Counted from the stretch's first letter, positions 1 through 64,000 are shown. The stretch: 64,000 nt of DNA from an uncultured Stakelama sp. (GCA_964496045.1 CAZBYE010000001.1:727-64726), one strand, 5' to 3'. The notes: generated from the sequence alone by a model not told the origin. Numbers and translations are program-made.

Positions 1-567
1 GAACGCGCGGATCGATTCAACGCCGTAGACTCTGATCCCGAACATGTCGGCACCGCGCGGAAAGAACCAGCTGATGTTGCCCGGCATTGCGATGCAGCTG
101 TCGAGAAAGTCTATATCCAGCTGATCTTGCATGGGAGAACCGTCGGTCGTGAAGTCGGAAAGATGCAGAATGAAGCGCGAACCGACGCCATCCCCGTCGG
201 CATAGAGCGTAAACAACTCCATCCAGCTCGCGTTGACCCGCACCAGCGGCTTGTCGGACGTCGACGGCAGGCACGAGACCGACCAGTAATAGCGCTCAGT
301 CTGCCGCGGCACGGGAAGGCAGGTCCGACCGTAGCGGCCAAGGATCTCCAGAACATCTTCCGCCTGGGGCCGCCGCAGCAGCTTGTCGAAACGTGCGGCA
401 TATCTGAACCGGTGCTCGAGATTCTCCGAGCGCTCACCGGGGTCGAACAGGTCCAACTTGCCTGCGACCCATTCACGCTGCTGTTCGAGACTAACGAACT
501 GGCGCAGACCCGTGATGCGCGCCGCCTTGCTCGCCCTATCTGCTGCTTTGAACCCGTTGCCCGCCAC
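1..567 (-). CDS. Hypothetical protein, truncated at left window edge (absent from ORF track)
   Basis: Manual translation from GTG at 567 (GGAGGG about 11 nt upstream) stays open to position 1: MAGNGFKAADRASKAARITGLRQFVSLEQQREWVAG...RYYWSVSCLPSTSDKPLVRVNASWMELF...; composition is protein-like, and the + ORF 127..642 is its antisense shadow. Confidence 0.75.
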   Translation of the reverse strand, partial: MAGNGFKAADRASKAARITGLRQFVSLEQQREWVAGKLDLFDPGERSENLEHRFRYAARFDKLLRRPQAEDVLEILGRYGRTCLPVPRQTERYYWSVSCLPSTSDKPLVRVNASWMELFTLYADGDGVGSRFILHLSDFTTDGSPMQDQLDIDFLDSCIAMPGNISWFFPRGADMFGIRVYGVESIRAF

Positions 568-670
568 GTGCCGACCAGCCCTCCATTCATAATGGGGCGC
601 CCGATTGCCCCTGGCGCATCCATACCCCACATTCTCTCGTAGCTTCGCCGAAGCCCGAAAGGATGCCGCC

Positions 671-1153
671 ATGCTCACCCGCCGTCACCTGTTTGCCCTG
701 GCCGGTACCGGCGGCATCGCCGTCACCTTCGGCTGCTCCTCGCCGGAATCGCAGGCCGCGGAGCGGTTCGAGTTCACGCTGACCGATGCCGAATGGCGAA
801 ATCGTCTCAATCCGGCACAATATCGCGTGCTGCGGCAGGCCGCGACCGAACGCGCCTTCTCCAACCCGCTCGACAAGGAGAAGCGCGCCGGGGTCTTCGC
901 CTGTGCTGGCTGCGGCCTCCCGCTCTTCAGTTCGCGTACCAAATACGACAGCCGCACCGGCTGGCCGAGCTTCTACGCGCCGCTCAAGGACGCGATCCGC
1001 ACGCGCACCGATTATGCGATTGGCATCCCGCGCACCGAAGTGATCTGCCGCCGCTGCGGAGGTCATCTCGGCCACGTCTTCGACGACGGCCCTCCGCCGA
1101 CCGGCAAGCGCTACTGCATGAACGGAACGGCGATGAGCTTCACACCGTCCTGA
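671..1153 (+). CDS. msrB: Peptide-methionine (R)-S-oxide reductase MsrB with Tat-type signal
   Basis: TERAF, CAGC, GWPSF, RTEV-CRRCGGHLGHVFDDGP, RYCMN motifs; start re-called at ATG 671 (MLTRRHLF twin-arginine leader). Confidence 0.95.
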   Translation: MLTRRHLFALAGTGGIAVTFGCSSPESQAAERFEFTLTDAEWRNRLNPAQYRVLRQAATERAFSNPLDKEKRAGVFACAGCGLPLFSSRTKYDSRTGWPSFYAPLKDAIRTRTDYAIGIPRTEVICRRCGGHLGHVFDDGPPPTGKRYCMNGTAMSFTPS

Positions 1154-1162
1154 TCCGTCACG

Positions 1163-1363
1163 TCACCGAACGACAAAGGTCACGGCAAGGATCACACGCC
1201 ATTCGACGACCTTGTTGTCGCGGACCACACCCTTGGTGTCCTTGACCCAAACGCTTTCGATGTTTGCAACAGTCTCGCCGCATTTCGCGACACCGTCGCG
1301 GATCGCGTGCTCGATGCTCTCGGTTGAGCTCGAAATGACTTCAATGACTTTTGCAACCGCCAT
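1163..1363 (-). CDS. Dodecin-family flavin-binding protein
   Basis: 66 aa MAVAKVIEVISSSTESIEHAIRDGV...WVKD...VEWRV.L.VTF; start re-called at ATG 1363 (AGGAG upstream). Confidence 0.88.
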   Translation of the reverse strand: MAVAKVIEVISSSTESIEHAIRDGVAKCGETVANIESVWVKDTKGVVRDNKVVEWRVILAVTFVVR

Positions 1364-1452
1364 GGTCTGCTCCTGTCCTGTGATCGCCTTCCCGCCCAGG
1401 CAGAGTAGCTCAGGCTTCGGCCGATGACAAAGAGCTGGTAGCCAGCCGCGCC

Positions 1453-2004
1453 TTACTTCTGGAGCGAGGTGGTGATCCCGAACTTCTCGAGATCGACCGA
1501 CGCGATGGTCACGCCACCGAACAGGTCGTCGTCGCGCTCCAGCTTCGGCGTCTTGCCGGTGTAGATGAAGCCGTTGACGGGATAGGTCGAGGTTCCGAGG
1601 CCGCCGTTCGAAGCGAACCACACCTTGACGCGGCTCCAGTCGCCCTGCTCGGACACGTCGATCGCGACCACGTTCTTCTCGATACCGCCGCGACGCGACC
1701 AGTTGGCATGAGTCAGCAGCACTTCACGGTCGCTGATCACCTTCGACACCATCGCGACATGGCCAAGGCGCATGCGCTGGGTCGAAGCGAAGGACATGAC
1801 CGAACCGACCACCGGCTCGTCGCCACGCTCGTAACGGCCCTCGGCCTGCGCCCACCAGGTGTGCGCATTGCCGAAGATCTGAACGCCAGAGATCATGCGG
1901 GCATAGGGGGCGCACTGCCAGAACTGCGCGTTCGCGGGGGCGATCGTCGCCAGGCAAAGCGCTGCCATCAGCGCGAATCGCGCTGCGATAACCTTGGCTG
2001 TCAT
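1453..2004 (-). CDS. CHAP-domain protein (putative exported peptidoglycan amidase/peptidase)
   Basis: Signal peptide, QCAPYAR, GNAHTWW, GHVAMV, HANW. Confidence 0.88.
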   Translation of the reverse strand: MTAKVIAARFALMAALCLATIAPANAQFWQCAPYARMISGVQIFGNAHTWWAQAEGRYERGDEPVVGSVMSFASTQRMRLGHVAMVSKVISDREVLLTHANWSRRGGIEKNVVAIDVSEQGDWSRVKVWFASNGGLGTSTYPVNGFIYTGKTPKLERDDDLFGGVTIASVDLEKFGITTSLQK

Positions 2005-2315
2005 GCTGGCCCCCTTCGACCCCGAATCTCGTTGAAGGGTTGGTGGCAGATCGGTTCCGGCCAGCCTAGCCCGCCGCGCCGCTTATCCGACGAGTCGTTT
2101 CGTCGCGGCGATGACTGACATTCTGTTCAGCTTCGACGCCTGAATCCTGCTTCGAATCCCTGCGATCAGGCCGATCGTTACGCTCCCCACATCCAGTTGT
2201 TGCCCGAATGTCGCGCCCCGAATCCGTTTCGATCCTGGCTATTCAGTTCGTCGCAACCCGTGTTGCAACGCGGAAGCCTCTGTGATTCCTTATCTGAACG
2301 GCGGACGACGCGGGG

Positions 2316-2335
2316 TTAAGGCTGGTGTTAACCAT
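2316..2335 (+). promoter_or_regulatory. Candidate CtrA-type binding site
   Basis: TTAA-N8-TTAACCAT about 50 bp upstream of the ORF at 2387; spacer is one base longer than canonical TTAA-N7-TTAA, but the TTAACCAT half-site motif is present. Confidence 0.5.
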
Positions 2336-2386
2336 CTTCAGGCATCCTCCGCTGTGAAGGAGTAAAGTGGGTGGGAGTGAAGGAGA

Positions 2387-2938
2387 ATGAGCGCACGTAG
2401 CAAGCCGGCCGAAGGCGCGATGACGCTGGCCGAAATGAAGGAGTTCGCGGGCTTTGCCGCAGCGACGCAGCGTTACATCCGCCGCGCGCTCGACATCGGT
2501 CTCGATCGCACCGATGCGATGGAGCGCTGGTCCCGTGACGTGGTCGAAGCCGCCAGCATTCGTGCTCAGGCGCATATGTACGACCGTCTCCCCGAAATCC
2601 GTGCGCTGATCCCCGACGACAGCGGACTCGATGCGATGGAGCCATTCATGGCCCCGCTCATCACCGTTTCCGCTTTCGACCTGAGCCAGGGGCGGCTCAC
2701 CAGCTTCTCCTGCTATCGCTTCCTCTATGAGCGGCTGGTCGGCGCCGAGGTGCGGCCGTGGCTGCCCGCCGCCTTCTGCGCGGCGGCGGCGCTTCCGCAT
2801 CTCCATCCGGACCTGTGGCGCAAGCTGCTCCAGTCGATCAGCGAAGCGGCCGCAACCGCATCCGGCTGGTCGAACCGCCAGCCCGCCTTCTTCCCGCAAT
2901 GGGTGGAAAAGGTCGGCACCGAGCCGATGCCGGGCTGA
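2387..2938 (+). CDS. Hypothetical protein (183 aa)
   Basis: Strong RBS (AAGGAG), protein-like composition (TQRYIRRALDIGL, YRFLYERL); no domain recognised. Confidence 0.8.
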   Translation: MSARSKPAEGAMTLAEMKEFAGFAAATQRYIRRALDIGLDRTDAMERWSRDVVEAASIRAQAHMYDRLPEIRALIPDDSGLDAMEPFMAPLITVSAFDLSQGRLTSFSCYRFLYERLVGAEVRPWLPAAFCAAAALPHLHPDLWRKLLQSISEAAATASGWSNRQPAFFPQWVEKVGTEPMPG

Positions 2939-2959
2939 GATCTTCTCCGCGAGTCAGTC

Positions 2960-3685
2960 CTAACGGCAGACCCGCCACATCCGCTTCGCCTGATCGAGGT
3001 GGAAATGGTCGCGGTGCGCCGCATTGTAGTCGGGACTCAGAACCGTCGAAAATGCCCCGCACGCCCCGTCGCGCACATCGCGCAGGAAGCGCGCCTTCGA
3101 CCCCTTGGCCTCCCAATCGCCCACCAGCGTAATCCGCGTCCCGTCGGCCAGCCGGAATCCCGCGATGTCCACCGCATCAGCGGTCGAATGTTCGCTCCAG
3201 CTCGCCCCTTCGCGATTATACATCCTCCGGCAGTTATAGCTGCCGAAATGCTCGATCTCGGCGACCTTCTGACCGAAATGACGCTGCGCCGCGGGCTGGA
3301 CCACTTCCCATTCCCACACGGTCAGCGCCGCGGCGACGGGACAGGACATGCCAAGATCCGACGGCGCAAGCCCAATCCGCCGCGGGCCGCCTGTCCTGAA
3401 CCGAACCGCATCCTTATAACCGCACTGCCCACCCTGCTCGCTCAGCGGGGCCAGCGCCGTATAGCGCACGCCCGCCTTGTCGAGCGCCTTGCGGCATCCC
3501 GCAAAATCATCGGTCAGTGCCACCAGCTTGCGCCCGGTGAACAGGCCCACCGGCTGGCTCAGGTCGAGATCGGTCCAGGGCAAATCCTCCGGCCGGCCGC
3601 GCACCATCGCATAGAACAGCAGCAGCAAGGTCAGAGCCACCGCCGCCAGCACGATCGCTGCGGTCGCGTTGCGTAGCAGCTTCAC
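2960..3685 (-). CDS. Extensin-family protein (Extensin-like C domain)
   Basis: N-terminal TM; GSYNCR, SEHSTADAVDIAGF, VLSPDYNAAHRDHFHLD. Confidence 0.88.
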   Translation of the reverse strand: MKLLRNATAAIVLAAVALTLLLLFYAMVRGRPEDLPWTDLDLSQPVGLFTGRKLVALTDDFAGCRKALDKAGVRYTALAPLSEQGGQCGYKDAVRFRTGGPRRIGLAPSDLGMSCPVAAALTVWEWEVVQPAAQRHFGQKVAEIEHFGSYNCRRMYNREGASWSEHSTADAVDIAGFRLADGTRITLVGDWEAKGSKARFLRDVRDGACGAFSTVLSPDYNAAHRDHFHLDQAKRMWRVCR

Positions 3686-4434
3686 GCCCGGAATACCGCC
3701 TTCACCGGCTGCGACGTCACGGGATAGCCCAGCCCCTCGGGGATGCAGAGCAACTCCTCGCCATCGCGTGTCTCGACCCAGGGCGTGATCGCCTCGATCC
3801 GGTGTGCGCGTGCGTCCGCGACTGCCTCGGCGAAGCTCGCGAATTGCGCCAGCCGCTCGAGGTTGCGCCGCGTCGGATAGATGATCCGCGCCTCACCCCG
3901 ATCTGCCATGTCGAGCACGTCCCGGGCAGTCGCCCAGAACATCCGGACATTCTCATTGCCATCCACAACCGCCGCATCGCCGGCCCCTTCGGGCAGCCGC
4001 GCCAAATAGAAGCGTGTGTCGAACACCTTGTGCGATACGTCGCCCGGCGGCAGCCACCGCGCGAACGGGACCAGCATATCGAGGTCGAGGTCGAGTCCCA
4101 TCAGCACCTCACCCACCGGCGTTCCGCCATAGAGATCCGCACGCGCCGCCTCGCTGTCAGCAAGGCCGGACACCCCGATCGCAAGCCCCGCCTCCTCGAT
4201 CGTTTCGCGAATCGCCGCAATGCGCGCAGCCACATCGTCAGGGTCCCCGCGGTGCAGCGCCGCCAGCGCATGATCACCCGGATCGACCCGCCCGCCCGGA
4301 AACACCAGTGCCCCGCCGGCAAAGCGCATCGCCGCTGACCTCTCTACGATCAGCAACTCGGGCGCGTCCTCGTCACGCTCGCGCATCACGATCAGCGTTG
4401 CGGCTGGGATCGGCTGAGGAGGAGAAACCGTCAT
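3682..4434 (-). CDS. NUDIX hydrolase
   Basis: PAATL, FPGGRVD, AAIRETIEEAG, FDTRFY; 4-bp overlap with the extensin gene. Confidence 0.9.
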   Translation of the reverse strand: MTVSPPQPIPAATLIVMRERDEDAPELLIVERSAAMRFAGGALVFPGGRVDPGDHALAALHRGDPDDVAARIAAIRETIEEAGLAIGVSGLADSEAARADLYGGTPVGEVLMGLDLDLDMLVPFARWLPPGDVSHKVFDTRFYLARLPEGAGDAAVVDGNENVRMFWATARDVLDMADRGEARIIYPTRRNLERLAQFASFAEAVADARAHRIEAITPWVETRDGEELLCIPEGLGYPVTSQPVKAVFRA

Positions 4435-4477
4435 AGTCGGCGGGTTTACGGACCGGTGCCACGAATGGGAAGGCGGT

Positions 4478-6079
4478 CTAGAGCAGCCGTTGCTGCGCCG
4501 CGCCTGCCTCCTTCGGTGCTCTGCGAAACGCCGCGTTGGGATCGACCAGCGGGATGTCGGGCCGCCGCCCGCGAAACAGCTCGTCTATCGTCAGGATCTG
4601 CATCCGTGCATAGCTGCGCCCCGTCGCCTCCGAGTGGAAGCGGCCCACCGCCGCCGCCTCCCGCAGCATCGGCGCGGAGGGCGAGGAGCGGCTGACGATC
4701 ACCCCGATCGACGCCTTCTCCCGCTCCATCACCGAATGAAGATCGCGCACCACCTTTACGCCGACATGCTCGCCCCCCTTCACCGACACCAGCGCCTTCG
4801 CCGTCCGCTGCCGCTCGGGCTTGAAGTAGATGATGCCGTCGATCCCGCCGTCCGGCCCCTTCTTGCGTCCCGCAAAGGGCACCGCGTCGATCATCGACAC
4901 TGCCCACCACTGGAACTGATAGGGATCGCGCCGCGCCAGATCCTCGGCCGAAGCCCGGTCGCGCGGAGTTCCCTCGACATTCAATGCGATGCCGGGAAAC
5001 GCCGCCTTCATCCGCCGCTCGATCAGGCTGATCGCGAGATGAGTCACATCGATCCCCACCCAGCGTCGCCCGAGCTTCTGCGCGGCATGCACCGCCGTTC
5101 CGCAACCGCAGAACGGGTCGAGCACCAGGTCGCCTTCGTTCGACGAGGCGGCAATGATCCGCTCGAGCAGCGCGATCGGCTTCTGCGTGGGATAGCCCAG
5201 CCGCTCCTGCGCCTGCGAGTTGATCGCGGGGATATCGGCCCACAGTGCCTGCACCGGGACCCCGCGCGCCTCGTCCAGATAGCGCTTCAGCCTTATGCCG
5301 CCGCCGTTCCGCGTGAAGTGCAATCGCCCCTCCAGATCGAGGCGCTCCATCGTCTCGAACGGCATCCGCCAAAAGGAATGCACGCCCCTATACTCATAGT
5401 GATAACCGCCACCCGACAGCCCCTTGGCGGTCAGATTGTCGTCCATCCAAAGCCGGCCGTCAGGATCGCGATTGCGGAAGCGCGCCTCATAATCGCGGTC
5501 ATAGGGCGCGAATTGCGGGTTCCACACGGGCTTCGCACCCTTCGAATAGAAGAGGATGATGTCAGTGTTGCGGCCGTAACGCCCGCCATCGCTGTGCGCC
5601 GAGGTGCGCTTCCACGTAATCTCATTGCGGAACCGCTCGGCACCGAACACCCCGTCGGCGAGCAGCTTGAGGTAGTGGCTCGCAGTCGGATCGCAGTGAA
5701 GATAGAGGCTGCCCGTCGGCTTGAGCACGCGGTGCAGCTCGATCAGCCGGATCGCCATCATCGCAAGATAGGCCATCATGTCATTGGCGCCGAGGAATCT
5801 GCGCATCGCGTTGAGCAGGTCGAACGCGCGGGTACAGCCGCTCTGCATCGCCTGATCGAAGGCGTCCTCGGCGCTGTCGTTCCAATGCCAGCTATCCTCG
5901 AACGCCTCGACCTGAGCATCCGCCTCCGCCCCTGTCGGCGACCGGAACAGGATGTTGTAATTGGCGTTCGAATTGAACGGGGGGTCGAGGTAGATCAGAT
6001 CGACGCTCTCGTCCGCGAAATGCCCGCGCAGCACATCCAGATTGTCACCATAGAACAAATGATTCGCGAGCCGCATCAT
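4478..6079 (-). CDS. Site-specific N6-A/N4-C DNA methyltransferase (beta class) with C-terminal Mrr-like nuclease-fold domain
   Basis: GDNL, IYLDPPFNS (motif IV) preceding YPTQKP and LDPFCGCGT (motif I); C-terminal DGGIDG...VSVKGG; start re-called at ATG 6079/6076 with GGGAG RBS. Confidence 0.88.
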   Translation of the reverse strand: MMRLANHLFYGDNLDVLRGHFADESVDLIYLDPPFNSNANYNILFRSPTGAEADAQVEAFEDSWHWNDSAEDAFDQAMQSGCTRAFDLLNAMRRFLGANDMMAYLAMMAIRLIELHRVLKPTGSLYLHCDPTASHYLKLLADGVFGAERFRNEITWKRTSAHSDGGRYGRNTDIILFYSKGAKPVWNPQFAPYDRDYEARFRNRDPDGRLWMDDNLTAKGLSGGGYHYEYRGVHSFWRMPFETMERLDLEGRLHFTRNGGGIRLKRYLDEARGVPVQALWADIPAINSQAQERLGYPTQKPIALLERIIAASSNEGDLVLDPFCGCGTAVHAAQKLGRRWVGIDVTHLAISLIERRMKAAFPGIALNVEGTPRDRASAEDLARRDPYQFQWWAVSMIDAVPFAGRKKGPDGGIDGIIYFKPERQRTAKALVSVKGGEHVGVKVVRDLHSVMEREKASIGVIVSRSSPSAPMLREAAAVGRFHSEATGRSYARMQILTIDELFRGRRPDIPLVDPNAAFRRAPKEAGAAQQRLL

Positions 6080-6106
6080 ACGCTCCCACCGCGTGGCGCT
6101 GCGGTG

Positions 6107-6132
6107 GAACGCTAGACGATCATTTCGGGAAC
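6107..6132 (-). promoter_or_regulatory. Candidate alphaproteobacterial LexA (SOS) box
   Basis: Minus strand GTTC-N7-GATC-N7-GTTC, 28-53 bp upstream of the methyltransferase start. Confidence 0.5.
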
Positions 6133-6415
6133 GTGGGTGGATCTGCATCCGTTCCGGAGCCATTGGCGAAGGACATGGCTCTACTGCCCGGTTGCGCAGT
6201 TCCGCAGGCGACGACTGATCGATTTTGGTACCGCTCTGTGCGCCTTCAGTCGCCAGGCACAAAAAATCGTCATGATATGAATTGGTTATAAACCAAAGCA
6301 CATACTCCACCGCGGACCCGTCTCACTCAATACAACTGGAACCCTCGGCTCGATCTGGGCCACGGCACTGGTCAAAGAGGAGGACGAGTTCCGGCATTGC
6401 CGCTAGAGCCGGGGG

Positions 6416-6964
6416 ATGCCGCGGCTGATCTTGTTCAACAAACCCTATGGCGTGCTCTGCCAGTTTACCGACGCGCGCAATCCGACGCCGCGCCCGACCC
6501 TGTCGGACTTCATCGACATGCCGGGCATCTATCCTGCCGGGCGCCTCGATCTCGACAGCGAGGGGTTGCTGCTCCTCACCGATGATGGACGGTTGCAGGC
6601 GCGGATCGCGGACCCGCGGTTCAAGACCCCTAAAACCTATCTCGTGCAGGTCGAGGGCGAGCCGGACGAGATCGCATTGGAAGCGCTGCGCCGCGGGGTC
6701 CGTCTCAAGGATGGCATGACCCTACCCGCCGAGGTTGAGCGTATCGATCCGCCGCAACTCTGGCCGCGTGATCCGCCCGTGCGCTTCCGCAAAACCGTGC
6801 CCGATTGCTGGCTGCGCCTGACGATCCGCGAAGGGCGGAACCGCCAGGTGCGTCGGATGACCGCAACGGTCGGTCATCCGACGCTGCGCCTGATACGCTT
6901 GCGCATAGGCGATTGGACGCTCGACGGCCCGGCGCCCGGCAGCTGGCGGGAAACCACCAGCTGA
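6416..6964 (+). CDS. rluE: rRNA pseudouridine synthase, RluE-like
   Basis: [41 protein letters not shown]. Confidence 0.88.
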
Positions 6965-6983
6965 ACGGGCGCCGTTCCGCACA

Positions 6984-8102
6984 TCAGAACCAGGCGCGCA
7001 CCCCGATCACGAAGTTGGTCGACGATGCGTCGCTCCCGCCAGCGCGGGCATAGTCGGCAGTGCGGCCGAACTTCGTTTCGTGGACGACGCCCACATAGGG
7101 GGCGAACTCACGCGCGATCTCATAACGCAGGCGCAGACCGAATTCAGCGCCGGTCAGCCCCGATCCGATACCAAGCTCCGGCATATCCTGCGCCGACAAG
7201 TCGAACTCGACCTTGGGCTGAAGGATCAGCCGCTGCGTCAACCGCTGGTCATACTCGCCCGCGAAGCTCGCCGTCACTTCACCCTTGTTTGACAGGTAGA
7301 GATAGCCGCTCACCTCGAACCAATATGGCGCAAGGCCTTCAACTCCGATCACCGCATGGGTTCGATCAGGACCTGCACCGACGTCCTGTCGGATACCGGC
7401 CTGGAGGTTGAAATAGGGATCGATCGCGCGGCTGTAGAGCGCCGTCAGTTCGGCGCCTTCCATCGCTTCGCCGAACTCGCCCTCGCCTTCAGCCTTGAAG
7501 ACGAAGCGGTTGATGTCGCCGCCATACCAGACGCTGCCCTCAAACTTATAGCCTTCATGGCCCTTGGCGATCTTGACCTCGGCAAGGTCGAGCATGACCT
7601 GATTAAAGGTGCCGCCCCCATGCTCGCGGCGAAGCATGTCGCGTGCAGGCTGCATGTCGTTCTTGCCCCACACGCGATCGGCATAGTTCGCTGCCACAGG
7701 GCGCGGCGCGGGCGCATCGCCGGCGGGCAGGCTGGTTCCGACCGCTGTATCGTCGACCGCGCTGGTTTTGGGCGTGCAATGCCCCATCTTCGCATGTTCT
7801 GGGGAACAGTCCGGATCGGTCACTGCGGGCGGTGCCTCGGGCTTGGCCTCGGGCATCGTGCAATGGCCCATTTTGGCATGCTCGGGTGTGCAACTGCTCT
7901 GCGCCGGGGCCGCAGGCGCCGGTTCCGGCATCTTGCAATGTCCCATTGCGGCATGTTCCGGGGTACAGCCTGAGGCGGCAGGTGCGGGCTTCGGGGCCGG
8001 TTGCGCGTCCTGCTGCCCGTGCCCGTCATGCGCCTGCGCCAATGCAGGTGCCGCGGCAACGAGCGCGCCGAGCGCTACGCCGATGGAAAGAAGCCGGTTC
8101 AT
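6984..8102 (-). CDS. copB: Copper resistance outer-membrane protein CopB/PcoB
   Basis: Signal peptide from ATG 8102 (overlaps copA stop); WYGGDINR, GVEGLAPYWFE, LRLRYEIAREFAPYVG, terminal WF. Confidence 0.93.
   Translation of the reverse strand: MNRLLSIGVALGALVAAAPALAQAHDGHGQQDAQPAPKPAPAASGCTPEHAAMGHCKMPEPAPAAPAQSSCTPEHAKMGHCTMPEAKPEAPPAVTDPDCSPEHAKMGHCTPKTSAVDDTAVGTSLPAGDAPAPRPVAANYADRVWGKNDMQPARDMLRREHGGGTFNQVMLDLAEVKIAKGHEGYKFEGSVWYGGDINRFVFKAEGEGEFGEAMEGAELTALYSRAIDPYFNLQAGIRQDVGAGPDRTHAVIGVEGLAPYWFEVSGYLYLSNKGEVTASFAGEYDQRLTQRLILQPKVEFDLSAQDMPELGIGSGLTGAEFGLRLRYEIAREFAPYVGVVHETKFGRTADYARAGGSDASSTNFVIGVRAWF
7776..7967 (-). repeat. Three C-[TS]-PEHA-[AK]-MGHC repeats in the CopB N-terminus
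   Basis: Copies at 7935-7967, 7860-7892 and 7776-7808; a fourth copy lies in CopA at 8711-8743. Confidence 0.95.
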
Positions 8103-9880
8103 GCCGCGTCCTCCCGCGGACGCACCGTTACGACCTGCATCATCCCGCCGTGCATGTGATAGAGCATGTGGCAGTGGAACGCCCAGTCGCCCACCGCATC
8201 GGCGGTGAAGTCGAAGGTTGCGGTCCCTCCCGGCTGGACGTTCACCGTATGTTTGCGTGGCGCAAAATCGCCATGCCCGGTGACCAGTTCGAAGAAATGG
8301 CCGTGGAGATGGATCGGGTGGCCCATCATCGTGTCGTTGACGAGCGTCACGCGCACGCGCTCCCCCTCCAGGAATGGGATCGGCGCCTTGACCTCCGACA
8401 GCTTTTCGCCGTCGAACGCCCACATATAGCGTTCCATGTTGCCGGTCAGGTGGATGCGCATCGCCCGTTCGGGCGCGCGAATGTCGGGGTTGCGCTCGAC
8501 CGCGACGAGATCGCGATAGGTCAGCACGCGATGGCCGACATCGGCCAGCCCCTGCCCCGGTTCGCCCATCCGGTCGACCGGCATCGGCGAGATCGACTGG
8601 ACCGTCGGGGTCTTCTTCACCCCCGGCGCGACCGAAAAATCGCGCATCCCGTGATCCATGGCAGGCGCCGGGGCGGCCGCCGCGGCATCGGCGCCCGCTT
8701 CAGGCATCGTGCAATGACCCATCGCCGCGTGCTCGGGCGTGCATCCGCCCGCTCCACCGGCGCCGTGATCCATCCCGCCCATGCCCATGTCCTTCATGGT
8801 GGCGAGCGGACGCTTGCGCAGCGGCGGCACCACCGCAGCCATGCCCGGGCGCGGCGCGAGCGTGGCGACGGCCATGCCGGAGCGGTCGACGCTCTCGGCG
8901 ACCAGCGTATAGGCGCGGTCATCGATCGGCTCGACGATCGCGTCATAGGTTTCGGCGACCGCGATCTGGAACTCGTCCACCGCGACCGGGCGGACCGGAA
9001 GTCCATCGGACTGGACGATGGTGATCTTGAGTCCTGGAATGCGGACGTTGAAGGTCGTCATCGCCGACGCATTGACGAAGCGCAGCCGCACCCGCTCGCC
9101 GGGCCGGAACAGCGCGGTCCAATTGTCCCGCGCTCCATGTCCGTTAATCAGGAAGCTGTAGGTCGAGCCCGTCACGTCGCCGACATCGGTGGGGTCCATC
9201 CGCATCCGGCCCCATTCCATGCGATCCTTGATCGACATCGGCTCGCCATCGGTCGCGGTCAGCTTCTGCTGGTTGAAGTAACCGCCCATCTGCTTGAGCT
9301 TCTGGAAGATCTTGTGCGGATGCATGAAGCTATAGTCGGACAGCACGATCACATGCTCGCGATCCGACACGATCGGGTCGGTGCCCTCGGGATCGATCAC
9401 GATCGGGCCATAATGCCCCATCTGCTCCTGCAGCCCCGAATGGCTGTGGTACCAATAGGTGCCCGACTGGACGATCGGGAATTCATAGGTGAAGGTCGAA
9501 CGCGGCTTGATGCCGGGAAAGCTGACACCGGGCACACCGTCCATGTGGAACGGCAGGATCAGCCCGTGCCAGTGGATCGAGCTGTCCTCGTCCAGCGCAT
9601 TCTCGACGTGCAGCCGGACCTTCTGCCCCTCGCGCAGGCGAACCAACGGCCCCGGCACGGTACCGTTGATCCCGATGGCATGCCCCTGTCTGCCGTCGAT
9701 CGTCACCATCTGGTGCGCGATCTTCAGCCGGATGTCCTCACCCGACACGACCGTAAGGTCGCGAACGAGGCCCGGCGAGTTGGTCTGTGCCCAGGCGGGC
9801 ATCCACGAAGAAAGCGCGAGCGCACCGCCGCCCATCCCTGCGCCGCGCAACAATTGCCGCCGGTCCATTGTCGAATTCAT
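8099..9880 (-). CDS. copA: Periplasmic multicopper oxidase CopA/PcoA (Tat exported)
   Basis: MDRRQLL Tat leader; HWHG, WYHSH, HPIHLHGH, HCHMLYHM copper motifs; start re-called at ATG 9880. Confidence 0.95.
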   Translation of the reverse strand: MNSTMDRRQLLRGAGMGGGALALSSWMPAWAQTNSPGLVRDLTVVSGEDIRLKIAHQMVTIDGRQGHAIGINGTVPGPLVRLREGQKVRLHVENALDEDSSIHWHGLILPFHMDGVPGVSFPGIKPRSTFTYEFPIVQSGTYWYHSHSGLQEQMGHYGPIVIDPEGTDPIVSDREHVIVLSDYSFMHPHKIFQKLKQMGGYFNQQKLTATDGEPMSIKDRMEWGRMRMDPTDVGDVTGSTYSFLINGHGARDNWTALFRPGERVRLRFVNASAMTTFNVRIPGLKITIVQSDGLPVRPVAVDEFQIAVAETYDAIVEPIDDRAYTLVAESVDRSGMAVATLAPRPGMAAVVPPLRKRPLATMKDMGMGGMDHGAGGAGGCTPEHAAMGHCTMPEAGADAAAAAPAPAMDHGMRDFSVAPGVKKTPTVQSISPMPVDRMGEPGQGLADVGHRVLTYRDLVAVERNPDIRAPERAMRIHLTGNMERYMWAFDGEKLSEVKAPIPFLEGERVRVTLVNDTMMGHPIHLHGHFFELVTGHGDFAPRKHTVNVQPGGTATFDFTADAVGDWAFHCHMLYHMHGGMMQVVTVRPREDAA

Positions 9881-9913
9881 GAGATTGTCGAAGCTCCGTT
9901 GATTACCCGGTTC

Positions 9914-9938
9914 TACGCAGGGTCGTCCAAAACCCCTC
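9914..9938 (-). promoter_or_regulatory. Putative ECF (CnrH-type) promoter for copAB
   Basis: GAGGGG-TTTTGGACGACCCTG(15 nt)-CGTA upstream of the copA start. Confidence 0.75.
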
Positions 9939-9989
9939 AAACCGAAACGCCGAAAAGCCGTCAAAAACCGCCGATATCCCGGCTGAAAC

Positions 9990-10541
9990 TCAGCGCTCGG
10001 CGAGATGCCGTCGCGCACGATAGAGCCGCGTCTCCACCGACTTTTCGCTGATGCCCAGCATCTCGGCGACCTGCGCCTGCGGCAGCCCTTCGACCGTTCG
10101 CAGCACCAGCACTTCGCGCAGTTTCGCCGGCATCCCCGCGATCTGCCTGCGCACATCGTCCAGTTCGGCGCGATCGGAAACCTGCTGATCGACCGACACC
10201 TGATCCGCAGCGACGTCCGGCGCGTCTCCCAGCGGCAGGACGCTGCGCAGCACCGCGCGTACCCGCTCCTTGCGCCGCCAGTCGCGCGCTTTGTTGATCG
10301 CGATGCGCGCCAGCCAGGTTCGCATGGGGCGATCACGGTCATAGCGTTTGAGCGCAGCATGCGCCGAAACGAACGCTTCCTGCACCAGATCGAGCGCGTC
10401 GTCGGGGTTGCCGACCAGACGCGCGGTCAAGCCGTAGAGGAACTGCTTGTGGCGGCCGACGATCAGGGCAAAAGCCCGCTGATCGCCCGCGATGGAACGC
10501 GCCGCCAATTCGCCGTCGCTTTCCGCCGCCGGAAGGGTCAC
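9990..10541 (-). CDS. ECF sigma factor, CnrH/NccH-like
   Basis: DALDLVQEAF, WLARIAINKARDWRR, ISEKSVETRLYRAR; last gene of an anti-sigma/sensor/sigma triad. Confidence 0.9.
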   Translation of the reverse strand: MTLPAAESDGELAARSIAGDQRAFALIVGRHKQFLYGLTARLVGNPDDALDLVQEAFVSAHAALKRYDRDRPMRTWLARIAINKARDWRRKERVRAVLRSVLPLGDAPDVAADQVSVDQQVSDRAELDDVRRQIAGMPAKLREVLVLRTVEGLPQAQVAEMLGISEKSVETRLYRARRHLAER

Positions 10542-10972
10542 TGCTGTTCTTCGACCAGCGCCTTGGTCACCGCCTCGTCGAAAATCCGGGCCTGATCCTC
10601 ACGAAGCAGCGCGCGCATCGCAAGCACATGCGCCAGCGTCGCCTTCTGAAGTTCACCCATCGTCACATGCGTTGCATCGATCGCGGCTTCGACCGCGGGA
10701 CCATTGCGATGCTCGGCCTGAATCGCCTCGGCAAGCCGCCGGTTGTGCGCGCGCATCGTCGCCTCCAGCGCGCGCCGGCGCACGGCGAACTCGTCCTCCA
10801 GCGCCTCCAGCTTGCGTTTCTGGTCCGCGTCGAGGTTGAGCCGGTCATGCAGCACCGCATGAATATCGACGCGCGTCTGTTGCTTCACCGGCGCAAGCGC
10901 CCGGCCAGCGAACACGCCAAGAAGTGCTGCCGCAAAGGCGATCAGCGCGACAATCAAATTCCGTCGCATCAT
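10538..10972 (-). CDS. Membrane-anchored periplasmic heavy-metal sensor, CnrX/NccX-like
   Basis: N-terminal TM; HAVLH, LEDEF, LQKATLAHVLAMR match the CnrX His/His/Glu/His/Met ligand pattern. Confidence 0.88.
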   Translation of the reverse strand: MMRRNLIVALIAFAAALLGVFAGRALAPVKQQTRVDIHAVLHDRLNLDADQKRKLEALEDEFAVRRRALEATMRAHNRRLAEAIQAEHRNGPAVEAAIDATHVTMGELQKATLAHVLAMRALLREDQARIFDEAVTKALVEEQQ

Positions 10973-11250
10973 CGCTCACCCGAGCCGAGCAGCAACGACG
11001 AAGGCGCCAGCGGGCCAGGGTCGGCGAACGTCACCGGCGTAGATGCGACAGCCTGCCTCGACGGCACCGTTGCGCCCATCGCCCCGATCAGCAGCGCGCC
11101 GACGGCAAGGCCCGCCGTCATGCGCCGGCCAGCCGCGTCCGCGCGCCGCACGACAATGGTCGCAAGCACGCGATCCTCGATCCCGTCGAGAGCCGGGTGA
11201 TCGGGAAGCTGGCCCAGCGCCCGCAATTTGTCGTCGAGTTCGGCAACCAT
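10969..11250 (-). CDS. Small single-TM anti-sigma factor, CnrY-like (93 aa)
   Basis: Start re-called at ATG 11250; short cytoplasmic helical region, one TM, C-terminal LAPSSLL; size and position match cnrY. Confidence 0.75.
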   Translation of the reverse strand: MVAELDDKLRALGQLPDHPALDGIEDRVLATIVVRRADAAGRRMTAGLAVGALLIGAMGATVPSRQAVASTPVTFADPGPLAPSSLLLGSGER

Positions 11251-11274
11251 CTTATCGTCTCCGTCGGCCACAAT

Positions 11275-11300
11275 TACGCAGCGCCGTGTCATTCCCCTCG
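11275..11300 (-). promoter_or_regulatory. Putative ECF promoter for the cnrYXH-like operon (autoregulatory)
   Basis: CGAGGGG-AATGACACGGCGCTG(15 nt)-CGTA. Confidence 0.75.
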
Positions 11301-11306
11301 AAATTT

Positions 11307-11333
11307 CGGGGGGTTGGCCGATTGGCCGCGTAT
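11307..11333 (+). promoter_or_regulatory. Putative ECF promoter for copCD
   Basis: CGGGGGG-TTGGCCGATTGGCCG(15 nt)-CGTAT, back-to-back with the cnrY-like promoter. Confidence 0.72.
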
Positions 11334-11359
11334 CCAAGGCGAAGCCCAAGGAGTAATAT

Positions 11360-11749
11360 ATGCACATTCTCTCGAAAATCGCATTGTCGCTTGCAGCTGT
11401 CTTCTCGCTCGCCGCCCCGACCGTCGCCGCCGCCCATCCCAAACTGCTTTCGGCAACCCCCGCGGCGAATGCGCCTGCGAAGGCCGTGTCGCGGATTGTA
11501 CTCAAGTTCAGCGAACGGCTGACCCCCAAACTCTCGGGCGCGACGCTGACGATGACCGGGATGCCGGGCATGGCCAACCATCCCGACATGAAAATGACCG
11601 GGGTGAGCGCCGCGGTCGGCAGCGACGGCACCACGATCGTCCTGACCTCGGCGAGGCCGCTTCCTGCCGGTACCTACCGCGTCAACTGGCACGTGGTGGG
11701 TGCGGACACGCACCGGATCACGGGCACGCACAGCTTCTCCGTGAAGTGA
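11360..11749 (+). CDS. copC: Periplasmic copper-binding protein CopC
   Basis: Signal peptide ending AAA-HPKL (N-terminal His), Met-rich MTGMPGMANHPDMKM loop, WHVVGADTHRITG. Confidence 0.95.
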   Translation: MHILSKIALSLAAVFSLAAPTVAAAHPKLLSATPAANAPAKAVSRIVLKFSERLTPKLSGATLTMTGMPGMANHPDMKMTGVSAAVGSDGTTIVLTSARPLPAGTYRVNWHVVGADTHRITGTHSFSVK

Positions 11750-11750
11750 C

Positions 11751-12626
11751 ATGATCGCATTGGCAGCAGGGGAAGGTACGGCGGTCGCGCTGCGCTTTCT
11801 GGTCTACCTTGACCTGCTGCTGGTCGCGGGATTGCTGCTCTGCGCACGGCGGACCGTACCCGACGAAATGCCCGCCCGGTGGATTGCGGGTCTCGCCGCC
11901 ACCGGAGCGGTCTTCGCGATCGCGCAGCTCTTCACGACCGCGCTCGCGATGACCGGGGGTGATGTCTCGGTGCTGGATGCGGAAATGCTACGCTTCATCG
12001 CTGTCGAGACACCCGCAGGTTTGTCGGGCATCGCCCGCTTCGCACTGCTCGCGATGCTGGCAATTGCCGCGATCCGCGCCCCGGCGGCGCGCGCGCTCCA
12101 GCTACCGCTGGCGCTTGCGGCATTGGCGACGCTGGCCTGGACCGGACACGCCGGCGCCAGCGAAGGCAGCACCGGCACGATCCATCGCACATCGGACGTC
12201 CTTCACCTGATCGCCGCTGCAGCATGGCTGGGAACGCTGGTGCTTCTGCTGCGCGCGCTCATCCGCTCGAACATCCCAACGGCGGGTCTGGTTGCCGCGC
12301 TTCACCGGTTCGCCTCGATCGGAACGCTGATCGTCGGAACCTTGACCATCACCGGCATCGTCAACCTCTGGGCCATCACCGGACTTGCGTCGCTGCCGGA
12401 ACTCGCGGCCAGCCCCTATGGCCGCGCGCTCGGTCTGAAGCTGGCGCTCTTCGCGGCGATGTTGGGTTTTGCCGCATTCAATCGCTGGCGCCTTGTGCCG
12501 CGACTGGAATCGGCGCCGCCATCGGCAGCGAAAGCCTTGCGGGCCAGCGTGACGCTTGAAACCGCACTGGCGATCGGCGTCATCGTGGTGGTCGCGCTGT
12601 TAGGAACCCTTGCGCCCGGCGCGTGA
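11751..12626 (+). CDS. copD: Inner-membrane copper protein CopD
   Basis: Multi-TM; WTGHAGA, LHLIAAAAWLG, YGRALGLKL, NRWRLVP; directly follows copC. Confidence 0.92.
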   Translation: MIALAAGEGTAVALRFLVYLDLLLVAGLLLCARRTVPDEMPARWIAGLAATGAVFAIAQLFTTALAMTGGDVSVLDAEMLRFIAVETPAGLSGIARFALLAMLAIAAIRAPAARALQLPLALAALATLAWTGHAGASEGSTGTIHRTSDVLHLIAAAAWLGTLVLLLRALIRSNIPTAGLVAALHRFASIGTLIVGTLTITGIVNLWAITGLASLPELAASPYGRALGLKLALFAAMLGFAAFNRWRLVPRLESAPPSAAKALRASVTLETALAIGVIVVVALLGTLAPGA

Positions 12627-12658
12627 CAGGCTGAAAGTCTCAGCGCTAAGAAGCGGTG

Positions 12659-13561
12659 ATGACACACCATTCTCGCCGCATCGCCTATCTCGCCTGCAAC
12701 GGGACGGTGACCACCTCTCCGGCACGTCGCCACGATGCATTCGAACATGATCATTCGCTCCGCATCTTCGGTCCGGCCTTCGCCGATCGGGGCTATCGCC
12801 TCGAAGAAATTGCCTGGGACGCGGATGTCGACTGGGAACAGTTCGACGCGGCGATCATCGGCACGACCTGGGACTATGCAACGCAGGCGGACCGTTTCCT
12901 GGCGACACTGAAGGCAATCGCCGCGCGTATCCCGCTCGCCAACCCGCCCGAGCTGATCGAATGGAACCTCTCCAAACGCTATCTCCGCGATCTCGACGCG
13001 AAGGGTGTTCCCTCCATTCCGACCCTGTGGGTCGATCGTCTCGCCGACCTTGCGCCGGACGAAATCAATGCCGGCATCGGGACCGGTCAGATGGTGATCA
13101 AGCCCGTGGTCGGCGCAGGTGGGGTAGACCAGTTCAAGGGAGCGACGGAAACCATGCCGGCGCCCGATCATCCCCTCTGGCATCAAGGCGTGATGATCCA
13201 GCCCTTCATGGCCAGCATCGGCGAAGAAGGCGAACTCAGCCTGCTCTTCTTCGACGGGATCTTCAGCCATGCCGTGCGCAAGACCCCGGCGCGCGCCGAC
13301 TATCGCGTTCAGTCGGTCTTTGACGGCAAGGAGCACGCATTCACCCCGAGCGCGAGCGATCTGGCGAGCGCGCAAGCCGTGATCGACGCGCTCCCCGCTC
13401 CGGCACTCTACGCGCGGGTCGATCTGATACGGCGGCCTGATGGCGTACTTGCGGTCATGGAGTGCGAACTCATCGAACCCTATCTCTATCCGCAGTTCGA
13501 CGGCAGCGAGGGCCGGAACCTTGCGATCGCGGTCGAACGCTGGCTCGAACGCGCCGGCTGA
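12659..13561 (+). CDS. ATP-grasp ligase (RimK/glutathione synthetase-like)
   Basis: TTWDY, WNLSKRYL, VIKPVVGAG, IQPFM, YARVDL, VMECELIEPYLY. Confidence 0.82.
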   Translation: MTHHSRRIAYLACNGTVTTSPARRHDAFEHDHSLRIFGPAFADRGYRLEEIAWDADVDWEQFDAAIIGTTWDYATQADRFLATLKAIAARIPLANPPELIEWNLSKRYLRDLDAKGVPSIPTLWVDRLADLAPDEINAGIGTGQMVIKPVVGAGGVDQFKGATETMPAPDHPLWHQGVMIQPFMASIGEEGELSLLFFDGIFSHAVRKTPARADYRVQSVFDGKEHAFTPSASDLASAQAVIDALPAPALYARVDLIRRPDGVLAVMECELIEPYLYPQFDGSEGRNLAIAVERWLERAG

Positions 13562-13565
13562 TCGC

Positions 13566-14249
13566 TCAATCCCGGGCGATATTGCGTACCAGCACCCCGC
13601 GGAACTGCAACGCCTGGAAGAACGTCTGGGGGGTGGCAAAACCCGCACGAGCGAGAATCTCGGCGAACCGCGCTGACCCGACCGGATGGAACAGCCGCTC
13701 CATGCGTTGGATCATCGACGACGCACCCTCGGCGTCGAGTCCGGCAAGCTGCGCCCACCGCGACAGCAATACCGGCATCGTCGCTTCATTCGCGGGCAGG
13801 AGCAGTTCAGCGGTCACCAGCGGTGCGCCGGCCTTGAGCCGCTGCGCAATCGCCGCGAAGAAATGCGCCTTCTCCCCGGTGTCAGGCAGGAAATGAGAGA
13901 CCAGCAGGCTGACTGCGCCGTCGAAACGATGATCGTCCGGCGGAAGATCGTCGATCGTACCGACAAGCCAGCTGACGCGACCTGCAGCATCGGAATCGAG
14001 CCGGCGCCTCGCCTGATCGAGCATCGCCTCGGACGGATCAACCGCGGCAAAGCGCCAGCGCGGATTGAGGATGGCGAGACGCTCAAGTTCCGCTCCCGTC
14101 CCCGCGCCGACGACAAGCAGTTTTGCTTCCGGCGGCAGCAACTCGGTCAGAATCGCCGCTGACAGCTCCTGCAGCGCGACATAGCCGGGCACTCGCCTGA
14201 CGATGTCGCCGTCATAGCTGCCGGCTTCGCGCCCCTTGAACTTATCCAC
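13566..14249 (-). CDS. Class I SAM-dependent methyltransferase
   Basis: VPGY, LVVGAGTGAEL, VDPSEAML, FDGAVSLLVSHF; downstream of copZ. Confidence 0.85.
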   Translation of the reverse strand: MDKFKGREAGSYDGDIVRRVPGYVALQELSAAILTELLPPEAKLLVVGAGTGAELERLAILNPRWRFAAVDPSEAMLDQARRRLDSDAAGRVSWLVGTIDDLPPDDHRFDGAVSLLVSHFLPDTGEKAHFFAAIAQRLKAGAPLVTAELLLPANEATMPVLLSRWAQLAGLDAEGASSMIQRMERLFHPVGSARFAEILARAGFATPQTFFQALQFRGVLVRNIARD

Positions 14250-14287
14250 TCGATACCCCTGTCCCGATGATGCCGGTGCGCCTCCTG

Positions 14288-14509
14288 TCAGGCCGCCGCT
14301 TCAACCGGCGAATGATCGATCTTGTAACCCGCCTGTTCGATTGCGGCCTTGATGCGATCGATGTCGGCATTGGAATCGATCGCGACCGTCTTGGCCCTCA
14401 GATCGGCCTCGACCCCAGCCTGCGGATCGACACTATGCACCGCGGCGGTAATGGCCCTCACACAGGGTGAGCAATTCATGCCGTGAACGGTCAGTTCAAT
14501 CATTCTCAT
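14288..14509 (-). CDS. copZ: Copper chaperone (HMA domain), CopZ-like
   Basis: 73 aa; GMNCSPC, AIEQAGY. Confidence 0.88.
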   Translation of the reverse strand: MRMIELTVHGMNCSPCVRAITAAVHSVDPQAGVEADLRAKTVAIDSNADIDRIKAAIEQAGYKIDHSPVEAAA

Positions 14510-14542
14510 TCCTCCATCCCGATATCGGGAACGCGGAATGTC

Positions 14543-14567
14543 GGGTTTTACACCGTGATAAGGTCAA
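14543..14567 (-). promoter_or_regulatory. CueR-type promoter/operator for copZ
   Basis: Minus strand TTGACCTTatCACgGTGtaAAACC: -35 hexamer overlapping an imperfect dyad. Confidence 0.6.
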
Positions 14568-14592
14568 GCCCGTCGGGCGAAAATTCGCAGCC

Positions 14593-14623
14593 TTGACCCT
14601 AACATGATGTCAGGGTCCATATG
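14593..14623 (+). promoter_or_regulatory. CueR-type promoter/operator for the Cu-ATPase
   Basis: TTGACC overlapping dyad ACCCTaACATgATGTcAGGGT (14596-14616), typical MerR-family layout. Confidence 0.8.
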
Positions 14624-14655
14624 GATCGTCGACTCACATTCCGAGGAGATGAATC

Positions 14656-17109
14656 ATGGACGCTCAACTGCTGCGTCGCCCCGAACCCGACGACGACCGG
14701 ACGCTGGATATGCCCATCGCGGGCATGACCTGCGCGTCCTGCGTGGGGCGTATCGAGCGCGCGATCGGGCAAGTGCCGGGCGTCGTCGATGTCACGGTCA
14801 ATCTCGCAACCGAACGCGCGAAGATCCGGTTCGAGGACGGCCGGGAAGATGCGGCTGCCGTGGCGGAAGCCGTGCGCGCGGCGGGCTATACGCCGCTGTC
14901 CGAAGCCATCGAGCTGTCGATCGAAGGCATGACCTGCGCTTCCTGCGTCGGCCGGGTCGAAAAGGCGTTGCGCGCCGTCCCCGGCGTGCTTGGCGCCGAG
15001 GTCAACCTCGCGACCGAAACCGCGCGCGTCGAGGCGCCCGCGGGCATCAGCCCGGCCATGCTGATCGCGGCCGTTTCCGGCGCTGGCTACACGGCAAGCC
15101 TCCGTGCCGCGCAGGAGCCCGATCAGCTCGCGGCGGACGAAGCTCGTTTCGCGCAGGCGAGCTCGCGTGAGCTGTACCACGTCCTCATCGCCACGGTGCT
15201 GTCACTGCCGCTCGTCGTGCCGATGCTGCTGGCGCCGTTCGGCGTGACCCTGGCGGTACCCGGATGGCTCCAGATGCTGCTCGCTACCCCGGTCCAGTTC
15301 TGGCTGGGCGCGCGCTTCTATCGTGCCGGCTGGAAGGCGGTGAAGGCGCGGTCGGGCAATATGGACCTGCTCGTCGCGATCGGCACCAGCGCCGCCTATG
15401 GCCTCAGCATTTATCAGTTGCTGGTGCCGCCGGCGCATCATGGCGGCGAAGCGGTACATTATTATTTCGAGGCCGGGGCTGTCGTCATCACGCTGGTGCT
15501 GCTCGGCAAATGGCTCGAAGGCCGCGCCAAGCGGCAGACGGGCGCGGCGATCCGTGCGCTGATGGCGCTCAGGCCGGATACCGCGCGGGTCGTCGCGGCG
15601 GGCGGTGAGGAGGTCGAGGTTCCGGTCGCGCAGGTCCGCGTCGGCGACATCGTCCGGATCCGCCCCGGCGAGCGCATCCCGGTCGATGGCCGACTGGTCC
15701 GGGGCGAGACCAGCGTCGATGAATCGATGCTCACCGGCGAAAGCCTGCCCGTCGCCAAGGCCGAAGGCGACCGCGCGACCGGCGGCGCGATCAATGGCGA
15801 GGGCCTGATCGACGTCGAGACGCTCGCCGTCGGCGCTGAGACCACCCTCGCGCGCATCGTCCGCCTCGTCGAAAGCGCGCAGGGGGCCAAGGCGCCGATC
15901 CAGCGGCTGGTCGACAAGGTGAGCGCGGTGTTCGTGCCGATCGTGCTCGCGATCGCCGCGCTGACCTTTGCCGGCTGGCTCGCCGCGGGCGCGAGTGTCG
16001 AGGTCGCGATCCTCAATGCCGTCGCGGTTCTGGTCATCGCCTGCCCCTGTGCGCTCGGCCTCGCCACCCCGACCGCGATCATGGCCGGCACCGGCGTTGC
16101 CGCACGCGCGGGCGTTTTGATCAAGGATGCCGAAGCCCTCGAGATCGCCCACCGGATTGACACAGTTGCCTTCGATAAGACCGGTACACTGACCGAAGGC
16201 AAACCATCCCTCGTCGCCGCCCTCCCCCTCTCCGGCTCTGGCGAACCTGAACTGATCGAACTCGCCGCCAGCCTGCAGCAGGGCAGCGAGCATCCCCTGG
16301 CGCGCGCCGTGATGGCGACTGCGGCCGAACAGGACCTGCGTCCGCGCGAAACGCGTTTCATCCGCGCCTTGCCCGGGCGTGGCATCGCCGGCCATGTGGA
16401 CGGCCAGCGCCTCATTCTCGGCAATGCGCGCCTTCTGGGCGAGGAAGGCATCGACCTCGCTCCATTCGCTGCTCAGGCGCAGAGGTTCGAGCAGGATGGC
16501 AGGTCGGTTTCCTGGCTGGCGCGGACAGCGCCCTCCCCAGCGGTGCTTGGGCTGCTCGCCTTCGGCGACGCGGCCAAAGCCTCGGCCAAAGACGCCATCG
16601 CGACGCTGCACGCCCAAGGCATCCGCAGCGTGATGATCACCGGCGACAATCGCGGCAGCGCGATGGCAGCCGCCGGACAGCTGGGCATCGACGAGGTGAT
16701 CGCCAACGTCCTGCCTGAAGGCAAAGCCGACGCCGTCGCAAAGCTCAAGGGTAATAAGGCGACCGTCGCGATGGTCGGCGACGGGGTCAACGACGCGCCG
16801 GCGCTCGCCGCTGCCGATGTCGGCATCGCCATGTCGACCGGAACCGATGTCGCGATGCATGCTGCGGGCATCACCCTGATGCGCGGCGATCCCCGCCTCG
16901 TCGCCGATGCCATCGACATTTCGCGGCGGACCTATTCCAAGATTCGTCAGGGACTGTTCTGGGCGTTCGTCTACAACATTGTCGGCATCCCGCTTGCCGC
17001 GCTCGGCCTGCTGAGCCCGGTGGTCGCGGGCGGCGCGATGGCGCTGTCGAGCGTCAGCGTCGTGGCCAATGCGCTGACGCTCCGGCGCTGGCGCCCGCGC
17101 GCCTCTTGA
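14656..17109 (+). CDS. Cu(I)-translocating P1B-1 ATPase
   Basis: Two GMTCASC HMA domains, TGES, CPC, DKTGT, HP, GDGVND, YN and MALSS motifs. Confidence 0.96.
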
Positions 17110-17123
17110 GCAAGGAACATCCC

Positions 17124-17519
17124 ATGAAAATCGGAGAGGCATCGAAACGGTCCGGCGTGAGCCAGCGGATGATCCGCCATTACGAAGGGCTGGAGCTGAT
17201 CCCCAAGGCTGCACGGCGCGAGTCGGGCTATCGCGACTATGACGAGAGCGATGTCCACACGCTGCGCTTCATCCGCCGCGCCCGCGACCTCGGCTTTCCG
17301 ATCGAGGAGATCCGTCAGCTCGTCGCACTATGGCACGACCGCAGCCGCTCGAGCGCCGACGTCAAGGCACTGGCGCTCGCTCGCGCCGCTGAACTCGACC
17401 GCAAGGCGCGCGAACTCGATGAGATGCGGCACGCCCTCACGCATCTCGCCGCAACCTGCCAGGGCGACGACCGGCCGGACTGCCCGATCATCAAGCGACT
17501 CGAACGGCCCGACGCGTAG
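17124..17519 (+). CDS. cueR: Cu(I)-responsive MerR-family regulator CueR
   Basis: MKIGEAS...MIRHYE HTH; C-terminal CQGDDRPDCP loop. Confidence 0.93.
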   Translation: MKIGEASKRSGVSQRMIRHYEGLELIPKAARRESGYRDYDESDVHTLRFIRRARDLGFPIEEIRQLVALWHDRSRSSADVKALALARAAELDRKARELDEMRHALTHLAATCQGDDRPDCPIIKRLERPDA

Positions 17520-17677
17520 GGAACAATACTCCCAGCGCGGCGACGGTCGATGCGGTCGCCCGGCGGAGAAGCAAATCGAGTGACCGCACCCCGGCTCCAG
17601 TGATAATGTCCCCCTGACCAGTGCCCAGAGCTGACAATGTAAAGCCGGGCTTACAGGTCGGGGGTGGGATTGTCGCC

Positions 17678-19828
17678 ATGCAGAGGGTTCGATGGAACGG
17701 TGCTGTAGTCATCGCCGCGGCCGTCGGCGTTCCGGTTATTCTTCTGGTCATGACGTTCCTGGTGAACCGCGGTTTTGAGGAAACGGCCAGACTTCGCCGT
17801 GAGGTCGAGCGTTCGTACGAAACGCGCGCCGCGCTCGAGCATGTCCTCGCGCTCCATCAGGATATCGAGTCGGGGCAGCGCGGCTATCTGATCACCGCCG
17901 ATGAGTCGTTTCTGCGGCCCTATCGCGACGCGAGCCGCAACGTCGATCAGGCACTGGTCTCGCTCAGCGAGGCGAACCGGAGTGTCGGAGACGCCGAACG
18001 TTTGGCCGCGCTCAAGGCAACCTCCGACGCAAAACGCCGCTTCGTTGACCGGACGCTCGCACTACAGGCGCAAGGCAAGGTCGAATCGGCGCTGCAACTG
18101 GTCCGCGACGGTGAGGGCCAGCAGTTGATGGAGCGGCTACGGGATCAGATCGCCGAGCTTTCCCGTATTGAACGGACACGGCTCGCCGCTCGCACTGCCG
18201 CGGTAGGGCACGCGCGCAGCCAGTTGCGGACCCAAACAATCGTGTTGCAGTTGAGCCTGATCCTGCTGCTTGCCTTCGCCGCATGGCTCGCCGCGCGCAG
18301 CAACGCCGCGCGGCAGCGCGCACTCGACCGTGCCGAGGATCTCGCAGCGCGACAGGAGACCATCTTCGATAGCGCCAAGGACGGGATGATCGTGATCAAC
18401 CCCAGCGGGAGCATCGAAAGCCTCAACCCCGCGGCCGCGGCGATGTTCGGTCATGACCCCGACGCCCTCCTCCGCCGCGACATCGGCGTGTTGTTCGAGG
18501 TCGCGCCCGACCGCGGCCGCGTCGAGAGCTTCCTGCGCCGGCTCGGCGCCAATCGTCGCGAGACCTATGGACAGGTTCAGGAATTTGTCGGCCGCCGGGT
18601 CGATATGAGTACCTTTCCAGTGGAAGTTACGATCGGCCCGGTCCGTCTCGTTGAGACCACATTGTTCCTTGCGGTGATTCGCGACATCAGCGAGCGGCGT
18701 GAGATAGAGCGGATGAAGAACGAGTTCGTGGCGACGGTCGGCCACGAGCTGCGGACACCGCTCACCTCGATCGCCGGGTCCCTCGGCCTGATCGAAGGGG
18801 GCGCGGCGGGCGATCTTCCGCCCAAGGCAGCTCGTCTGGTCGAGATCGCGCATAGCAATGCGACGCGGCTTGTACGGCTCATCAACGACATCCTCGACAT
18901 CGAGAAGATCGAGGCCGGCAGGATGCAATTCGATATCCGGCCACTGGAGCTCACACCGCTTCTCCAACGGGCCGCGCAGCAAAGCGCCGGCTTTGCCACC
19001 GAATATGAGGTCGAGATCGACCTTGTTCCGGTGCCCGCCGGTGCCGGGGTGCTCGCCGACGAAGACCGGCTGATGCAGGTTTTGACCAACCTGCTTTCGA
19101 ACGCGATCAAATTCTCACCCCCCGGCGGTTTCGTCTCCCTGAGTGTCGCCCCGCTCGACCGCCGATACCGGATCAGCATCGAGGATCGCGGCAGCGGGAT
19201 TCCCGACAGCTTCCGCGGTCGCATCTTCGGCAAGTTCGCGCAGGCCGACGGTTCCGACACTCGTCAGAAGGGCGGAACCGGTCTGGGTCTCAGCATCGTG
19301 CGGGAGATCGTACTGCAGCTGGGCGGCTCGATCAGCTTCGATTCGACTGAGGGGCAAGGCACTGTTTTCCATGTCGATCTGCCGGCGGCAGCCCTGATCG
19401 AATCCGGCGCCGTCGCATCGGCATCCGGGGCGAAAGCATCGGACGCGGACGTGCCAATTGCCCTGCCCGTCATCCTCCATGTCGACGATGACCCCGACAT
19501 GCTGCACGTGTTGGCGAATGCGTTCGAGGGCAAGGCGCGGCTCCACTCGACCCCCAGCATCGGCGACGCCCGCGCGATCCTGCAGCGGGAACAGATCGAT
19601 GCGGCGATTCTGGATGTCGGGCTGCTCGACGGGCGCGGGACCGATCTCGTGCGGCCGTTGCGCGCGCATCGTTCGGACCTCCCGATCCTCGTGTTCACGG
19701 CGCAGGAGACAGATCAGTTCCAGATGATCGGCGTCGACCTGGTGCTGGTGAAGTCGCGCGCCAGCCTCGACCAATTGGTTGACGAGACGATGCGGCGGAT
19801 CGATCACGTGGCGAGACAGGGCCGGTGA
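17678..19828 (+). CDS. Hybrid sensor histidine kinase (CHASE3-PAS-HisKA-HATPase-REC)
   Basis: ESGQRGYLIT (CHASE3) between two TMs, PAS, HELRTPL, NLLSNAIKFS, GTGLGL, C-terminal receiver. Confidence 0.92.
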   Translation: MQRVRWNGAVVIAAAVGVPVILLVMTFLVNRGFEETARLRREVERSYETRAALEHVLALHQDIESGQRGYLITADESFLRPYRDASRNVDQALVSLSEANRSVGDAERLAALKATSDAKRRFVDRTLALQAQGKVESALQLVRDGEGQQLMERLRDQIAELSRIERTRLAARTAAVGHARSQLRTQTIVLQLSLILLLAFAAWLAARSNAARQRALDRAEDLAARQETIFDSAKDGMIVINPSGSIESLNPAAAAMFGHDPDALLRRDIGVLFEVAPDRGRVESFLRRLGANRRETYGQVQEFVGRRVDMSTFPVEVTIGPVRLVETTLFLAVIRDISERREIERMKNEFVATVGHELRTPLTSIAGSLGLIEGGAAGDLPPKAARLVEIAHSNATRLVRLINDILDIEKIEAGRMQFDIRPLELTPLLQRAAQQSAGFATEYEVEIDLVPVPAGAGVLADEDRLMQVLTNLLSNAIKFSPPGGFVSLSVAPLDRRYRISIEDRGSGIPDSFRGRIFGKFAQADGSDTRQKGGTGLGLSIVREIVLQLGGSISFDSTEGQGTVFHVDLPAAALIESGAVASASGAKASDADVPIALPVILHVDDDPDMLHVLANAFEGKARLHSTPSIGDARAILQREQIDAAILDVGLLDGRGTDLVRPLRAHRSDLPILVFTAQETDQFQMIGVDLVLVKSRASLDQLVDETMRRIDHVARQGR

Positions 19829-20193
19829 CACGCATCCTCTACATCGACGATGAAGCCGATATCCGCGAAGTGGCGCAGATGTCGCTCGAGCTCGATCCGG
19901 CGTTCGAAGTGCGCAGCTGCGCATCGGGGCCGGACGGTATTGCCGAAGCCGCTGCGTGGCGCCCTGCCCTCATCCTGCTCGACGTGATGATGCCCGGCAT
20001 GGACGGGCCGACGACGTTTGCCCGGCTCCGGGAGCAGCCGGAGACCGCAGATATCCCGGTGGTGTTCATCACGGCGCGGACTCAGGCGCACGAGGTCGAA
20101 GGTTTTCACGAGTTGGGAGCGCACGGCGTTCTCGCCAAGCCGTTCGATCCGATGACGCTGGCGGGACAAGTCCGCGGTCTGCTCGATGGCTGA
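19825..20193 (+). CDS. Single-domain response regulator (CheY-like)
   Basis: ILYIDDE, LLDVMMPGMDG, FITA, KPF. Confidence 0.93.
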   Translation: MTRILYIDDEADIREVAQMSLELDPAFEVRSCASGPDGIAEAAAWRPALILLDVMMPGMDGPTTFARLREQPETADIPVVFITARTQAHEVEGFHELGAHGVLAKPFDPMTLAGQVRGLLDG

Positions 20194-20473
20194 GTTCGAG
20201 ATCCGGATGGAGGCGCTGCGCCAACGCTTCGTCGCCCGCACCCGCGGTGATGCGAAGCTGATCATCGCCTATGCCAAGGTCGACGATCGAAACACGCTGC
20301 GAGACCTGTGTCATGCGATTGCCGGCACCGCGGGAATGTTCCGCTTCAGTGCGCTCGGTGACGCAGCCAGCGCCGTCGAAAACGCGATCGACACGCACGC
20401 GGCCAATCCATTGCTCGAATCTCTGGTGACGCAGTTGCTCTCAGAAATTGAGCGACTGCCCCCGCGATATTGA
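20186..20473 (+). CDS. Hpt (histidine phosphotransfer) protein
   Basis: 95 aa helical; CHAIAGTAGMF Hpt signature; overlaps the receiver gene. Confidence 0.8.
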   Translation: MAEFEIRMEALRQRFVARTRGDAKLIIAYAKVDDRNTLRDLCHAIAGTAGMFRFSALGDAASAVENAIDTHAANPLLESLVTQLLSEIERLPPRY

Positions 20474-20529
20474 AGGCGCGCTCGAGAACGTCACTGGATA
20501 ACCGCCGCTTCATGGCGCACCGCATGAAA

Positions 20530-20590
20530 CTCCGGCTGGCTTCCGGGCAAGCCAGCCGGAGCCGGGGCGGCTCCCTCGGCGGAAGGGAGC
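20530..20590. terminator. Tandem hairpins between convergent genes
   Basis: Perfect 13-bp inverted repeat CTCCGGCTGGCTT/AAGCCAGCCGGAG (20530-20561) plus GCTCCCT/AGGGAGC (20570-20590); no U-tract. Confidence 0.55.
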
Positions 20591-20608
20591 GCGCCCGACC
20601 AGACAGGG

Positions 20609-23600
20609 TTAGAACCTGGCCTTGATCGATGCGTAGAAGGAGCGCCCGATCACGTCATAGGTGGCGGCATCGGTCGTCAGCGGCGAGGCGCTGATGAACG
20701 GTGGGACCTTGTCGGTGAGGTTGCTGACCCCGAAGCCCAGGCTGAACCGTTTGTCGATGTCGAAGTCCGCATTGAGGTCGATGTAATTATAGGCCGGAAC
20801 TCCGGGAGTCGTCGAAGCGGCGCTGGCGAGGCGATCCGAATGGACCATCGGCGAAATATGCCGCCACAGAAGGGACAGGCTGAACCCGTCGTTCGAGTAG
20901 CTCACACGCGTGTTGATCTTCCACCTGGGATGAGAGATCCCGCCCCCGACCCCCCCGAAGCCCGCGCTTCCGGCATAGTTGAAGGTCGGCGATCCCAGCA
21001 GGCCCGCCACCTTGTAGGTGTGGAGATAGGATGCAGTCACGTTGAACTCGAGCGCACCGGCCGAGGGCGACATGCCGATCGCATCGAGCCCGAAGCCCCA
21101 GTTGAACTGGGTATCGATCCCGGCGACGGTGTAGGTGGCAAAGTTGAACAGCCCCTGCTGACCCAGCGAAATCTGCCCGGTCAGCGGATCGCGCGAGATA
21201 CGCTGGCAATAGGCGTTGCTCTGCGAGAAGCCCGGATTGCTCGCACCATCGGAGTTGAAGCAGCGCGGCAGGATATCGGACAGCAGCAGCGATCCGATCG
21301 CATCCTTGATCTTGATGCTGTAATAGTCGACCGACAGGCTGAGCTTCTGGAACAGCGGACTGTTGAAGCGCGGTGTCAGCACTGCACCAAAGGAATAGGT
21401 GGTGGCGCGCTCTGGCGTCAGATTAGGATTGCTCCCATCCTGTCCCGGAACGGTCGAGATACCGTAAGTGTAGGTTGGGAAGATCGCGGCCGGGATGCCC
21501 TGCGCCAGACAGAGCGCCTGCACCTGGCTTGAACTCCCGCCGGTGCGATAGACGCTGCCGACGGCACAGGGGTCGCCCGCATTCGGCCCCGTCCCGATCG
21601 GCAGCTGGGCGACCGATGTCGGACCGAACAGATTGCCCAAGCTCGGTGCGCGGATCGCGACCGAGTAGCTGCCGCGCAGGAATATGGGTTCGAACGGCCG
21701 CCAGGTCAGGTCCGCCTTGTAGGTGTGCTGACCACCGAAGAGGCTGTAGTCCGAGAAGCGATAGCCCGCATTGGCGGTCAGCTCCTGAAAGAAGGGCGTG
21801 TCCTTCAGGATGGGGACGAGCAGCTCGCCGAAGACCTCGCTGACCTTCTGCGTACCCGACGCCGCGCTCACAAACCCGTAGGAGATCGAGTCATTGGTGC
21901 GCAGCGTCGAGTCGGGACGATAGTTGAACGATGTCTCGCGATAATCTGCGCCGACCGCAAAGCTCAGATCGCCTGCGGGCAACGCGAAGAGCGGGCCCTG
22001 AACCGTCGCTTCGACAATCGTCTGCGACTGATCGTTGATGTTGCGGTTGGTGCGACCGGCATATTCAAGACAGCCGGGGCTCAGCTGATCGAGGCCGAGC
22101 GGGTTCCATGCATAGCCCCGGCAGGTGCCGGCGGGCCCGCTGTAATTGGCGGTGCCATTCAGGATGGTCGTGACCGCCGCGAGACTGATGTCGCCCGTCA
22201 TCTCGTTGACGAACTGCGATTTGCCGTAGGATCCGTAGAGGTTCCACGCGAGCGAGGTCCCCGGAATCTGGCCCTTCAGCCCGAAGACCGCCTGCCACAC
22301 GCTGTTGTCGAAGGACGAGATGCGGTTACCGAGCGTGGACAGCAGCTTTGTAACGACGATGTTGCCCGTCGGCGTCGGTGAGATCGAGCCGAGGATCGCG
22401 CGCAGATCGGCATTGCCGGCGATGAAGGGATTATTCTGCGGCACGATCAACGGGCTTGCCGGTTTCGACGACCCCGGACCGGTCCGGCTGAACGCCTCGG
22501 AATGCATATAGCCGAACTGGGCATAGGCAGTGATGTCGGGGCTGAGTTCATAGGATAGCCGCCCGAATGCATTGTACCGTTTCAAGGGCACCTGGACCGC
22601 GAAATACTGGCCGAGCGCGACCTGAACCTGACGGCAGTTCGGACTGATGTTGAGGCCGACCGTACCACGGTTGAGGCCACGGTAGTTCTGGACGCAGTTC
22701 GTTCCCGCCAGGTTGGTAAAGATCGTGCCGTCGCCATTGACGCCGATGGCGCCGTTGTAGAGGCCAGTGCCCGAAATCGGCGTGGTGCCCGGATAGCGGG
22801 CCAGCACCGCGTTGACTGCCGCAACGGTCGGCGCTCCGCCGCCATAATTGCCGGCCGCGATGATGCCCTCAGGCGGACGAGCGAGCTGGCGGATATTCGC
22901 GAAGAAGGGCCGGTCGCTGCCCATGACGGCGTCGCGTTCGGCATATTCGAGACCGAAGAGGAATTGTCCGCGATTCTCGGCGAAATTGGCACCGAACGCG
23001 GCACTTAGGCTGGTCGTGCCGCCATCACCCTCGTCGGTGATCCCCTTCTTTGCCGAAAGCTCCAGCCCCTTGAGGTTGGTCCGCAGCTTGAAGTTGGCGA
23101 CGCCCGCCACCGCGTCCGATCCGTAGGTCGCCGAGGCGCCGCCGGTGATCACCTCGACTGAGCCGATCAGCGACGACGGAATGGTGTTGAGATCGATTGC
23201 GCCATCGGGGCTGGACGGCATCATGCGCCGCCCGTCCAGCAGCACCAGCGAACGGTTGGGGCCGAGGCCGCGCAAGTCGCTATAGGCCTGGCCGCCACCA
23301 AAGCCGATCGTACCCTGGCTATCACCGACTTCGGCCGCCCCCTGCGCACCGGAGAATTGCGGAAGCTGTCCGATGGCCTTGTCGAGCGAGGGCTGCCCCG
23401 TCGCCGCAAGCTCGTCCACGCCGACGGTCGAAATGGGGCTCGACGATTTCGCATCGCGGCGCGAGATCAGTGAGCCGGTCACGACGATCTCGGCATCTCC
23501 AGCCGATGCTTCGGCGCCGGTTTCATCCGCTTGCTGGGCGTTGGCCGGGCTGGCCGACAGGCAGATCAGACCGGCCATGCAACCCGAGACCATGGCGTTC

Positions 23601-23719
23601 GCGAAGCGGGGGATCGAGCGCCGCGGATGCGCGGGCGGTGTTGTCATGGCGATGGCCATGGATCCGGCGCTGGCTTGAGAATACACCCACTGGTTTCGGG
23701 CGTGCAGATTGCTTGCCAT
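20609..23719 (-). CDS. TonB-dependent receptor
   Basis: EIVVTGS TonB box, LRGLGPNRSLVLLDGRR, GGASATYGSDAVAGV plug, terminal F; ATG 23719 has GGGAGG RBS. Confidence 0.93.
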   Translation of the reverse strand: MASNLHARNQWVYSQASAGSMAIAMTTPPAHPRRSIPRFANAMVSGCMAGLICLSASPANAQQADETGAEASAGDAEIVVTGSLISRRDAKSSSPISTVGVDELAATGQPSLDKAIGQLPQFSGAQGAAEVGDSQGTIGFGGGQAYSDLRGLGPNRSLVLLDGRRMMPSSPDGAIDLNTIPSSLIGSVEVITGGASATYGSDAVAGVANFKLRTNLKGLELSAKKGITDEGDGGTTSLSAAFGANFAENRGQFLFGLEYAERDAVMGSDRPFFANIRQLARPPEGIIAAGNYGGGAPTVAAVNAVLARYPGTTPISGTGLYNGAIGVNGDGTIFTNLAGTNCVQNYRGLNRGTVGLNISPNCRQVQVALGQYFAVQVPLKRYNAFGRLSYELSPDITAYAQFGYMHSEAFSRTGPGSSKPASPLIVPQNNPFIAGNADLRAILGSISPTPTGNIVVTKLLSTLGNRISSFDNSVWQAVFGLKGQIPGTSLAWNLYGSYGKSQFVNEMTGDISLAAVTTILNGTANYSGPAGTCRGYAWNPLGLDQLSPGCLEYAGRTNRNINDQSQTIVEATVQGPLFALPAGDLSFAVGADYRETSFNYRPDSTLRTNDSISYGFVSAASGTQKVSEVFGELLVPILKDTPFFQELTANAGYRFSDYSLFGGQHTYKADLTWRPFEPIFLRGSYSVAIRAPSLGNLFGPTSVAQLPIGTGPNAGDPCAVGSVYRTGGSSSQVQALCLAQGIPAAIFPTYTYGISTVPGQDGSNPNLTPERATTYSFGAVLTPRFNSPLFQKLSLSVDYYSIKIKDAIGSLLLSDILPRCFNSDGASNPGFSQSNAYCQRISRDPLTGQISLGQQGLFNFATYTVAGIDTQFNWGFGLDAIGMSPSAGALEFNVTASYLHTYKVAGLLGSPTFNYAGSAGFGGVGGGISHPRWKINTRVSYSNDGFSLSLLWRHISPMVHSDRLASAASTTPGVPAYNYIDLNADFDIDKRFSLGFGVSNLTDKVPPFISASPLTTDAATYDVIGRSFYASIKARF

Positions 23720-23799
23720 ATGTCCTCCCCTGATCAGACTTTGCCGACCGGTCATTGCGGGCCCGATTCTTCGCGCCTCTTGCGCTACACTATGATCGC

Positions 23800-23818
23800 A
23801 AGCTGTCACGAAGCTGTC
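23800..23818. promoter_or_regulatory. 11-bp-period direct repeat, candidate OmpR-family (TctD?) site
   Basis: AAGCTGTC at 23800-23807 and 23811-23818, upstream of the TonB receptor. Confidence 0.45.
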
Positions 23819-23842
23819 GTCATCCCGACAGCAAAGGAATCA

Positions 23843-24946
23843 CTATAGATCATTGTTTTTCATTCTGTTTTTCTCTGCCAGCCAGATCGCCACGCGCGAT
23901 CCCAGCGACAGGGCAACCAGAAATCGGATGGCCTGGAGCGACATGACGAGCGACGTGTCGCTGTGCGTCGAAACCGCCATGATCGCGATCGAATCCAGTC
24001 CCCCGGGACTGGTTGCAAGATAGGCGGTGACGGGATCGATCCCGAGCTGCCAGACCAGCGCGCCACCCAGCATCGCGCAGAAGGCGACAAGCGTCAGCGA
24101 TGACAGAATAATCCAAGGCAGGCTGCGCGCGGCACTCACCATCGCCGCGCGGCTGAAGGTCAGGCCGATGCGCCAGCCGATAGAGGCATAGGCCGCAGCA
24201 AGCAGCGGCGCTGGTGTGACCAGCGCGATGTCGGTCGACCAGTTGAGCGCGGTGCCGATGACGATCGCGCCGATCATCGGTCCGGCGGGAATGCGAAGCG
24301 CGAGGCCCAGCACCACGCCGCCGATCGCGACGAGCAGCGTCGTGCCGAGCGCGACCGGATCGACCGGCGTCCAGAAAGTCGCCCCCGCCGGGATCACCTG
24401 ACCTCCGCCGAGGAAGGTCAGCAGAACCGATGCGACCGCGACGACGACCAGCACGCGCATATAGGTGATCACCGCGACCAGCCGGGCATCGGCGCCATGG
24501 GCATCGGCCAGGATCACCATCGGCGCCGCGCCGCCGGGAGCTGCGCCCCAGATCGCTGCGTTGCCGGGCACCGCGCCCGACCGCATCAGGACATAGCCGA
24601 GCGCAAAGCTCGCCGCGAAGATGAGCAAGGTCACGCCGGCGAAGATCGGCCAGTCCCTTGCCAGCAGCGCGAACAGCTCCGGCTCGAAATGACGCGCGAT
24701 CAGGCACCCGATCACCGCTTGCGATGCAAGGAAGCAAGGGCGCGGGACAGCGACCGTCAATCCGCGCGCGGCGAGCAGGATTCCGGCGAGCATCGGACCG
24801 AGCAACAGGGCTGCCGGAACGCCGATCCGCGCCAGCACCCAGGTCAGAAGTGCCGAAAGTCCGACGAGGGCTGGCCAGCGCATCAGGAGCAAGGCCCGAG
24901 CCCCCCGCCCCATGTTGTTCGGCGCGCTATCCACCCGTGGCGACAA
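23843..24946 (-). CDS. AbrB-family membrane protein (putative ammonia-monooxygenase-like duplicated domain)
   Basis: PAALLLGPM, APGGA and TSPGGLD half-repeats, many TMs; start may be ATG 24913. Confidence 0.88.
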   Translation of the reverse strand: MSPRVDSAPNNMGRGARALLLMRWPALVGLSALLTWVLARIGVPAALLLGPMLAGILLAARGLTVAVPRPCFLASQAVIGCLIARHFEPELFALLARDWPIFAGVTLLIFAASFALGYVLMRSGAVPGNAAIWGAAPGGAAPMVILADAHGADARLVAVITYMRVLVVVAVASVLLTFLGGGQVIPAGATFWTPVDPVALGTTLLVAIGGVVLGLALRIPAGPMIGAIVIGTALNWSTDIALVTPAPLLAAAYASIGWRIGLTFSRAAMVSAARSLPWIILSSLTLVAFCAMLGGALVWQLGIDPVTAYLATSPGGLDSIAIMAVSTHSDTSLVMSLQAIRFLVALSLGSRVAIWLAEKNRMKNNDL

Positions 24947-26267
24947 AGGGGAAGGCGCCGGTCAGGATCGCCGCGAGAAAGAAAACGAGGCACGAACCCA
25001 GCGCCCATTTGAGCGTGAAGCGCTGATGCTCGCCGAGTTCGATCCCGACAAAGCCCACGAGCAGGAAGGTCGAGGCGACGAGCGGGCTCAGGAGATGGAC
25101 CTGCTGCCCCACGAGCGAGGCGCGGCCCATTTCGACATGGCTGATCCCGTAATGCGCGCCGGTCTCCGCCAGGATCGGCACGATGCCGTAATAGAAGGCG
25201 TCGTTGGAGATGAAGAAGGTGAAGGGGGCGCTCAGCGCCGCGGTGATCGGCGCCAGATAGGGGCCCATGCTGTCGGGCACGGCATGGGTGACAGTTGCCG
25301 CCATCGCCTCGACCATCTTCGTCCCGGACAGGACGCCGGTGAAGATGCCGGCGGCGAAGACCAGCCCGCCGACCGCCAGCGCATTGCCCGAATGCGCCGC
25401 CAGCCGTTCGCGCTGCGCATCGAGCGACGGGAAGTTGACCATCATCGCGACGGCGAAGGCGAGCATGAACAACACGGCGAGCGGCATCACGCCCATCACG
25501 AGCAGGACGAGCAGCCCGAGCGTCAGCGCGAGGTTGAACCAGAAGAGCCGCGGCTGACGCGCCTCCGTATGGCTTTCGGCGTCGCCGGCGAGGATCTCCG
25601 ACGCCGTCGCATCCTCATCGATCGCTTCGGGTGGCAGCTTCGCCAGCCGCTCGCGCTCCTTCAGCCCGAAACGATAGGCGACAAAGACCACCCACGCCGC
25701 GGTCGCGACCATCGACGGAATCAGCGGAAGGAAGATATCGCTGACATCGACATGCAGCGCGCTCGCAACGCGGGCGGTAGGGCCTCCCCACGGGAGCACG
25801 TTCATCACGCCGCCTGCCATGATGACGATGCAGGCGAGCATCCGCATGTCCATCTTCATGTGGCGATAGACGGGCAGCATCGCAGCGGTGGTGATCATAT
25901 ACGCCGTCGCGCCGTCGCCATCGAGCGAGACGGTCAGCGCCAGCAGTGCGGTGCCGACCATGATGCGGACCGGGTCTCCGTGCACGACGCGCACGATCGC
26001 CCGGATCAACGGGTCGAACACGCCGACATCGATCATCAGCCCGAAATAGAGGATCGCGAACACCAGCATGACCCCGGTCGGGGCCAACTGCTTCACGCCA
26101 TCCATCATCATCGTGCCGAGATCGGTCTGATACGCCCCGAACAGCAACAGGCCGACCAGCGCGAAGGAAACGGGGACGACGATCAGCGCAACAATCGCCG
26201 AAAGGCGCTTGGTCATAATCAGCGTCATGAAGACGCCGACCATCGCAAAGGCGTAGAGAGACAGCAT
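24927..26267 (-). CDS. CitMHS-family (metal-)citrate:H+ symporter
   Basis: LIMTKRLS, FAILYFGLM, SLDGDG, NVLPWGGPT, SNDAFYYG; start ATG 26267 (alternative 26348). Confidence 0.93.
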   Translation of the reverse strand: MLSLYAFAMVGVFMTLIMTKRLSAIVALIVVPVSFALVGLLLFGAYQTDLGTMMMDGVKQLAPTGVMLVFAILYFGLMIDVGVFDPLIRAIVRVVHGDPVRIMVGTALLALTVSLDGDGATAYMITTAAMLPVYRHMKMDMRMLACIVIMAGGVMNVLPWGGPTARVASALHVDVSDIFLPLIPSMVATAAWVVFVAYRFGLKERERLAKLPPEAIDEDATASEILAGDAESHTEARQPRLFWFNLALTLGLLVLLVMGVMPLAVLFMLAFAVAMMVNFPSLDAQRERLAAHSGNALAVGGLVFAAGIFTGVLSGTKMVEAMAATVTHAVPDSMGPYLAPITAALSAPFTFFISNDAFYYGIVPILAETGAHYGISHVEMGRASLVGQQVHLLSPLVASTFLLVGFVGIELGEHQRFTLKWALGSCLVFFLAAILTGAFPFVATGG

Positions 26268-26430
26268 TGCCGGGATCAGTCGCGCTGCGGAGTGTCTGGA
26301 GCCGAGACTGTGTCCCGATTGTCCGAAGCGGCAGACGCCACTGCCCATGCGCCCGTGCCGCTATCCCGATGGATACCCACAAACCTCTCCCTGGTGCGGT
26401 TCCCGTTTCGGAACCTGCACCCGGCCTAGC

Positions 26431-27843
26431 TCACGGACCTTTCACCAAGCTGTCAGCGTCGGATGGGAAAGTGATCGCAACCTTCAGGCCGCGTCCGTTA
26501 GGACCACCGTCGAGTTGCAGATCGACACCGAGCGTCTCCGCGATCGAGCGTGCGATCGACAACCCCAATCCGCTACCGTCATGCTCGCCGCGCGGGTTGA
26601 GGCGCGTGAAGCGCGCAAAGACGGCCTCGCGATCCTCCGGCGCGATACCCGGTCCATCATCGACCACCCGGATGGCGGCAGGCTCGCTGGTGACGATCAC
26701 CGTCACCTGCCCGCCCGGCAGGTTGTAGCGAATTGCGTTGTCGACGATGTTCGCAAGCAGTTCCGTCAGCAATGCATCGTTGCTGCGGACACCTGCCGGT
26801 TGCGGCGAGGTCTCCAGCCGCAGGGCAACGCCCTTTGCGTCCGCAGCCACTTCATGATTGTCGATGGCCCGGATCGCCAGCCGGTTGAGATCGACTCGTT
26901 TGTAGACCAGCCGCGCCGGATGCGCGCTGTCCGCCCGCGCCAGCGACAGCAACTGATTCAGCAAATGACTGAGCCGGCGGCCGGCATTGCCGATATCCTC
27001 GATCGATTCCTTCGCCTCGGCGCTGCCCGGCTTCGCGCGCTTAAGAACGGCGACATGGGTACGAAGGACCGACAATGGCGTGCGCATCTGGTGCGATGCG
27101 TCGGCGGTGAAGCGGCGAATACCTGCAAAGCCGCTGTCCAGCCGCGCGAGCATCGTGTTGAACGCGCTGACCAGATCCCCCAGCTCGCCGGGCACGCCCG
27201 CAGTCGACAGCGGCGTCAGATCCTCGGCGCCGCGCCGGTCCATCTCACCGCGCAGGCGCTTGAGCGGGGCAAGACCGCGGCGCACCGCGATCGGCATCAG
27301 CATCGCCGCCGTTGCGATCAGCGCGAGCTCCAGGATCGCCAGTCCGATCAGCAAGCCACGCGCCATGCGCTTACGTGCATCCAGCGTTTCGGCAACCTGG
27401 ACAATCACCGGCCCATCGACTTGCGGGACGGTCCTGCTCACAGCCACGATACGGACGTCATGTCCCAGATAGTGGCCGTCGGCGAAGGTAAACTCCTCCC
27501 GTCGTGTCGGGTCGAGTCTGATCTGCGGCAAGTCGGAATAGCCGGTCAGAATCTCCTGCCCTCGCCGAACGCTGTAGTAGACATTGTCGCGCGCATTGGT
27601 TTCGAGCATGCCGAACACCGCGGGCGATAGGTCCATCGTGATCTCGCCATCGTCGCTGGCCAGCGAATCGGCGATCCCGCGTGATGCCGCGCTCAGGATG
27701 CGATCGTTGACCGCACCGACCGTACCGGTGATCGTGAAGGAACCCACGACCCCCAGTACCAGCGCCAGCACGGCCACCGGCAGCACCAGCCATCCCAGCA
27801 TCCGGCCCGTCAGGGACCCTGACCGCGGCAGGCCGATCTTCAA
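26431..27843 (-). CDS. tctE: Sensor histidine kinase, TctE-like
   Basis: 2CSK_N-like periplasmic region (DNVYYSV, VQVAET), ADASHQMRTPL, DNAIRY, GSGLGL. Confidence 0.8.
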   Translation of the reverse strand: MKIGLPRSGSLTGRMLGWLVLPVAVLALVLGVVGSFTITGTVGAVNDRILSAASRGIADSLASDDGEITMDLSPAVFGMLETNARDNVYYSVRRGQEILTGYSDLPQIRLDPTRREEFTFADGHYLGHDVRIVAVSRTVPQVDGPVIVQVAETLDARKRMARGLLIGLAILELALIATAAMLMPIAVRRGLAPLKRLRGEMDRRGAEDLTPLSTAGVPGELGDLVSAFNTMLARLDSGFAGIRRFTADASHQMRTPLSVLRTHVAVLKRAKPGSAEAKESIEDIGNAGRRLSHLLNQLLSLARADSAHPARLVYKRVDLNRLAIRAIDNHEVAADAKGVALRLETSPQPAGVRSNDALLTELLANIVDNAIRYNLPGGQVTVIVTSEPAAIRVVDDGPGIAPEDREAVFARFTRLNPRGEHDGSGLGLSIARSIAETLGVDLQLDGGPNGRGLKVAITFPSDADSLVKGP

Positions 27844-28508
27844 CGCGGGTCGATCACATAGCCGAGGCCGCGGATCGTCCGGATCGCCGGGCCGTCGGGT
27901 TCAAGCTTGCGGCGGAGACGCGCGACATAGACCTCGATCGCGTTCGGCGACACCGGTTCGTCATAGCCGAACACCTCGGCGCTCAGCCTTTCCTTCTGCA
28001 CCACTTTGCCCACTTGTGCCGCCAGGCGTTCAAGGACCGCCCATTCGCGACGGCGCAGGTCGAGCATCCGACCGTCGACTGCAGCGATACGCCGGGCCGG
28101 GTCGATGGTCAGCCGGCCGATCGACAGCAAGGGCGAAGCCTCTCCCGCGGCCCGCCGCAACAGCGCACGGACACGCGCCTCCAGTTCTCCGGTATCGAAC
28201 GGTTTCAGAAGATAGTCATCGGCGCCGAGATCGAGCCCGGCGATGCGATCCTCGATCGCGTCGCGCGCGGTCAAGACCAGCACCGGCACCTTGGATTCGC
28301 TGCGTCGGATCGCGTTCAGCACCTCAAGGCCCGAAATATCAGGCAGGCCAATGTCGAGTACGACCAGCGCATATGGCTCGTCGTGAACGACCATCATCGC
28401 GGTTTCGCCATCCTCGGCGATGTCGACCGAATGGCCCGCCCCCCGCAGCAACGCGGCAATGCCGCGCGCGAGCGGCGGATCGTCTTCGACTAGCAATATC
28501 CTCGCCAT
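27840..28508 (-). CDS. tctD: OmpR-family response regulator, TctD-like
   Basis: Start re-called at ATG 28508 (MARILLVEDD); GADDYLLKPF, NAIEVYVARLRRKL, TIRGLGY. Confidence 0.82.
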   Translation of the reverse strand: MARILLVEDDPPLARGIAALLRGAGHSVDIAEDGETAMMVVHDEPYALVVLDIGLPDISGLEVLNAIRRSESKVPVLVLTARDAIEDRIAGLDLGADDYLLKPFDTGELEARVRALLRRAAGEASPLLSIGRLTIDPARRIAAVDGRMLDLRRREWAVLERLAAQVGKVVQKERLSAEVFGYDEPVSPNAIEVYVARLRRKLEPDGPAIRTIRGLGYVIDPR

Positions 28509-28588
28509 TGCCTGAACCTGACGAAAGCTGCCATTCTGGTCCACAGCAGATTTTGAAGGGAGAGCGATGTGCGAAGGGCAATGCCCCG

Positions 28589-29788
28589 ATGAGGTCGCGC
28601 GCATTAATCTGCGGCCTGGTCTTGCTGACCGGGATTCTGGGGCTGGCGGGCGGCTGCCTGCCCCACGCCGATCGCAGCGGACAAATCCCCGAAGGCTATG
28701 CCGCATCCTATGCGACTCTGATCGACGACGGCACAAGGGAAGGGCAACTGGTCATCTGGTCGACCACCGACCGGAAGGTGATGAACGATCTTCTGACCGC
28801 GTTCGAAACCGCCTACCCCGGCATACGCGTCGAATATCTCGACCTGTCCGCACTCGAAATCCGCGACCGGTTTCTGGCGGCGGCGAAGGCCGGGCGAGCG
28901 AGCGCCGATCTGTTGCTGTCGTCGTCGATGGACATGCAGATCAAGCTCGTGAACGATGGCTACGCCCAGCCCTATGATTCACCTGAGCGGGAGCATTTGC
29001 CCAACTGGGCGAACTGGAAGAATCAAGCGTGGGGCACGACTGCCGAACCGGTTGCGATGGTCTACAACAAGGCGTTGCTGCCCCGCGCACGCGTGCCGCA
29101 CAATCATATGGACTTCGTCCGGCTGCTCGAGCGGCGCGACCCCGATCTGCGCGGGCGCATCGCGACCTACGACCCCAGCATATCGTCGGTCGGTTATCTT
29201 TGCGTGTCTCAGGACAATGTCATCAGCGGCCATGTTTGGCAGATGGCGCATGGCCTGGGCGCCAATCAGGCAAGGTTGTTCCCGACCAGCGAGGATGTGA
29301 TTCAGGACGTATCGAGCGGACGATCGATCATCGGCTACAATGCCCTTGGATCCTATGCCCTGGACGAGGCGCAACGAAATCCGAATCTGGGGGTCGTCTT
29401 CCCGACCGACTATACGCTGGTCATGTCGCGGATCGCGATGATCCCGGTGACATCCCGCCATCCCAACGCTGCGCGGCTGTTCCTGGACTTCCTCTTGTCG
29501 GCCAGAGGACAGTCCTTGCTGGCGCACCATTCTATGCCGTCGGTCCGCAGCGACGTCGCGCTCCCCGCCGGCCTGCGCGACTCCAAATCGCCCATGCGCG
29601 CCATTCGCGTGGGACCGGAATTGCTCATTGCGCAGGACAAGCTGACGCGCGCGCGCTTTCTGAAGCGATGGAACCGTGAGATCGCCGCTGGAGCGACGTC
29701 TGCCCGGCAACCCGTCGCGGAACCGCCCCGTTTCCCGGCAAGCATGCCGGTCGGACAACAACGCACCGCCGGAACCGGAATGCGTTGA
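28589..29788 (+). CDS. Periplasmic solute-binding protein (Fe3+/PgtC-like fold), divergent from tctD
   Basis: Start re-called at ATG 28589, lipoprotein-like LAGGC; SSSMDMQIKLVNDG, DYTLVMSR, ARLFLDFLLS. Confidence 0.82.
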   Translation: MRSRALICGLVLLTGILGLAGGCLPHADRSGQIPEGYAASYATLIDDGTREGQLVIWSTTDRKVMNDLLTAFETAYPGIRVEYLDLSALEIRDRFLAAAKAGRASADLLLSSSMDMQIKLVNDGYAQPYDSPEREHLPNWANWKNQAWGTTAEPVAMVYNKALLPRARVPHNHMDFVRLLERRDPDLRGRIATYDPSISSVGYLCVSQDNVISGHVWQMAHGLGANQARLFPTSEDVIQDVSSGRSIIGYNALGSYALDEAQRNPNLGVVFPTDYTLVMSRIAMIPVTSRHPNAARLFLDFLLSARGQSLLAHHSMPSVRSDVALPAGLRDSKSPMRAIRVGPELLIAQDKLTRARFLKRWNREIAAGATSARQPVAEPPRFPASMPVGQQRTAGTGMR

Positions 29789-29824
29789 CCGTCGCAAGGC
29801 GGAAGCCCGCCTCGCAACCGTCGC

Positions 29825-32800
29825 TCACTCCCCCTGCGCGTCACCGATAAGATTCACCGAGGGATCCTCGTAGAGCGAGAATTCACTGGTCGGCCTGCGC
29901 CGGTGCAGCGCATCGCTCGCATCCGCACCCGATTGGGTGAAACGAATGACCAGACTGCCGGGGACGACGGTGAGCGAATAGTTGGGCGAAAGCGTCAGGC
30001 TGCCGCGATCGATGGCATAGGTTCCTGCTTGCTCACCCGGCGTGCGCGCCAGCTCGCCGGTGAAGCCATCGCCCGCAACCAGCGATCCGCCGACAACGCG
30101 CCAGGTGAACCCCGGATCGCGCTGACCGAACAGCTTGGTCAGATCGTTCGCCCGCACGGTCACCGCGCGGCGCAGGATATCAGCGAGAACCGGGCCACCG
30201 CCAAGGGTGACCGCGTAGTTGCCGGCATCGGCGCCGTTCAACGTCACCCCGTTGACCGAAACCGTCCGCGCAGTGCCGGCATTCCGGTCGGCAAAGGCAT
30301 AGGCCGCGGAAGCGGAAACATTGTCGCCGACAAGGACTCCATTGAGTGTGATCCGTCCGGTAGCCATAGTCGTGCCGTCATAGACACGGCTGTCGGCGGT
30401 GGCCGTACCGGTGATCGCAAGCCGCGCGATCGTCGCCACATCGGTGGCAGCCCTATTGACGATATAGTTGGCGGCATCGGCCCCGGAGAGGGTGATGCCG
30501 CTTGCCGTCACCGTCTTATCAGCACCCGCATTCTTGTCGCCGAACGCATAGTTTCCGGCCGCGCCCACCTGATCGCCCGCGATCACGCCGCTTAGCGACA
30601 GCGCACCCGTGGCGGCAGTCGTGCCATCATAGACCTTTCCATTCGCCGCCAGCGTCGCTGTGATCGTCCGCGCCAGAATATCGGCGAGTGCGGTCGCGGT
30701 GACATTGACCGTATAGTTGCCCGCGTCAGCGCCACTCAGCGTGATTCCGCTCGCTGTTACGGTCTTTCCATTTCCGGCATTCCTGTCGGCAAAGGCATAG
30801 TTGCCGGAGGCGTTCACGGTATCCCCTGCGAGTACCCCGCCCAGAGACAGCGCGCCGCTCGCGGCAGTCGTACCGTCATAGACTCTTCCATTGGCAGCCA
30901 GCGTCGCCGTGATTGCCCGGGCGAGGATATCGGCAAGGCCCGTCGCTGTCGTATTCACCGAATAGTTGCCGGCATCGGCACCGCCGAGCGTGATCCCGCT
31001 TGCCGTCACGACCTTGCCGGTTCCGGCATTCCTGTCGGCAAAGGCATAGCTGCCTGAAACGTTCACGGAGTCGCCTGCCAGAACACCGCCCAGCGACAGC
31101 GTACCCGTGGCGGCGATGGTGCCGTCATAGACCTTGCCGTTCGCTGCCAGCGTCGCGGTGATCGCGCGTGCGACGATGTCAGCAAGCGCCGTCGCGCTGG
31201 CGTTGACCGTGTAGTTTCCGGCGTCCGCGCCCGACAGCGCGATTCCGCTCGCCGTCACGGTCTTTCCGTTACCGGCATTCTTGTCGGCGAAGGCGTAGCT
31301 GCCAGCCGCCCCCACCTGATCGCCAGCAAGCACACCGCCGAGCGACAGCGTGCCGGTGGCGCCCGTGGTGCCGTCATAGGTCTTGCCATTGGCAGTCAGC
31401 GTCGCGGTGACGGCCCGGGCAAGGATATCGGCAAGCGCGGTTGTGGTCGCATTCACCGTATAGTTGCCGGCATCCGCGCCACTCAGCGCGATCCCGCTCG
31501 CCGTCACGGTCTTGCCCGTACCTGCATTCTTGTCGCCAAAGGCATAGCTGCCCATAGCATTCACGGTGTCGCCCGCGATCACACCGTTCAACGACAGCGT
31601 GCCGGCGGCGGCGGTAGTGCCGTCATAGACCTTTCCGTTCGCCACCAGCGTCGCGGTGACCACCCGGGCAAGGATGTCCGCAAGCGCCGTCGCGCTGGTG
31701 TTGACGACGTAGTTGCCGGCGTCTGCACCGCTCAGCGTAATCCCGTTCGCCGTTACCGTCTTGCCGGTGCCGGCGTTCTTGTCGGAGAAAGCATAGCCGC
31801 CCGACGCGCTTACCGTGTCGCCGGCGAGGACTCCGTCGAGCGTCAGCGCCCCCGTGGCGGCGGCTGTACCGTCGTAGACCTTTCCATTCGCGCTCAGCGT
31901 GGCGGTGATGGCGCGCGCAAGGATATCGGCGAAGCCGGTCGCGCTGGCATTGACCACATAGTTTCCGGCATCAGTGCCCGAAAGCGCGATACTGCTCGCC
32001 GTCACCGTCTTGCCGGTAGCGGCATTCTTGTCGCCGAAAGCAAGCGCACTGGTAACCCCCACATCGTCACCCGCGAGCACACCGCCAAGCGACAAGGTGC
32101 CGGTGGCGCCGGTGGTGCCGTCATAGGTCTTGCCGTTTGCCGTCAGCGTCGCAGTGATCGCGCGGGCAAGGATGTCCGCAAGGCTCGTCGCGGTGAGGTT
32201 GACCGTGTAGTTGCCGGCGTCCGCACCGTTGAGCGCGATGCCACTGGCCGTCACGGTCTTGCCGGTACCGGCGTTCTTGTCGCCGAAAGCAAGCGAACCG
32301 GACACGCCGACATCGTCACCTGCGATTACCCCGCCCAGAGACAGCGTGCCGCTGGTGGCGGTGGTGCCATCATAGACCTTGCCGCTCGCCGCCAGCGTCG
32401 CGGTGATCGCACGCGGATCGATCCGCAGCGTACCGCTCCCGAAGGCGAAGTCGTAATTCATGTCGGAAGCCAGCGTGCCCAGGTTTGCCACGATGTTGTA
32501 CGTGCCCGCATTGCGGCCCGCGCCCGACAAGCCCGCGGCGCCCGACCACGCGTCCGCCGCGCTATCGCCGTTGACAAGACCGGTGATGCCAGCGCCGAGC
32601 ACGGGCACCTGACCATCATAGGTGACGATGATGTTGTTCGGGAGCACCGACAGCACCGGACGATAGCCATAGACGAACCGGTTGCCTGCGTTCGGTGCGG
32701 TACCGAAGCTGCCGGTCGCGAAGTTGTAGGCCGCGCCATAGAAGCTCCGGCCGGCAAGGCCGCCGAAGTTGTTCGCCGGATCGGACGCGCCCGCATTCCC

Positions 32801-35800
32801 CGCCGCCTGCGTATAGACGAGCCAGCGGCCATTGGCGGCGTCGAGCGCGGTTCCGCCTGCAAGATTGTGGAACAATCCATCCGAAGCGAGGGTGATCGCG
32901 TCACCGGCCGCAGCGGAACGCACTGCACCCGTCGCGGCAATCATCATCCCGCCGTGCGAGCGGATCGTCACGCTGCCCGCGCCACCGTCAACCACGCCGT
33001 CAATACCAAGCGCGGTCACATTGTTAAGCAGCAGGCCTCCGGCGTTGAAGGCCCCAAGCGACGCGATCCCGTTGGCGCCATCCAGCCGGGCGTAGTTGGT
33101 GACGCTGCCAGTCAGGCGCTGAGCAAGGATCGCCCCGCTATTCTGGCTCAGCGCGCCCGCCACGCTCAGGTCGAGCGTGCCATCGCGGACGTCGATCGCC
33201 CCGGCAAGGGCGAGATCCTGCAAATTGTTGAGGGCGAAGCCGCCATGGGCGATGGTAACCGCGCCGAGGCGACCGATCCGCGAGCCGGTGCCGTGGGTCG
33301 CAAGATCGACATCCCCACCCGCCGTGAGCGCAAGCGAGTCGGCGAAGACGCCGGCATCGAAGCCGCTGGCGATGATCCCGCCCGCCGCGCTCAGGATTAC
33401 GTCACCACCGGTGATCTTGCGGAATGCAAGGCTGCCCGCGCCCGAACCGATGTTGACCACGAACCGCCCGTTGACCGCGCCGGTCGTGACATTCCCCTGC
33501 CCCGCGATACCGATATGACCCGCGCTGGTCTCGACGTCCCCGATGGAGAGCGCACCCGCCGGTCCGGTGACGAAGAGCGCCCCAACCGTCCGGATTCCCC
33601 CGATGGAGAGGTCGCCGTTCCGGACGGTCAGCTCCAGCGTGCCGCCGCCGATGTCGGTGAACTCTGCCGAACGGTCGAGATTGATCGCGATCGCGCCATC
33701 GGCCTGCACACCGCCGCCCGTCAACGCGCTGCCCGCGCTGGTGAAGACATGGCCGCTGCCGATCGCGCCAGCTGAAGAAGCGGCGAACCCCTGTTCGCCC
33801 CGCTCTCCCAGTGTGATGGCGTGTCGTCCGGTACCTCTCAGGTCGGCGCTGCCCAGGCGGAGCTCGCCACCCGCGCTTATCCGGATCGCGTGGCTCGCCT
33901 GAACCCCGTGCAGGTCGGCGCCCGCGCTGCGTTCAACATCGACCCCGCCCTGTGTCGAGCGGAGCAGACCCGCCGAAACACCGCTCGCCGAAAGACTGAG
34001 ATTGCCCAGCGTACCGATATCGCCGCCGCGGATCGCACCGCCATTCGCGCGCAGCGTGGCGCTGCCTGCAAAGCCGAGGTCGAGCGTCATGTAGTCGAAG
34101 TCGCCCGCCGTGTCGGTCACGAACAGGTCGCCCGCCCGCGTGCCGGTCATCGCCAGTGCATTGCCGAAGAAGCCGGTGCCGGTGAGCGTATAGTTCCGCC
34201 CGACCGTCACGGCGCCGACGACATCGACTCCGCCCGCGGAGGCATTGAGCACGATATCGCGGCCGGCCACGTCGCCAAGCCGGATCGCCCTCGCGACCAC
34301 ATCGACATCGCCCTCGGCGAGCAGCGACAGCGCGCCGGTGATATTGCCCACCGAGTTGATCCGGATATCGCCCGCCGCGACCAGATTGCCGCCCGCGCTC
34401 AGGTCACCGTCGGTATCGGTGATCGTGACATTGTTGAGCCTGGTGGCGCCGCCGCCGACGATCGGCAGCAGCGCGTTGCCGGCGAAGTCGCGCGCGGTCA
34501 GCGTGTAGTTGCCGCCGCTGCTCACCGGATTCGTCAAAGTGAGCGTGCCGCCGGGCAGAGTGATCGCGATATTGTGCCCGGCCAGGTCGCCGATGCCGAG
34601 ATCGCCGGTCGCGACATGGACATTGGCGTCGCCGCTGACTCCCGCGGCAATGGTGTCGAACACGCCGGTCGCCGACTGCAGGTTCACGTTGACGCTGCCG
34701 TTCAGCGAGATCAGCGTCGCGCCACCCGAGCCGCAGGCACAGCCGCTCAGGCTGCCGCCGGTGGCGAGCAGGTTGCTGCCGGTGATTTGCGCGACCGTAT
34801 CGGCGCCGAGCGTGATGTTGCCCAGCGCGACCAGCGCAAAGCCGTTCGCAGCAGTGATCGCGCGCAGGGTAGCATTGCCGCCCGCCTGGAGCTGGCCGCC
34901 ATTCGCGACGACGTTGCCCAGGTTGAGGTCGGTGAACGCGCTGAAGATCGCATCGCCACCCGTCGAATGGACGCTGTCGACCGTGATCGCTCCGCTCGTG
35001 CTGAGCACGTCGATGTCGCCGCCCGATGTGATTGCCCCCGCGCGGACCTCGCCCGCGGTCAGCTCGACATAGCTGGCCCCGTTGATGATCGCGGTCCGGG
35101 TGTCGAGCAACCCGCCGGCTGTCAGATAGGTCTCGAACCCGTTCGCGCTGCTCAGCAGTGTCAGGTCGCCATCGGCGAAGAGGTCGAGCGCGCTTCCGGT
35201 CGCCGCGGCGCTGCCGATCACGAGCGAACCACCCAGCACGTTCACGATGCCGCGCTCGGTCAACGCAGTGAGCTGGCCGATCGTGAGATCGCCAGTCGCG
35301 ACGTTCACCTCGACCCGGCGGCCACTGATGTTGTCCAGCCTGGCTGAGTGGTCGAGGTTGATGGAGACGCCTGCTCCGCCCGTGATGCTCGCCATGCCGG
35401 TCGACCCGACGGCACGCACGAACCAGCGGTCGGTGCCGATGCCCGACATCGCATCGTCATCGCCCAGCGTCGCGTTGCCGCCGGCGCCGATCGTCAGGTC
35501 GCCGGTCGCACCGGTAAGGTTGGCCTGCCGCAGCGTCGCGTCGCCCTGCGCGGTGATGCCGATGTTGCGCCCCGCCATCGCATAGCCGATGACCGCATCG
35601 CCGGTGGTCGCCACGACCGCGACATCCGCGCCAGCCGCAAGCGCGCCGGAGACGCGCACCGTACCGCCGGTCAGGCTGAGATTGCCCGCGGCCGTATCTG
35701 CGGAGAACAGGTCCAGATTGCCGCTGTTGGCCAGCACATCGACCCCGTTCGCCGCGCCGATCTGGTACAGATCCACGCTTCCGGCGGTGATTGCGACCGC

Positions 35801-38800
35801 GCCGGCCAGCGAGCGGAAGGAGCCGTTGCTGAGCGCACCGCCGACGGTGAAGTCGATCCCGCCGCCGAACTCGAGCGTCCTGCCCGACGCATCGAGATCG
35901 CCGCCGGTGGTCAGCGTCCACCTGCCCGCGCGCGTGCCGATCGGCTGCAACGCGCCATTGTAGAAATAGCGGCCGGCAAGCGAATAATTGCCGGCGACAT
36001 CGACCCGGTTTGCGATGACATCGCCATTCGCCGAGGTCAGGTCCACCTTCGTGCCCACGATGTCGGTCAGGTTGAGGTCGTCGACAGCATAGGCAAGGAC
36101 ATCGCCCGTCGCTGCGATCGACACGCTCCCGTTCATCGTCGCGAGATTGAGCCTCACATTGCCGGCGCGGGCACCGATCCGAACGACCGGGCTCGTCTCG
36201 ACATAAAGCCGGTGAGTTCCGGAGATCGCCCCGGGATCGCTCGCACCAAGCGTCACGTTGTTGCCGAGGATATCGACAATGTAGCCGTTCCCGGCCGCAT
36301 CGGTGCCACCCGAAAGGTGCACCAGTTCCGCCACCGTCGCGTCGCCGGCAGCATTGATCAGGATATCGTCGCGGCCGGATACCGATCGCAGAACGATCGA
36401 ACCGCCACTCATCGCCCGCAGGCCCGCACGCGAATCGAGGCTGCCCGAACCACCGATATCGCCCGCGGCATCGAAATCCATGTTGCCCAGGCTGAAGATC
36501 GTTCCGCCCAAAGTCAGCTGACCCGCAGTCAGACGCAGCGTCAGGTCGCCATGATCGGACACGAGATTATTGACCGTCAGCGCGCGGCCATTGACGAAGC
36601 GGACGTCGCCGGATCCGCCACTGTTGGTCGCCGTCAGCGCATCGACCTGGTTGATGCTGCCAAGGTCGATGCCGCCGCTCGCCGTGATTGAGAGTGACGG
36701 CGCGGTGACGAGACCGCCGCTCTGCGTCAGTCGCCCGTTCACCGCCAGCGAAACTGTGCCGCTCGCGGTAACTGCCCCTGCCAGATCGAGGCCGGTATCG
36801 GTGCTCAGGGACAGGCTGGAGACATCCACCGCGCCGAGCGTGTCGATCAGGTTTCCGGCAGAGAGCAGGGTGGCGTTGGTCGCCGACAGGTTAAGGGTTC
36901 CTGCCTCGATACCTGCCTGTTGGTCGATCTTGCCCGCGACGCGCAGCGTTACGGTCTGTCCGGTCGCGCGGATCGCGCCGATCAGAATATCTCCGCTGCC
37001 GGTATAGGCGATGCCGCCCGTTCCCAGATTTGCCAGACGGATCGCCCCGGCGATCGCGTTTCCGCTCCGCGTCAGCGTGATGCCAGCGCGCGCGGTCACA
37101 TCGAGCAGACCGGCCGCGAGATCGCCGGTCTGCGTCACCGCGCCTGCATCCGAGGTCAGGACGAAGGTACCGGGCAATGAAACCGCACCCAGACTGATGC
37201 TGCCCGTATTGCGGAGCGCTATGTCTCCGGTCACGCTCGTGCCCGCAAATGCGCTGACCGTGTTCGCCCCGCCGAGCGCAATATTCCGGTCCGCCATAAC
37301 GTTGAGCGACGCCGCCGTGATCGCACCGCCACTCTGCGTGATCTCGCCGGTATTGGCGACCAGCGAGACGTTGCCCCCTGCGTCGATCGCATCGGTGAGC
37401 AACAGGTCGCCCACCGCGGTGAAGGCGATGTCGCCGCCCGCGTTGAGCATGCCGAGATTCGTCACGGCATTGTCGCCGGTCAGGATGATGTCGCCGCCCG
37501 CACGCGCGTTGAGCAGGTTCGCGGTGATCAGGCCGCTCTGACCGATCTTGCCATGGTCGGAGGTGACATCGAACGTCCCCGCCGCGAAGCCGAAGTCGAG
37601 CGTGAAATCGCCGAGCGCACGGAAGGTGACATTGCCGGTATTGGAAACAAGCCGGACCGGACCCGCCGCCGCGACCTGATTTGTGCGGTTCAGCAGGATC
37701 GACCCGTCGGCACTCGCATGGATCGAACCCGTGTCGATGCTGCCTGCGGTCTGCGTGATCCCGCCGGTCAGCGACTGGAGAACCAGCTCGTCGCCGGAGA
37801 TATCGCCGGCAAGCGCGAAGCTGCCGTCATTGGTGAACCCAACGACGCCCGAACCGGACCGATAATCGCCAAGCTCGTTCACCCGATTGGCATGATTGAA
37901 GTTGAGTGCGCCACCCGCGCTGGCATTGAGCCGGTTCGCGGTAATGATGCCGCTCGTGAACAGCATCTGGAGCAGCGAGCCGCTGTCGGTCTTGAGGGTC
38001 ACCTCATGGCCTGCCGCGGTGACATCGCCCCACAGCATCAGCGCAGTCGCATTGCGGTAGAGGAAATCGCCGCCCGCCGTAACGTCGCGCAAATTGTTCA
38101 CGCTGTTCGCGCCGCCCAGCGTGATCGCCCCACCCGCCGCGGCGCTCAGGCCGAGCGCGGTGATCGTGCCCGAAGTCTGACTGATCGCGCCGGTGTTCGA
38201 CCGCAGCGTCACCTCGTGGCCGGCAGCGGCGATATCGCCATCCAGTGCGAAATCACCCGCGTTGCGGAAGACGATGTCGCCCCCTGCGGCCAGACCGCCG
38301 AGTGTATCGACGAGGTTCGCCTCGTTGAGCGCGATCCCGCCATTGGCGGCGCTGACCGACAACCGGCTCGCACCGATCCGTGTCGAGGCCGCTTGGCCGA
38401 TCGAACCGTTCGTCGAAGTAAATGTCGCCGCACCCGGCGTATCGACCATGCCCAAGGTGAAGCCGCCATTGTTGCGGAAGGCGATGTCCGCGCCCGCATC
38501 GAACGTGACCGTCCCCGTCGCGGAGATCAGGTTCGCCGCGCCAAGGTCGATCGCACCGGTCGCACGGGCACGCAGGCCGAGAGCTTCGATAGATCCGCCG
38601 CTCTGGCCGATCGACGCGGCATCGAGCGCGACGTCGCCATTGGTAGCGGTGAGCGCGCCGGTCAGGTCGAGCGCGCGACCGGAGGTGATGCTGATGCCGC
38701 TGGTGAAGGACCAGACATCGCCCAATGCCGCGATCTGGTTACCGAGGCGCAGGTCGATCGCGCCATAGGCACTGCCGCGGAACAGGTCCGCGGTGATGAC

Positions 38801-41800
38801 GCCGCCGGTCTGGGTGATCGCCCCGCCGGTCGGGGTGAACACATTCGGCGCCATATTCGAACGCAGCAGGACGTTACGCGCGGCAATGTTACCGGCCAGC
38901 TCAAGTGCCCGATCGGTCACGATCTCGACGTCGGCTCCGGGGCCTGCCGACAGTCCGTCGATCCGCTTGATCGCGCCCGCGAGGGTAACGCCATCACGGC
39001 CATAGGCGGTGAGCCCGACCGTATCGACCAGCGCCGACCCGGTCTGGCTGATCGCGCCTTGCTCACTGCGCAGCACGGCGTTGCCGCTGGGCGACAGCAC
39101 CCGGTCGATGACGAGGTTGCCGAGATTGGTGAACGCGATGTTCCGGCCCGACAGGCCGACATTCCCGGTGACATTGTTGGTCGTGCCGAGATCCATGTCG
39201 CCGGCCGAGAAGACGGTCAGCGTCGCGGCGGTAATGTTGCCGCCGGTGATGCCCCAGGTGTAGTTGTTGACCGACACGGTCTGGCCGGCCGCATCGATCC
39301 GGTCGACGGTCAGCAGGCCGCCCCATCCGCTGCCGCCGCTGTGGATCGACACCAGTCCGCGGCTGATCACGTCGAGGCGCGCGATCTGGTTGTCGTTATT
39401 GTACAGCTCGACGCCATTGAACGCGTTGAGGATCAGCAAACCGGCGACGAGACCGCCGCTGGACTGTTGCGTGATCTTGCCGATGTTCGAGATCAGCTCG
39501 ACCGTGCCGGTGGGCGAATTGATCGCGTTGATCGCGATATTGCCGGTGCTGCGGAAGCGGATGTCGTTGCCGCTGGCGTCGAAACTGACCGCGCCGACCC
39601 GGTTATGGTTGAGCAGGCGGATACCGGTGCTGGTAGCGGTTCCTGCGGTCGCCTCCAGCCGGTCGGTGACGATGACGGTATTGCCGATCTGGGTCAGGCC
39701 GCCGCCGGTGTTGAAGGCGACCCGGTCGGGCGCCATGATCCGCCCGTCGAGCTCAAGCGCGCCGCTGGTGCGCAGGCTGAACACGCCGCCCGCAGTGACG
39801 TCGTTGACGGTATCGAGCGTGTTGAGGTGATCGAGCACGACATCGCCCGCGGCGATCGCATCGAACCGTCCGGCGCTGAACGCGGTGGTCTGGCCGATAC
39901 CGCCGCCGTCCGAGGTCAGCGACAACAAGCCCGGCGTGCTCACCGCGCCCAGCAGGATCGACTTGACCGAGCGGAAGGTGATGTCGTCACTGGCCGCGAA
40001 GGTGCTGGCCGTGGTCGAGCCGATATCGTTCGCGCCGATCAGGGCGATCCCGGTCGCGGTGACGTCGAGATGGCTGGCGGCGATCGTCCCCGAATATTGG
40101 CCGAGATAGCCCGATATTCCGAACGTCACGCCACCGCTCGCGCTGATGTTGCCCTCCAGCCCGAGGGTCATGAAGCTGTTGTAGCGGATCGATCCGCCCG
40201 CCGTCAGGTTGCCGAGCAAGCCAGTGAAATTCTGCGCCGCGAGATCGATGTCGGTCGCCGCATTGGCGTTCAGCTTGCCCGCCCAGATCGAGTTTCCGGG
40301 GACCAGAAGCTGGCTCACCGACCCGGTGTTGGATGTGAGATTGACGGTGCCGTCCCGCGCGGTGATCGCGTTGACCGTCAGATTGCCGGCATTGCGCAGC
40401 GTGATCGTGCCGCCGATCGCCGAGCGGGCGTTATAGACCCCGGCGGCGTTGGCGCGGTCGAGCATGATGTTGCCGCCCGCCGCGACCAGCGAGACCGTCG
40501 ATGCGGTGACGATGCCGTCCGACTGGGTGATCGATCCGGTTCCGCCCGCCGTCAGGCTGACCGTTCCTGAGGCGAAGAGATTGCCGGCGATGTCGAAGCC
40601 GTCTTCGTCCGCGATGACGACGTCGCCGCCGGTGGCCGTCGCATAGTAGATGCTGCCGATCCGGTTCCCCGCCAGATCGAACCGGATGTCCCCCGCCAGC
40701 GCATCAAGCGAGCCGACATCGATCGCGCCGCTCTGGGTCAGCGCGTTGGCGCTGACGATCCCCCGGTCGGGCGTCCGGAGCGCGAGCAATTCCATCGCGC
40801 CCTGACTGGTATAGCGGATATTGCCCGCGGCGCTGATCAGGCTGACCTTAGGCGTGATGTTGCCGGGCAGGTTGATGTCGATGCCGGTTGCGGCGTTGAC
40901 GTAGAGCGCATTCGCGCGGACGTGGCCGATCGAACCGAGCTCAGTCCCGATGAAGCCGTTGGTCGATGTCAGCGTCATCGTGCCGCCCGCTTCGAGCGTA
41001 TGGCCGACCACGAACGCATCCTGCGCGCGCAGCCTGACGTCGCCGCCCACGCTCAGCACCTCGACGTTGATGAACGTGTTCGCACTGCCATCGAGGGTCA
41101 GGTTGCCGCCCGCCGTCGCCCGAAGCTTGTCCGCGACGATGCTGCCGCCGGTCTGGACGATATCGCCCGTGCCACCCGCGGAGAGGATGAGTCGTTCACC
41201 CGTGACGATGGACCCGCGAATGTCGCCGGTGATGTTGAAGCCATCGACATCCCTGAACGTGATCGTACCGGACGTGTTGGCGAGTCCCCCGACATTGGTG
41301 ATCACATTGTTTCTGCCGAGGGCGATTTCCCTGCGCGCCTCGGCGAACAGCGTATCCGCCGTGAGCACTCCGCTCACCTGATTGATCGTGCCTGTATCGG
41401 AAATCAGGCGAATCGTGCCGTTTGCGGCGGTCATCGCAGCGACGGTCAGGTTCCCGACATTGCGTGCTTTGATATCGCCGGTCGTCGTGGCAAGCGAAAG
41501 CGCAGCCGGACCGAAATTGTTCGCGGCACCCAGGTCGACCCCGGTGCCGGCGTTGACCGTCAGACCCGAATAGCTGCTCATCGCCACGCTTTGGGTGAGC
41601 CGGCCGGCGGTATCGAACCGCACCGCCTGTCCCGTGGCGGTGACTGGACCGGCGATGTCGAGATCACCCGTCGCATCGTTGACGCGGATACCGCCGCTGG
41701 TGGCATTCGTCAGCGTGCCGAGCCGCTCGATCGAATTGGCCTTGTCGAGGATGATGCCGGTCGCCGCCGAGGCATGGAGAATATCCGCGCTGATCGATCC

Positions 41801-44800
41801 GCTGGTCTGGGCTATGCTCCCATTCTGCACCGTCAGCGAAACACTTTGCCCGGCGGCGGTGACGTTGCCGTTCAGGACCATGTTGACGCCGCGGCTGGCG
41901 ATATCGATCCCGCCCGAACCCGTGTTGGTGAGGCCGAGGATCGTGCGGATGCCGTTCCAGTCATTGTTGAGCGAGATGCCGTCGGCCGCCGAGACGGTGA
42001 GCTGGCTCGCGTGGACGCCGTCCATGAAACCGCTCGCCTGGGTGATCGCGCCGGCGTCGCTGGTCAGCGTCACCCGGCTGCCGATCACCGCATAGGTCAC
42101 GCGGAAGCCGTCCGTGTCGCGGAACAGCACGTCGCCGCCGCCGGACGCGGCGAGGACGTAGAGATTATCGACATCGTTCGCGCCGCCGAGCAGGACCGAG
42201 CCGGTGGTCATCGTCTGGTTGAGCTGAGCGTCGAGCGTGGTCGCCTTGATCCGGCCGCCGGTCTGGTTGATCCCGGTGCGGGCGTAGAGCGCCAGGGTTC
42301 CGCCGACATCGATATCGCCGGTCAGCGTGTAGCCGCCGCTCGCCCGGACCGTGGCGTTGGTGCCCGCGCTCAGCCCGCGAATCTCGGAGATGAGGTTGTT
42401 GGTGTTGTTGAAGGTGACGACACCGTTCGCGGCATGGGCGATCAGCGCCGAAGCATTGATCGCATCGGCCGAAGTGATCGAGCCATTGTCCGAGGTGAGC
42501 GAAAGGACGCCGCCATTGGTGTAGCCGCCGATCGCGGTCAGATCGATCGCACCCGCATTGCGCAGCGTAAGGTCGCCCGCCGCGACGATACGGGTGTCAT
42601 TGCTGACCAGATTGTTCGCGCCGCCGAGCAGCACGTTGGCACCGCTGAAATGGGCCGCGTTGGAGTCGACACGGCCGGTGCCGCTCTGGACCAGATCGCC
42701 TGAGCCGCGCAGGCTGACATAATGGCCCGAGATGGTGCCCGCGGTCTGCGCGATTCCGCCACCATTCGCCCGCAGGTCGATCGTGCGGAGCCCCGGCTTG
42801 TTCGTCGTGACATCGCCAGCAACGGTGAAGCCGCCATTGTTGGTGACGAGGACGTCGCCATAGGCAGCCACCAGCCGGGTAAAGCTGTTCACATCGACGC
42901 TGTTGGTCAGGTTGATATGACCGGCGTCTACCGACAGGCTGTCGACGGTGATCCCGTTCGACGACAGGTCGCCGCCCGCGGTAACCGCCGCGCTCCCCGT
43001 GGTGTTGAGCGCGACCGAAAGCGCTCCGGTTGCATTGAGCGCGATGCGCCCGCCGCCGGTGGAGATTCCCTCCACGTCGCTGAAGCTGTTGGCGGCCGTC
43101 AGGCTGATATCGCCGGCTGCGGTTGCGCTCAGCGTTCCCATGCCGATGAAGCTGCCGCCGGTCTGGGTAATGCTTCCGGTCCCGGCCATCAGCGTCAGTT
43201 TGCGGCCGTTCGCCGCGAGGGTCCCGCTCAGCGTCAGGCTGTCATCGGCGCGGACCGTCGCGTCGGCGTTACTCACGCCGAGTTGGAGCAGGTTGGTGCT
43301 GCCCGCGACGTTGATCGTGCCGCCCTCGATCAGGCCCAGATAGAGTCCGGGTGTCGAGAATTTGCCGCTACCCGACACCGCGCCGCGTGCGGTGAAGATC
43401 ACACGGCTCGTGGAGCTGATCGTGCCGTCGATCGCGAGCGGGTTGTTCGTGCCGACGCGCAGCCGCACCTCGCCCGTGCTGCTGGTGATATTGCCAAGCC
43501 GCGCGATGCTGTTGTCGGCGGCGGTGCCGATATCGATGTGGCCCGTCGCGCTGGCGGAGAAGGAATTGGCGGTGAACGCGATATTGCCCTGCTGGATATC
43601 GCCCTGGTCGGAGATCAGCGTCAACGCGCCGATCGGCGTCGCGCCGCCATTGAAAAAGAGGCTGTAGGCCGAACGATAGGTGACGTCGCTGCCTGAGCCC
43701 CAGCCAAGGAACACGTCGCCAAAATCGGAAAGCCGGTTGGCGCCGGCGAGGATCAGGTCATCGCCGGCCTGCACCGTGGTCGAGGCCGCGGTGACGCCCG
43801 TGCCATGGATCACCGCGCTCGCATCTTGCACGATCGAACCCGCCGCCTGAAGGTAGACCTGCCGGCCGGTGATCGTACCCGCGGTCTGGTTGATCGCGGC
43901 TGCATTCGACCGCAGCGACACGTCGGCGCTGCTCGCCACGCTGATATTGCCGCCAATGTTGATCGTGGAGTCGGTGTTGATGCTGACGCCGCTGCCGGTC
44001 GAGGTCAGGTAGCGATAGCTGCCGATCTGGAGCACGCTCTGGTTGAGATCGATATAGTTGGCCGCCCGGATCCCCAGCGTGCCCGCGTGCATCGCGGCGC
44101 CGGCGATCGCCGCGCCTCCCGCATCGACCGTCGCATTGCCGAGCGTATCGACGGCGAAGCTCAGGCTCCCCGCCGATTTGACGCTGATGTCGCCGGCCAC
44201 GGATGTGCCGTAGAAGCCGTCGATCTGGTTAGTCAGGCCGCCGAAATCGATGTTGCCGGCTGCGGTCGCACGGACGGTGCCGCCATTATAGATCGCGTCG
44301 CCCGTCTGGACGATATTGCCCGTCGCGGCATTCAGCCTCAGCACATGGTTGTTCAGCCGCATACCGCCGGTCATCGAAATGCCGCCGGCAGCGTTGATCG
44401 TCATGTCGCCGCTGGCGTTCGAATAATCGATATTGGCATTGCCCGCGACATTGAGCGTGCCCGCGGCATCGAACGACAGCCTGCCCGCGCTGATCAGGCC
44501 TGCGCCGGTGATCAGGCCGGTGCTGCTCAGGCCGACGGCGCCCGGCGTGGTGATCGGACCGGCGATCTCGTAGCTGTCGCCGGCGAAGCTGATATAGCCG
44601 CTGGTGCTGGTCAGGCTGGTGAGCTTGGCGACCGAGTTCGGTGTGCCGCTGGCCCCCGCGCCAAGCTCCACATTGCCGGCCGCGGAAGCCGAAAGTGTAT
44701 TCGCGGTGATCTTGGGGCCATTCTGGTGAATGTGGCCGGTCTCGGCGATGAGCCGGATGCTCCCGCCCGCCGCATTCTGGCTTCCGTTGAGCAGCACATA

Positions 44801-45814
44801 GCCGCTCGAGACCAGATCGATCGCACTGGCGGTGAGGTCGCCGGCCGAAAGATTGCCGGTGCCCGAACCGGCCACGACGCTCGCCGCGACCGCACCGTTC
44901 ACGATATCGCGGTTGGTGGTGAGCACGATCGCCCCGGTCTCGTCGGTGCCGACGGTGGTGGCGGTGATCGCACCGGGAGCGACGAGCTGACTCACCAGCC
45001 CGGTCTGCGAGACCACGCTCACGAACACGCGGTTGCCGCTGGTATCGCCCTGCAGATAGGCCGTACCGCCATAGCCGCCGGCGCCTGCCGACACCTCGAA
45101 GCTCAGCAGGTCGAGGTCGTTGGTCGAGGTGGGGCGGAAGCTCACCTTGTAGCCCGAAGCCGAACCATAGAGCACATTGCCGCCGCCGCTGGCGGTCATG
45201 GTCGAGCCGGTTTCAGTATTGATGATCGGTGAGACCAGCGCGAGCGCGCCGCCCCGGGTGTTGATCTGCGCACCGGTCCGCACGTCGATCCGCGCACCGT
45301 CATAGGCGCCGCTAAAGTTGAAGCTGGTCGAGCTGCCGTCGAGGAACCCACCCGCGCTGCCGTCGGTCGCGCGGTCGAGCGCGGCGGTGGTGACCAGCAG
45401 GCCGCCGGTGTTGATCCGGGCATTGGCGCCGATCACCACGCCATTGGCGTTGTAGATCCAGATATTGCCGCCGTTGGGGCCGCCCGCCCCGATCATGCCG
45501 TTGAGGTCGCCGTTGATCGTGCTGCCCGCGCCGCCCACCCGATTGAGCACGATGTCGCTGCGGTTGGCGAAGATGAAGTCCGCGCGTTCGCCGCTGTTGA
45601 TGTCGAACCGGTCCCAGTCGATCACCGTGCGCGATCCGCCCAGCGTCACCGTGGTGTTGCCACCCGCCTGATTGATCGTCGGCGCCCCGCCATTACTCTG
45701 TGCCGGGGTCGGTCCCTGGACGAGCTGCGCGTGCGCGGGGGCGCCCCAGACGGCGGCGAGCGCGAGCGCGCCCAATGCCGAGGTGGTGAACAGGCTGCTG
45801 CGGCGGGCGGACAT
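29825..45814 (-). CDS. Giant two-partner-secretion exoprotein (TpsA, filamentous-haemagglutinin-like adhesin), about 5,330 aa
   Basis: Signal peptide, TPS domain (VIDWDRFDI, IVLNRV, WIYNANGVVIG), long Gly/Ala/Thr beta-helix repeats, C-terminal MBG-like and YDG repeats; directly downstream of tpsB. Confidence 0.93.
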   Translation of the reverse strand: MSARRSSLFTTSALGALALAAVWGAPAHAQLVQGPTPAQSNGGAPTINQAGGNTTVTLGGSRTVIDWDRFDINSGERADFIFANRSDIVLNRVGGAGSTINGDLNGMIGAGGPNGGNIWIYNANGVVIGANARINTGGLLVTTAALDRATDGSAGGFLDGSSTSFNFSGAYDGARIDVRTGAQINTRGGALALVSPIINTETGSTMTASGGGNVLYGSASGYKVSFRPTSTNDLDLLSFEVSAGAGGYGGTAYLQGDTSGNRVFVSVVSQTGLVSQLVAPGAITATTVGTDETGAIVLTTNRDIVNGAVAASVVAGSGTGNLSAGDLTASAIDLVSSGYVLLNGSQNAAGGSIRLIAETGHIHQNGPKITANTLSASAAGNVELGAGASGTPNSVAKLTSLTSTSGYISFAGDSYEIAGPITTPGAVGLSSTGLITGAGLISAGRLSFDAAGTLNVAGNANIDYSNASGDMTINAAGGISMTGGMRLNNHVLRLNAATGNIVQTGDAIYNGGTVRATAAGNIDFGGLTNQIDGFYGTSVAGDISVKSAGSLSFAVDTLGNATVDAGGAAIAGAAMHAGTLGIRAANYIDLNQSVLQIGSYRYLTSTGSGVSINTDSTINIGGNISVASSADVSLRSNAAAINQTAGTITGRQVYLQAAGSIVQDASAVIHGTGVTAASTTVQAGDDLILAGANRLSDFGDVFLGWGSGSDVTYRSAYSLFFNGGATPIGALTLISDQGDIQQGNIAFTANSFSASATGHIDIGTAADNSIARLGNITSSTGEVRLRVGTNNPLAIDGTISSTSRVIFTARGAVSGSGKFSTPGLYLGLIEGGTINVAGSTNLLQLGVSNADATVRADDSLTLSGTLAANGRKLTLMAGTGSITQTGGSFIGMGTLSATAAGDISLTAANSFSDVEGISTGGGRIALNATGALSVALNTTGSAAVTAGGDLSSNGITVDSLSVDAGHINLTNSVDVNSFTRLVAAYGDVLVTNNGGFTVAGDVTTNKPGLRTIDLRANGGGIAQTAGTISGHYVSLRGSGDLVQSGTGRVDSNAAHFSGANVLLGGANNLVSNDTRIVAAGDLTLRNAGAIDLTAIGGYTNGGVLSLTSDNGSITSADAINASALIAHAANGVVTFNNTNNLISEIRGLSAGTNATVRASGGYTLTGDIDVGGTLALYARTGINQTGGRIKATTLDAQLNQTMTTGSVLLGGANDVDNLYVLAASGGGDVLFRDTDGFRVTYAVIGSRVTLTSDAGAITQASGFMDGVHASQLTVSAADGISLNNDWNGIRTILGLTNTGSGGIDIASRGVNMVLNGNVTAAGQSVSLTVQNGSIAQTSGSISADILHASAATGIILDKANSIERLGTLTNATSGGIRVNDATGDLDIAGPVTATGQAVRFDTAGRLTQSVAMSSYSGLTVNAGTGVDLGAANNFGPAALSLATTTGDIKARNVGNLTVAAMTAANGTIRLISDTGTINQVSGVLTADTLFAEARREIALGRNNVITNVGGLANTSGTITFRDVDGFNITGDIRGSIVTGERLILSAGGTGDIVQTGGSIVADKLRATAGGNLTLDGSANTFINVEVLSVGGDVRLRAQDAFVVGHTLEAGGTMTLTSTNGFIGTELGSIGHVRANALYVNAATGIDINLPGNITPKVSLISAAGNIRYTSQGAMELLALRTPDRGIVSANALTQSGAIDVGSLDALAGDIRFDLAGNRIGSIYYATATGGDVVIADEDGFDIAGNLFASGTVSLTAGGTGSITQSDGIVTASTVSLVAAGGNIMLDRANAAGVYNARSAIGGTITLRNAGNLTVNAITARDGTVNLTSNTGSVSQLLVPGNSIWAGKLNANAATDIDLAAQNFTGLLGNLTAGGSIRYNSFMTLGLEGNISASGGVTFGISGYLGQYSGTIAASHLDVTATGIALIGANDIGSTTASTFAASDDITFRSVKSILLGAVSTPGLLSLTSDGGGIGQTTAFSAGRFDAIAAGDVVLDHLNTLDTVNDVTAGGVFSLRTSGALELDGRIMAPDRVAFNTGGGLTQIGNTVIVTDRLEATAGTATSTGIRLLNHNRVGAVSFDASGNDIRFRSTGNIAINAINSPTGTVELISNIGKITQQSSGGLVAGLLILNAFNGVELYNNDNQIARLDVISRGLVSIHSGGSGWGGLLTVDRIDAAGQTVSVNNYTWGITGGNITAATLTVFSAGDMDLGTTNNVTGNVGLSGRNIAFTNLGNLVIDRVLSPSGNAVLRSEQGAISQTGSALVDTVGLTAYGRDGVTLAGAIKRIDGLSAGPGADVEIVTDRALELAGNIAARNVLLRSNMAPNVFTPTGGAITQTGGVITADLFRGSAYGAIDLRLGNQIAALGDVWSFTSGISITSGRALDLTGALTATNGDVALDAASIGQSGGSIEALGLRARATGAIDLGAANLISATGTVTFDAGADIAFRNNGGFTLGMVDTPGAATFTSTNGSIGQAASTRIGASRLSVSAANGGIALNEANLVDTLGGLAAGGDIVFRNAGDFALDGDIAAAGHEVTLRSNTGAISQTSGTITALGLSAAAGGAITLGGANSVNNLRDVTAGGDFLYRNATALMLWGDVTAAGHEVTLKTDSGSLLQMLFTSGIITANRLNASAGGALNFNHANRVNELGDYRSGSGVVGFTNDGSFALAGDISGDELVLQSLTGGITQTAGSIDTGSIHASADGSILLNRTNQVAAAGPVRLVSNTGNVTFRALGDFTLDFGFAAGTFDVTSDHGKIGQSGLITANLLNARAGGDIILTGDNAVTNLGMLNAGGDIAFTAVGDLLLTDAIDAGGNVSLVANTGEITQSGGAITAASLNVMADRNIALGGANTVSAFAGTSVTGDIALRNTGSISLGAVSLPGTFVLTSDAGAVTQTGDLAAGLLDVTARAGITLTRSGNAIAGAIRLANLGTGGIAYTGSGDILIGAIRATGQTVTLRVAGKIDQQAGIEAGTLNLSATNATLLSAGNLIDTLGAVDVSSLSLSTDTGLDLAGAVTASGTVSLAVNGRLTQSGGLVTAPSLSITASGGIDLGSINQVDALTATNSGGSGDVRFVNGRALTVNNLVSDHGDLTLRLTAGQLTLGGTIFSLGNMDFDAAGDIGGSGSLDSRAGLRAMSGGSIVLRSVSGRDDILINAAGDATVAELVHLSGGTDAAGNGYIVDILGNNVTLGASDPGAISGTHRLYVETSPVVRIGARAGNVRLNLATMNGSVSIAATGDVLAYAVDDLNLTDIVGTKVDLTSANGDVIANRVDVAGNYSLAGRYFYNGALQPIGTRAGRWTLTTGGDLDASGRTLEFGGGIDFTVGGALSNGSFRSLAGAVAITAGSVDLYQIGAANGVDVLANSGNLDLFSADTAAGNLSLTGGTVRVSGALAAGADVAVVATTGDAVIGYAMAGRNIGITAQGDATLRQANLTGATGDLTIGAGGNATLGDDDAMSGIGTDRWFVRAVGSTGMASITGGAGVSINLDHSARLDNISGRRVEVNVATGDLTIGQLTALTERGIVNVLGGSLVIGSAAATGSALDLFADGDLTLLSSANGFETYLTAGGLLDTRTAIINGASYVELTAGEVRAGAITSGGDIDVLSTSGAITVDSVHSTGGDAIFSAFTDLNLGNVVANGGQLQAGGNATLRAITAANGFALVALGNITLGADTVAQITGSNLLATGGSLSGCACGSGGATLISLNGSVNVNLQSATGVFDTIAAGVSGDANVHVATGDLGIGDLAGHNIAITLPGGTLTLTNPVSSGGNYTLTARDFAGNALLPIVGGGATRLNNVTITDTDGDLSAGGNLVAAGDIRINSVGNITGALSLLAEGDVDVVARAIRLGDVAGRDIVLNASAGGVDVVGAVTVGRNYTLTGTGFFGNALAMTGTRAGDLFVTDTAGDFDYMTLDLGFAGSATLRANGGAIRGGDIGTLGNLSLSASGVSAGLLRSTQGGVDVERSAGADLHGVQASHAIRISAGGELRLGSADLRGTGRHAITLGERGEQGFAASSAGAIGSGHVFTSAGSALTGGGVQADGAIAINLDRSAEFTDIGGGTLELTVRNGDLSIGGIRTVGALFVTGPAGALSIGDVETSAGHIGIAGQGNVTTGAVNGRFVVNIGSGAGSLAFRKITGGDVILSAAGGIIASGFDAGVFADSLALTAGGDVDLATHGTGSRIGRLGAVTIAHGGFALNNLQDLALAGAIDVRDGTLDLSVAGALSQNSGAILAQRLTGSVTNYARLDGANGIASLGAFNAGGLLLNNVTALGIDGVVDGGAGSVTIRSHGGMMIAATGAVRSAAAGDAITLASDGLFHNLAGGTALDAANGRWLVYTQAAGNAGASDPANNFGGLAGRSFYGAAYNFATGSFGTAPNAGNRFVYGYRPVLSVLPNNIIVTYDGQVPVLGAGITGLVNGDSAADAWSGAAGLSGAGRNAGTYNIVANLGTLASDMNYDFAFGSGTLRIDPRAITATLAASGKVYDGTTATSGTLSLGGVIAGDDVGVSGSLAFGDKNAGTGKTVTASGIALNGADAGNYTVNLTATSLADILARAITATLTANGKTYDGTTGATGTLSLGGVLAGDDVGVTSALAFGDKNAATGKTVTASSIALSGTDAGNYVVNASATGFADILARAITATLSANGKVYDGTAAATGALTLDGVLAGDTVSASGGYAFSDKNAGTGKTVTANGITLSGADAGNYVVNTSATALADILARVVTATLVANGKVYDGTTAAAGTLSLNGVIAGDTVNAMGSYAFGDKNAGTGKTVTASGIALSGADAGNYTVNATTTALADILARAVTATLTANGKTYDGTTGATGTLSLGGVLAGDQVGAAGSYAFADKNAGNGKTVTASGIALSGADAGNYTVNASATALADIVARAITATLAANGKVYDGTIAATGTLSLGGVLAGDSVNVSGSYAFADRNAGTGKVVTASGITLGGADAGNYSVNTTATGLADILARAITATLAANGRVYDGTTAASGALSLGGVLAGDTVNASGNYAFADRNAGNGKTVTASGITLSGADAGNYTVNVTATALADILARTITATLAANGKVYDGTTAATGALSLSGVIAGDQVGAAGNYAFGDKNAGADKTVTASGITLSGADAANYIVNRAATDVATIARLAITGTATADSRVYDGTTMATGRITLNGVLVGDNVSASAAYAFADRNAGTARTVSVNGVTLNGADAGNYAVTLGGGPVLADILRRAVTVRANDLTKLFGQRDPGFTWRVVGGSLVAGDGFTGELARTPGEQAGTYAIDRGSLTLSPNYSLTVVPGSLVIRFTQSGADASDALHRRRPTSEFSLYEDPSVNLIGDAQGE
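30170..32415 (-). repeat. Nine tandem YDG repeats (249 bp / 83 aa period)
   Basis: GKVYDGT...DKNAGTGKTVT...GADAGNY units recur at about 32371, 32122, 31873, 31624, 31375, 31126, 30877, 30628 and 30379. Confidence 0.92.
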
Positions 45815-45825
45815 GGCGGTTTCCT

Positions 45826-47532
45826 TCACGAGATCGACGCGGACAGGCTGATCAGGAATCGGTCAGATGGCTTCGGGGCGGTGGGGGCGAGCCGGTCGAA
45901 CGGATGCGCCCAGGCGGCGTCGATCGAGATCCACGGCGCGAACTGCGCGCGCACGCCCAACCCTGCCGAACGCAGGCGGGTGTCGCCCGCGCCCGGACCG
46001 ATATTGGTCAGTCGCACCGCGTCGACGAAACCATAGGGTCGGAAGGCGATCCGCTTGTCGACCGCGACCGGCACCGTGGTCAGCTCGAACGTCGTGCCCA
46101 GCGCGCGATCGCCCGAGGCGGCGGACGGGTCATAACCGCGCCCGATCGACAGGTTGCCGGCCGAAAACTCCTCATAGGAGAGCAGCGGCACATTGCTGTA
46201 TTGCCAGCTGCCCGACACGGTGGCGACGACCGGCCCGAACAACCGGCCGCCGACCGCCCATTCGGCGCGGATCACCGCGGCGTCGGGCTGCCCGCCAAAG
46301 CGCGACGCGACCCGGTTGCCATAGGGCGATGCACCCAGCGCATTCAGCCCCTTGCGCAACTCGATCGATCCCGTCGCCGCGACCGAATGACTGGCGAGCG
46401 CAGCAGGCGCCCAATGGCCGTCGAGCCGGGCGAACAGGATGCGCAGCTTGTCCTCGGTCAGCGTGGCGATGCCGCCGCCGAACTCGACCTTCTGGTCGAT
46501 CCAGTCGAGCCCGCCCGACAAAGTGAGATTGTGGCGGCGGTGGCGAAGCAGCGGATAGCTCAGCCGCGCATTGCCCGCAAAGCTGTTGCCAAGCAGCTTG
46601 AGCGCCGACACCGGGCCGCCCGGCCGGGTCCGCGCGAACGACCCCGACAGGCCGAGCGTCAACCCCTCCCCGCCAATCTTCATGCTTTCAGTGATTTGGA
46701 GCACGCGCTGCTCGGTGCTGCCGAGCGTGCCGTAGCCGACGATCGAGGTGCGTTCGCCCAGCGGGGTGAAGCTGTTGACGTCGACCCGAGCAGTGGCGAG
46801 TTCGCGGCCGATCGAGATCGAGCCATAGTCGTTGACGCTGAAGCTTGCCGCGAACGGCTTGCGCGACACTGCGATGTCGAGCTCGACCGCGCCATTGCCG
46901 CCCGCCGCCTGCCGAAGCGACGCCTGAACCGAAACACCCGGAATGTCCGAGGCCAGCAACAGGTAGCGTTGCGCGACGTTGAGGTCGAAGGGCACCAGCC
47001 CCTTGAGCTTGTCGAGATGGCGCGCCACCTGGCGCTGCGCGGGGCCGGCGTTGCCGCTGTAATTGACCGAAATGACATGCGCCTCGGTCACGTCGAGGAC
47101 GATCCGCCCGTCGGCGATCCGCTGCTCGGGGATGTTGACCGCGGCGAGCACGCCGCGGCGCAGATAGAGCGAGGCAACCCGGTCGCGGATCGTGCAGATC
47201 GCGCTCACCGGCAGCGCCTGTCCGGCAAGGTCACGCCAGGCGAGCGCTAGGCGCTCGTCGTCGAGCGCGAGCGTGCCGTTGGTACCGCGGAAGGTGACGC
47301 TGCTCAGCGTAAATTTGAGATCGCTGCCGGCAAAGGCGCATGGCCCCGCCTCGATATTGCGGAACAACTCGCCGCGTGGCGCCGCAGGAAGTGCGGGCTG
47401 ACGCGCGGGGTTCAGTTCCTGCCGCGAAGGCAGCGTCTGTTGCGCATGCGCGGGAATCGCCACTCCCGCCATCAGCAGCGCCACGGCAATGGGCATGCGC
47501 CCGCATACGGCATGACCGGCGTACGTCATCAA
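45826..47532 (-). CDS. TpsB (ShlB/FhaC/HecB) outer-membrane secretion protein
   Basis: Signal peptide, POTRA region (YLRRGVLA...PEQRI), GRGYD loop-6 motif, C-terminal beta strands. Confidence 0.9.
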   Translation of the reverse strand: MMTYAGHAVCGRMPIAVALLMAGVAIPAHAQQTLPSRQELNPARQPALPAAPRGELFRNIEAGPCAFAGSDLKFTLSSVTFRGTNGTLALDDERLALAWRDLAGQALPVSAICTIRDRVASLYLRRGVLAAVNIPEQRIADGRIVLDVTEAHVISVNYSGNAGPAQRQVARHLDKLKGLVPFDLNVAQRYLLLASDIPGVSVQASLRQAAGGNGAVELDIAVSRKPFAASFSVNDYGSISIGRELATARVDVNSFTPLGERTSIVGYGTLGSTEQRVLQITESMKIGGEGLTLGLSGSFARTRPGGPVSALKLLGNSFAGNARLSYPLLRHRRHNLTLSGGLDWIDQKVEFGGGIATLTEDKLRILFARLDGHWAPAALASHSVAATGSIELRKGLNALGASPYGNRVASRFGGQPDAAVIRAEWAVGGRLFGPVVATVSGSWQYSNVPLLSYEEFSAGNLSIGRGYDPSAASGDRALGTTFELTTVPVAVDKRIAFRPYGFVDAVRLTNIGPGAGDTRLRSAGLGVRAQFAPWISIDAAWAHPFDRLAPTAPKPSDRFLISLSASIS

Positions 47533-47635
47533 ACGGCTTTCGTTCTGAGGAAACTGACTGGCGGAATCGCCGCGCGCCCCTTCACCGGCATTGGTGATCC
47601 CGCGCGGGCTTCGTATCGGAAGTGAGGTGGGGCGT

Positions 47636-47657
47636 CTGTCGCTACTAATAGTGACAG
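47636..47657. promoter_or_regulatory. 22-bp palindromic operator candidate upstream of tpsBA
   Basis: CTGTCGCTA-CTAA-TAGTGACAG; near-identical copy at 49119-49140. Confidence 0.65.
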
Positions 47658-47880
47658 AAACGAAATTACGTTACGGAACGCTGGGATTTCACCTGTTTCG
47701 GCATAGCTGCACGAGGGCCGGGCAGGCATGCTGTACGAGACGATACCCCTTTCCATCACCCCATTCCCCTTGACCGTGCATGGGCTCCGGCACGGCGCGG
47801 AAGGGATGGCTAAGCAGCCACAGCAGCGCGGAATAGCTCCCATATGGGGGTAGCTAAGGCGCCTTCTTGCCGGGGTGTTG

Positions 47881-49044
47881 TTACTCGATTTCGATCGAGG
47901 GTACCGACATCGCCATGCGAACAAGGTCGAGTTGGCGATGGCAGCCGGTCTTGGCCTGGATAGTCTTCAGCCGGGTTCGCGCGGTGGAAAGTTGAATGCC
48001 CAGCTGCTCCGCCGCTTCGGTCAGCGGCACTCCGGCAATCACTGCTCCGGCCAACCGCTCCTCAGCAGGCGACAGACCAAATTGTCGCGCGATCCGGACA
48101 ACGGCGCCCGGCGGCGTCGCATCGGGATCGGAAACGACCAGCAGCATCTGGCCCGGCGCGGGCGGCATCCCGAATTCGGCAGCGGAAGCGACCGGCCACA
48201 GCATCGCATGCAGCGGCGATCCACCTCGCCGCCGCGGCAGCATCGTCCCGGTCAGGTCGGCGTCACCGCGCACCACCCCGTCCGGCAGCATCCGGCATGC
48301 GGCGATGGCGTCCTCCAATGCGCGGTTGCTCTTGTCGTCGAAGCTGCGCAGTCGGCCGAGGCGATTGAGCATGACGCCGTCGTCACGCGCAATCAGCGCC
48401 TCGGCCCGGCGGTTCATCGTCCGCACGCGACCGTCCCGGTCGAGCACGAAAGCGGCATAGGTCCAGCCGTTGAACAACGCCTGTGGGGCCATCGTCGCGG
48501 AGCGCGTCTCGATTAGCGTCCGGCGAAGCTTGAAGGCGCGGCGCAGATGCGGCGCGAGCAGGCCAAGCAGCGACATCTGGTGGTCGCGCCGTGCAGCATC
48601 GTCGCAGCTGTCTGAGAAGGACAGCGATGCCCAGCCTTCCGGTTCGCGTTCCATCAGCATGCCGGTGCCATAGCGACCCAGCCGGTGTGGCAGCATGAAG
48701 TCGTTATAATGCTCGGTCCCGAACAGCTCAGCATCACTGATGATCGATTCCGTGCGCGTCGGCACGCCGACCTGATTGCGCGGTACGAAATCCACATAGG
48801 GGCTGGTGGCGAAATGATAGGCCGCATAGTCGCGCTGCGCTGCCTCGGAAAAGTTGGCAACGATGCTGAGATCAGTACCGGAACTGCCGCTCTCATGGCT
48901 GAACAGCATCACGGTCAGGTCGGGATAGATCGCCTCGATCCGGTCGACGAACTGGCACCACAGCTGCGGATCGAGCGCCGCTTCGTAAATGCCGCCGACC
49001 AGTTCCGCCACAAGCAGGGGTGCGAGGGGTTCCGGGCGTGACAT
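47881..49044 (-). CDS. LuxR-type HTH transcriptional regulator with GAF-like and PAS-like domains
   Basis: IYEAALDP N-terminus, LAPHLRRA, PAS-like AFVLDRDGRV, FGLSPAEERLA...TARTRLKTIQAKTG HTH. Confidence 0.87.
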   Translation of the reverse strand: MSRPEPLAPLLVAELVGGIYEAALDPQLWCQFVDRIEAIYPDLTVMLFSHESGSSGTDLSIVANFSEAAQRDYAAYHFATSPYVDFVPRNQVGVPTRTESIISDAELFGTEHYNDFMLPHRLGRYGTGMLMEREPEGWASLSFSDSCDDAARRDHQMSLLGLLAPHLRRAFKLRRTLIETRSATMAPQALFNGWTYAAFVLDRDGRVRTMNRRAEALIARDDGVMLNRLGRLRSFDDKSNRALEDAIAACRMLPDGVVRGDADLTGTMLPRRRGGSPLHAMLWPVASAAEFGMPPAPGQMLLVVSDPDATPPGAVVRIARQFGLSPAEERLAGAVIAGVPLTEAAEQLGIQLSTARTRLKTIQAKTGCHRQLDLVRMAMSVPSIEIE

Positions 49045-49118
49045 TGCGCGACTCAATTCTCCGTCGGTTAGGTAGCCGAAGCTGAGGATCAGATTGTAGG
49101 CCTGCTGAAATCACGCGT

Positions 49119-49140
49119 ATGTCGCTACTATTAGCGACAG
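49119..49140. promoter_or_regulatory. 22-bp palindromic operator candidate upstream of the luxR-type gene
   Basis: aTGTCGCTA-CTAT-TAGCGACAg, perfect 8-bp arms. Confidence 0.65.
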
Positions 49141-49197
49141 AGTTCGAACCGTCGGTTACAGAGGGCAGCGGGAAATGCCTTACGGCGAACCCGGCCG

Positions 49198-52170
49198 TTA
49201 GAAGGCCAACCTCGCGCCCAGCGTGAAATAGCGCCCAACCACATCGTAGAAGGGCGAGTAGAGCGATCCGTTGGGCGCCTGCTTGTCCAGCAGGTTAGTC
49301 ACGCCGCCATGGATCTCTATCTTCGTTCCCGCGGCGGTCGTGACGCGCACGCGCGTGTGGAGATCGACATAGGTATAGGCCGGGATATGGTTGTTGAGCA
49401 GCCGGATCGTAGAATTGTAGTTGCCTGGGGAGATGTAGCGCGCTCGGATCTGCGCCCCAAAACCCTCACTGTCATAGCCGATGCTGCTGTTGATCCGCCA
49501 TTCGGGCACGCCAAGGCTGAACGAGTTGCCTTGAGAACGGACATACTCGATCGTCGTGACACCATCGTAGGTCTTCAGGCTGTCAACCCAGTTGGCGCGC
49601 AGCCGGAAGGTAAGCTTGCCAGGAAGATCGAGGAAGCGCCGCAGTTGCAGCGTTTGCGAGAGTTCGGCATCGATTCCGTTGGTCTTGTACTCGGACAGGT
49701 TCAGATATGAGGTCAGTGTGCGGGTGATGTTGCCTTCGTCGTCCCGTTCGACGTTCGCACACAATGCCTGATTGCCATTGTAGCAGCGGATGACCAGATC
49801 CTGGGCCGAGACAATGGTGATCACATCGTCGATACGGACCCGGTAATAGTCAATCGAAAGGCGAAGGCCGCGAATTCCCGGCGGTGCGTAAAGGAAGCCG
49901 GCGGTGAACGTGGTCGCCGTTTCGGGCCGCAGGTCCGGATTACCGTCCGTGTGATTGAGCACATAAACGCTCGCGTTCTTCACGGGATCGGTGAGCGTAT
50001 TGTAGCCCACCGTACGCTGTGTGAAGAGCTCCGCGAGATTAGCCGATCGGATATCCCGCGAGCGCGTGAACCGTACACGCAACCCGGGAAGAAACTCGTT
50101 CGTCGCGCCCAGCTTCCATGACCAGATCGAGCCGGTGGTATCATAGTCGGAAAGGCGCACCGCTGCGTTCAGCTCCAGATTCCGCAATAGCGACCGGTCG
50201 CGAGCCAGCGGCACAAGGATTTCGCCAAAAGCCTCTCTGACGGTGAAGCCACCAGCAATCGGTGCGAAGTTGAACGAGCGAAATGCCCGGGCAAGGTCGA
50301 GTTCGCTCACCGACTGCCGGATCGCTTCGCGACGGGCCTCGAATCCCGCCGCGATCGAGATCGGGCCTGCCGCCAGTGTGACCGGTTCGCCCCGCAGGCT
50401 GATCCCGCCGACATCCAATGTGGTCCTGGCGCGCTGACGCGGCGTGCCCGTGACATAGGCGAGCGCCTGCGCGGAAGGTGAGCCCTCGCCGAACAGGTTG
50501 ATCGGCACGCAGGCGCTGGACGGATCGGTGAGCTTGATGCGGCAGACCGGCTGCCCGGTCACCGGGTCGCGCACCGCGTCCACGGCCTGGTTGAAATGGG
50601 CGCCGATCACGAATCCGGGCGTATCGATATCGTTGCGATATTCGCCATGGCTGTAATAGCCGCTCAAGCGCCAGTTCGGCGCCATCGTCGCGTCGATCGC
50701 AATCGTCCCCTGCGTCGTCACCCGCTCGAAATCGATACGGGGGAACGGGAAATCGGAATTGAACCGGCCCATTGTGAAACCGGCTTCTCCCGCCACACGC
50801 AACCGGGCTCCGATGTCGGGCGCCAGAAAGGCATTGTCGCGCGAGATGAAGATGTTGCCGCGATTGTGATCGCCGAACCAGATATAGTCGTTCCACATGC
50901 GCGAGTGGCGCAGTTCCGCCGTGACCTTCACGGCATTGCCTGCCTTGAAGCTGACCCGGCCCAGCGCGCTGTATCGCCGCTGTGGCGTGACGAGGGCGCT
51001 GAGATCGTCGTTCGACGGCCCCTCGCCGCCGATCATTTCTGTCCCTACTACCGTGCCGTACCTGAAATCGCGCAGCGAACCGTCGGGGTTGAAGACCTGA
51101 CCGGCGAGCACCCCGCTGAGGACCAGGCCGCCCCGGGCCGCATTCGCAAACCCGACATCCGGCGTGAGCAGGAAGCTGCCGTCCCCCGCGGCAACGCTGA
51201 CCCAGCGCCCGACGCTCGGACGCGATATCTTGGGAATGACGCCCGCATTGTCGAGATACTCGGCCCCGACGATCACATGGCCGCGATCCCCGGCGAATGC
51301 AGTGCCGAATGCACCCTCGAAACGGCGCTCGGCCGCATCGCCGCGCGAGGAGATTCCAGCTTGAGCACCCAGCTTGACCCCGCTCAAATCCGCGTCGAGC
51401 ACGACGTTCACGACGCCGGCAACAGCGCCCGAGCCCCACGCCGCGGACGCCCCCCCGGTGACGATGTCGACCGATTTGATCAACACGGTCGGAATGGTGT
51501 TGAGATCATTGTCGCTTGAGAAGCGCCGCCCATCGAGCATCACAAGCGTGCGATTGATCCCAAGGCCGCGAAGATCGACCGGCGCCATGCCCGCACTGGT
51601 GTTCGTACCGCTGGTTTGCGGGGAGATGGTTCCCCGGAACTGTGGAAGATCGTTCAAAGCGGCAGCGATATTCGAGCGCGCGCCGATCTCAAGTTCGGGC
51701 CACGTCACGTGCGATGTCGGGGTCGGCGCCTGAAAGCCCAGCACGTCGATGCGCGAGCCGGTGACGACGACGTCCTGCGGTTCTTCCGGCTTTTCGGGGC
51801 TCGCCGCCGGCAGCACGGGGCGTGGCCGGGCAATGACCGGCCGACGATGTGCGCTACGCCCGGCCGCGCGTCGGGTGACGACATAGGAACCGCCTGCCGT
51901 CACGGTGAAATCGAGCCCCGATCCGTTCAGCAGACGGCGCAGCGCCTCTGAAGCGGTGTAAGTGCCGTTGAGCGGGGGCGCGAGGCGTCCCTTCGCGGCG
52001 CTCGGCATGAAGATGATGTTTGTGCGGGTGACGGTCGCGACCGCCTCGAGCGACAGGGAGAGATCCTGTCGTGGCAGCGCGAAATGAAACCGGGCAGCAG
52101 TTTGCGCTTCGGCGGCAGTCGCAGCCACGCACGCAATCGCGCACATCGCTGCCAGTTTGCCGCCCCGCAT
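49198..52170 (-). CDS. TonB-dependent transducer (FecA-type, N-terminal STN signalling domain)
   Basis: FALPRQDLSLSL...ALRRLLNGSGL STN domain, DVVVTGS TonB box, plug and barrel, terminal F. Confidence 0.92.
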   Translation of the reverse strand: MRGGKLAAMCAIACVAATAAEAQTAARFHFALPRQDLSLSLEAVATVTRTNIIFMPSAAKGRLAPPLNGTYTASEALRRLLNGSGLDFTVTAGGSYVVTRRAAGRSAHRRPVIARPRPVLPAASPEKPEEPQDVVVTGSRIDVLGFQAPTPTSHVTWPELEIGARSNIAAALNDLPQFRGTISPQTSGTNTSAGMAPVDLRGLGINRTLVMLDGRRFSSDNDLNTIPTVLIKSVDIVTGGASAAWGSGAVAGVVNVVLDADLSGVKLGAQAGISSRGDAAERRFEGAFGTAFAGDRGHVIVGAEYLDNAGVIPKISRPSVGRWVSVAAGDGSFLLTPDVGFANAARGGLVLSGVLAGQVFNPDGSLRDFRYGTVVGTEMIGGEGPSNDDLSALVTPQRRYSALGRVSFKAGNAVKVTAELRHSRMWNDYIWFGDHNRGNIFISRDNAFLAPDIGARLRVAGEAGFTMGRFNSDFPFPRIDFERVTTQGTIAIDATMAPNWRLSGYYSHGEYRNDIDTPGFVIGAHFNQAVDAVRDPVTGQPVCRIKLTDPSSACVPINLFGEGSPSAQALAYVTGTPRQRARTTLDVGGISLRGEPVTLAAGPISIAAGFEARREAIRQSVSELDLARAFRSFNFAPIAGGFTVREAFGEILVPLARDRSLLRNLELNAAVRLSDYDTTGSIWSWKLGATNEFLPGLRVRFTRSRDIRSANLAELFTQRTVGYNTLTDPVKNASVYVLNHTDGNPDLRPETATTFTAGFLYAPPGIRGLRLSIDYYRVRIDDVITIVSAQDLVIRCYNGNQALCANVERDDEGNITRTLTSYLNLSEYKTNGIDAELSQTLQLRRFLDLPGKLTFRLRANWVDSLKTYDGVTTIEYVRSQGNSFSLGVPEWRINSSIGYDSEGFGAQIRARYISPGNYNSTIRLLNNHIPAYTYVDLHTRVRVTTAAGTKIEIHGGVTNLLDKQAPNGSLYSPFYDVVGRYFTLGARLAF

Positions 52171-52260
52171 CAAGTACAGCCTCTACACCACTTCACCGGA
52201 CCATTCCGGTCGATCGCCCGACGATAGTCACGATACGCTGTACGCGGCAGGAAGATGTGA

Positions 52261-53181
52261 TCAAGGCGTCAAAAGCACCGCTTCACCCTCACGCCGCACC
52301 TGCAAGCCGTGAAGCTGCGCCACCGCGGCGGCGAACTCCGCCGGGTTATCGGTCGCGAAAACGCCCGAGATCGGGAGTGAAGCAAGGCGCGCGTCGTTCA
52401 CGATCACCCGCCGCTTGCCGTAGCGGTTCACTTCGGCGACGGCCTCGGACAGGGGAGTATCGCGGAATCTCAGTTCGTTACGGCGCCAGGCTGTGATTGA
52501 ATCGAGTAGTGGAGTGTCAAGCACCGGCACCGCGCCCGGTGTCGCCGACAGGCGTTCGCCCGGCGCTAGGACGGCGAGCCGCTTGCCCGTGCGCGACACC
52601 TCGACCCTGCCGCTGAGCAATGTGACGCGGACGCGATCCCCGTCGCGCCGCACGATGAAGCTGGTGCCGAGCGCCCTGATCCGTTCGTCACCGGCCATGA
52701 CGATGAACGGCCGCGACGCATCGTGCGCCACGTCGAACATCGCCTCGCCGCGGTCGAGCGAGACCTCGCGCTCGTCGCGGGCAAACTTCACCGTGACGTG
52801 GCTGTCGGTATTGAGCGAGACCCGGCTGCCGTCGTCCAGCGCCGCGGTGCGCTGCTCCCCGACCCGCGTGTCGAGGATCAGCGGCTGGTCGAGCAGGACC
52901 GTCATCGTCCCGGCGCCGATGACGAGGGCCAGCGATGCCGCGATCGCCATCGGCACGAACCGCCGGGAGCGTTGCGGCGCTTCATCCTGCGCGACCGCGC
53001 CGGGCAAAAGGTCCCAGACCCCGGTGGCGCGCTCGAAGGCTTCCTGATGCGCCGGATCGGCCTTGAGCCAGTCCTGCAGCGGCCCCCGCGCGTCGGCGCC
53101 CCGCGGACCGTGGAGCCGTGCGAGCCACGCCGACGCCTCCGCGTTCAGGCGCGTTCGCTCTTCGCTGGACCGTATCACCAT
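52261..53181 (-). CDS. fecR: FecR-family anti-sigma/transmembrane sensor
   Basis: EASAWLARL, WLKADPAH, TM, TRVGEQR...LDDGSRVSLNT, AWR, ISGVF. Confidence 0.9.
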   Translation of the reverse strand: MVIRSSEERTRLNAEASAWLARLHGPRGADARGPLQDWLKADPAHQEAFERATGVWDLLPGAVAQDEAPQRSRRFVPMAIAASLALVIGAGTMTVLLDQPLILDTRVGEQRTAALDDGSRVSLNTDSHVTVKFARDEREVSLDRGEAMFDVAHDASRPFIVMAGDERIRALGTSFIVRRDGDRVRVTLLSGRVEVSRTGKRLAVLAPGERLSATPGAVPVLDTPLLDSITAWRRNELRFRDTPLSEAVAEVNRYGKRRVIVNDARLASLPISGVFATDNPAEFAAAVAQLHGLQVRREGEAVLLTP

Positions 53182-53648
53182 CGTTCCATCCAGTTCATCA
53201 TCTCCAGGGTCGCGCGGGCGACCTGTTTTTCAACGGCGGGGATCGACATCCCTTCTTCGCTGGCGATCGTCGCGTAATTGACTCCGTCGAGGCGCCGACG
53301 AAGCAGAATACGGCGCGTGCGTTCGGGCAATCGCGCAAGCCCGGCAGCCGCGTGGTTCAGGCGCGCCTGCGATTGCAGCACCTGTTCCGGGTCCGGCGCG
53401 GCGTCGGCGATGCTGAACACGTTCGCGGCAGAGAACGGCGCACGGCGCTCGCGACGCTCTTCGTCGATCGAGAGGTTGACGGCGGCCTTGACCAGCAGCG
53501 CTTCCTGCGAGCGCACCGTATGCCGCTGTTCGTAGCGCTCCACCTTCAAAAAGGCTTCGTGCACCAAATCCTCGGCATCCTGATCCGGAACGCCGCGCCG
53601 CCGCAAAACGGCTCGCACGTGCCGAAACATCTCGCTCAACTGGTTCAT
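53175..53648 (-). CDS. FecI-like ECF sigma factor
   Basis: DAEDLVHEAFLK, LPERTRRILL, AVEKQVARA; overlaps fecR; start re-called at ATG 53648. Confidence 0.88.
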   Translation of the reverse strand: MNQLSEMFRHVRAVLRRRGVPDQDAEDLVHEAFLKVERYEQRHTVRSQEALLVKAAVNLSIDEERRERRAPFSAANVFSIADAAPDPEQVLQSQARLNHAAAGLARLPERTRRILLRRRLDGVNYATIASEEGMSIPAVEKQVARATLEMMNWMERW

Positions 53649-53735
53649 CGCTTTTCCTGCCCGTCCCCTACATGAGTTGGCCGCCGCAATTCGACAGAAT
53701 TCGTGCACGGAGCGGTACGATCGGCGGCGGGCTGC

Positions 53736-54725
53736 TCATGGCCCGGTGTTGCGGGCGATCTGCCGCCATTCGGATCGAGTCAGCGGAAGCGAGGCGAGTC
53801 CGGCATAATAGGCACGCAGGTCGCGTGCGAACGGCCAGTCCGATGCGGGCAGGAAATGCGCGATCCCGATCCTGCGCATCAGGCCGACCAGCGCCGTCTT
53901 GTTCTGGCCCGATGCGGCGCCGGGCGTGATTGCGCCAAGGTCGAAATAGAGATTGGCGCAGCGTGCGCGGTCCTGTTCGCAGGCATCCGCGAACACACCG
54001 AGCGCGTCGATCGTCGCTGAATCGATACCGCCCCAGCCCGCCGCATGCGCGATCTGTACCGTCGTGCCCTGCGCGGCCGGCAACACGTCGCGGAGGAAGA
54101 TCCGCGCCTCTTCCGCGCCATAGCCGGCAGCCCGGTTGCGCATATGGATCATGATGCGCAGACGCGCCGCCGCCGCGGCGCGTACGGTCGTCGCCAGCGT
54201 CTTCACCTGATCGGGCTGGTGATAGTCGAACCGCGAGTTGGCGAGATGAATCTTGACGCCGGCAACGTTGCGATCGCCATGCCAGCGGTCGATTTCCCAC
54301 AATGCCGTCGCGGTGAGCGGATTGACGCCGATATAGGCTTCGAGCCGCCCGCGATGTTCGCGCGCCAGCGCGACAGTGAAATCATTCGCCTTGCGCACGA
54401 TCGCCACATGATCCGGCGCCGGCGGCACCATCATCGGGCTTTCCGCCAGATAGGCGGTCGACATCACCCGCGCACGCCGAATTCCCGCCTTGTCCATTGC
54501 CAGCAACAGATCACCGGCAGTCAGCGGGGTGGAGAATTCGGGGTCGCATGGGCTGGCCCGGCCCGGGCTGGCGCAATAGTCGGGCAGGATGGCGAGGATC
54601 GCGGGCGAATGGATATGGACATGATGATCCACCGCCACCGCCGGCGCCCTCCGTTCCGCCGCCTTCAAGGGGGCGACGGACAGGAGGACAGCCATGGCGA
54701 TGGTAAGCACGAGCACCAGTGTCAC
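53736..54725 (-). CDS. Exported amidohydrolase-family metallohydrolase
   Basis: Signal peptide, DHHVHIH, MIHM, IAHAAG, ASDWP. Confidence 0.85.
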   Translation of the reverse strand: MTLVLVLTIAMAVLLSVAPLKAAERRAPAVAVDHHVHIHSPAILAILPDYCASPGRASPCDPEFSTPLTAGDLLLAMDKAGIRRARVMSTAYLAESPMMVPPAPDHVAIVRKANDFTVALAREHRGRLEAYIGVNPLTATALWEIDRWHGDRNVAGVKIHLANSRFDYHQPDQVKTLATTVRAAAAARLRIMIHMRNRAAGYGAEEARIFLRDVLPAAQGTTVQIAHAAGWGGIDSATIDALGVFADACEQDRARCANLYFDLGAITPGAASGQNKTALVGLMRRIGIAHFLPASDWPFARDLRAYYAGLASLPLTRSEWRQIARNTGP

Positions 54726-56668
54726 CGAGGCGCGTCGCCGAGCAGGGTCTGTTTCCAGAACAGCACGCTGGTCCAGAAATAATAGTCCTCATTCTCCTTC
54801 TTGCGGAAAACGTGACCGTCATTCTGCGCGAGCAGGTGCCATACCGTGCCGCCCTTGCCGCGGACCGCCTTGATGATCTGATCGGCCTCGCTCGCCGGAA
54901 CGCGCGGGTCGTTGCCGCCGGTCGCGATCAGCAAAGGCAGGTCGATCTTATCGACGCTGGTCAGCGGCGAAATCTCGATCAGCTTGGCGCGCTGCTTCGG
55001 ATCCCGCTCGTCGCCATATTCCACGCGGCGCAGGTCGCGGCGATAGGACTGGGTATTCTCGAGGAAGGTGACGAAGTTGGAGATCGCCACATAGCAGTTC
55101 GCGCCCTTGAGCCGCGCCGAATAATGGGTCGCGGTGGCGTAGCACATATAGCCGCCATAGGAGAGGCCGGTGACCGCGAACCGGGAAGCGTCGAGCGTCG
55201 CATCCCCAGCCAGCGTATCGAGGAACGCGCCGATATCCTTGACCGAATCCTCCCGCTTGAACGGCCCGTTATCGAGATTGACGAAGCGCTTGCCGAAGCC
55301 GCTCGAGCCGCGGACGTTGGGGAAGAACAGCGCGATGCCGAGCTCGTTGAGATAGTAGTTTTCCGAGCCGAGGAAGTCGGGCCGGGTCTGCCCCTCGGGC
55401 CCGCCATGGATGTTGACGACCAGCGGGCGCTTGCCCGGGAAGCGGGCGGGATCGGGGCGATAAAGGAAGCCTGTCACCGTCTCGCCATCGAAGCTCTTCA
55501 CCTCGACGAGCTGCGGCTCGACATTCTTCGCCGGATCGAGCCCGCCGGTCTCGCTCGCGGTCCAGCGCGTCACGGCGAGCGTCTTCGGATCGACGGCAAA
55601 GGCGTCGCCTGCAACGCGCGCCGACGACATGCTGAGCCCGATCGTCCCCCACGGCGCGATCTCGATCGACGAGCCGATCGAATACGGGATCACGCCGGCC
55701 GGAAGACCGGTGACGGCTCGGGTCGCGCCGGTCGCGGCATCCATCACATGCAGCCGGCTGACGCCCGCTTCATTGGTCGCATAGGCAAGGAAGCTGCCAT
55801 CGGGCGCGAGCGCATAGTCGGTCACGTCCCATTTCGGCTCCTTCGACGCCGCGGCGAACTTGCCGGTGCGCGGATCGAGCCGGCCCAGCCGCACGAAATC
55901 GGAATCGATATCCGACAGCGTCCATATGCCGCCATCAGGCGCGTAGCGCGGGGCGATGTACGAGACTTCGCGCTTGAGATCATTGAGCGCGCGCATCTTG
56001 CCGGTCTTGAGATCGAGCTCATAGAGATCGGCGCGGTTGATCGACATGCGGTTGATCACCAGCGCCTTCGCCCCGTCGGCGGAGAAGTCGGCGATGTTCC
56101 AGCCGCCGCCCTTGACCGTCGCGACCAGCCGCTCGGATTTGGGATCGCGCGGGTCGATCACATAGAGATCGGCATCGGCGCCGTTGCGCCGCGTCGAGGA
56201 ATAGCCGAGCAGCTTGCCGTCCGGGCTCCACCCGCCAAACCAGTTGCGGCTCTTGCCGTCGGTGAGCAGCTGGAGGCGTCCGTCGGCCAGCCGGAAGAGC
56301 TGGTAGAACTCGCCGCCGCCGACATCCTTCTGCACCACGGTGACATCGCCGGCACCGGGCGAGATGCTCGCCATCAGGATCGGCTCATCCTCGAAGCTCA
56401 GCTGGGTGCGGTCGGCGTTCGGCGCGACCACCCGGTGTACCTGATCGGTGTTGGCGAAGCGCGTCTTGACCAGCATCGAGCGGTCGACCGGGTTCCAGCC
56501 GAGGAAGTTCGCCTTGCGCGACTGAAGATAGGGCTGCGTGTCGGCGGCGAGCGCTTCGGGGATGGCGGGCATACCATCGGCGACGATCGCGGCGGGTTTC
56601 GCGACCTGAGCGATCGCGGTGGCGGGGAACAGCGCAAGCGCCGCGGCGAAGGCAGGGCGAAGGAACAT
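54722..56668 (-). CDS. Exported S9 (prolyl oligopeptidase/acylaminoacyl peptidase) family peptidase
   Basis: Signal peptide, beta-propeller, IHGGPEGQ, PNVRGSSGFG, GLSYGG (Ser), NDPRV (Asp), DGH (His). Confidence 0.92.
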   Translation of the reverse strand: MFLRPAFAAALALFPATAIAQVAKPAAIVADGMPAIPEALAADTQPYLQSRKANFLGWNPVDRSMLVKTRFANTDQVHRVVAPNADRTQLSFEDEPILMASISPGAGDVTVVQKDVGGGEFYQLFRLADGRLQLLTDGKSRNWFGGWSPDGKLLGYSSTRRNGADADLYVIDPRDPKSERLVATVKGGGWNIADFSADGAKALVINRMSINRADLYELDLKTGKMRALNDLKREVSYIAPRYAPDGGIWTLSDIDSDFVRLGRLDPRTGKFAAASKEPKWDVTDYALAPDGSFLAYATNEAGVSRLHVMDAATGATRAVTGLPAGVIPYSIGSSIEIAPWGTIGLSMSSARVAGDAFAVDPKTLAVTRWTASETGGLDPAKNVEPQLVEVKSFDGETVTGFLYRPDPARFPGKRPLVVNIHGGPEGQTRPDFLGSENYYLNELGIALFFPNVRGSSGFGKRFVNLDNGPFKREDSVKDIGAFLDTLAGDATLDASRFAVTGLSYGGYMCYATATHYSARLKGANCYVAISNFVTFLENTQSYRRDLRRVEYGDERDPKQRAKLIEISPLTSVDKIDLPLLIATGGNDPRVPASEADQIIKAVRGKGGTVWHLLAQNDGHVFRKKENEDYYFWTSVLFWKQTLLGDAPR

Positions 56669-56687
56669 CAGGCACTCTCCAAAAGGT

Positions 56688-56721
56688 CAAACCCGCCTCG
56701 GCATGGTGCCGGGCGGGTTTG
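56688..56721. terminator. GC-rich hairpin between the TonB receptor and the peptidase
   Basis: CAAACCCGCC(T)CGGCA-tgg-TGCCGGGCGGGTTTG. Confidence 0.65.
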
Positions 56722-56733
56722 CCGAAACAACGA

Positions 56734-59421
56734 TCAGAAGCGGACGCGGGCACCGAGGGTGAAGTAGCGGCCCAGAACGTCGTAATAGGGCGAGAAGAGC
56801 GACCCCGCCGGAGGATCCTTGTCGAACAGGTTGGAGATGTTGGCGTAGATCTCCATCTGCCGCCCTTCCGCCACCGGCACCTTCATCTGCGCCTGCAGGT
56901 CGAAATAGGTGTAGGCGCCGATGTGGTTGTTGGTGAGCGGGACCTGATTGTTATACTCGCCCGGCGAGATGTAGCGGGCGCGGATCAGGCCCGAGAAGCT
57001 CTTGTCCTCATAGCCGATCGAGCCGTTCACCCGCCATGCCGGCACGCCGAGGCCGAACGAATAGCCCTGCGAGCGGACATATTCGAGCTTCACCACGCCA
57101 TCGTCGGTGGTGAGGCTGTTGACCCAGGTGCCGAGCACCCGGAACTTCATCCGGCCTTCGGACGACGCGAACAGGCGGTCCAGCGGCAGGATGTAGGACA
57201 CTTCCGCATCGATGCCGTCGGTCTTGTAGTTCGCCAGATTGACGAAGGTCGAAACGGTGCGGGTGATGGCCCCGCTCCCGTCACGCTCGACGCGTGCGCA
57301 CAGCGCGGTGTTGCCGTTGAAGCAGCGTGTCACCAGATCCTGCGCAGCGACGGTGGTGATGACATCGTCGACGTCGATGTTGAAATAGTCGACCGACAGG
57401 TTGAGGCCCGAAACCGCGGGCGGCGAATAGGTGAAGCCAACGGTCCAGGTATCGGCCTTTTCCGGATTGAGATTGGGATTGCCGCCGCCGTTGCTCAGCA
57501 CATAAACGTTCTGCTTGGTGACCGGGTCGTAGATCGTGTTGTAGCCGGTCGTCGTCTGCGTATAGAGCTCGCTCAGATTGGCCGAGCGGATGTCGCGCGA
57601 GCGGGTCGCGCGGCCGCGGAAGCCCGGAAAGAACTCGTTGGTGAGGCCGAGCTTCCACGACCAGATCGAGCCGGTCGTGCTGTAGTCGCTGACGCGCACC
57701 GCGCCATTGAACTCCAGCTTGCGCAGCAGCGGCGTGTTGTGGATCAGCGGCACCAGCACTTCGCCGAACGCTTCCTTCACATCGAAGCTGCCCGACATCG
57801 CCGAGAAGCTGAAAGTGCGGAACGCCTTGGCAGCGTCGAGCGCGCCGACGGTCTGCGTGATGCTTTCCTTGCGCGCTTCGATACCGACCGCGAACGAGAC
57901 GTCACCGGCGGGAAGCGCGAACGGCTCGCCGCGCAGGCTAAGCCCACCGACGTCGAGCTTGGTCGTGCCGCGCTGGCTCGGCGTGCCGGTGACATAGTCG
58001 ATTGCCGCCTGCGATGGGGCGCCGAGGCCGAACAGGTTGATCGGCACGCAGTTGGTCGACGGGTCGGTCAGCGCGATCCGACAGATCGGCTTCCCGCCCG
58101 GCCCGGCCACCGCATCGACCGCGTTGGCGAACTCGCGCGTCAGCAGGAAGCCGGGGGTGTCGATGTTGTTCTGATATTCGCCATGGCTGTAATAGGCGCT
58201 CCAGCGCAACTTCGAGCCGATCTTGCCGTCGAACGCAAGCGTGCCCTGAGTGACCTTGCGCTCGAAGTCGATCGACGGATAGGACAGGTCGCTGTTGAAG
58301 CGGCCCATGTAGAAGCTGGTCTGGCCGGCATTGGCGAGCGCGGTGCGCGCGCTGTTCGACAGGAAGGCATTGTCCGACCGGATCTGGATGCCCGACGTCG
58401 CGGTGCCCTGCACATGATCGCCGAACCAGACATAGTTGTTGTACATGCGCGAATGGCGCAGCTCGGCGGTGACCTTGATCGCCGGGGTCAGCTCATAGGT
58501 CAGGCGGCCGAGCGCGCTGTACCGGCGCTGCGGGGTCATCAGCGGGCTGAGATCGTCGTTCGACGGGCCTTCGCCGCCGGTCATATAGCTGCCGACCACG
58601 CGACCGAAGTCGAAGTCGCGCAGCGAGCCGTCGGGGTTGAACGCCTTGCCCTTGAGCACGCCCGAGGTGATCAGGCCGCCATAGGCCGAGGTGGAGAAGC
58701 CGACATCGGGCGTCATCGCGCCGCCGAACGAGGCCCAGCGGCCGATCTTGTCGCGTGCGACCTTGGGCACGATGCCGTTGCTGTTGAAATACTCGCCGCC
58801 GATCACGAAGTGGCCGCGGCCGTCGGCGAAGCCGAACCCGGCCTTGCCGTCGAAGCGGTGCTGCGCGGCGTCACCATAGGTCGAAAGACCCGCTTCGGCG
58901 CCGAGCTGGAGGCCGCTGAACTTCTCATCGATGCCGATGTTGACGACGCCGGCGACCGCGCCCGAGCCCCATGCCGCGGATGCGCCGCCGGTCACGACCT
59001 GCGCGCTGCGGATCAGGACATTGGGAATGGTGTTGAGGTCATTGTCGCTGGCGATGCGGCGGCCGTCGACCAGCACCAGCGTGCGGTTAATGCCGAGGCC
59101 ACGCAGGTCGACCGGAGCATTGCCCGCGCCGGTGTTGGTGCCGGTGGTCTGCGCCGAGGTCGTCGCGCGGAACTGCGGAAGGTCGTTCAGCGCCGCGGCG
59201 ACGTTGGGGCGCGCGCCGACCGACAGATCCTCGGCGGTGACGGTGATGGTCGGGGTCGGCGTGTCGAAATTACGGTCGATGCGCGATCCGGTGACGACGA
59301 TCTCACCGCCGTCATCGGCGGCCTGCGCTTCCACCGGGGCGGGCTCGACGGCCTGCGCCCATGCGGTTGCCGGGATGAAGATTGCTGCGCAAGCGCCGAC
59401 TACACTGCCAAATCGCGTCAT
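56734..59421 (-). CDS. TonB-dependent receptor (no signalling domain), paralogue of 49198..52170
   Basis: EIVVTGS, AAALNDLPQFR, VDLRGLGINRTL, terminal F. Confidence 0.93.
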   Translation of the reverse strand: MTRFGSVVGACAAIFIPATAWAQAVEPAPVEAQAADDGGEIVVTGSRIDRNFDTPTPTITVTAEDLSVGARPNVAAALNDLPQFRATTSAQTTGTNTGAGNAPVDLRGLGINRTLVLVDGRRIASDNDLNTIPNVLIRSAQVVTGGASAAWGSGAVAGVVNIGIDEKFSGLQLGAEAGLSTYGDAAQHRFDGKAGFGFADGRGHFVIGGEYFNSNGIVPKVARDKIGRWASFGGAMTPDVGFSTSAYGGLITSGVLKGKAFNPDGSLRDFDFGRVVGSYMTGGEGPSNDDLSPLMTPQRRYSALGRLTYELTPAIKVTAELRHSRMYNNYVWFGDHVQGTATSGIQIRSDNAFLSNSARTALANAGQTSFYMGRFNSDLSYPSIDFERKVTQGTLAFDGKIGSKLRWSAYYSHGEYQNNIDTPGFLLTREFANAVDAVAGPGGKPICRIALTDPSTNCVPINLFGLGAPSQAAIDYVTGTPSQRGTTKLDVGGLSLRGEPFALPAGDVSFAVGIEARKESITQTVGALDAAKAFRTFSFSAMSGSFDVKEAFGEVLVPLIHNTPLLRKLEFNGAVRVSDYSTTGSIWSWKLGLTNEFFPGFRGRATRSRDIRSANLSELYTQTTTGYNTIYDPVTKQNVYVLSNGGGNPNLNPEKADTWTVGFTYSPPAVSGLNLSVDYFNIDVDDVITTVAAQDLVTRCFNGNTALCARVERDGSGAITRTVSTFVNLANYKTDGIDAEVSYILPLDRLFASSEGRMKFRVLGTWVNSLTTDDGVVKLEYVRSQGYSFGLGVPAWRVNGSIGYEDKSFSGLIRARYISPGEYNNQVPLTNNHIGAYTYFDLQAQMKVPVAEGRQMEIYANISNLFDKDPPAGSLFSPYYDVLGRYFTLGARVRF

Positions 59422-59552
59422 ATGACCCCCTGTTGCAGCCGACGGTCCTTTGCCGCGGGCTTTCAGAGGGAAGACGAACGGATTTCACAAAACAGACATG
59501 GTTCTGAAATTTTTCCGGAACCGGGCCCGCGACGCGCAGGCCCGGCCGGATA

Positions 59553-62500
59553 TCAGAACGCCATGCGAACCCCCGCAACCCCCTTGAGGGTATAGCTTTT
59601 GCCGAAGTCGTTGACCGCGGTATCGGCCGAGACTTCGCTGTAGAGCGTGAGCCTGCCGCCGAGCTTCAGGCTGCCGCCCAGACCCAGCTCGCCCCACAGC
59701 CGGTGGTTCTCGCGCGCGATCCGCGTGCCCGAGACATCGGTGATCGTGCCGTCGAGCCATTCGTAGCTCAGATTGACCACGCCATAGACATGGCTACGCC
59801 CGTCCTGATGGTCGAGCGAGATGCCCCAGCGCGTCTTGAGGCTGTCGCCCAGCTTCGACGAGACTGTCGCGCCGTTCGGATCGGTGAAGCGATCGAACCC
59901 GACGGTTGAATAGACCGTCTGGATCTGCGGGGTGACCGAAAGCCCGCCGCCGATCGATGCGCGTTTGCCGACCTCGACGCTATAGGCCTGCCCTTTGCCC
60001 TTATTGTCGTCGGTGAGCTTGCCGAGCACCGTAGAGGTGAGCTTGCTGTCGAACCAGCTGACCTGCGCGCGACCGTCGACATAGAAGCCCTTCGGACCGA
60101 ACCAGCTGAGCGTTGCACCCGCGCTATAGCCCTGCGTCTTGATGCGGCCGTTGCCGAAGGGCGAGGCGATGGTCGCGCTGGCCTCGCCATAGCTGCCGAG
60201 GACGCCGAGCACGAGCGAGGCGCCGTCGGCGCGTTCGCTCAGCACCTGATCCGCGCCAAGCTCGATCTTCCAGCTGTCGACATTGACGTCGGTGAAGCTG
60301 GTCGAGCGCACCGCTTCGGGCCGGGCGCGCTGGTTTTCCGACCGGCCCCAGATCCCGAACGACCGCGCATTGCCCTCCGCCCATTGGCGGTTGCCGGTCC
60401 GCTCCTGCATCGTGCCGAGCTGAGTGAGCGCCGACAGCGTCTGGCCATAGGCCTCGTAGACCGGCACGCCCGGCTGGTAGAGCGGGATTTCGGGCTGCTG
60501 CAGCAGGCTCGAACGGAGGTACCAGTCACCATCGGCGGGGCTGGTGACGCCGTTCTTGTACAGACGATAGCCATAGGCACCGGCGATCAGCGCGGGTGCA
60601 CCTTCAAACAGATAGTCGCTGTTACCGAGCGTGAACACGCCGTTCGATGTGCCGGTCACGTCGATGATCTTGATGCCGTCGACCGTCGCCGCGCCAAGAC
60701 CACCCTGATTGGTGACCTGAACCACCGTATTGCCGGACGTCGCGCCATTGACCACCAGCCGGTCGGCGCGCGCGCTGTCGCCGCCAAGCTCGGCATCGAT
60801 CGCGAGCGTGCCGTTGGCGCCGGTATAGCTGCCGTTGATCGTTAGCGTGCCGAAGCCGTCACGGCCGGGCGCCACGGTTCCTGCGTTGGTCACCGAGCCG
60901 ACGGTACCAATGCCCTCGAGCCGGGCGCCGACCCGGACATCGACTGTCCCCCCGAACGCACCCATCACTGCCAGCGTACCGCCGGTGATGCTGGTCGCGC
61001 CGGTGTAGCCGCCATTGTTGCCGCTCAGTATCAGCGTGCCGCTGCCCGCCTTGGTGAAGGCGCCCGTACCGGTGAGCGCTCCGCTCAGCGAGAAGGTGGT
61101 GCCGTTCGCCGTCGAGAGCATGCCCGCACCCAGCAGATTGACGTTGCGCGCGCTGCTGAACGTCGCGGTGGTTGCCAGCGTACCACCGTCGAACGTCACC
61201 CCACCCGCCGCTGCGCCGAGATTGGCGTCGCTGGACATCTGGAGCGTGCCGCCGGTGATCCGGGTGCCGCCGGTGTAGCCGTTGGTGCCGCCCAGCACGA
61301 GCGTGCCGGCGTCGGTCTTGACCAGCTCGCTCGCGCCCGAAAGCGCAGCGTTGATCGTCGCGGTATAGCCCGCGCGCGCGGTGCTGCCGTCACCCACGCG
61401 GAACGACGCCTGCCCGCCGGTCAGGGCGATACCGCCGCCGGTGATGGTGTAGCCGCCGGTGGCGAACTGCATCCCGCCCGCCGTGACCTGACCAAGGCTG
61501 TTGTCGACCGTGACCGTTCCGGCCGTGCCGCCGAACACCGCGAAGGCGCCGTTGGAATAGCCCGCATTCACGAGGCCTGCTGCTTCGGTCCAGTTGTCGT
61601 TGCCGCTGCTGTGCTGCCAGACGCCGGTGCCGCCATTGACGACACTATTATTCTTCGGCCCGGCCGCGCCGTCCCAGAAATTGAGCGCAAGACCCGCGAA
61701 ATTGACCAGATTGACCTGTCCGGCGATCGCCGTCTGCACCCCGACACTGCTGCCCGCAGGCATCGCGCCGAGCGACAGCCCGTTGTTGGTGAGCGTGCCG
61801 CCATAGTTGAACACGCGATAGATGCCGGCGCTGAAGTTGCCGCCGGTCGGGACGGTCACGTTGATCGTGCCGTCGAGCGTCAGATTGCCGGCGATGTTGA
61901 CCAGATCGTTGAGTCCGCCGCCTGCGACATTGGCCTGGCCGAATTCATAGGCGAGCGTTGCGCTCTGGCTGATGCTCAGGTCGCCGTTGATGGTCAGCGT
62001 CCCCGCACCGCCCGCGCCCGGCGTGAGCGTGCCGGCGAGACTGACGTTCCCGCCGATCGTGCCGGTGCCCCCGAGCGTCGCGCCGCTGCGGATGGTCACG
62101 GGGCCGGTCGCCGCGGCAAAGTTGCCGTTGACGAGCAGCAAGCCCTGCACCGCGTCGATCCCGCCGCTGTGGCTGCCGGTGCCCGCCAGCACCAGCGTGC
62201 CGGAGCCGGTCTTGCCGAGCTGGCCGGTCCCGGTGATGCCGCCTGTCAGCGTCAGCGTCGTTCCGGCATCGGTGGCGAGGACGCCCTGCCCCGCCAGCAC
62301 GATCGCCCGCGCCGAGCTGATGTCCAACGCGGTGCTGAGCGTGCCGCCGTTGAAGCTCAGCGCGCCCGTCGCCGCGCCGAGATTGGCGTCGCTCGCGATG
62401 CGGATCGTGCCGCCGTTGATCGCGGTGCCGCCGGTATAGCTGTTGGTGCCGGTCAGTACGAGCTGGCCGAGATCGGTCTTGACCAGCTGGGTGCCGCCGG

Positions 62501-64000
62501 TGATCGCGGCATCGATCGTTGCGGTATAGGCACTGCCGCCGCTGGTACCGTCGCCGACACGGATCACCGATTGCGGTCCGGTGAGCGTCAGGGCGCCGCC
62601 CTGAATGCGGTAGCCATTGGCCGCGAACTGCAGGCCCGAGGCGGTGATCGCACCGAGGCTGTTGTCGATCGTGACCGTCCCTCCGGTGCCGGCGAAGACC
62701 GCGAAGGCGCCATTGTCGTAGGGCGCGTTCACCGCGCCGGTCGCATCCGTCCAGCTGTCATCCAGCGCGGTCCGCCACGTGCCGCTGCCGCCGTCGATCG
62801 TGTTGTTGAACTTGTTCGCCCCTGCCCCGCCGTCCCAGAAGTTGAGCACGGCCGACCCGGTGTTGACGAGGTTGACCTGACCGGCGACCGCGGTCTGGAC
62901 GAACAGCTCGGCGCCCGCAGGCATCGTCCCGATCGCAAGCCCGTTATTGGTCAGCGTGCCGCCATAATTGGCAACGCGGTAAAGACCGATATCAAAGCTT
63001 CCGCCCGGCGTGACCGCAACATTGAGCGTGCCGTCTAGCGTCAGGTTACCGCCGACGTTCACGACGTCGTTGAGCGCGCTGCCCACGGCATTGGCCGCGC
63101 CGAAATCGACCGCAAGTCGCGAGCCCGCCGCCATGACGAGGCTGCCGTTGATCGTGAGCGCGCCCGCACCGCCTGCGCCCGGCGCCAGCGTGCCGTCGCC
63201 CAGCATCACGCTGCCGCCGATCGTGCCGGTCCCACCCAGCGTCGCATTGGCGGCGACACTGGTCAGGCCGGTCGCAGCCGACTGGTTACCGTTGATCAGC
63301 AGCGTGCCCGCCAACACCTGCGTCGCGCCGGTATAGCTATTGGCCGCGGTCAGAACGGTGGTGCCGCTACCCGTCTGGAGCAGCTCACCGCTGCCCGAAA
63401 TGGCGCCGGCCAGCGTTAGCGTGTTCGAACGGTTGATTGCGAACCGGGCGTTGTTGACGATCGGACCCGCGATGCTTCCGGTCGTGCCGCCATCGCCGAG
63501 CTGCAGCAGGCCGGTCCTGATCGTAGTACCGCCGGTATGCGTGTTGTCGGCGGTGAGTACGAGCGTGCCGGCGCCGTCCTTGACGAGCGACCCCGCACCG
63601 GAAACGACTCCGTTGAGGACGAGGCCGGCGTCGGTGAACAAGGTGCCTGCACCGACGAGATCGACGGTCCGGCCGGAAGCGAAGGCAACGGTGTTGCGCA
63701 GCGTACCGCCGTTGAAGCTGAGCCCGCCAGCGGCCGCGCCGAGATTGGCGTCAGAGGCGATGCTGAGCGTGCCGCCATTGATCGCAGTGCCGCCGGTATA
63801 ACTGTTGGCCCCGGTCAGGACGAGGGTGCCGCCCATGTCCTTGACCAACCGCGCCGAGCCGGTGAGCGCAGAAGCGATCGTGGCAGTGATTGCCGCATCG
63901 CCCGCGCCACCGTCACCGACGCGCACGAACGCGTCCGCGCCGGTCAGCTCCAGCGGTCCGCCCGAGAGCGTGTAGCCGTTGACGGCGAACTGCATGCCGG
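59553..64000 (-). CDS. Large type Va autotransporter with passenger-associated transport repeats, truncated at right edge
   Basis: Many K-x-G-x-GTLVLTG-x-NSYTGGT-x-INGGTL repeats, LYQPGVPVYEAY linker, C-terminal beta barrel ending MAF; frame open to the window end. Confidence 0.93.
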   Translation of the reverse strand, partial: GMQFAVNGYTLSGGPLELTGADAFVRVGDGGAGDAAITATIASALTGSARLVKDMGGTLVLTGANSYTGGTAINGGTLSIASDANLGAAAGGLSFNGGTLRNTVAFASGRTVDLVGAGTLFTDAGLVLNGVVSGAGSLVKDGAGTLVLTADNTHTGGTTIRTGLLQLGDGGTTGSIAGPIVNNARFAINRSNTLTLAGAISGSGELLQTGSGTTVLTAANSYTGATQVLAGTLLINGNQSAATGLTSVAANATLGGTGTIGGSVMLGDGTLAPGAGGAGALTINGSLVMAAGSRLAVDFGAANAVGSALNDVVNVGGNLTLDGTLNVAVTPGGSFDIGLYRVANYGGTLTNNGLAIGTMPAGAELFVQTAVAGQVNLVNTGSAVLNFWDGGAGANKFNNTIDGGSGTWRTALDDSWTDATGAVNAPYDNGAFAVFAGTGGTVTIDNSLGAITASGLQFAANGYRIQGGALTLTGPQSVIRVGDGTSGGSAYTATIDAAITGGTQLVKTDLGQLVLTGTNSYTGGTAINGGTIRIASDANLGAATGALSFNGGTLSTALDISSARAIVLAGQGVLATDAGTTLTLTGGITGTGQLGKTGSGTLVLAGTGSHSGGIDAVQGLLLVNGNFAAATGPVTIRSGATLGGTGTIGGNVSLAGTLTPGAGGAGTLTINGDLSISQSATLAYEFGQANVAGGGLNDLVNIAGNLTLDGTINVTVPTGGNFSAGIYRVFNYGGTLTNNGLSLGAMPAGSSVGVQTAIAGQVNLVNFAGLALNFWDGAAGPKNNSVVNGGTGVWQHSSGNDNWTEAAGLVNAGYSNGAFAVFGGTAGTVTVDNSLGQVTAGGMQFATGGYTITGGGIALTGGQASFRVGDGSTARAGYTATINAALSGASELVKTDAGTLVLGGTNGYTGGTRITGGTLQMSSDANLGAAAGGVTFDGGTLATTATFSSARNVNLLGAGMLSTANGTTFSLSGALTGTGAFTKAGSGTLILSGNNGGYTGATSITGGTLAVMGAFGGTVDVRVGARLEGIGTVGSVTNAGTVAPGRDGFGTLTINGSYTGANGTLAIDAELGGDSARADRLVVNGATSGNTVVQVTNQGGLGAATVDGIKIIDVTGTSNGVFTLGNSDYLFEGAPALIAGAYGYRLYKNGVTSPADGDWYLRSSLLQQPEIPLYQPGVPVYEAYGQTLSALTQLGTMQERTGNRQWAEGNARSFGIWGRSENQRARPEAVRSTSFTDVNVDSWKIELGADQVLSERADGASLVLGVLGSYGEASATIASPFGNGRIKTQGYSAGATLSWFGPKGFYVDGRAQVSWFDSKLTSTVLGKLTDDNKGKGQAYSVEVGKRASIGGGLSVTPQIQTVYSTVGFDRFTDPNGATVSSKLGDSLKTRWGISLDHQDGRSHVYGVVNLSYEWLDGTITDVSGTRIARENHRLWGELGLGGSLKLGGRLTLYSEVSADTAVNDFGKSYTLKGVAGVRMAF
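61270..64000 (-). repeat. Long internal modules in the autotransporter passenger
   Basis: (M/L)QFA-x-GY landmarks at about 63987, 62625 and 61464 (periods 1362 and 1161 bp); LNFWDG at about 62835 and 61675. Confidence 0.8.

Follow-up and report, generated by a model that had tools for sequence, protein, structure and literature searches.

The closest described relatives of the regulatory genes studied here are CnrYXH of Cupriavidus metallidurans CH34 (pMOL28) and NccYXH (31A), both classified as ECF291, formerly ECF20. In these systems three translationally coupled genes encode a small transmembrane (TM) protein, a TM-anchored periplasmic sensor and an ECF sigma factor. The triad is autoregulated, and a second promoter serves the output operon, with the cnrCBA or nccCBA RND pump and cnrT as output. 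Two-component systems are the textbook regulators of copper resistance operons of the copABCD type. CopRS, PcoRS and CusRS, which control copABCD/pcoABCD and cusCFBA, sense periplasmic metal, turn on periplasmic copper detoxification genes and share their genome with a cytoplasmic CueR-ATPase circuit. To our knowledge, no copper-responsive ECF sigma factors other than CorE and CarQ have been described, and their mode of action is quite different. CorE (ECF44/ECF238) and CarQ/CarR were described in Myxococcus xanthus (PMC6851896). CorE is an ECF sigma factor for copper genes including a multicopper oxidase gene; it binds copper directly by means of a C-terminal extension rich in Cys, and it has a CxC motif and no anti-sigma factor. 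CarQ/CarR controls carotenoid genes.

We analyzed a 64,000-nt stretch of DNA (the window; all positions below are window coordinates) from a metagenome-assembled genome, 74% complete, of an uncultured Stakelama sp. The stretch was matched only in DNA metagenome runs from rock and soil, and no RNA run was listed. It carries a CnrYXH-like triad beside the genes copABCD. We consider it probable that this triad is a trans-envelope module of the CnrYXH type with periplasmic copper handling, not a Ni/Co RND pump, as its output, and with a copper-released sigma factor driving its own operon, copAB and copCD.

In the proposed mechanism, the ECF sigma factor would at rest be tethered to the inner membrane by the 93-aa membrane protein, which would hold it with a cytoplasmic N-terminal segment of about 40 residues. 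Binding of periplasmic metal, most likely copper, by the membrane-anchored CnrX-fold sensor would change how this sensor engages the small protein. The released sigma factor would then transcribe three units from (T/C)GAGGG-N15-GCGTA promoters: the triad operon itself, as positive feedback, copA-copB, and copC-copD, which is followed here by an ATP-grasp gene. Cytoplasmic copper would be handled separately by CueR and a P1B ATPase encoded 1 kb further on. The arrangement would be analogous to CopRS, PcoRS and CusRS in turning on periplasmic copper detoxification genes when periplasmic metal is sensed, and it shares with them the pairing with a CueR-ATPase circuit. In contrast to those systems, no kinase or response regulator is encoded at the locus, and the signal is proposed to pass by sigma release instead of phosphorylation.

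Gene content of the locus

The features of the locus are given in Table 1. The triad lies directly 5' of copA-copB on the same strand, and copC-copD is divergent from it. Coordinates and Pfam matches agree with the gene content and order of the original prediction (small protein, sensor and ECF sigma factor followed by copAB, with copCD divergent). The Y/X and X/H junctions are each a 4-nt stop/start overlap, as in the Y-X-H order of cnrYXH on pMOL28. The copA/copB junction is also a 4-nt overlap, with the copB ATG overlapping the copA stop (ATGA).

Table 1. Features of the triad-cop locus and of the adjacent copper genes (window coordinates)
Feature	Position	Strand	Evidence or remark
copB, outer-membrane copper resistance protein B	6984-8102	-	PF05275, E 1.6e-85
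copA, periplasmic multicopper oxidase, 593 aa	8099-9880	-	Cu-oxidase_3/Cu-oxidase/Cu-oxidase_2
PcopA box pair, GAGGG-N15-GCGTA	9914-9938	-	33 nt 5' of copA ATG
Terminator-like hairpin and T-run, weak consensus match	9970-9983	-	between sigma stop codon and PcopA
ECF sigma gene, CnrH-like, 183 aa	9990-10541	-	Sigma70_r2 and r4_2 domains
Membrane-anchored periplasmic metal sensor, CnrX-like, 144 aa	10538-10972	-	PF13801 Metal_resist, E 5e-17
93-aa single-pass membrane protein, CnrY position, putative anti-sigma	10969-11250	-	position, topology
PY box pair, GAGGG-N15-GCGTA	11275-11299	-	24 nt 5' of small-protein ATG
PcopC box pair, GGGGG-N15-GCGTA	11308-11332	+	27 nt 5' of copC ATG
copC, periplasmic copper-binding protein	11360-11749	+	PF04234, E 1e-17
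copD, inner-membrane copper protein	11751-12626	+	PF05425, E 2.9e-25
ATP-grasp-like gene	12656-13561	+	weak GSH-S_ATP match; DcsG-like below cut-off
Cu-type P1B ATPase	14656-17109
CueR	17106-17519		just after Cu-type P1B ATPase

The Cu-oxidase, CopB, CopC and CopD domains all scored well over their Pfam cut-offs, so the CopABCD domain set is complete; the sensor, copA, copB, copC and copD each occur once in the genome. CopA begins with MNSTMDRRQLL, in which a twin-arginine start can be seen, and its TAT_signal match reached 16.6 bits, under the cut-off of 22.7 bits. The mature N-terminus of CopC probably starts with His.

The ATP-grasp-like gene starts 29 nt after copD and may be co-transcribed with copCD. 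It had been put forward as a possible member of the regulon. The analysis did not bear this out: the genome-wide pattern search found no box pair of its own, and the gene is shared with a single close relative; among 80 close loci a homologue was found only in L001. The gene is a lineage-specific passenger outside the conserved module.

Promoter-like boxes and other metal genes of the genome

As predicted originally, the same ECF-like promoter pattern precedes all three transcription units, with one box pair each before the small-protein gene, copA and copC. All three sites fit G(A/G)GGG-N15-GCGTA. PcopC and PY stand back-to-back, and their two -35 boxes form an inverted repeat. A loose form of the pattern was matched 15 times in 3.39 Mb on both strands, and controls with wrong spacers gave 9-14 matches; three correctly oriented box pairs within 1.4 kb thus greatly exceed what chance would give. 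The 12 other matches in the genome were rejected as regulon members, since they correspond to the wrong-spacer background and do not stand convincingly before genes.

The boxes were kept in distinct related regions while the spacers between them varied (copA, 48/84; Y, 68/96; copC, 46/54; 0.05-0.55 expected from shuffling, with 0.55 for copA). Flanking positions that the search did not impose were conserved as well, with T/C at -1 in 98% and C/T before GCGTA in 93%. The exact box pair was not found 5' of copA in 36 of the 84 distinct regions, which may hold variants or be served by read-through from the sigma operon. The likeness to CnrYXH and NccYXH, seen here at the level of sequence, thus extends to an autoregulatory promoter and a second promoter for the output operon, with GAGGG and CGTA(TA) boxes. 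The promoters cnrYp and cnrCp of pMOL28 read (G/A)AGGG-N17-CGTATA, whereas the sites here read GAGGG-N16-CGTA, with a spacer 1 nt shorter. In PMC13492112, the CCGTATA -10 element is backed by citations of primer extension and of run-off transcription.

The triad and the cop genes might also be mere neighbors, with copAB and copCD expressed constitutively or controlled by CueR or by a CusRS/CopRS-type pair, and with boxes that are not functional promoters. The genome does offer such regulators. In addition to CueR, it encodes on contig C13 a kinase of the CusS/CopS/CzcS family, over the TIGR01386 cut-off, that is accompanied by an OmpR-type regulator and lies next to a gene for outer-membrane efflux, and about 12 matches to the box pattern are expected by chance across the genome. 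Against this reading stand the three correctly oriented boxes 22-33 nt before three start codons, their retention across diverged loci, their resemblance to mapped CnrH promoters, and the lack of any sigma-70-like promoter match in the region 6800-14700. Furthermore, a kinase/regulator pair was found within about 8 kb in only 1 of 115 related loci. We therefore hold independent control of the cop genes to be very improbable.

The original prediction had stated that no CopRS/CusRS system and no RND pump are present. This is correct for the window, which holds neither a pair of the CopRS/CusRS family nor an RND pump, but not for the genome as a whole, with the pair on C13 and a CnrA-like RND pump (53% identity) on contig C33. 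For the locus itself, control by the triad remains the favored reading. We infer from the sequence that copAB and copCD depend on its sigma factor, and the triad probably turns both of them on.

Sigma factor, small protein and sensor

The best solved relative of the sigma factor in the PDB was CnrH (4cxf_A, E 2e-30), and the next best was SigW (1e-20). It shares 43% identity with CnrH over 96% of the CnrH length. The protein has no cysteine and no C-terminal extension, ending at region 4.2. It differs in this from CorE, and it differs further in being accompanied by a membrane sensor and a small TM protein; its apparent target genes also set it apart from CarQ/CarR.

About 40 N-terminal residues of the small protein lie in the cytoplasm; a TM helix follows, and the C-terminal tail has the motif LAPSxLL. 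With 93 aa compared to 95 aa in CnrY, the protein has the same topology, but no sequence similarity to CnrY was detectable (BLASTP E 3.8). No match was found in Pfam, NCBIfam or the PDB, and the protein atlas also gave no usable match. With a narrow profile, hhalign aligned the protein to CnrY at a probability of 0.5%; with a broad profile the alignment to CnrY/NccY was collinear over 84 columns, at P 3e-4 and a probability of only 17-22%. All 72 close loci, and most of the distant ones, have a gene for the small protein 5' of the sensor gene.

A complex of the sigma factor with residues 1-45 of the small protein was predicted at ipSAE 0.60, compared to 0.01 for the best control, which is graded as weak support. 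In calibration, 58 of 80 solved complexes passed the mark, as did 2 of 110 mismatched pairs, but scores up to 0.60 comprise only 7 of those solved complexes and both mismatches. The model could also be biased by its resemblance to the solved CnrH-CnrY complex (4cxf). The runs agreed in at least 83% of contacts, with a partner pLDDT of at least 68. These predictions weakly support the 93-aa protein as a putative anti-sigma factor. Alternatively, it could be an accessory or stabilizing subunit of the sensor, with the sigma factor controlled in some other way, and the lack of significant CnrY similarity and of any family assignment would suit such a role. However, it matches CnrY in position, size, N-in single-pass topology and translational coupling, a small TM protein precedes the sensor in nearly all loci, and both the broad-profile alignment (probability only 17%) and the predicted complex point the other way. 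An accessory subunit is accordingly a rather improbable explanation.

The sensor had NccX and CnrX as its best PDB matches (E about 6e-19) and is about 40% identical to them. Its AF2 model (pLDDT 85) retrieved only CnrX/NccX chains among the top 15 Foldseek matches and superposed on CnrXs chains with TM values of 0.79-0.87. Residues H38, H42, E59, H115 and M119 correspond to CnrX H42, H46, E63, H119 and M123, and these five ligands are invariant across 121 related sequences. The relationship of the triad to CnrYXH that had been proposed was thereby borne out, with the sigma factor nearest to CnrH, the sensor nearest to NccX/CnrX with all five ligands kept, and order, sizes and overlaps in agreement.

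The sensor differs from CnrX at other positions. The whole alphaproteobacterial clade has Asp/Glu99, His102 and Met105 where CnrX/NccX have Gln, Glu and Ala, and it mostly has Glu87-His88 where CnrX has Asn-Pro. Helix registry places residues 99/102/105 an estimated 13-16 residues from the canonical site along helix 3, which suggests that the acidic-His-Met residues form a separate site and are not added ligands of the canonical one.

With the same wiring (sigma factor to itself, copAB and copCD), the sensor could instead answer to Ni/Co, to several divalent metals or to metal-induced envelope stress. The strict conservation of the five Ni/Co ligands and the shared CnrX fold are in line with this, and "nickel and cobalt resistance protein CnrR" is the name that public annotation pipelines give to some members. 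However, about 100 loci have copper-specific outputs (multicopper oxidase, CopB, CopC and CopD), genes for Ni/Co export are not linked, the signature at 99/102/105 is clade-wide, and CnrX itself can take Cu(II) at its site, as the title of PDB 3epv states. A Ni/Co or broad response is therefore unlikely, if less so than the two alternatives above. We infer copper as the inducer, from guilt by association and the clade-specific His/Met signature.

Conservation in relatives and significance

Neighborhoods were compared for the 115 related sensor loci, which came from Sphingomonadales, Brevundimonas and other Alphaproteobacteria. copA was located 3' of the sensor-sigma pair on the same strand in 101 of them, and this linkage held down to about 35-40% sensor identity, Brevundimonas included. 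The neighborhood analysis called for originally thus found the copAB linkage kept in about 100 independent loci. RND genes followed the sigma gene in five loci, two of which are true cnr/ncc loci (L102 and L161; the others are L037, L110 and L158). The module was present in 131 of 399 high-quality genomes, amounting to about one third of the Sphingomonadales species sampled, and also in Brevundimonas. Unlike CnrYXH/NccYXH, it is hosted by Alphaproteobacteria (Sphingomonadales and Brevundimonas), where it lies on chromosomes and on plasmids, often the latter.

The original prediction described a Ni/Co cascade rewired to copper. The comparison does not support a direction of change: among the genomes sampled, linkage to cop genes is much the commoner form, and the sensor tree is unrooted and carries long-branch warnings. 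The statement that no experimental description is known stood, as we found no account of CnrYXH-type control of cop genes in the open full-text literature searched, which included PMC6851896, PMC10141476, PMC7826278, PMC13492112 and PMC11672702.

A wider interpretation, which we put forward tentatively as somewhat less probable than its opposite, is that the CnrX fold has two natural specificities, of which copper is the common one. A second clade-specific site (Asp/Glu99, His102 and Met105, with Glu87-His88 in many) or a remodeling of the canonical site would then turn a Ni/Co design into a periplasmic copper sensor, and copABCD of Sphingomonadales and Brevundimonas, conjugative plasmids included, would be governed mainly by sigma release of the CnrYXH type, not by CopRS.

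If confirmed, the system would provide a natural pair of CnrX-fold sensors with the same primary ligands and different outputs for studies of metal selectivity, as well as a compact and probably orthogonal copper-inducible sigma/promoter set. Database names such as the CnrR label would have to be corrected for these genes, and there would be a bearing on the ECF291 promoter model of recent C. metallidurans work. A Ni/Co signaling design that is well understood appears to run the copper regulon in about one third of the sampled Sphingomonadales species, and in Brevundimonas.

The CnrYXH-like triad and its copper genes

The gene map was drawn from an ORF listing and Pfam scans. The source genome is a Sphingomonas-like MAG of 380 contigs that is 74% complete; the region has a GC content of about 65%, and the nearest named homologues of the sensor are from Sphingomonas koreensis, whose sensor is 89% identical. 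As originally predicted, a CnrYXH-type triad of small-protein, sensor and ECF sigma genes stands directly before copAB and divergent from copCD. Overlaps of 4 nt join the small-protein gene to the sensor gene, the sensor gene to the sigma gene, and copA to copB.

Features of the cop/ECF locus and the adjoining copper genes (window coordinates)
Feature	Position	Strand	Basis or remark
copB	6984-8102	-	Pfam
copA, TAT-signal multicopper oxidase	8099-9880	-	Pfam
copA box pair	9914-9938
Terminator-like hairpin, weak	9983-9970		Between sigma gene and copA
ECF sigma factor, 183 aa	9990-10541	-	Pfam
Sensor, 144 aa, PF13801	10538-10972	-	Pfam
Small membrane protein, 93 aa	10969-11250	-	ORF listing
Small-protein and copC box pairs	11275-11332		Back to back
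copC	11360-11749	+	Pfam; divergent from triad
copD	11751-12626	+	Pfam
ATP-grasp-like gene	12656-13561	+	Pfam
P1B-type ATPase, two HMA domains	14656-17109		CueR gene overlaps, directly after
CueR	17106-17519		Above TIGR02044 cut-off

CopB has three copies of the motif C(T/S)PEHA(A/K)MGHC within its Pro/Ala-rich N-terminal region (7600-8000), and CopA has one in a Met-rich insert (about 8650-8700). The ATP-grasp gene after copD is DcsG-like, with a score below the cut-off, and is followed by a convergent SAM methyltransferase gene (12656-14249 for the two); among 80 loci it was seen again only in the closest relative, another Stakelama MAG (L001).

For the ECF sigma factor, CnrH was the best solved relative (E 2e-30), ten orders ahead of the runner-up, and identity to CnrH of pMOL28 was 43%. 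NccX and CnrX were the best solved relatives of the sensor (E about 6e-19), and its AlphaFold model (pLDDT 85) matched CnrXs structures with TM scores of 0.79-0.87. Its periplasmic domain covers about residues 30-144. The Ni/Co ligands of CnrX from pMOL28 align to sensor residues H38, H42, E59, H115 and M119, which were invariant in 121 relatives.

The small protein shares position, length and N-in single-pass topology with CnrY (95 aa), and the periplasmic tails are similar (LAPSxLL in the small-protein family, ASPFGLL in CnrY). No significant sequence similarity to CnrY was detected by BLASTP (E 3.8) or with a narrow profile (0.5% probability). A broad profile of 85 sequences was collinear with the CnrY family over 84 columns (P 3e-4), with a probability of only 17-22%. 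When the sigma factor was modelled with small-protein residues 1-45, the complex scored an ipSAE of 0.60, graded by the tool as weak support, versus 0.01 for the best control, a score to which likeness to the solved CnrH-CnrY complex could contribute. Since position, length and topology are CnrY-like while the similarity is not significant and the complex score is weak, we regard an anti-sigma role of the 93-aa protein as likely rather than proven.

Conservation of the copper linkage

Scanning one genome per species yielded 555 sensor relatives, and the best 80 of these 555 loci were nearly all from Sphingomonadaceae. Among those best 80 with sufficient flank, copA was downstream in 69/73 and copB in 68/73, the divergent copC-copD pair was upstream in 64/72, and a small TM protein was present in 72/72. 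More distant Sphingomonadales loci (n=20, 35-55% sensor identity) kept the order sensor-sigma-copA-copB in 18 cases, divergent copCD being rare among them. Outside Sphingomonadales (n=14, many from Brevundimonas), copAB was downstream in 10 and nearby in 2. Overall, neighbourhood analysis of the triad found copA downstream in 101 of 115 loci, and a kinase/regulator pair in the flanks of only one of the 115. Among loci with RND genes downstream, only L102 and L161 were true cnr/ncc loci.

The sensor was encoded in 131 of 399 high-quality species genomes of Sphingomonadales, and the module is also carried by numerous plasmids of Sphingobium, Sphingomonas and Novosphingobium, of which some are conjugative. 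In a Sphingomonas sp. NIC1 plasmid (L103) a module copy lies inside a larger copper island with genes for a P-type ATPase, a four-helix-bundle copper-binding protein, cytochrome c, DUF4396, DUF305, DUF411, PepSY and TolC-family proteins. Sphingomonad-type cop/ECF loci were also met in assemblies labelled Mycobacterium sp., Prosthecochloris vibrioformis and Arthrobacter sp. (L003, L004, L011, L078), L078 being identical to Sphingomonas loci; these probably reflect bin contamination or mislabelling, not transfer.

All alphaproteobacterial sensors carried Asp/Glu99, His102 and Met105, to which close members add Glu87-His88, whereas CnrX and NccX have Gln, Glu and Ala at these positions and Asn-Pro in place of Glu87-His88. 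Most of the few alphaproteobacterial sensors linked to RND genes share the signature, which thus goes with the clade and not strictly with the output and leaves descent and function confounded. The sensor tree set CnrX/NccX apart from the 97 alphaproteobacterial rows by a branch that was long and fully supported, with two RND-linked rows nearest CnrX/NccX. Because the tree is unrooted and carries long-branch warnings, we claim no direction of change, and the "rewiring" of the original prediction was not retained in that sense.

None of the three triad proteins has a specific NCBIfam model. Cop-linked sensors are named variously "periplasmic heavy metal sensor", "Spy/CpxP family protein refolding chaperone" and "nickel and cobalt resistance protein CnrR", the last of which is probably misleading for this clade.

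Promoter-like box pairs

The original observation that all three units share an ECF-like promoter was borne out at the sequence level, as G(A/G)GGG-N15-GCGTA was located 33 nt (copA), 24 nt (small protein) and 27 nt (copC) upstream of the start codons. A loose pattern matched 15 times genome-wide; since wrong-spacer controls gave 9-14 matches, the other 12 are background. Background does not explain three correctly placed pairs within 1.4 kb. In related loci the pair preceded copA in 48/84, the small-protein gene in 68/96 and copC in 46/54 distinct regions (shuffles 0.05-0.55). There the boxes were kept with variable spacers, and positions not imposed by the search were also conserved (T/C before GAGGG, C/T before GCGTA). 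A box pair still precedes copA in Sphingomonas loci with an insert of about 1.4 kb between the sigma gene and copA (L002, L004, L009-L012, L019).

In pMOL28 both CnrH-dependent promoters have the form (G/A)AGGG-N17-CGTATA, compared with GAGGG-N16-CGTA at this locus; primer extension and run-off transcription had served to define the CCGTATA element of cnrYp (PMC13492112). The ECF Hub consensus for ECF291 (CnrH), quoted in Table 4 of PMC13492112 as -35 xATACGC and -10 xxCCCTCA, reads exactly as the reverse complement of this locus's TGAGGG...GCGTAT pair. Motif discovery may have been misled to the opposite strand by the palindromic, back-to-back arrangement of the small-protein and copC promoters, and the GCGTAT form of the consensus suggests that cop-linked alphaproteobacterial members dominate the ECF291 training set.

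Other metal regulators and the copper regulon

The P1B-type ATPase and CueR form a cytoplasmic copper circuit, separate from the adjoining periplasmic one. The sensor, copA, copB, copC and copD are each present in a single genome copy. The predicted absence of a CopRS/CusRS pair and a cnrCBA-type pump applies to the stretch and not to the whole genome, since contig C13 encodes a CusS/CopS/CzcS-family kinase and regulator adjoining an outer-membrane efflux gene, and contig C33 a CnrA-like RND pump. Cross-talk from other regulators of the genome, CueR included, onto the cop genes is conceivable.

In reviews CnrH is classed as responding to Ni/Co, and CarQ and CorE are the only ECF sigma factors given as copper-responsive (PMC6851896, PMC10141476); the ECF reclassification associates ECF291 with an operon for a metal efflux pump (PMC7826278). 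No cop-linked CnrYXH system was found in the literature searched, in line with the original prediction, and the variant is apparently uncharacterised. Comparative evidence supports well the proposed membership of copAB and copCD in the sigma regulon, in which we infer copper to be the inducing metal and the small protein the anti-sigma factor. The locus represents a genuine and broadly conserved version of the CnrYXH design that has a copper regulon.
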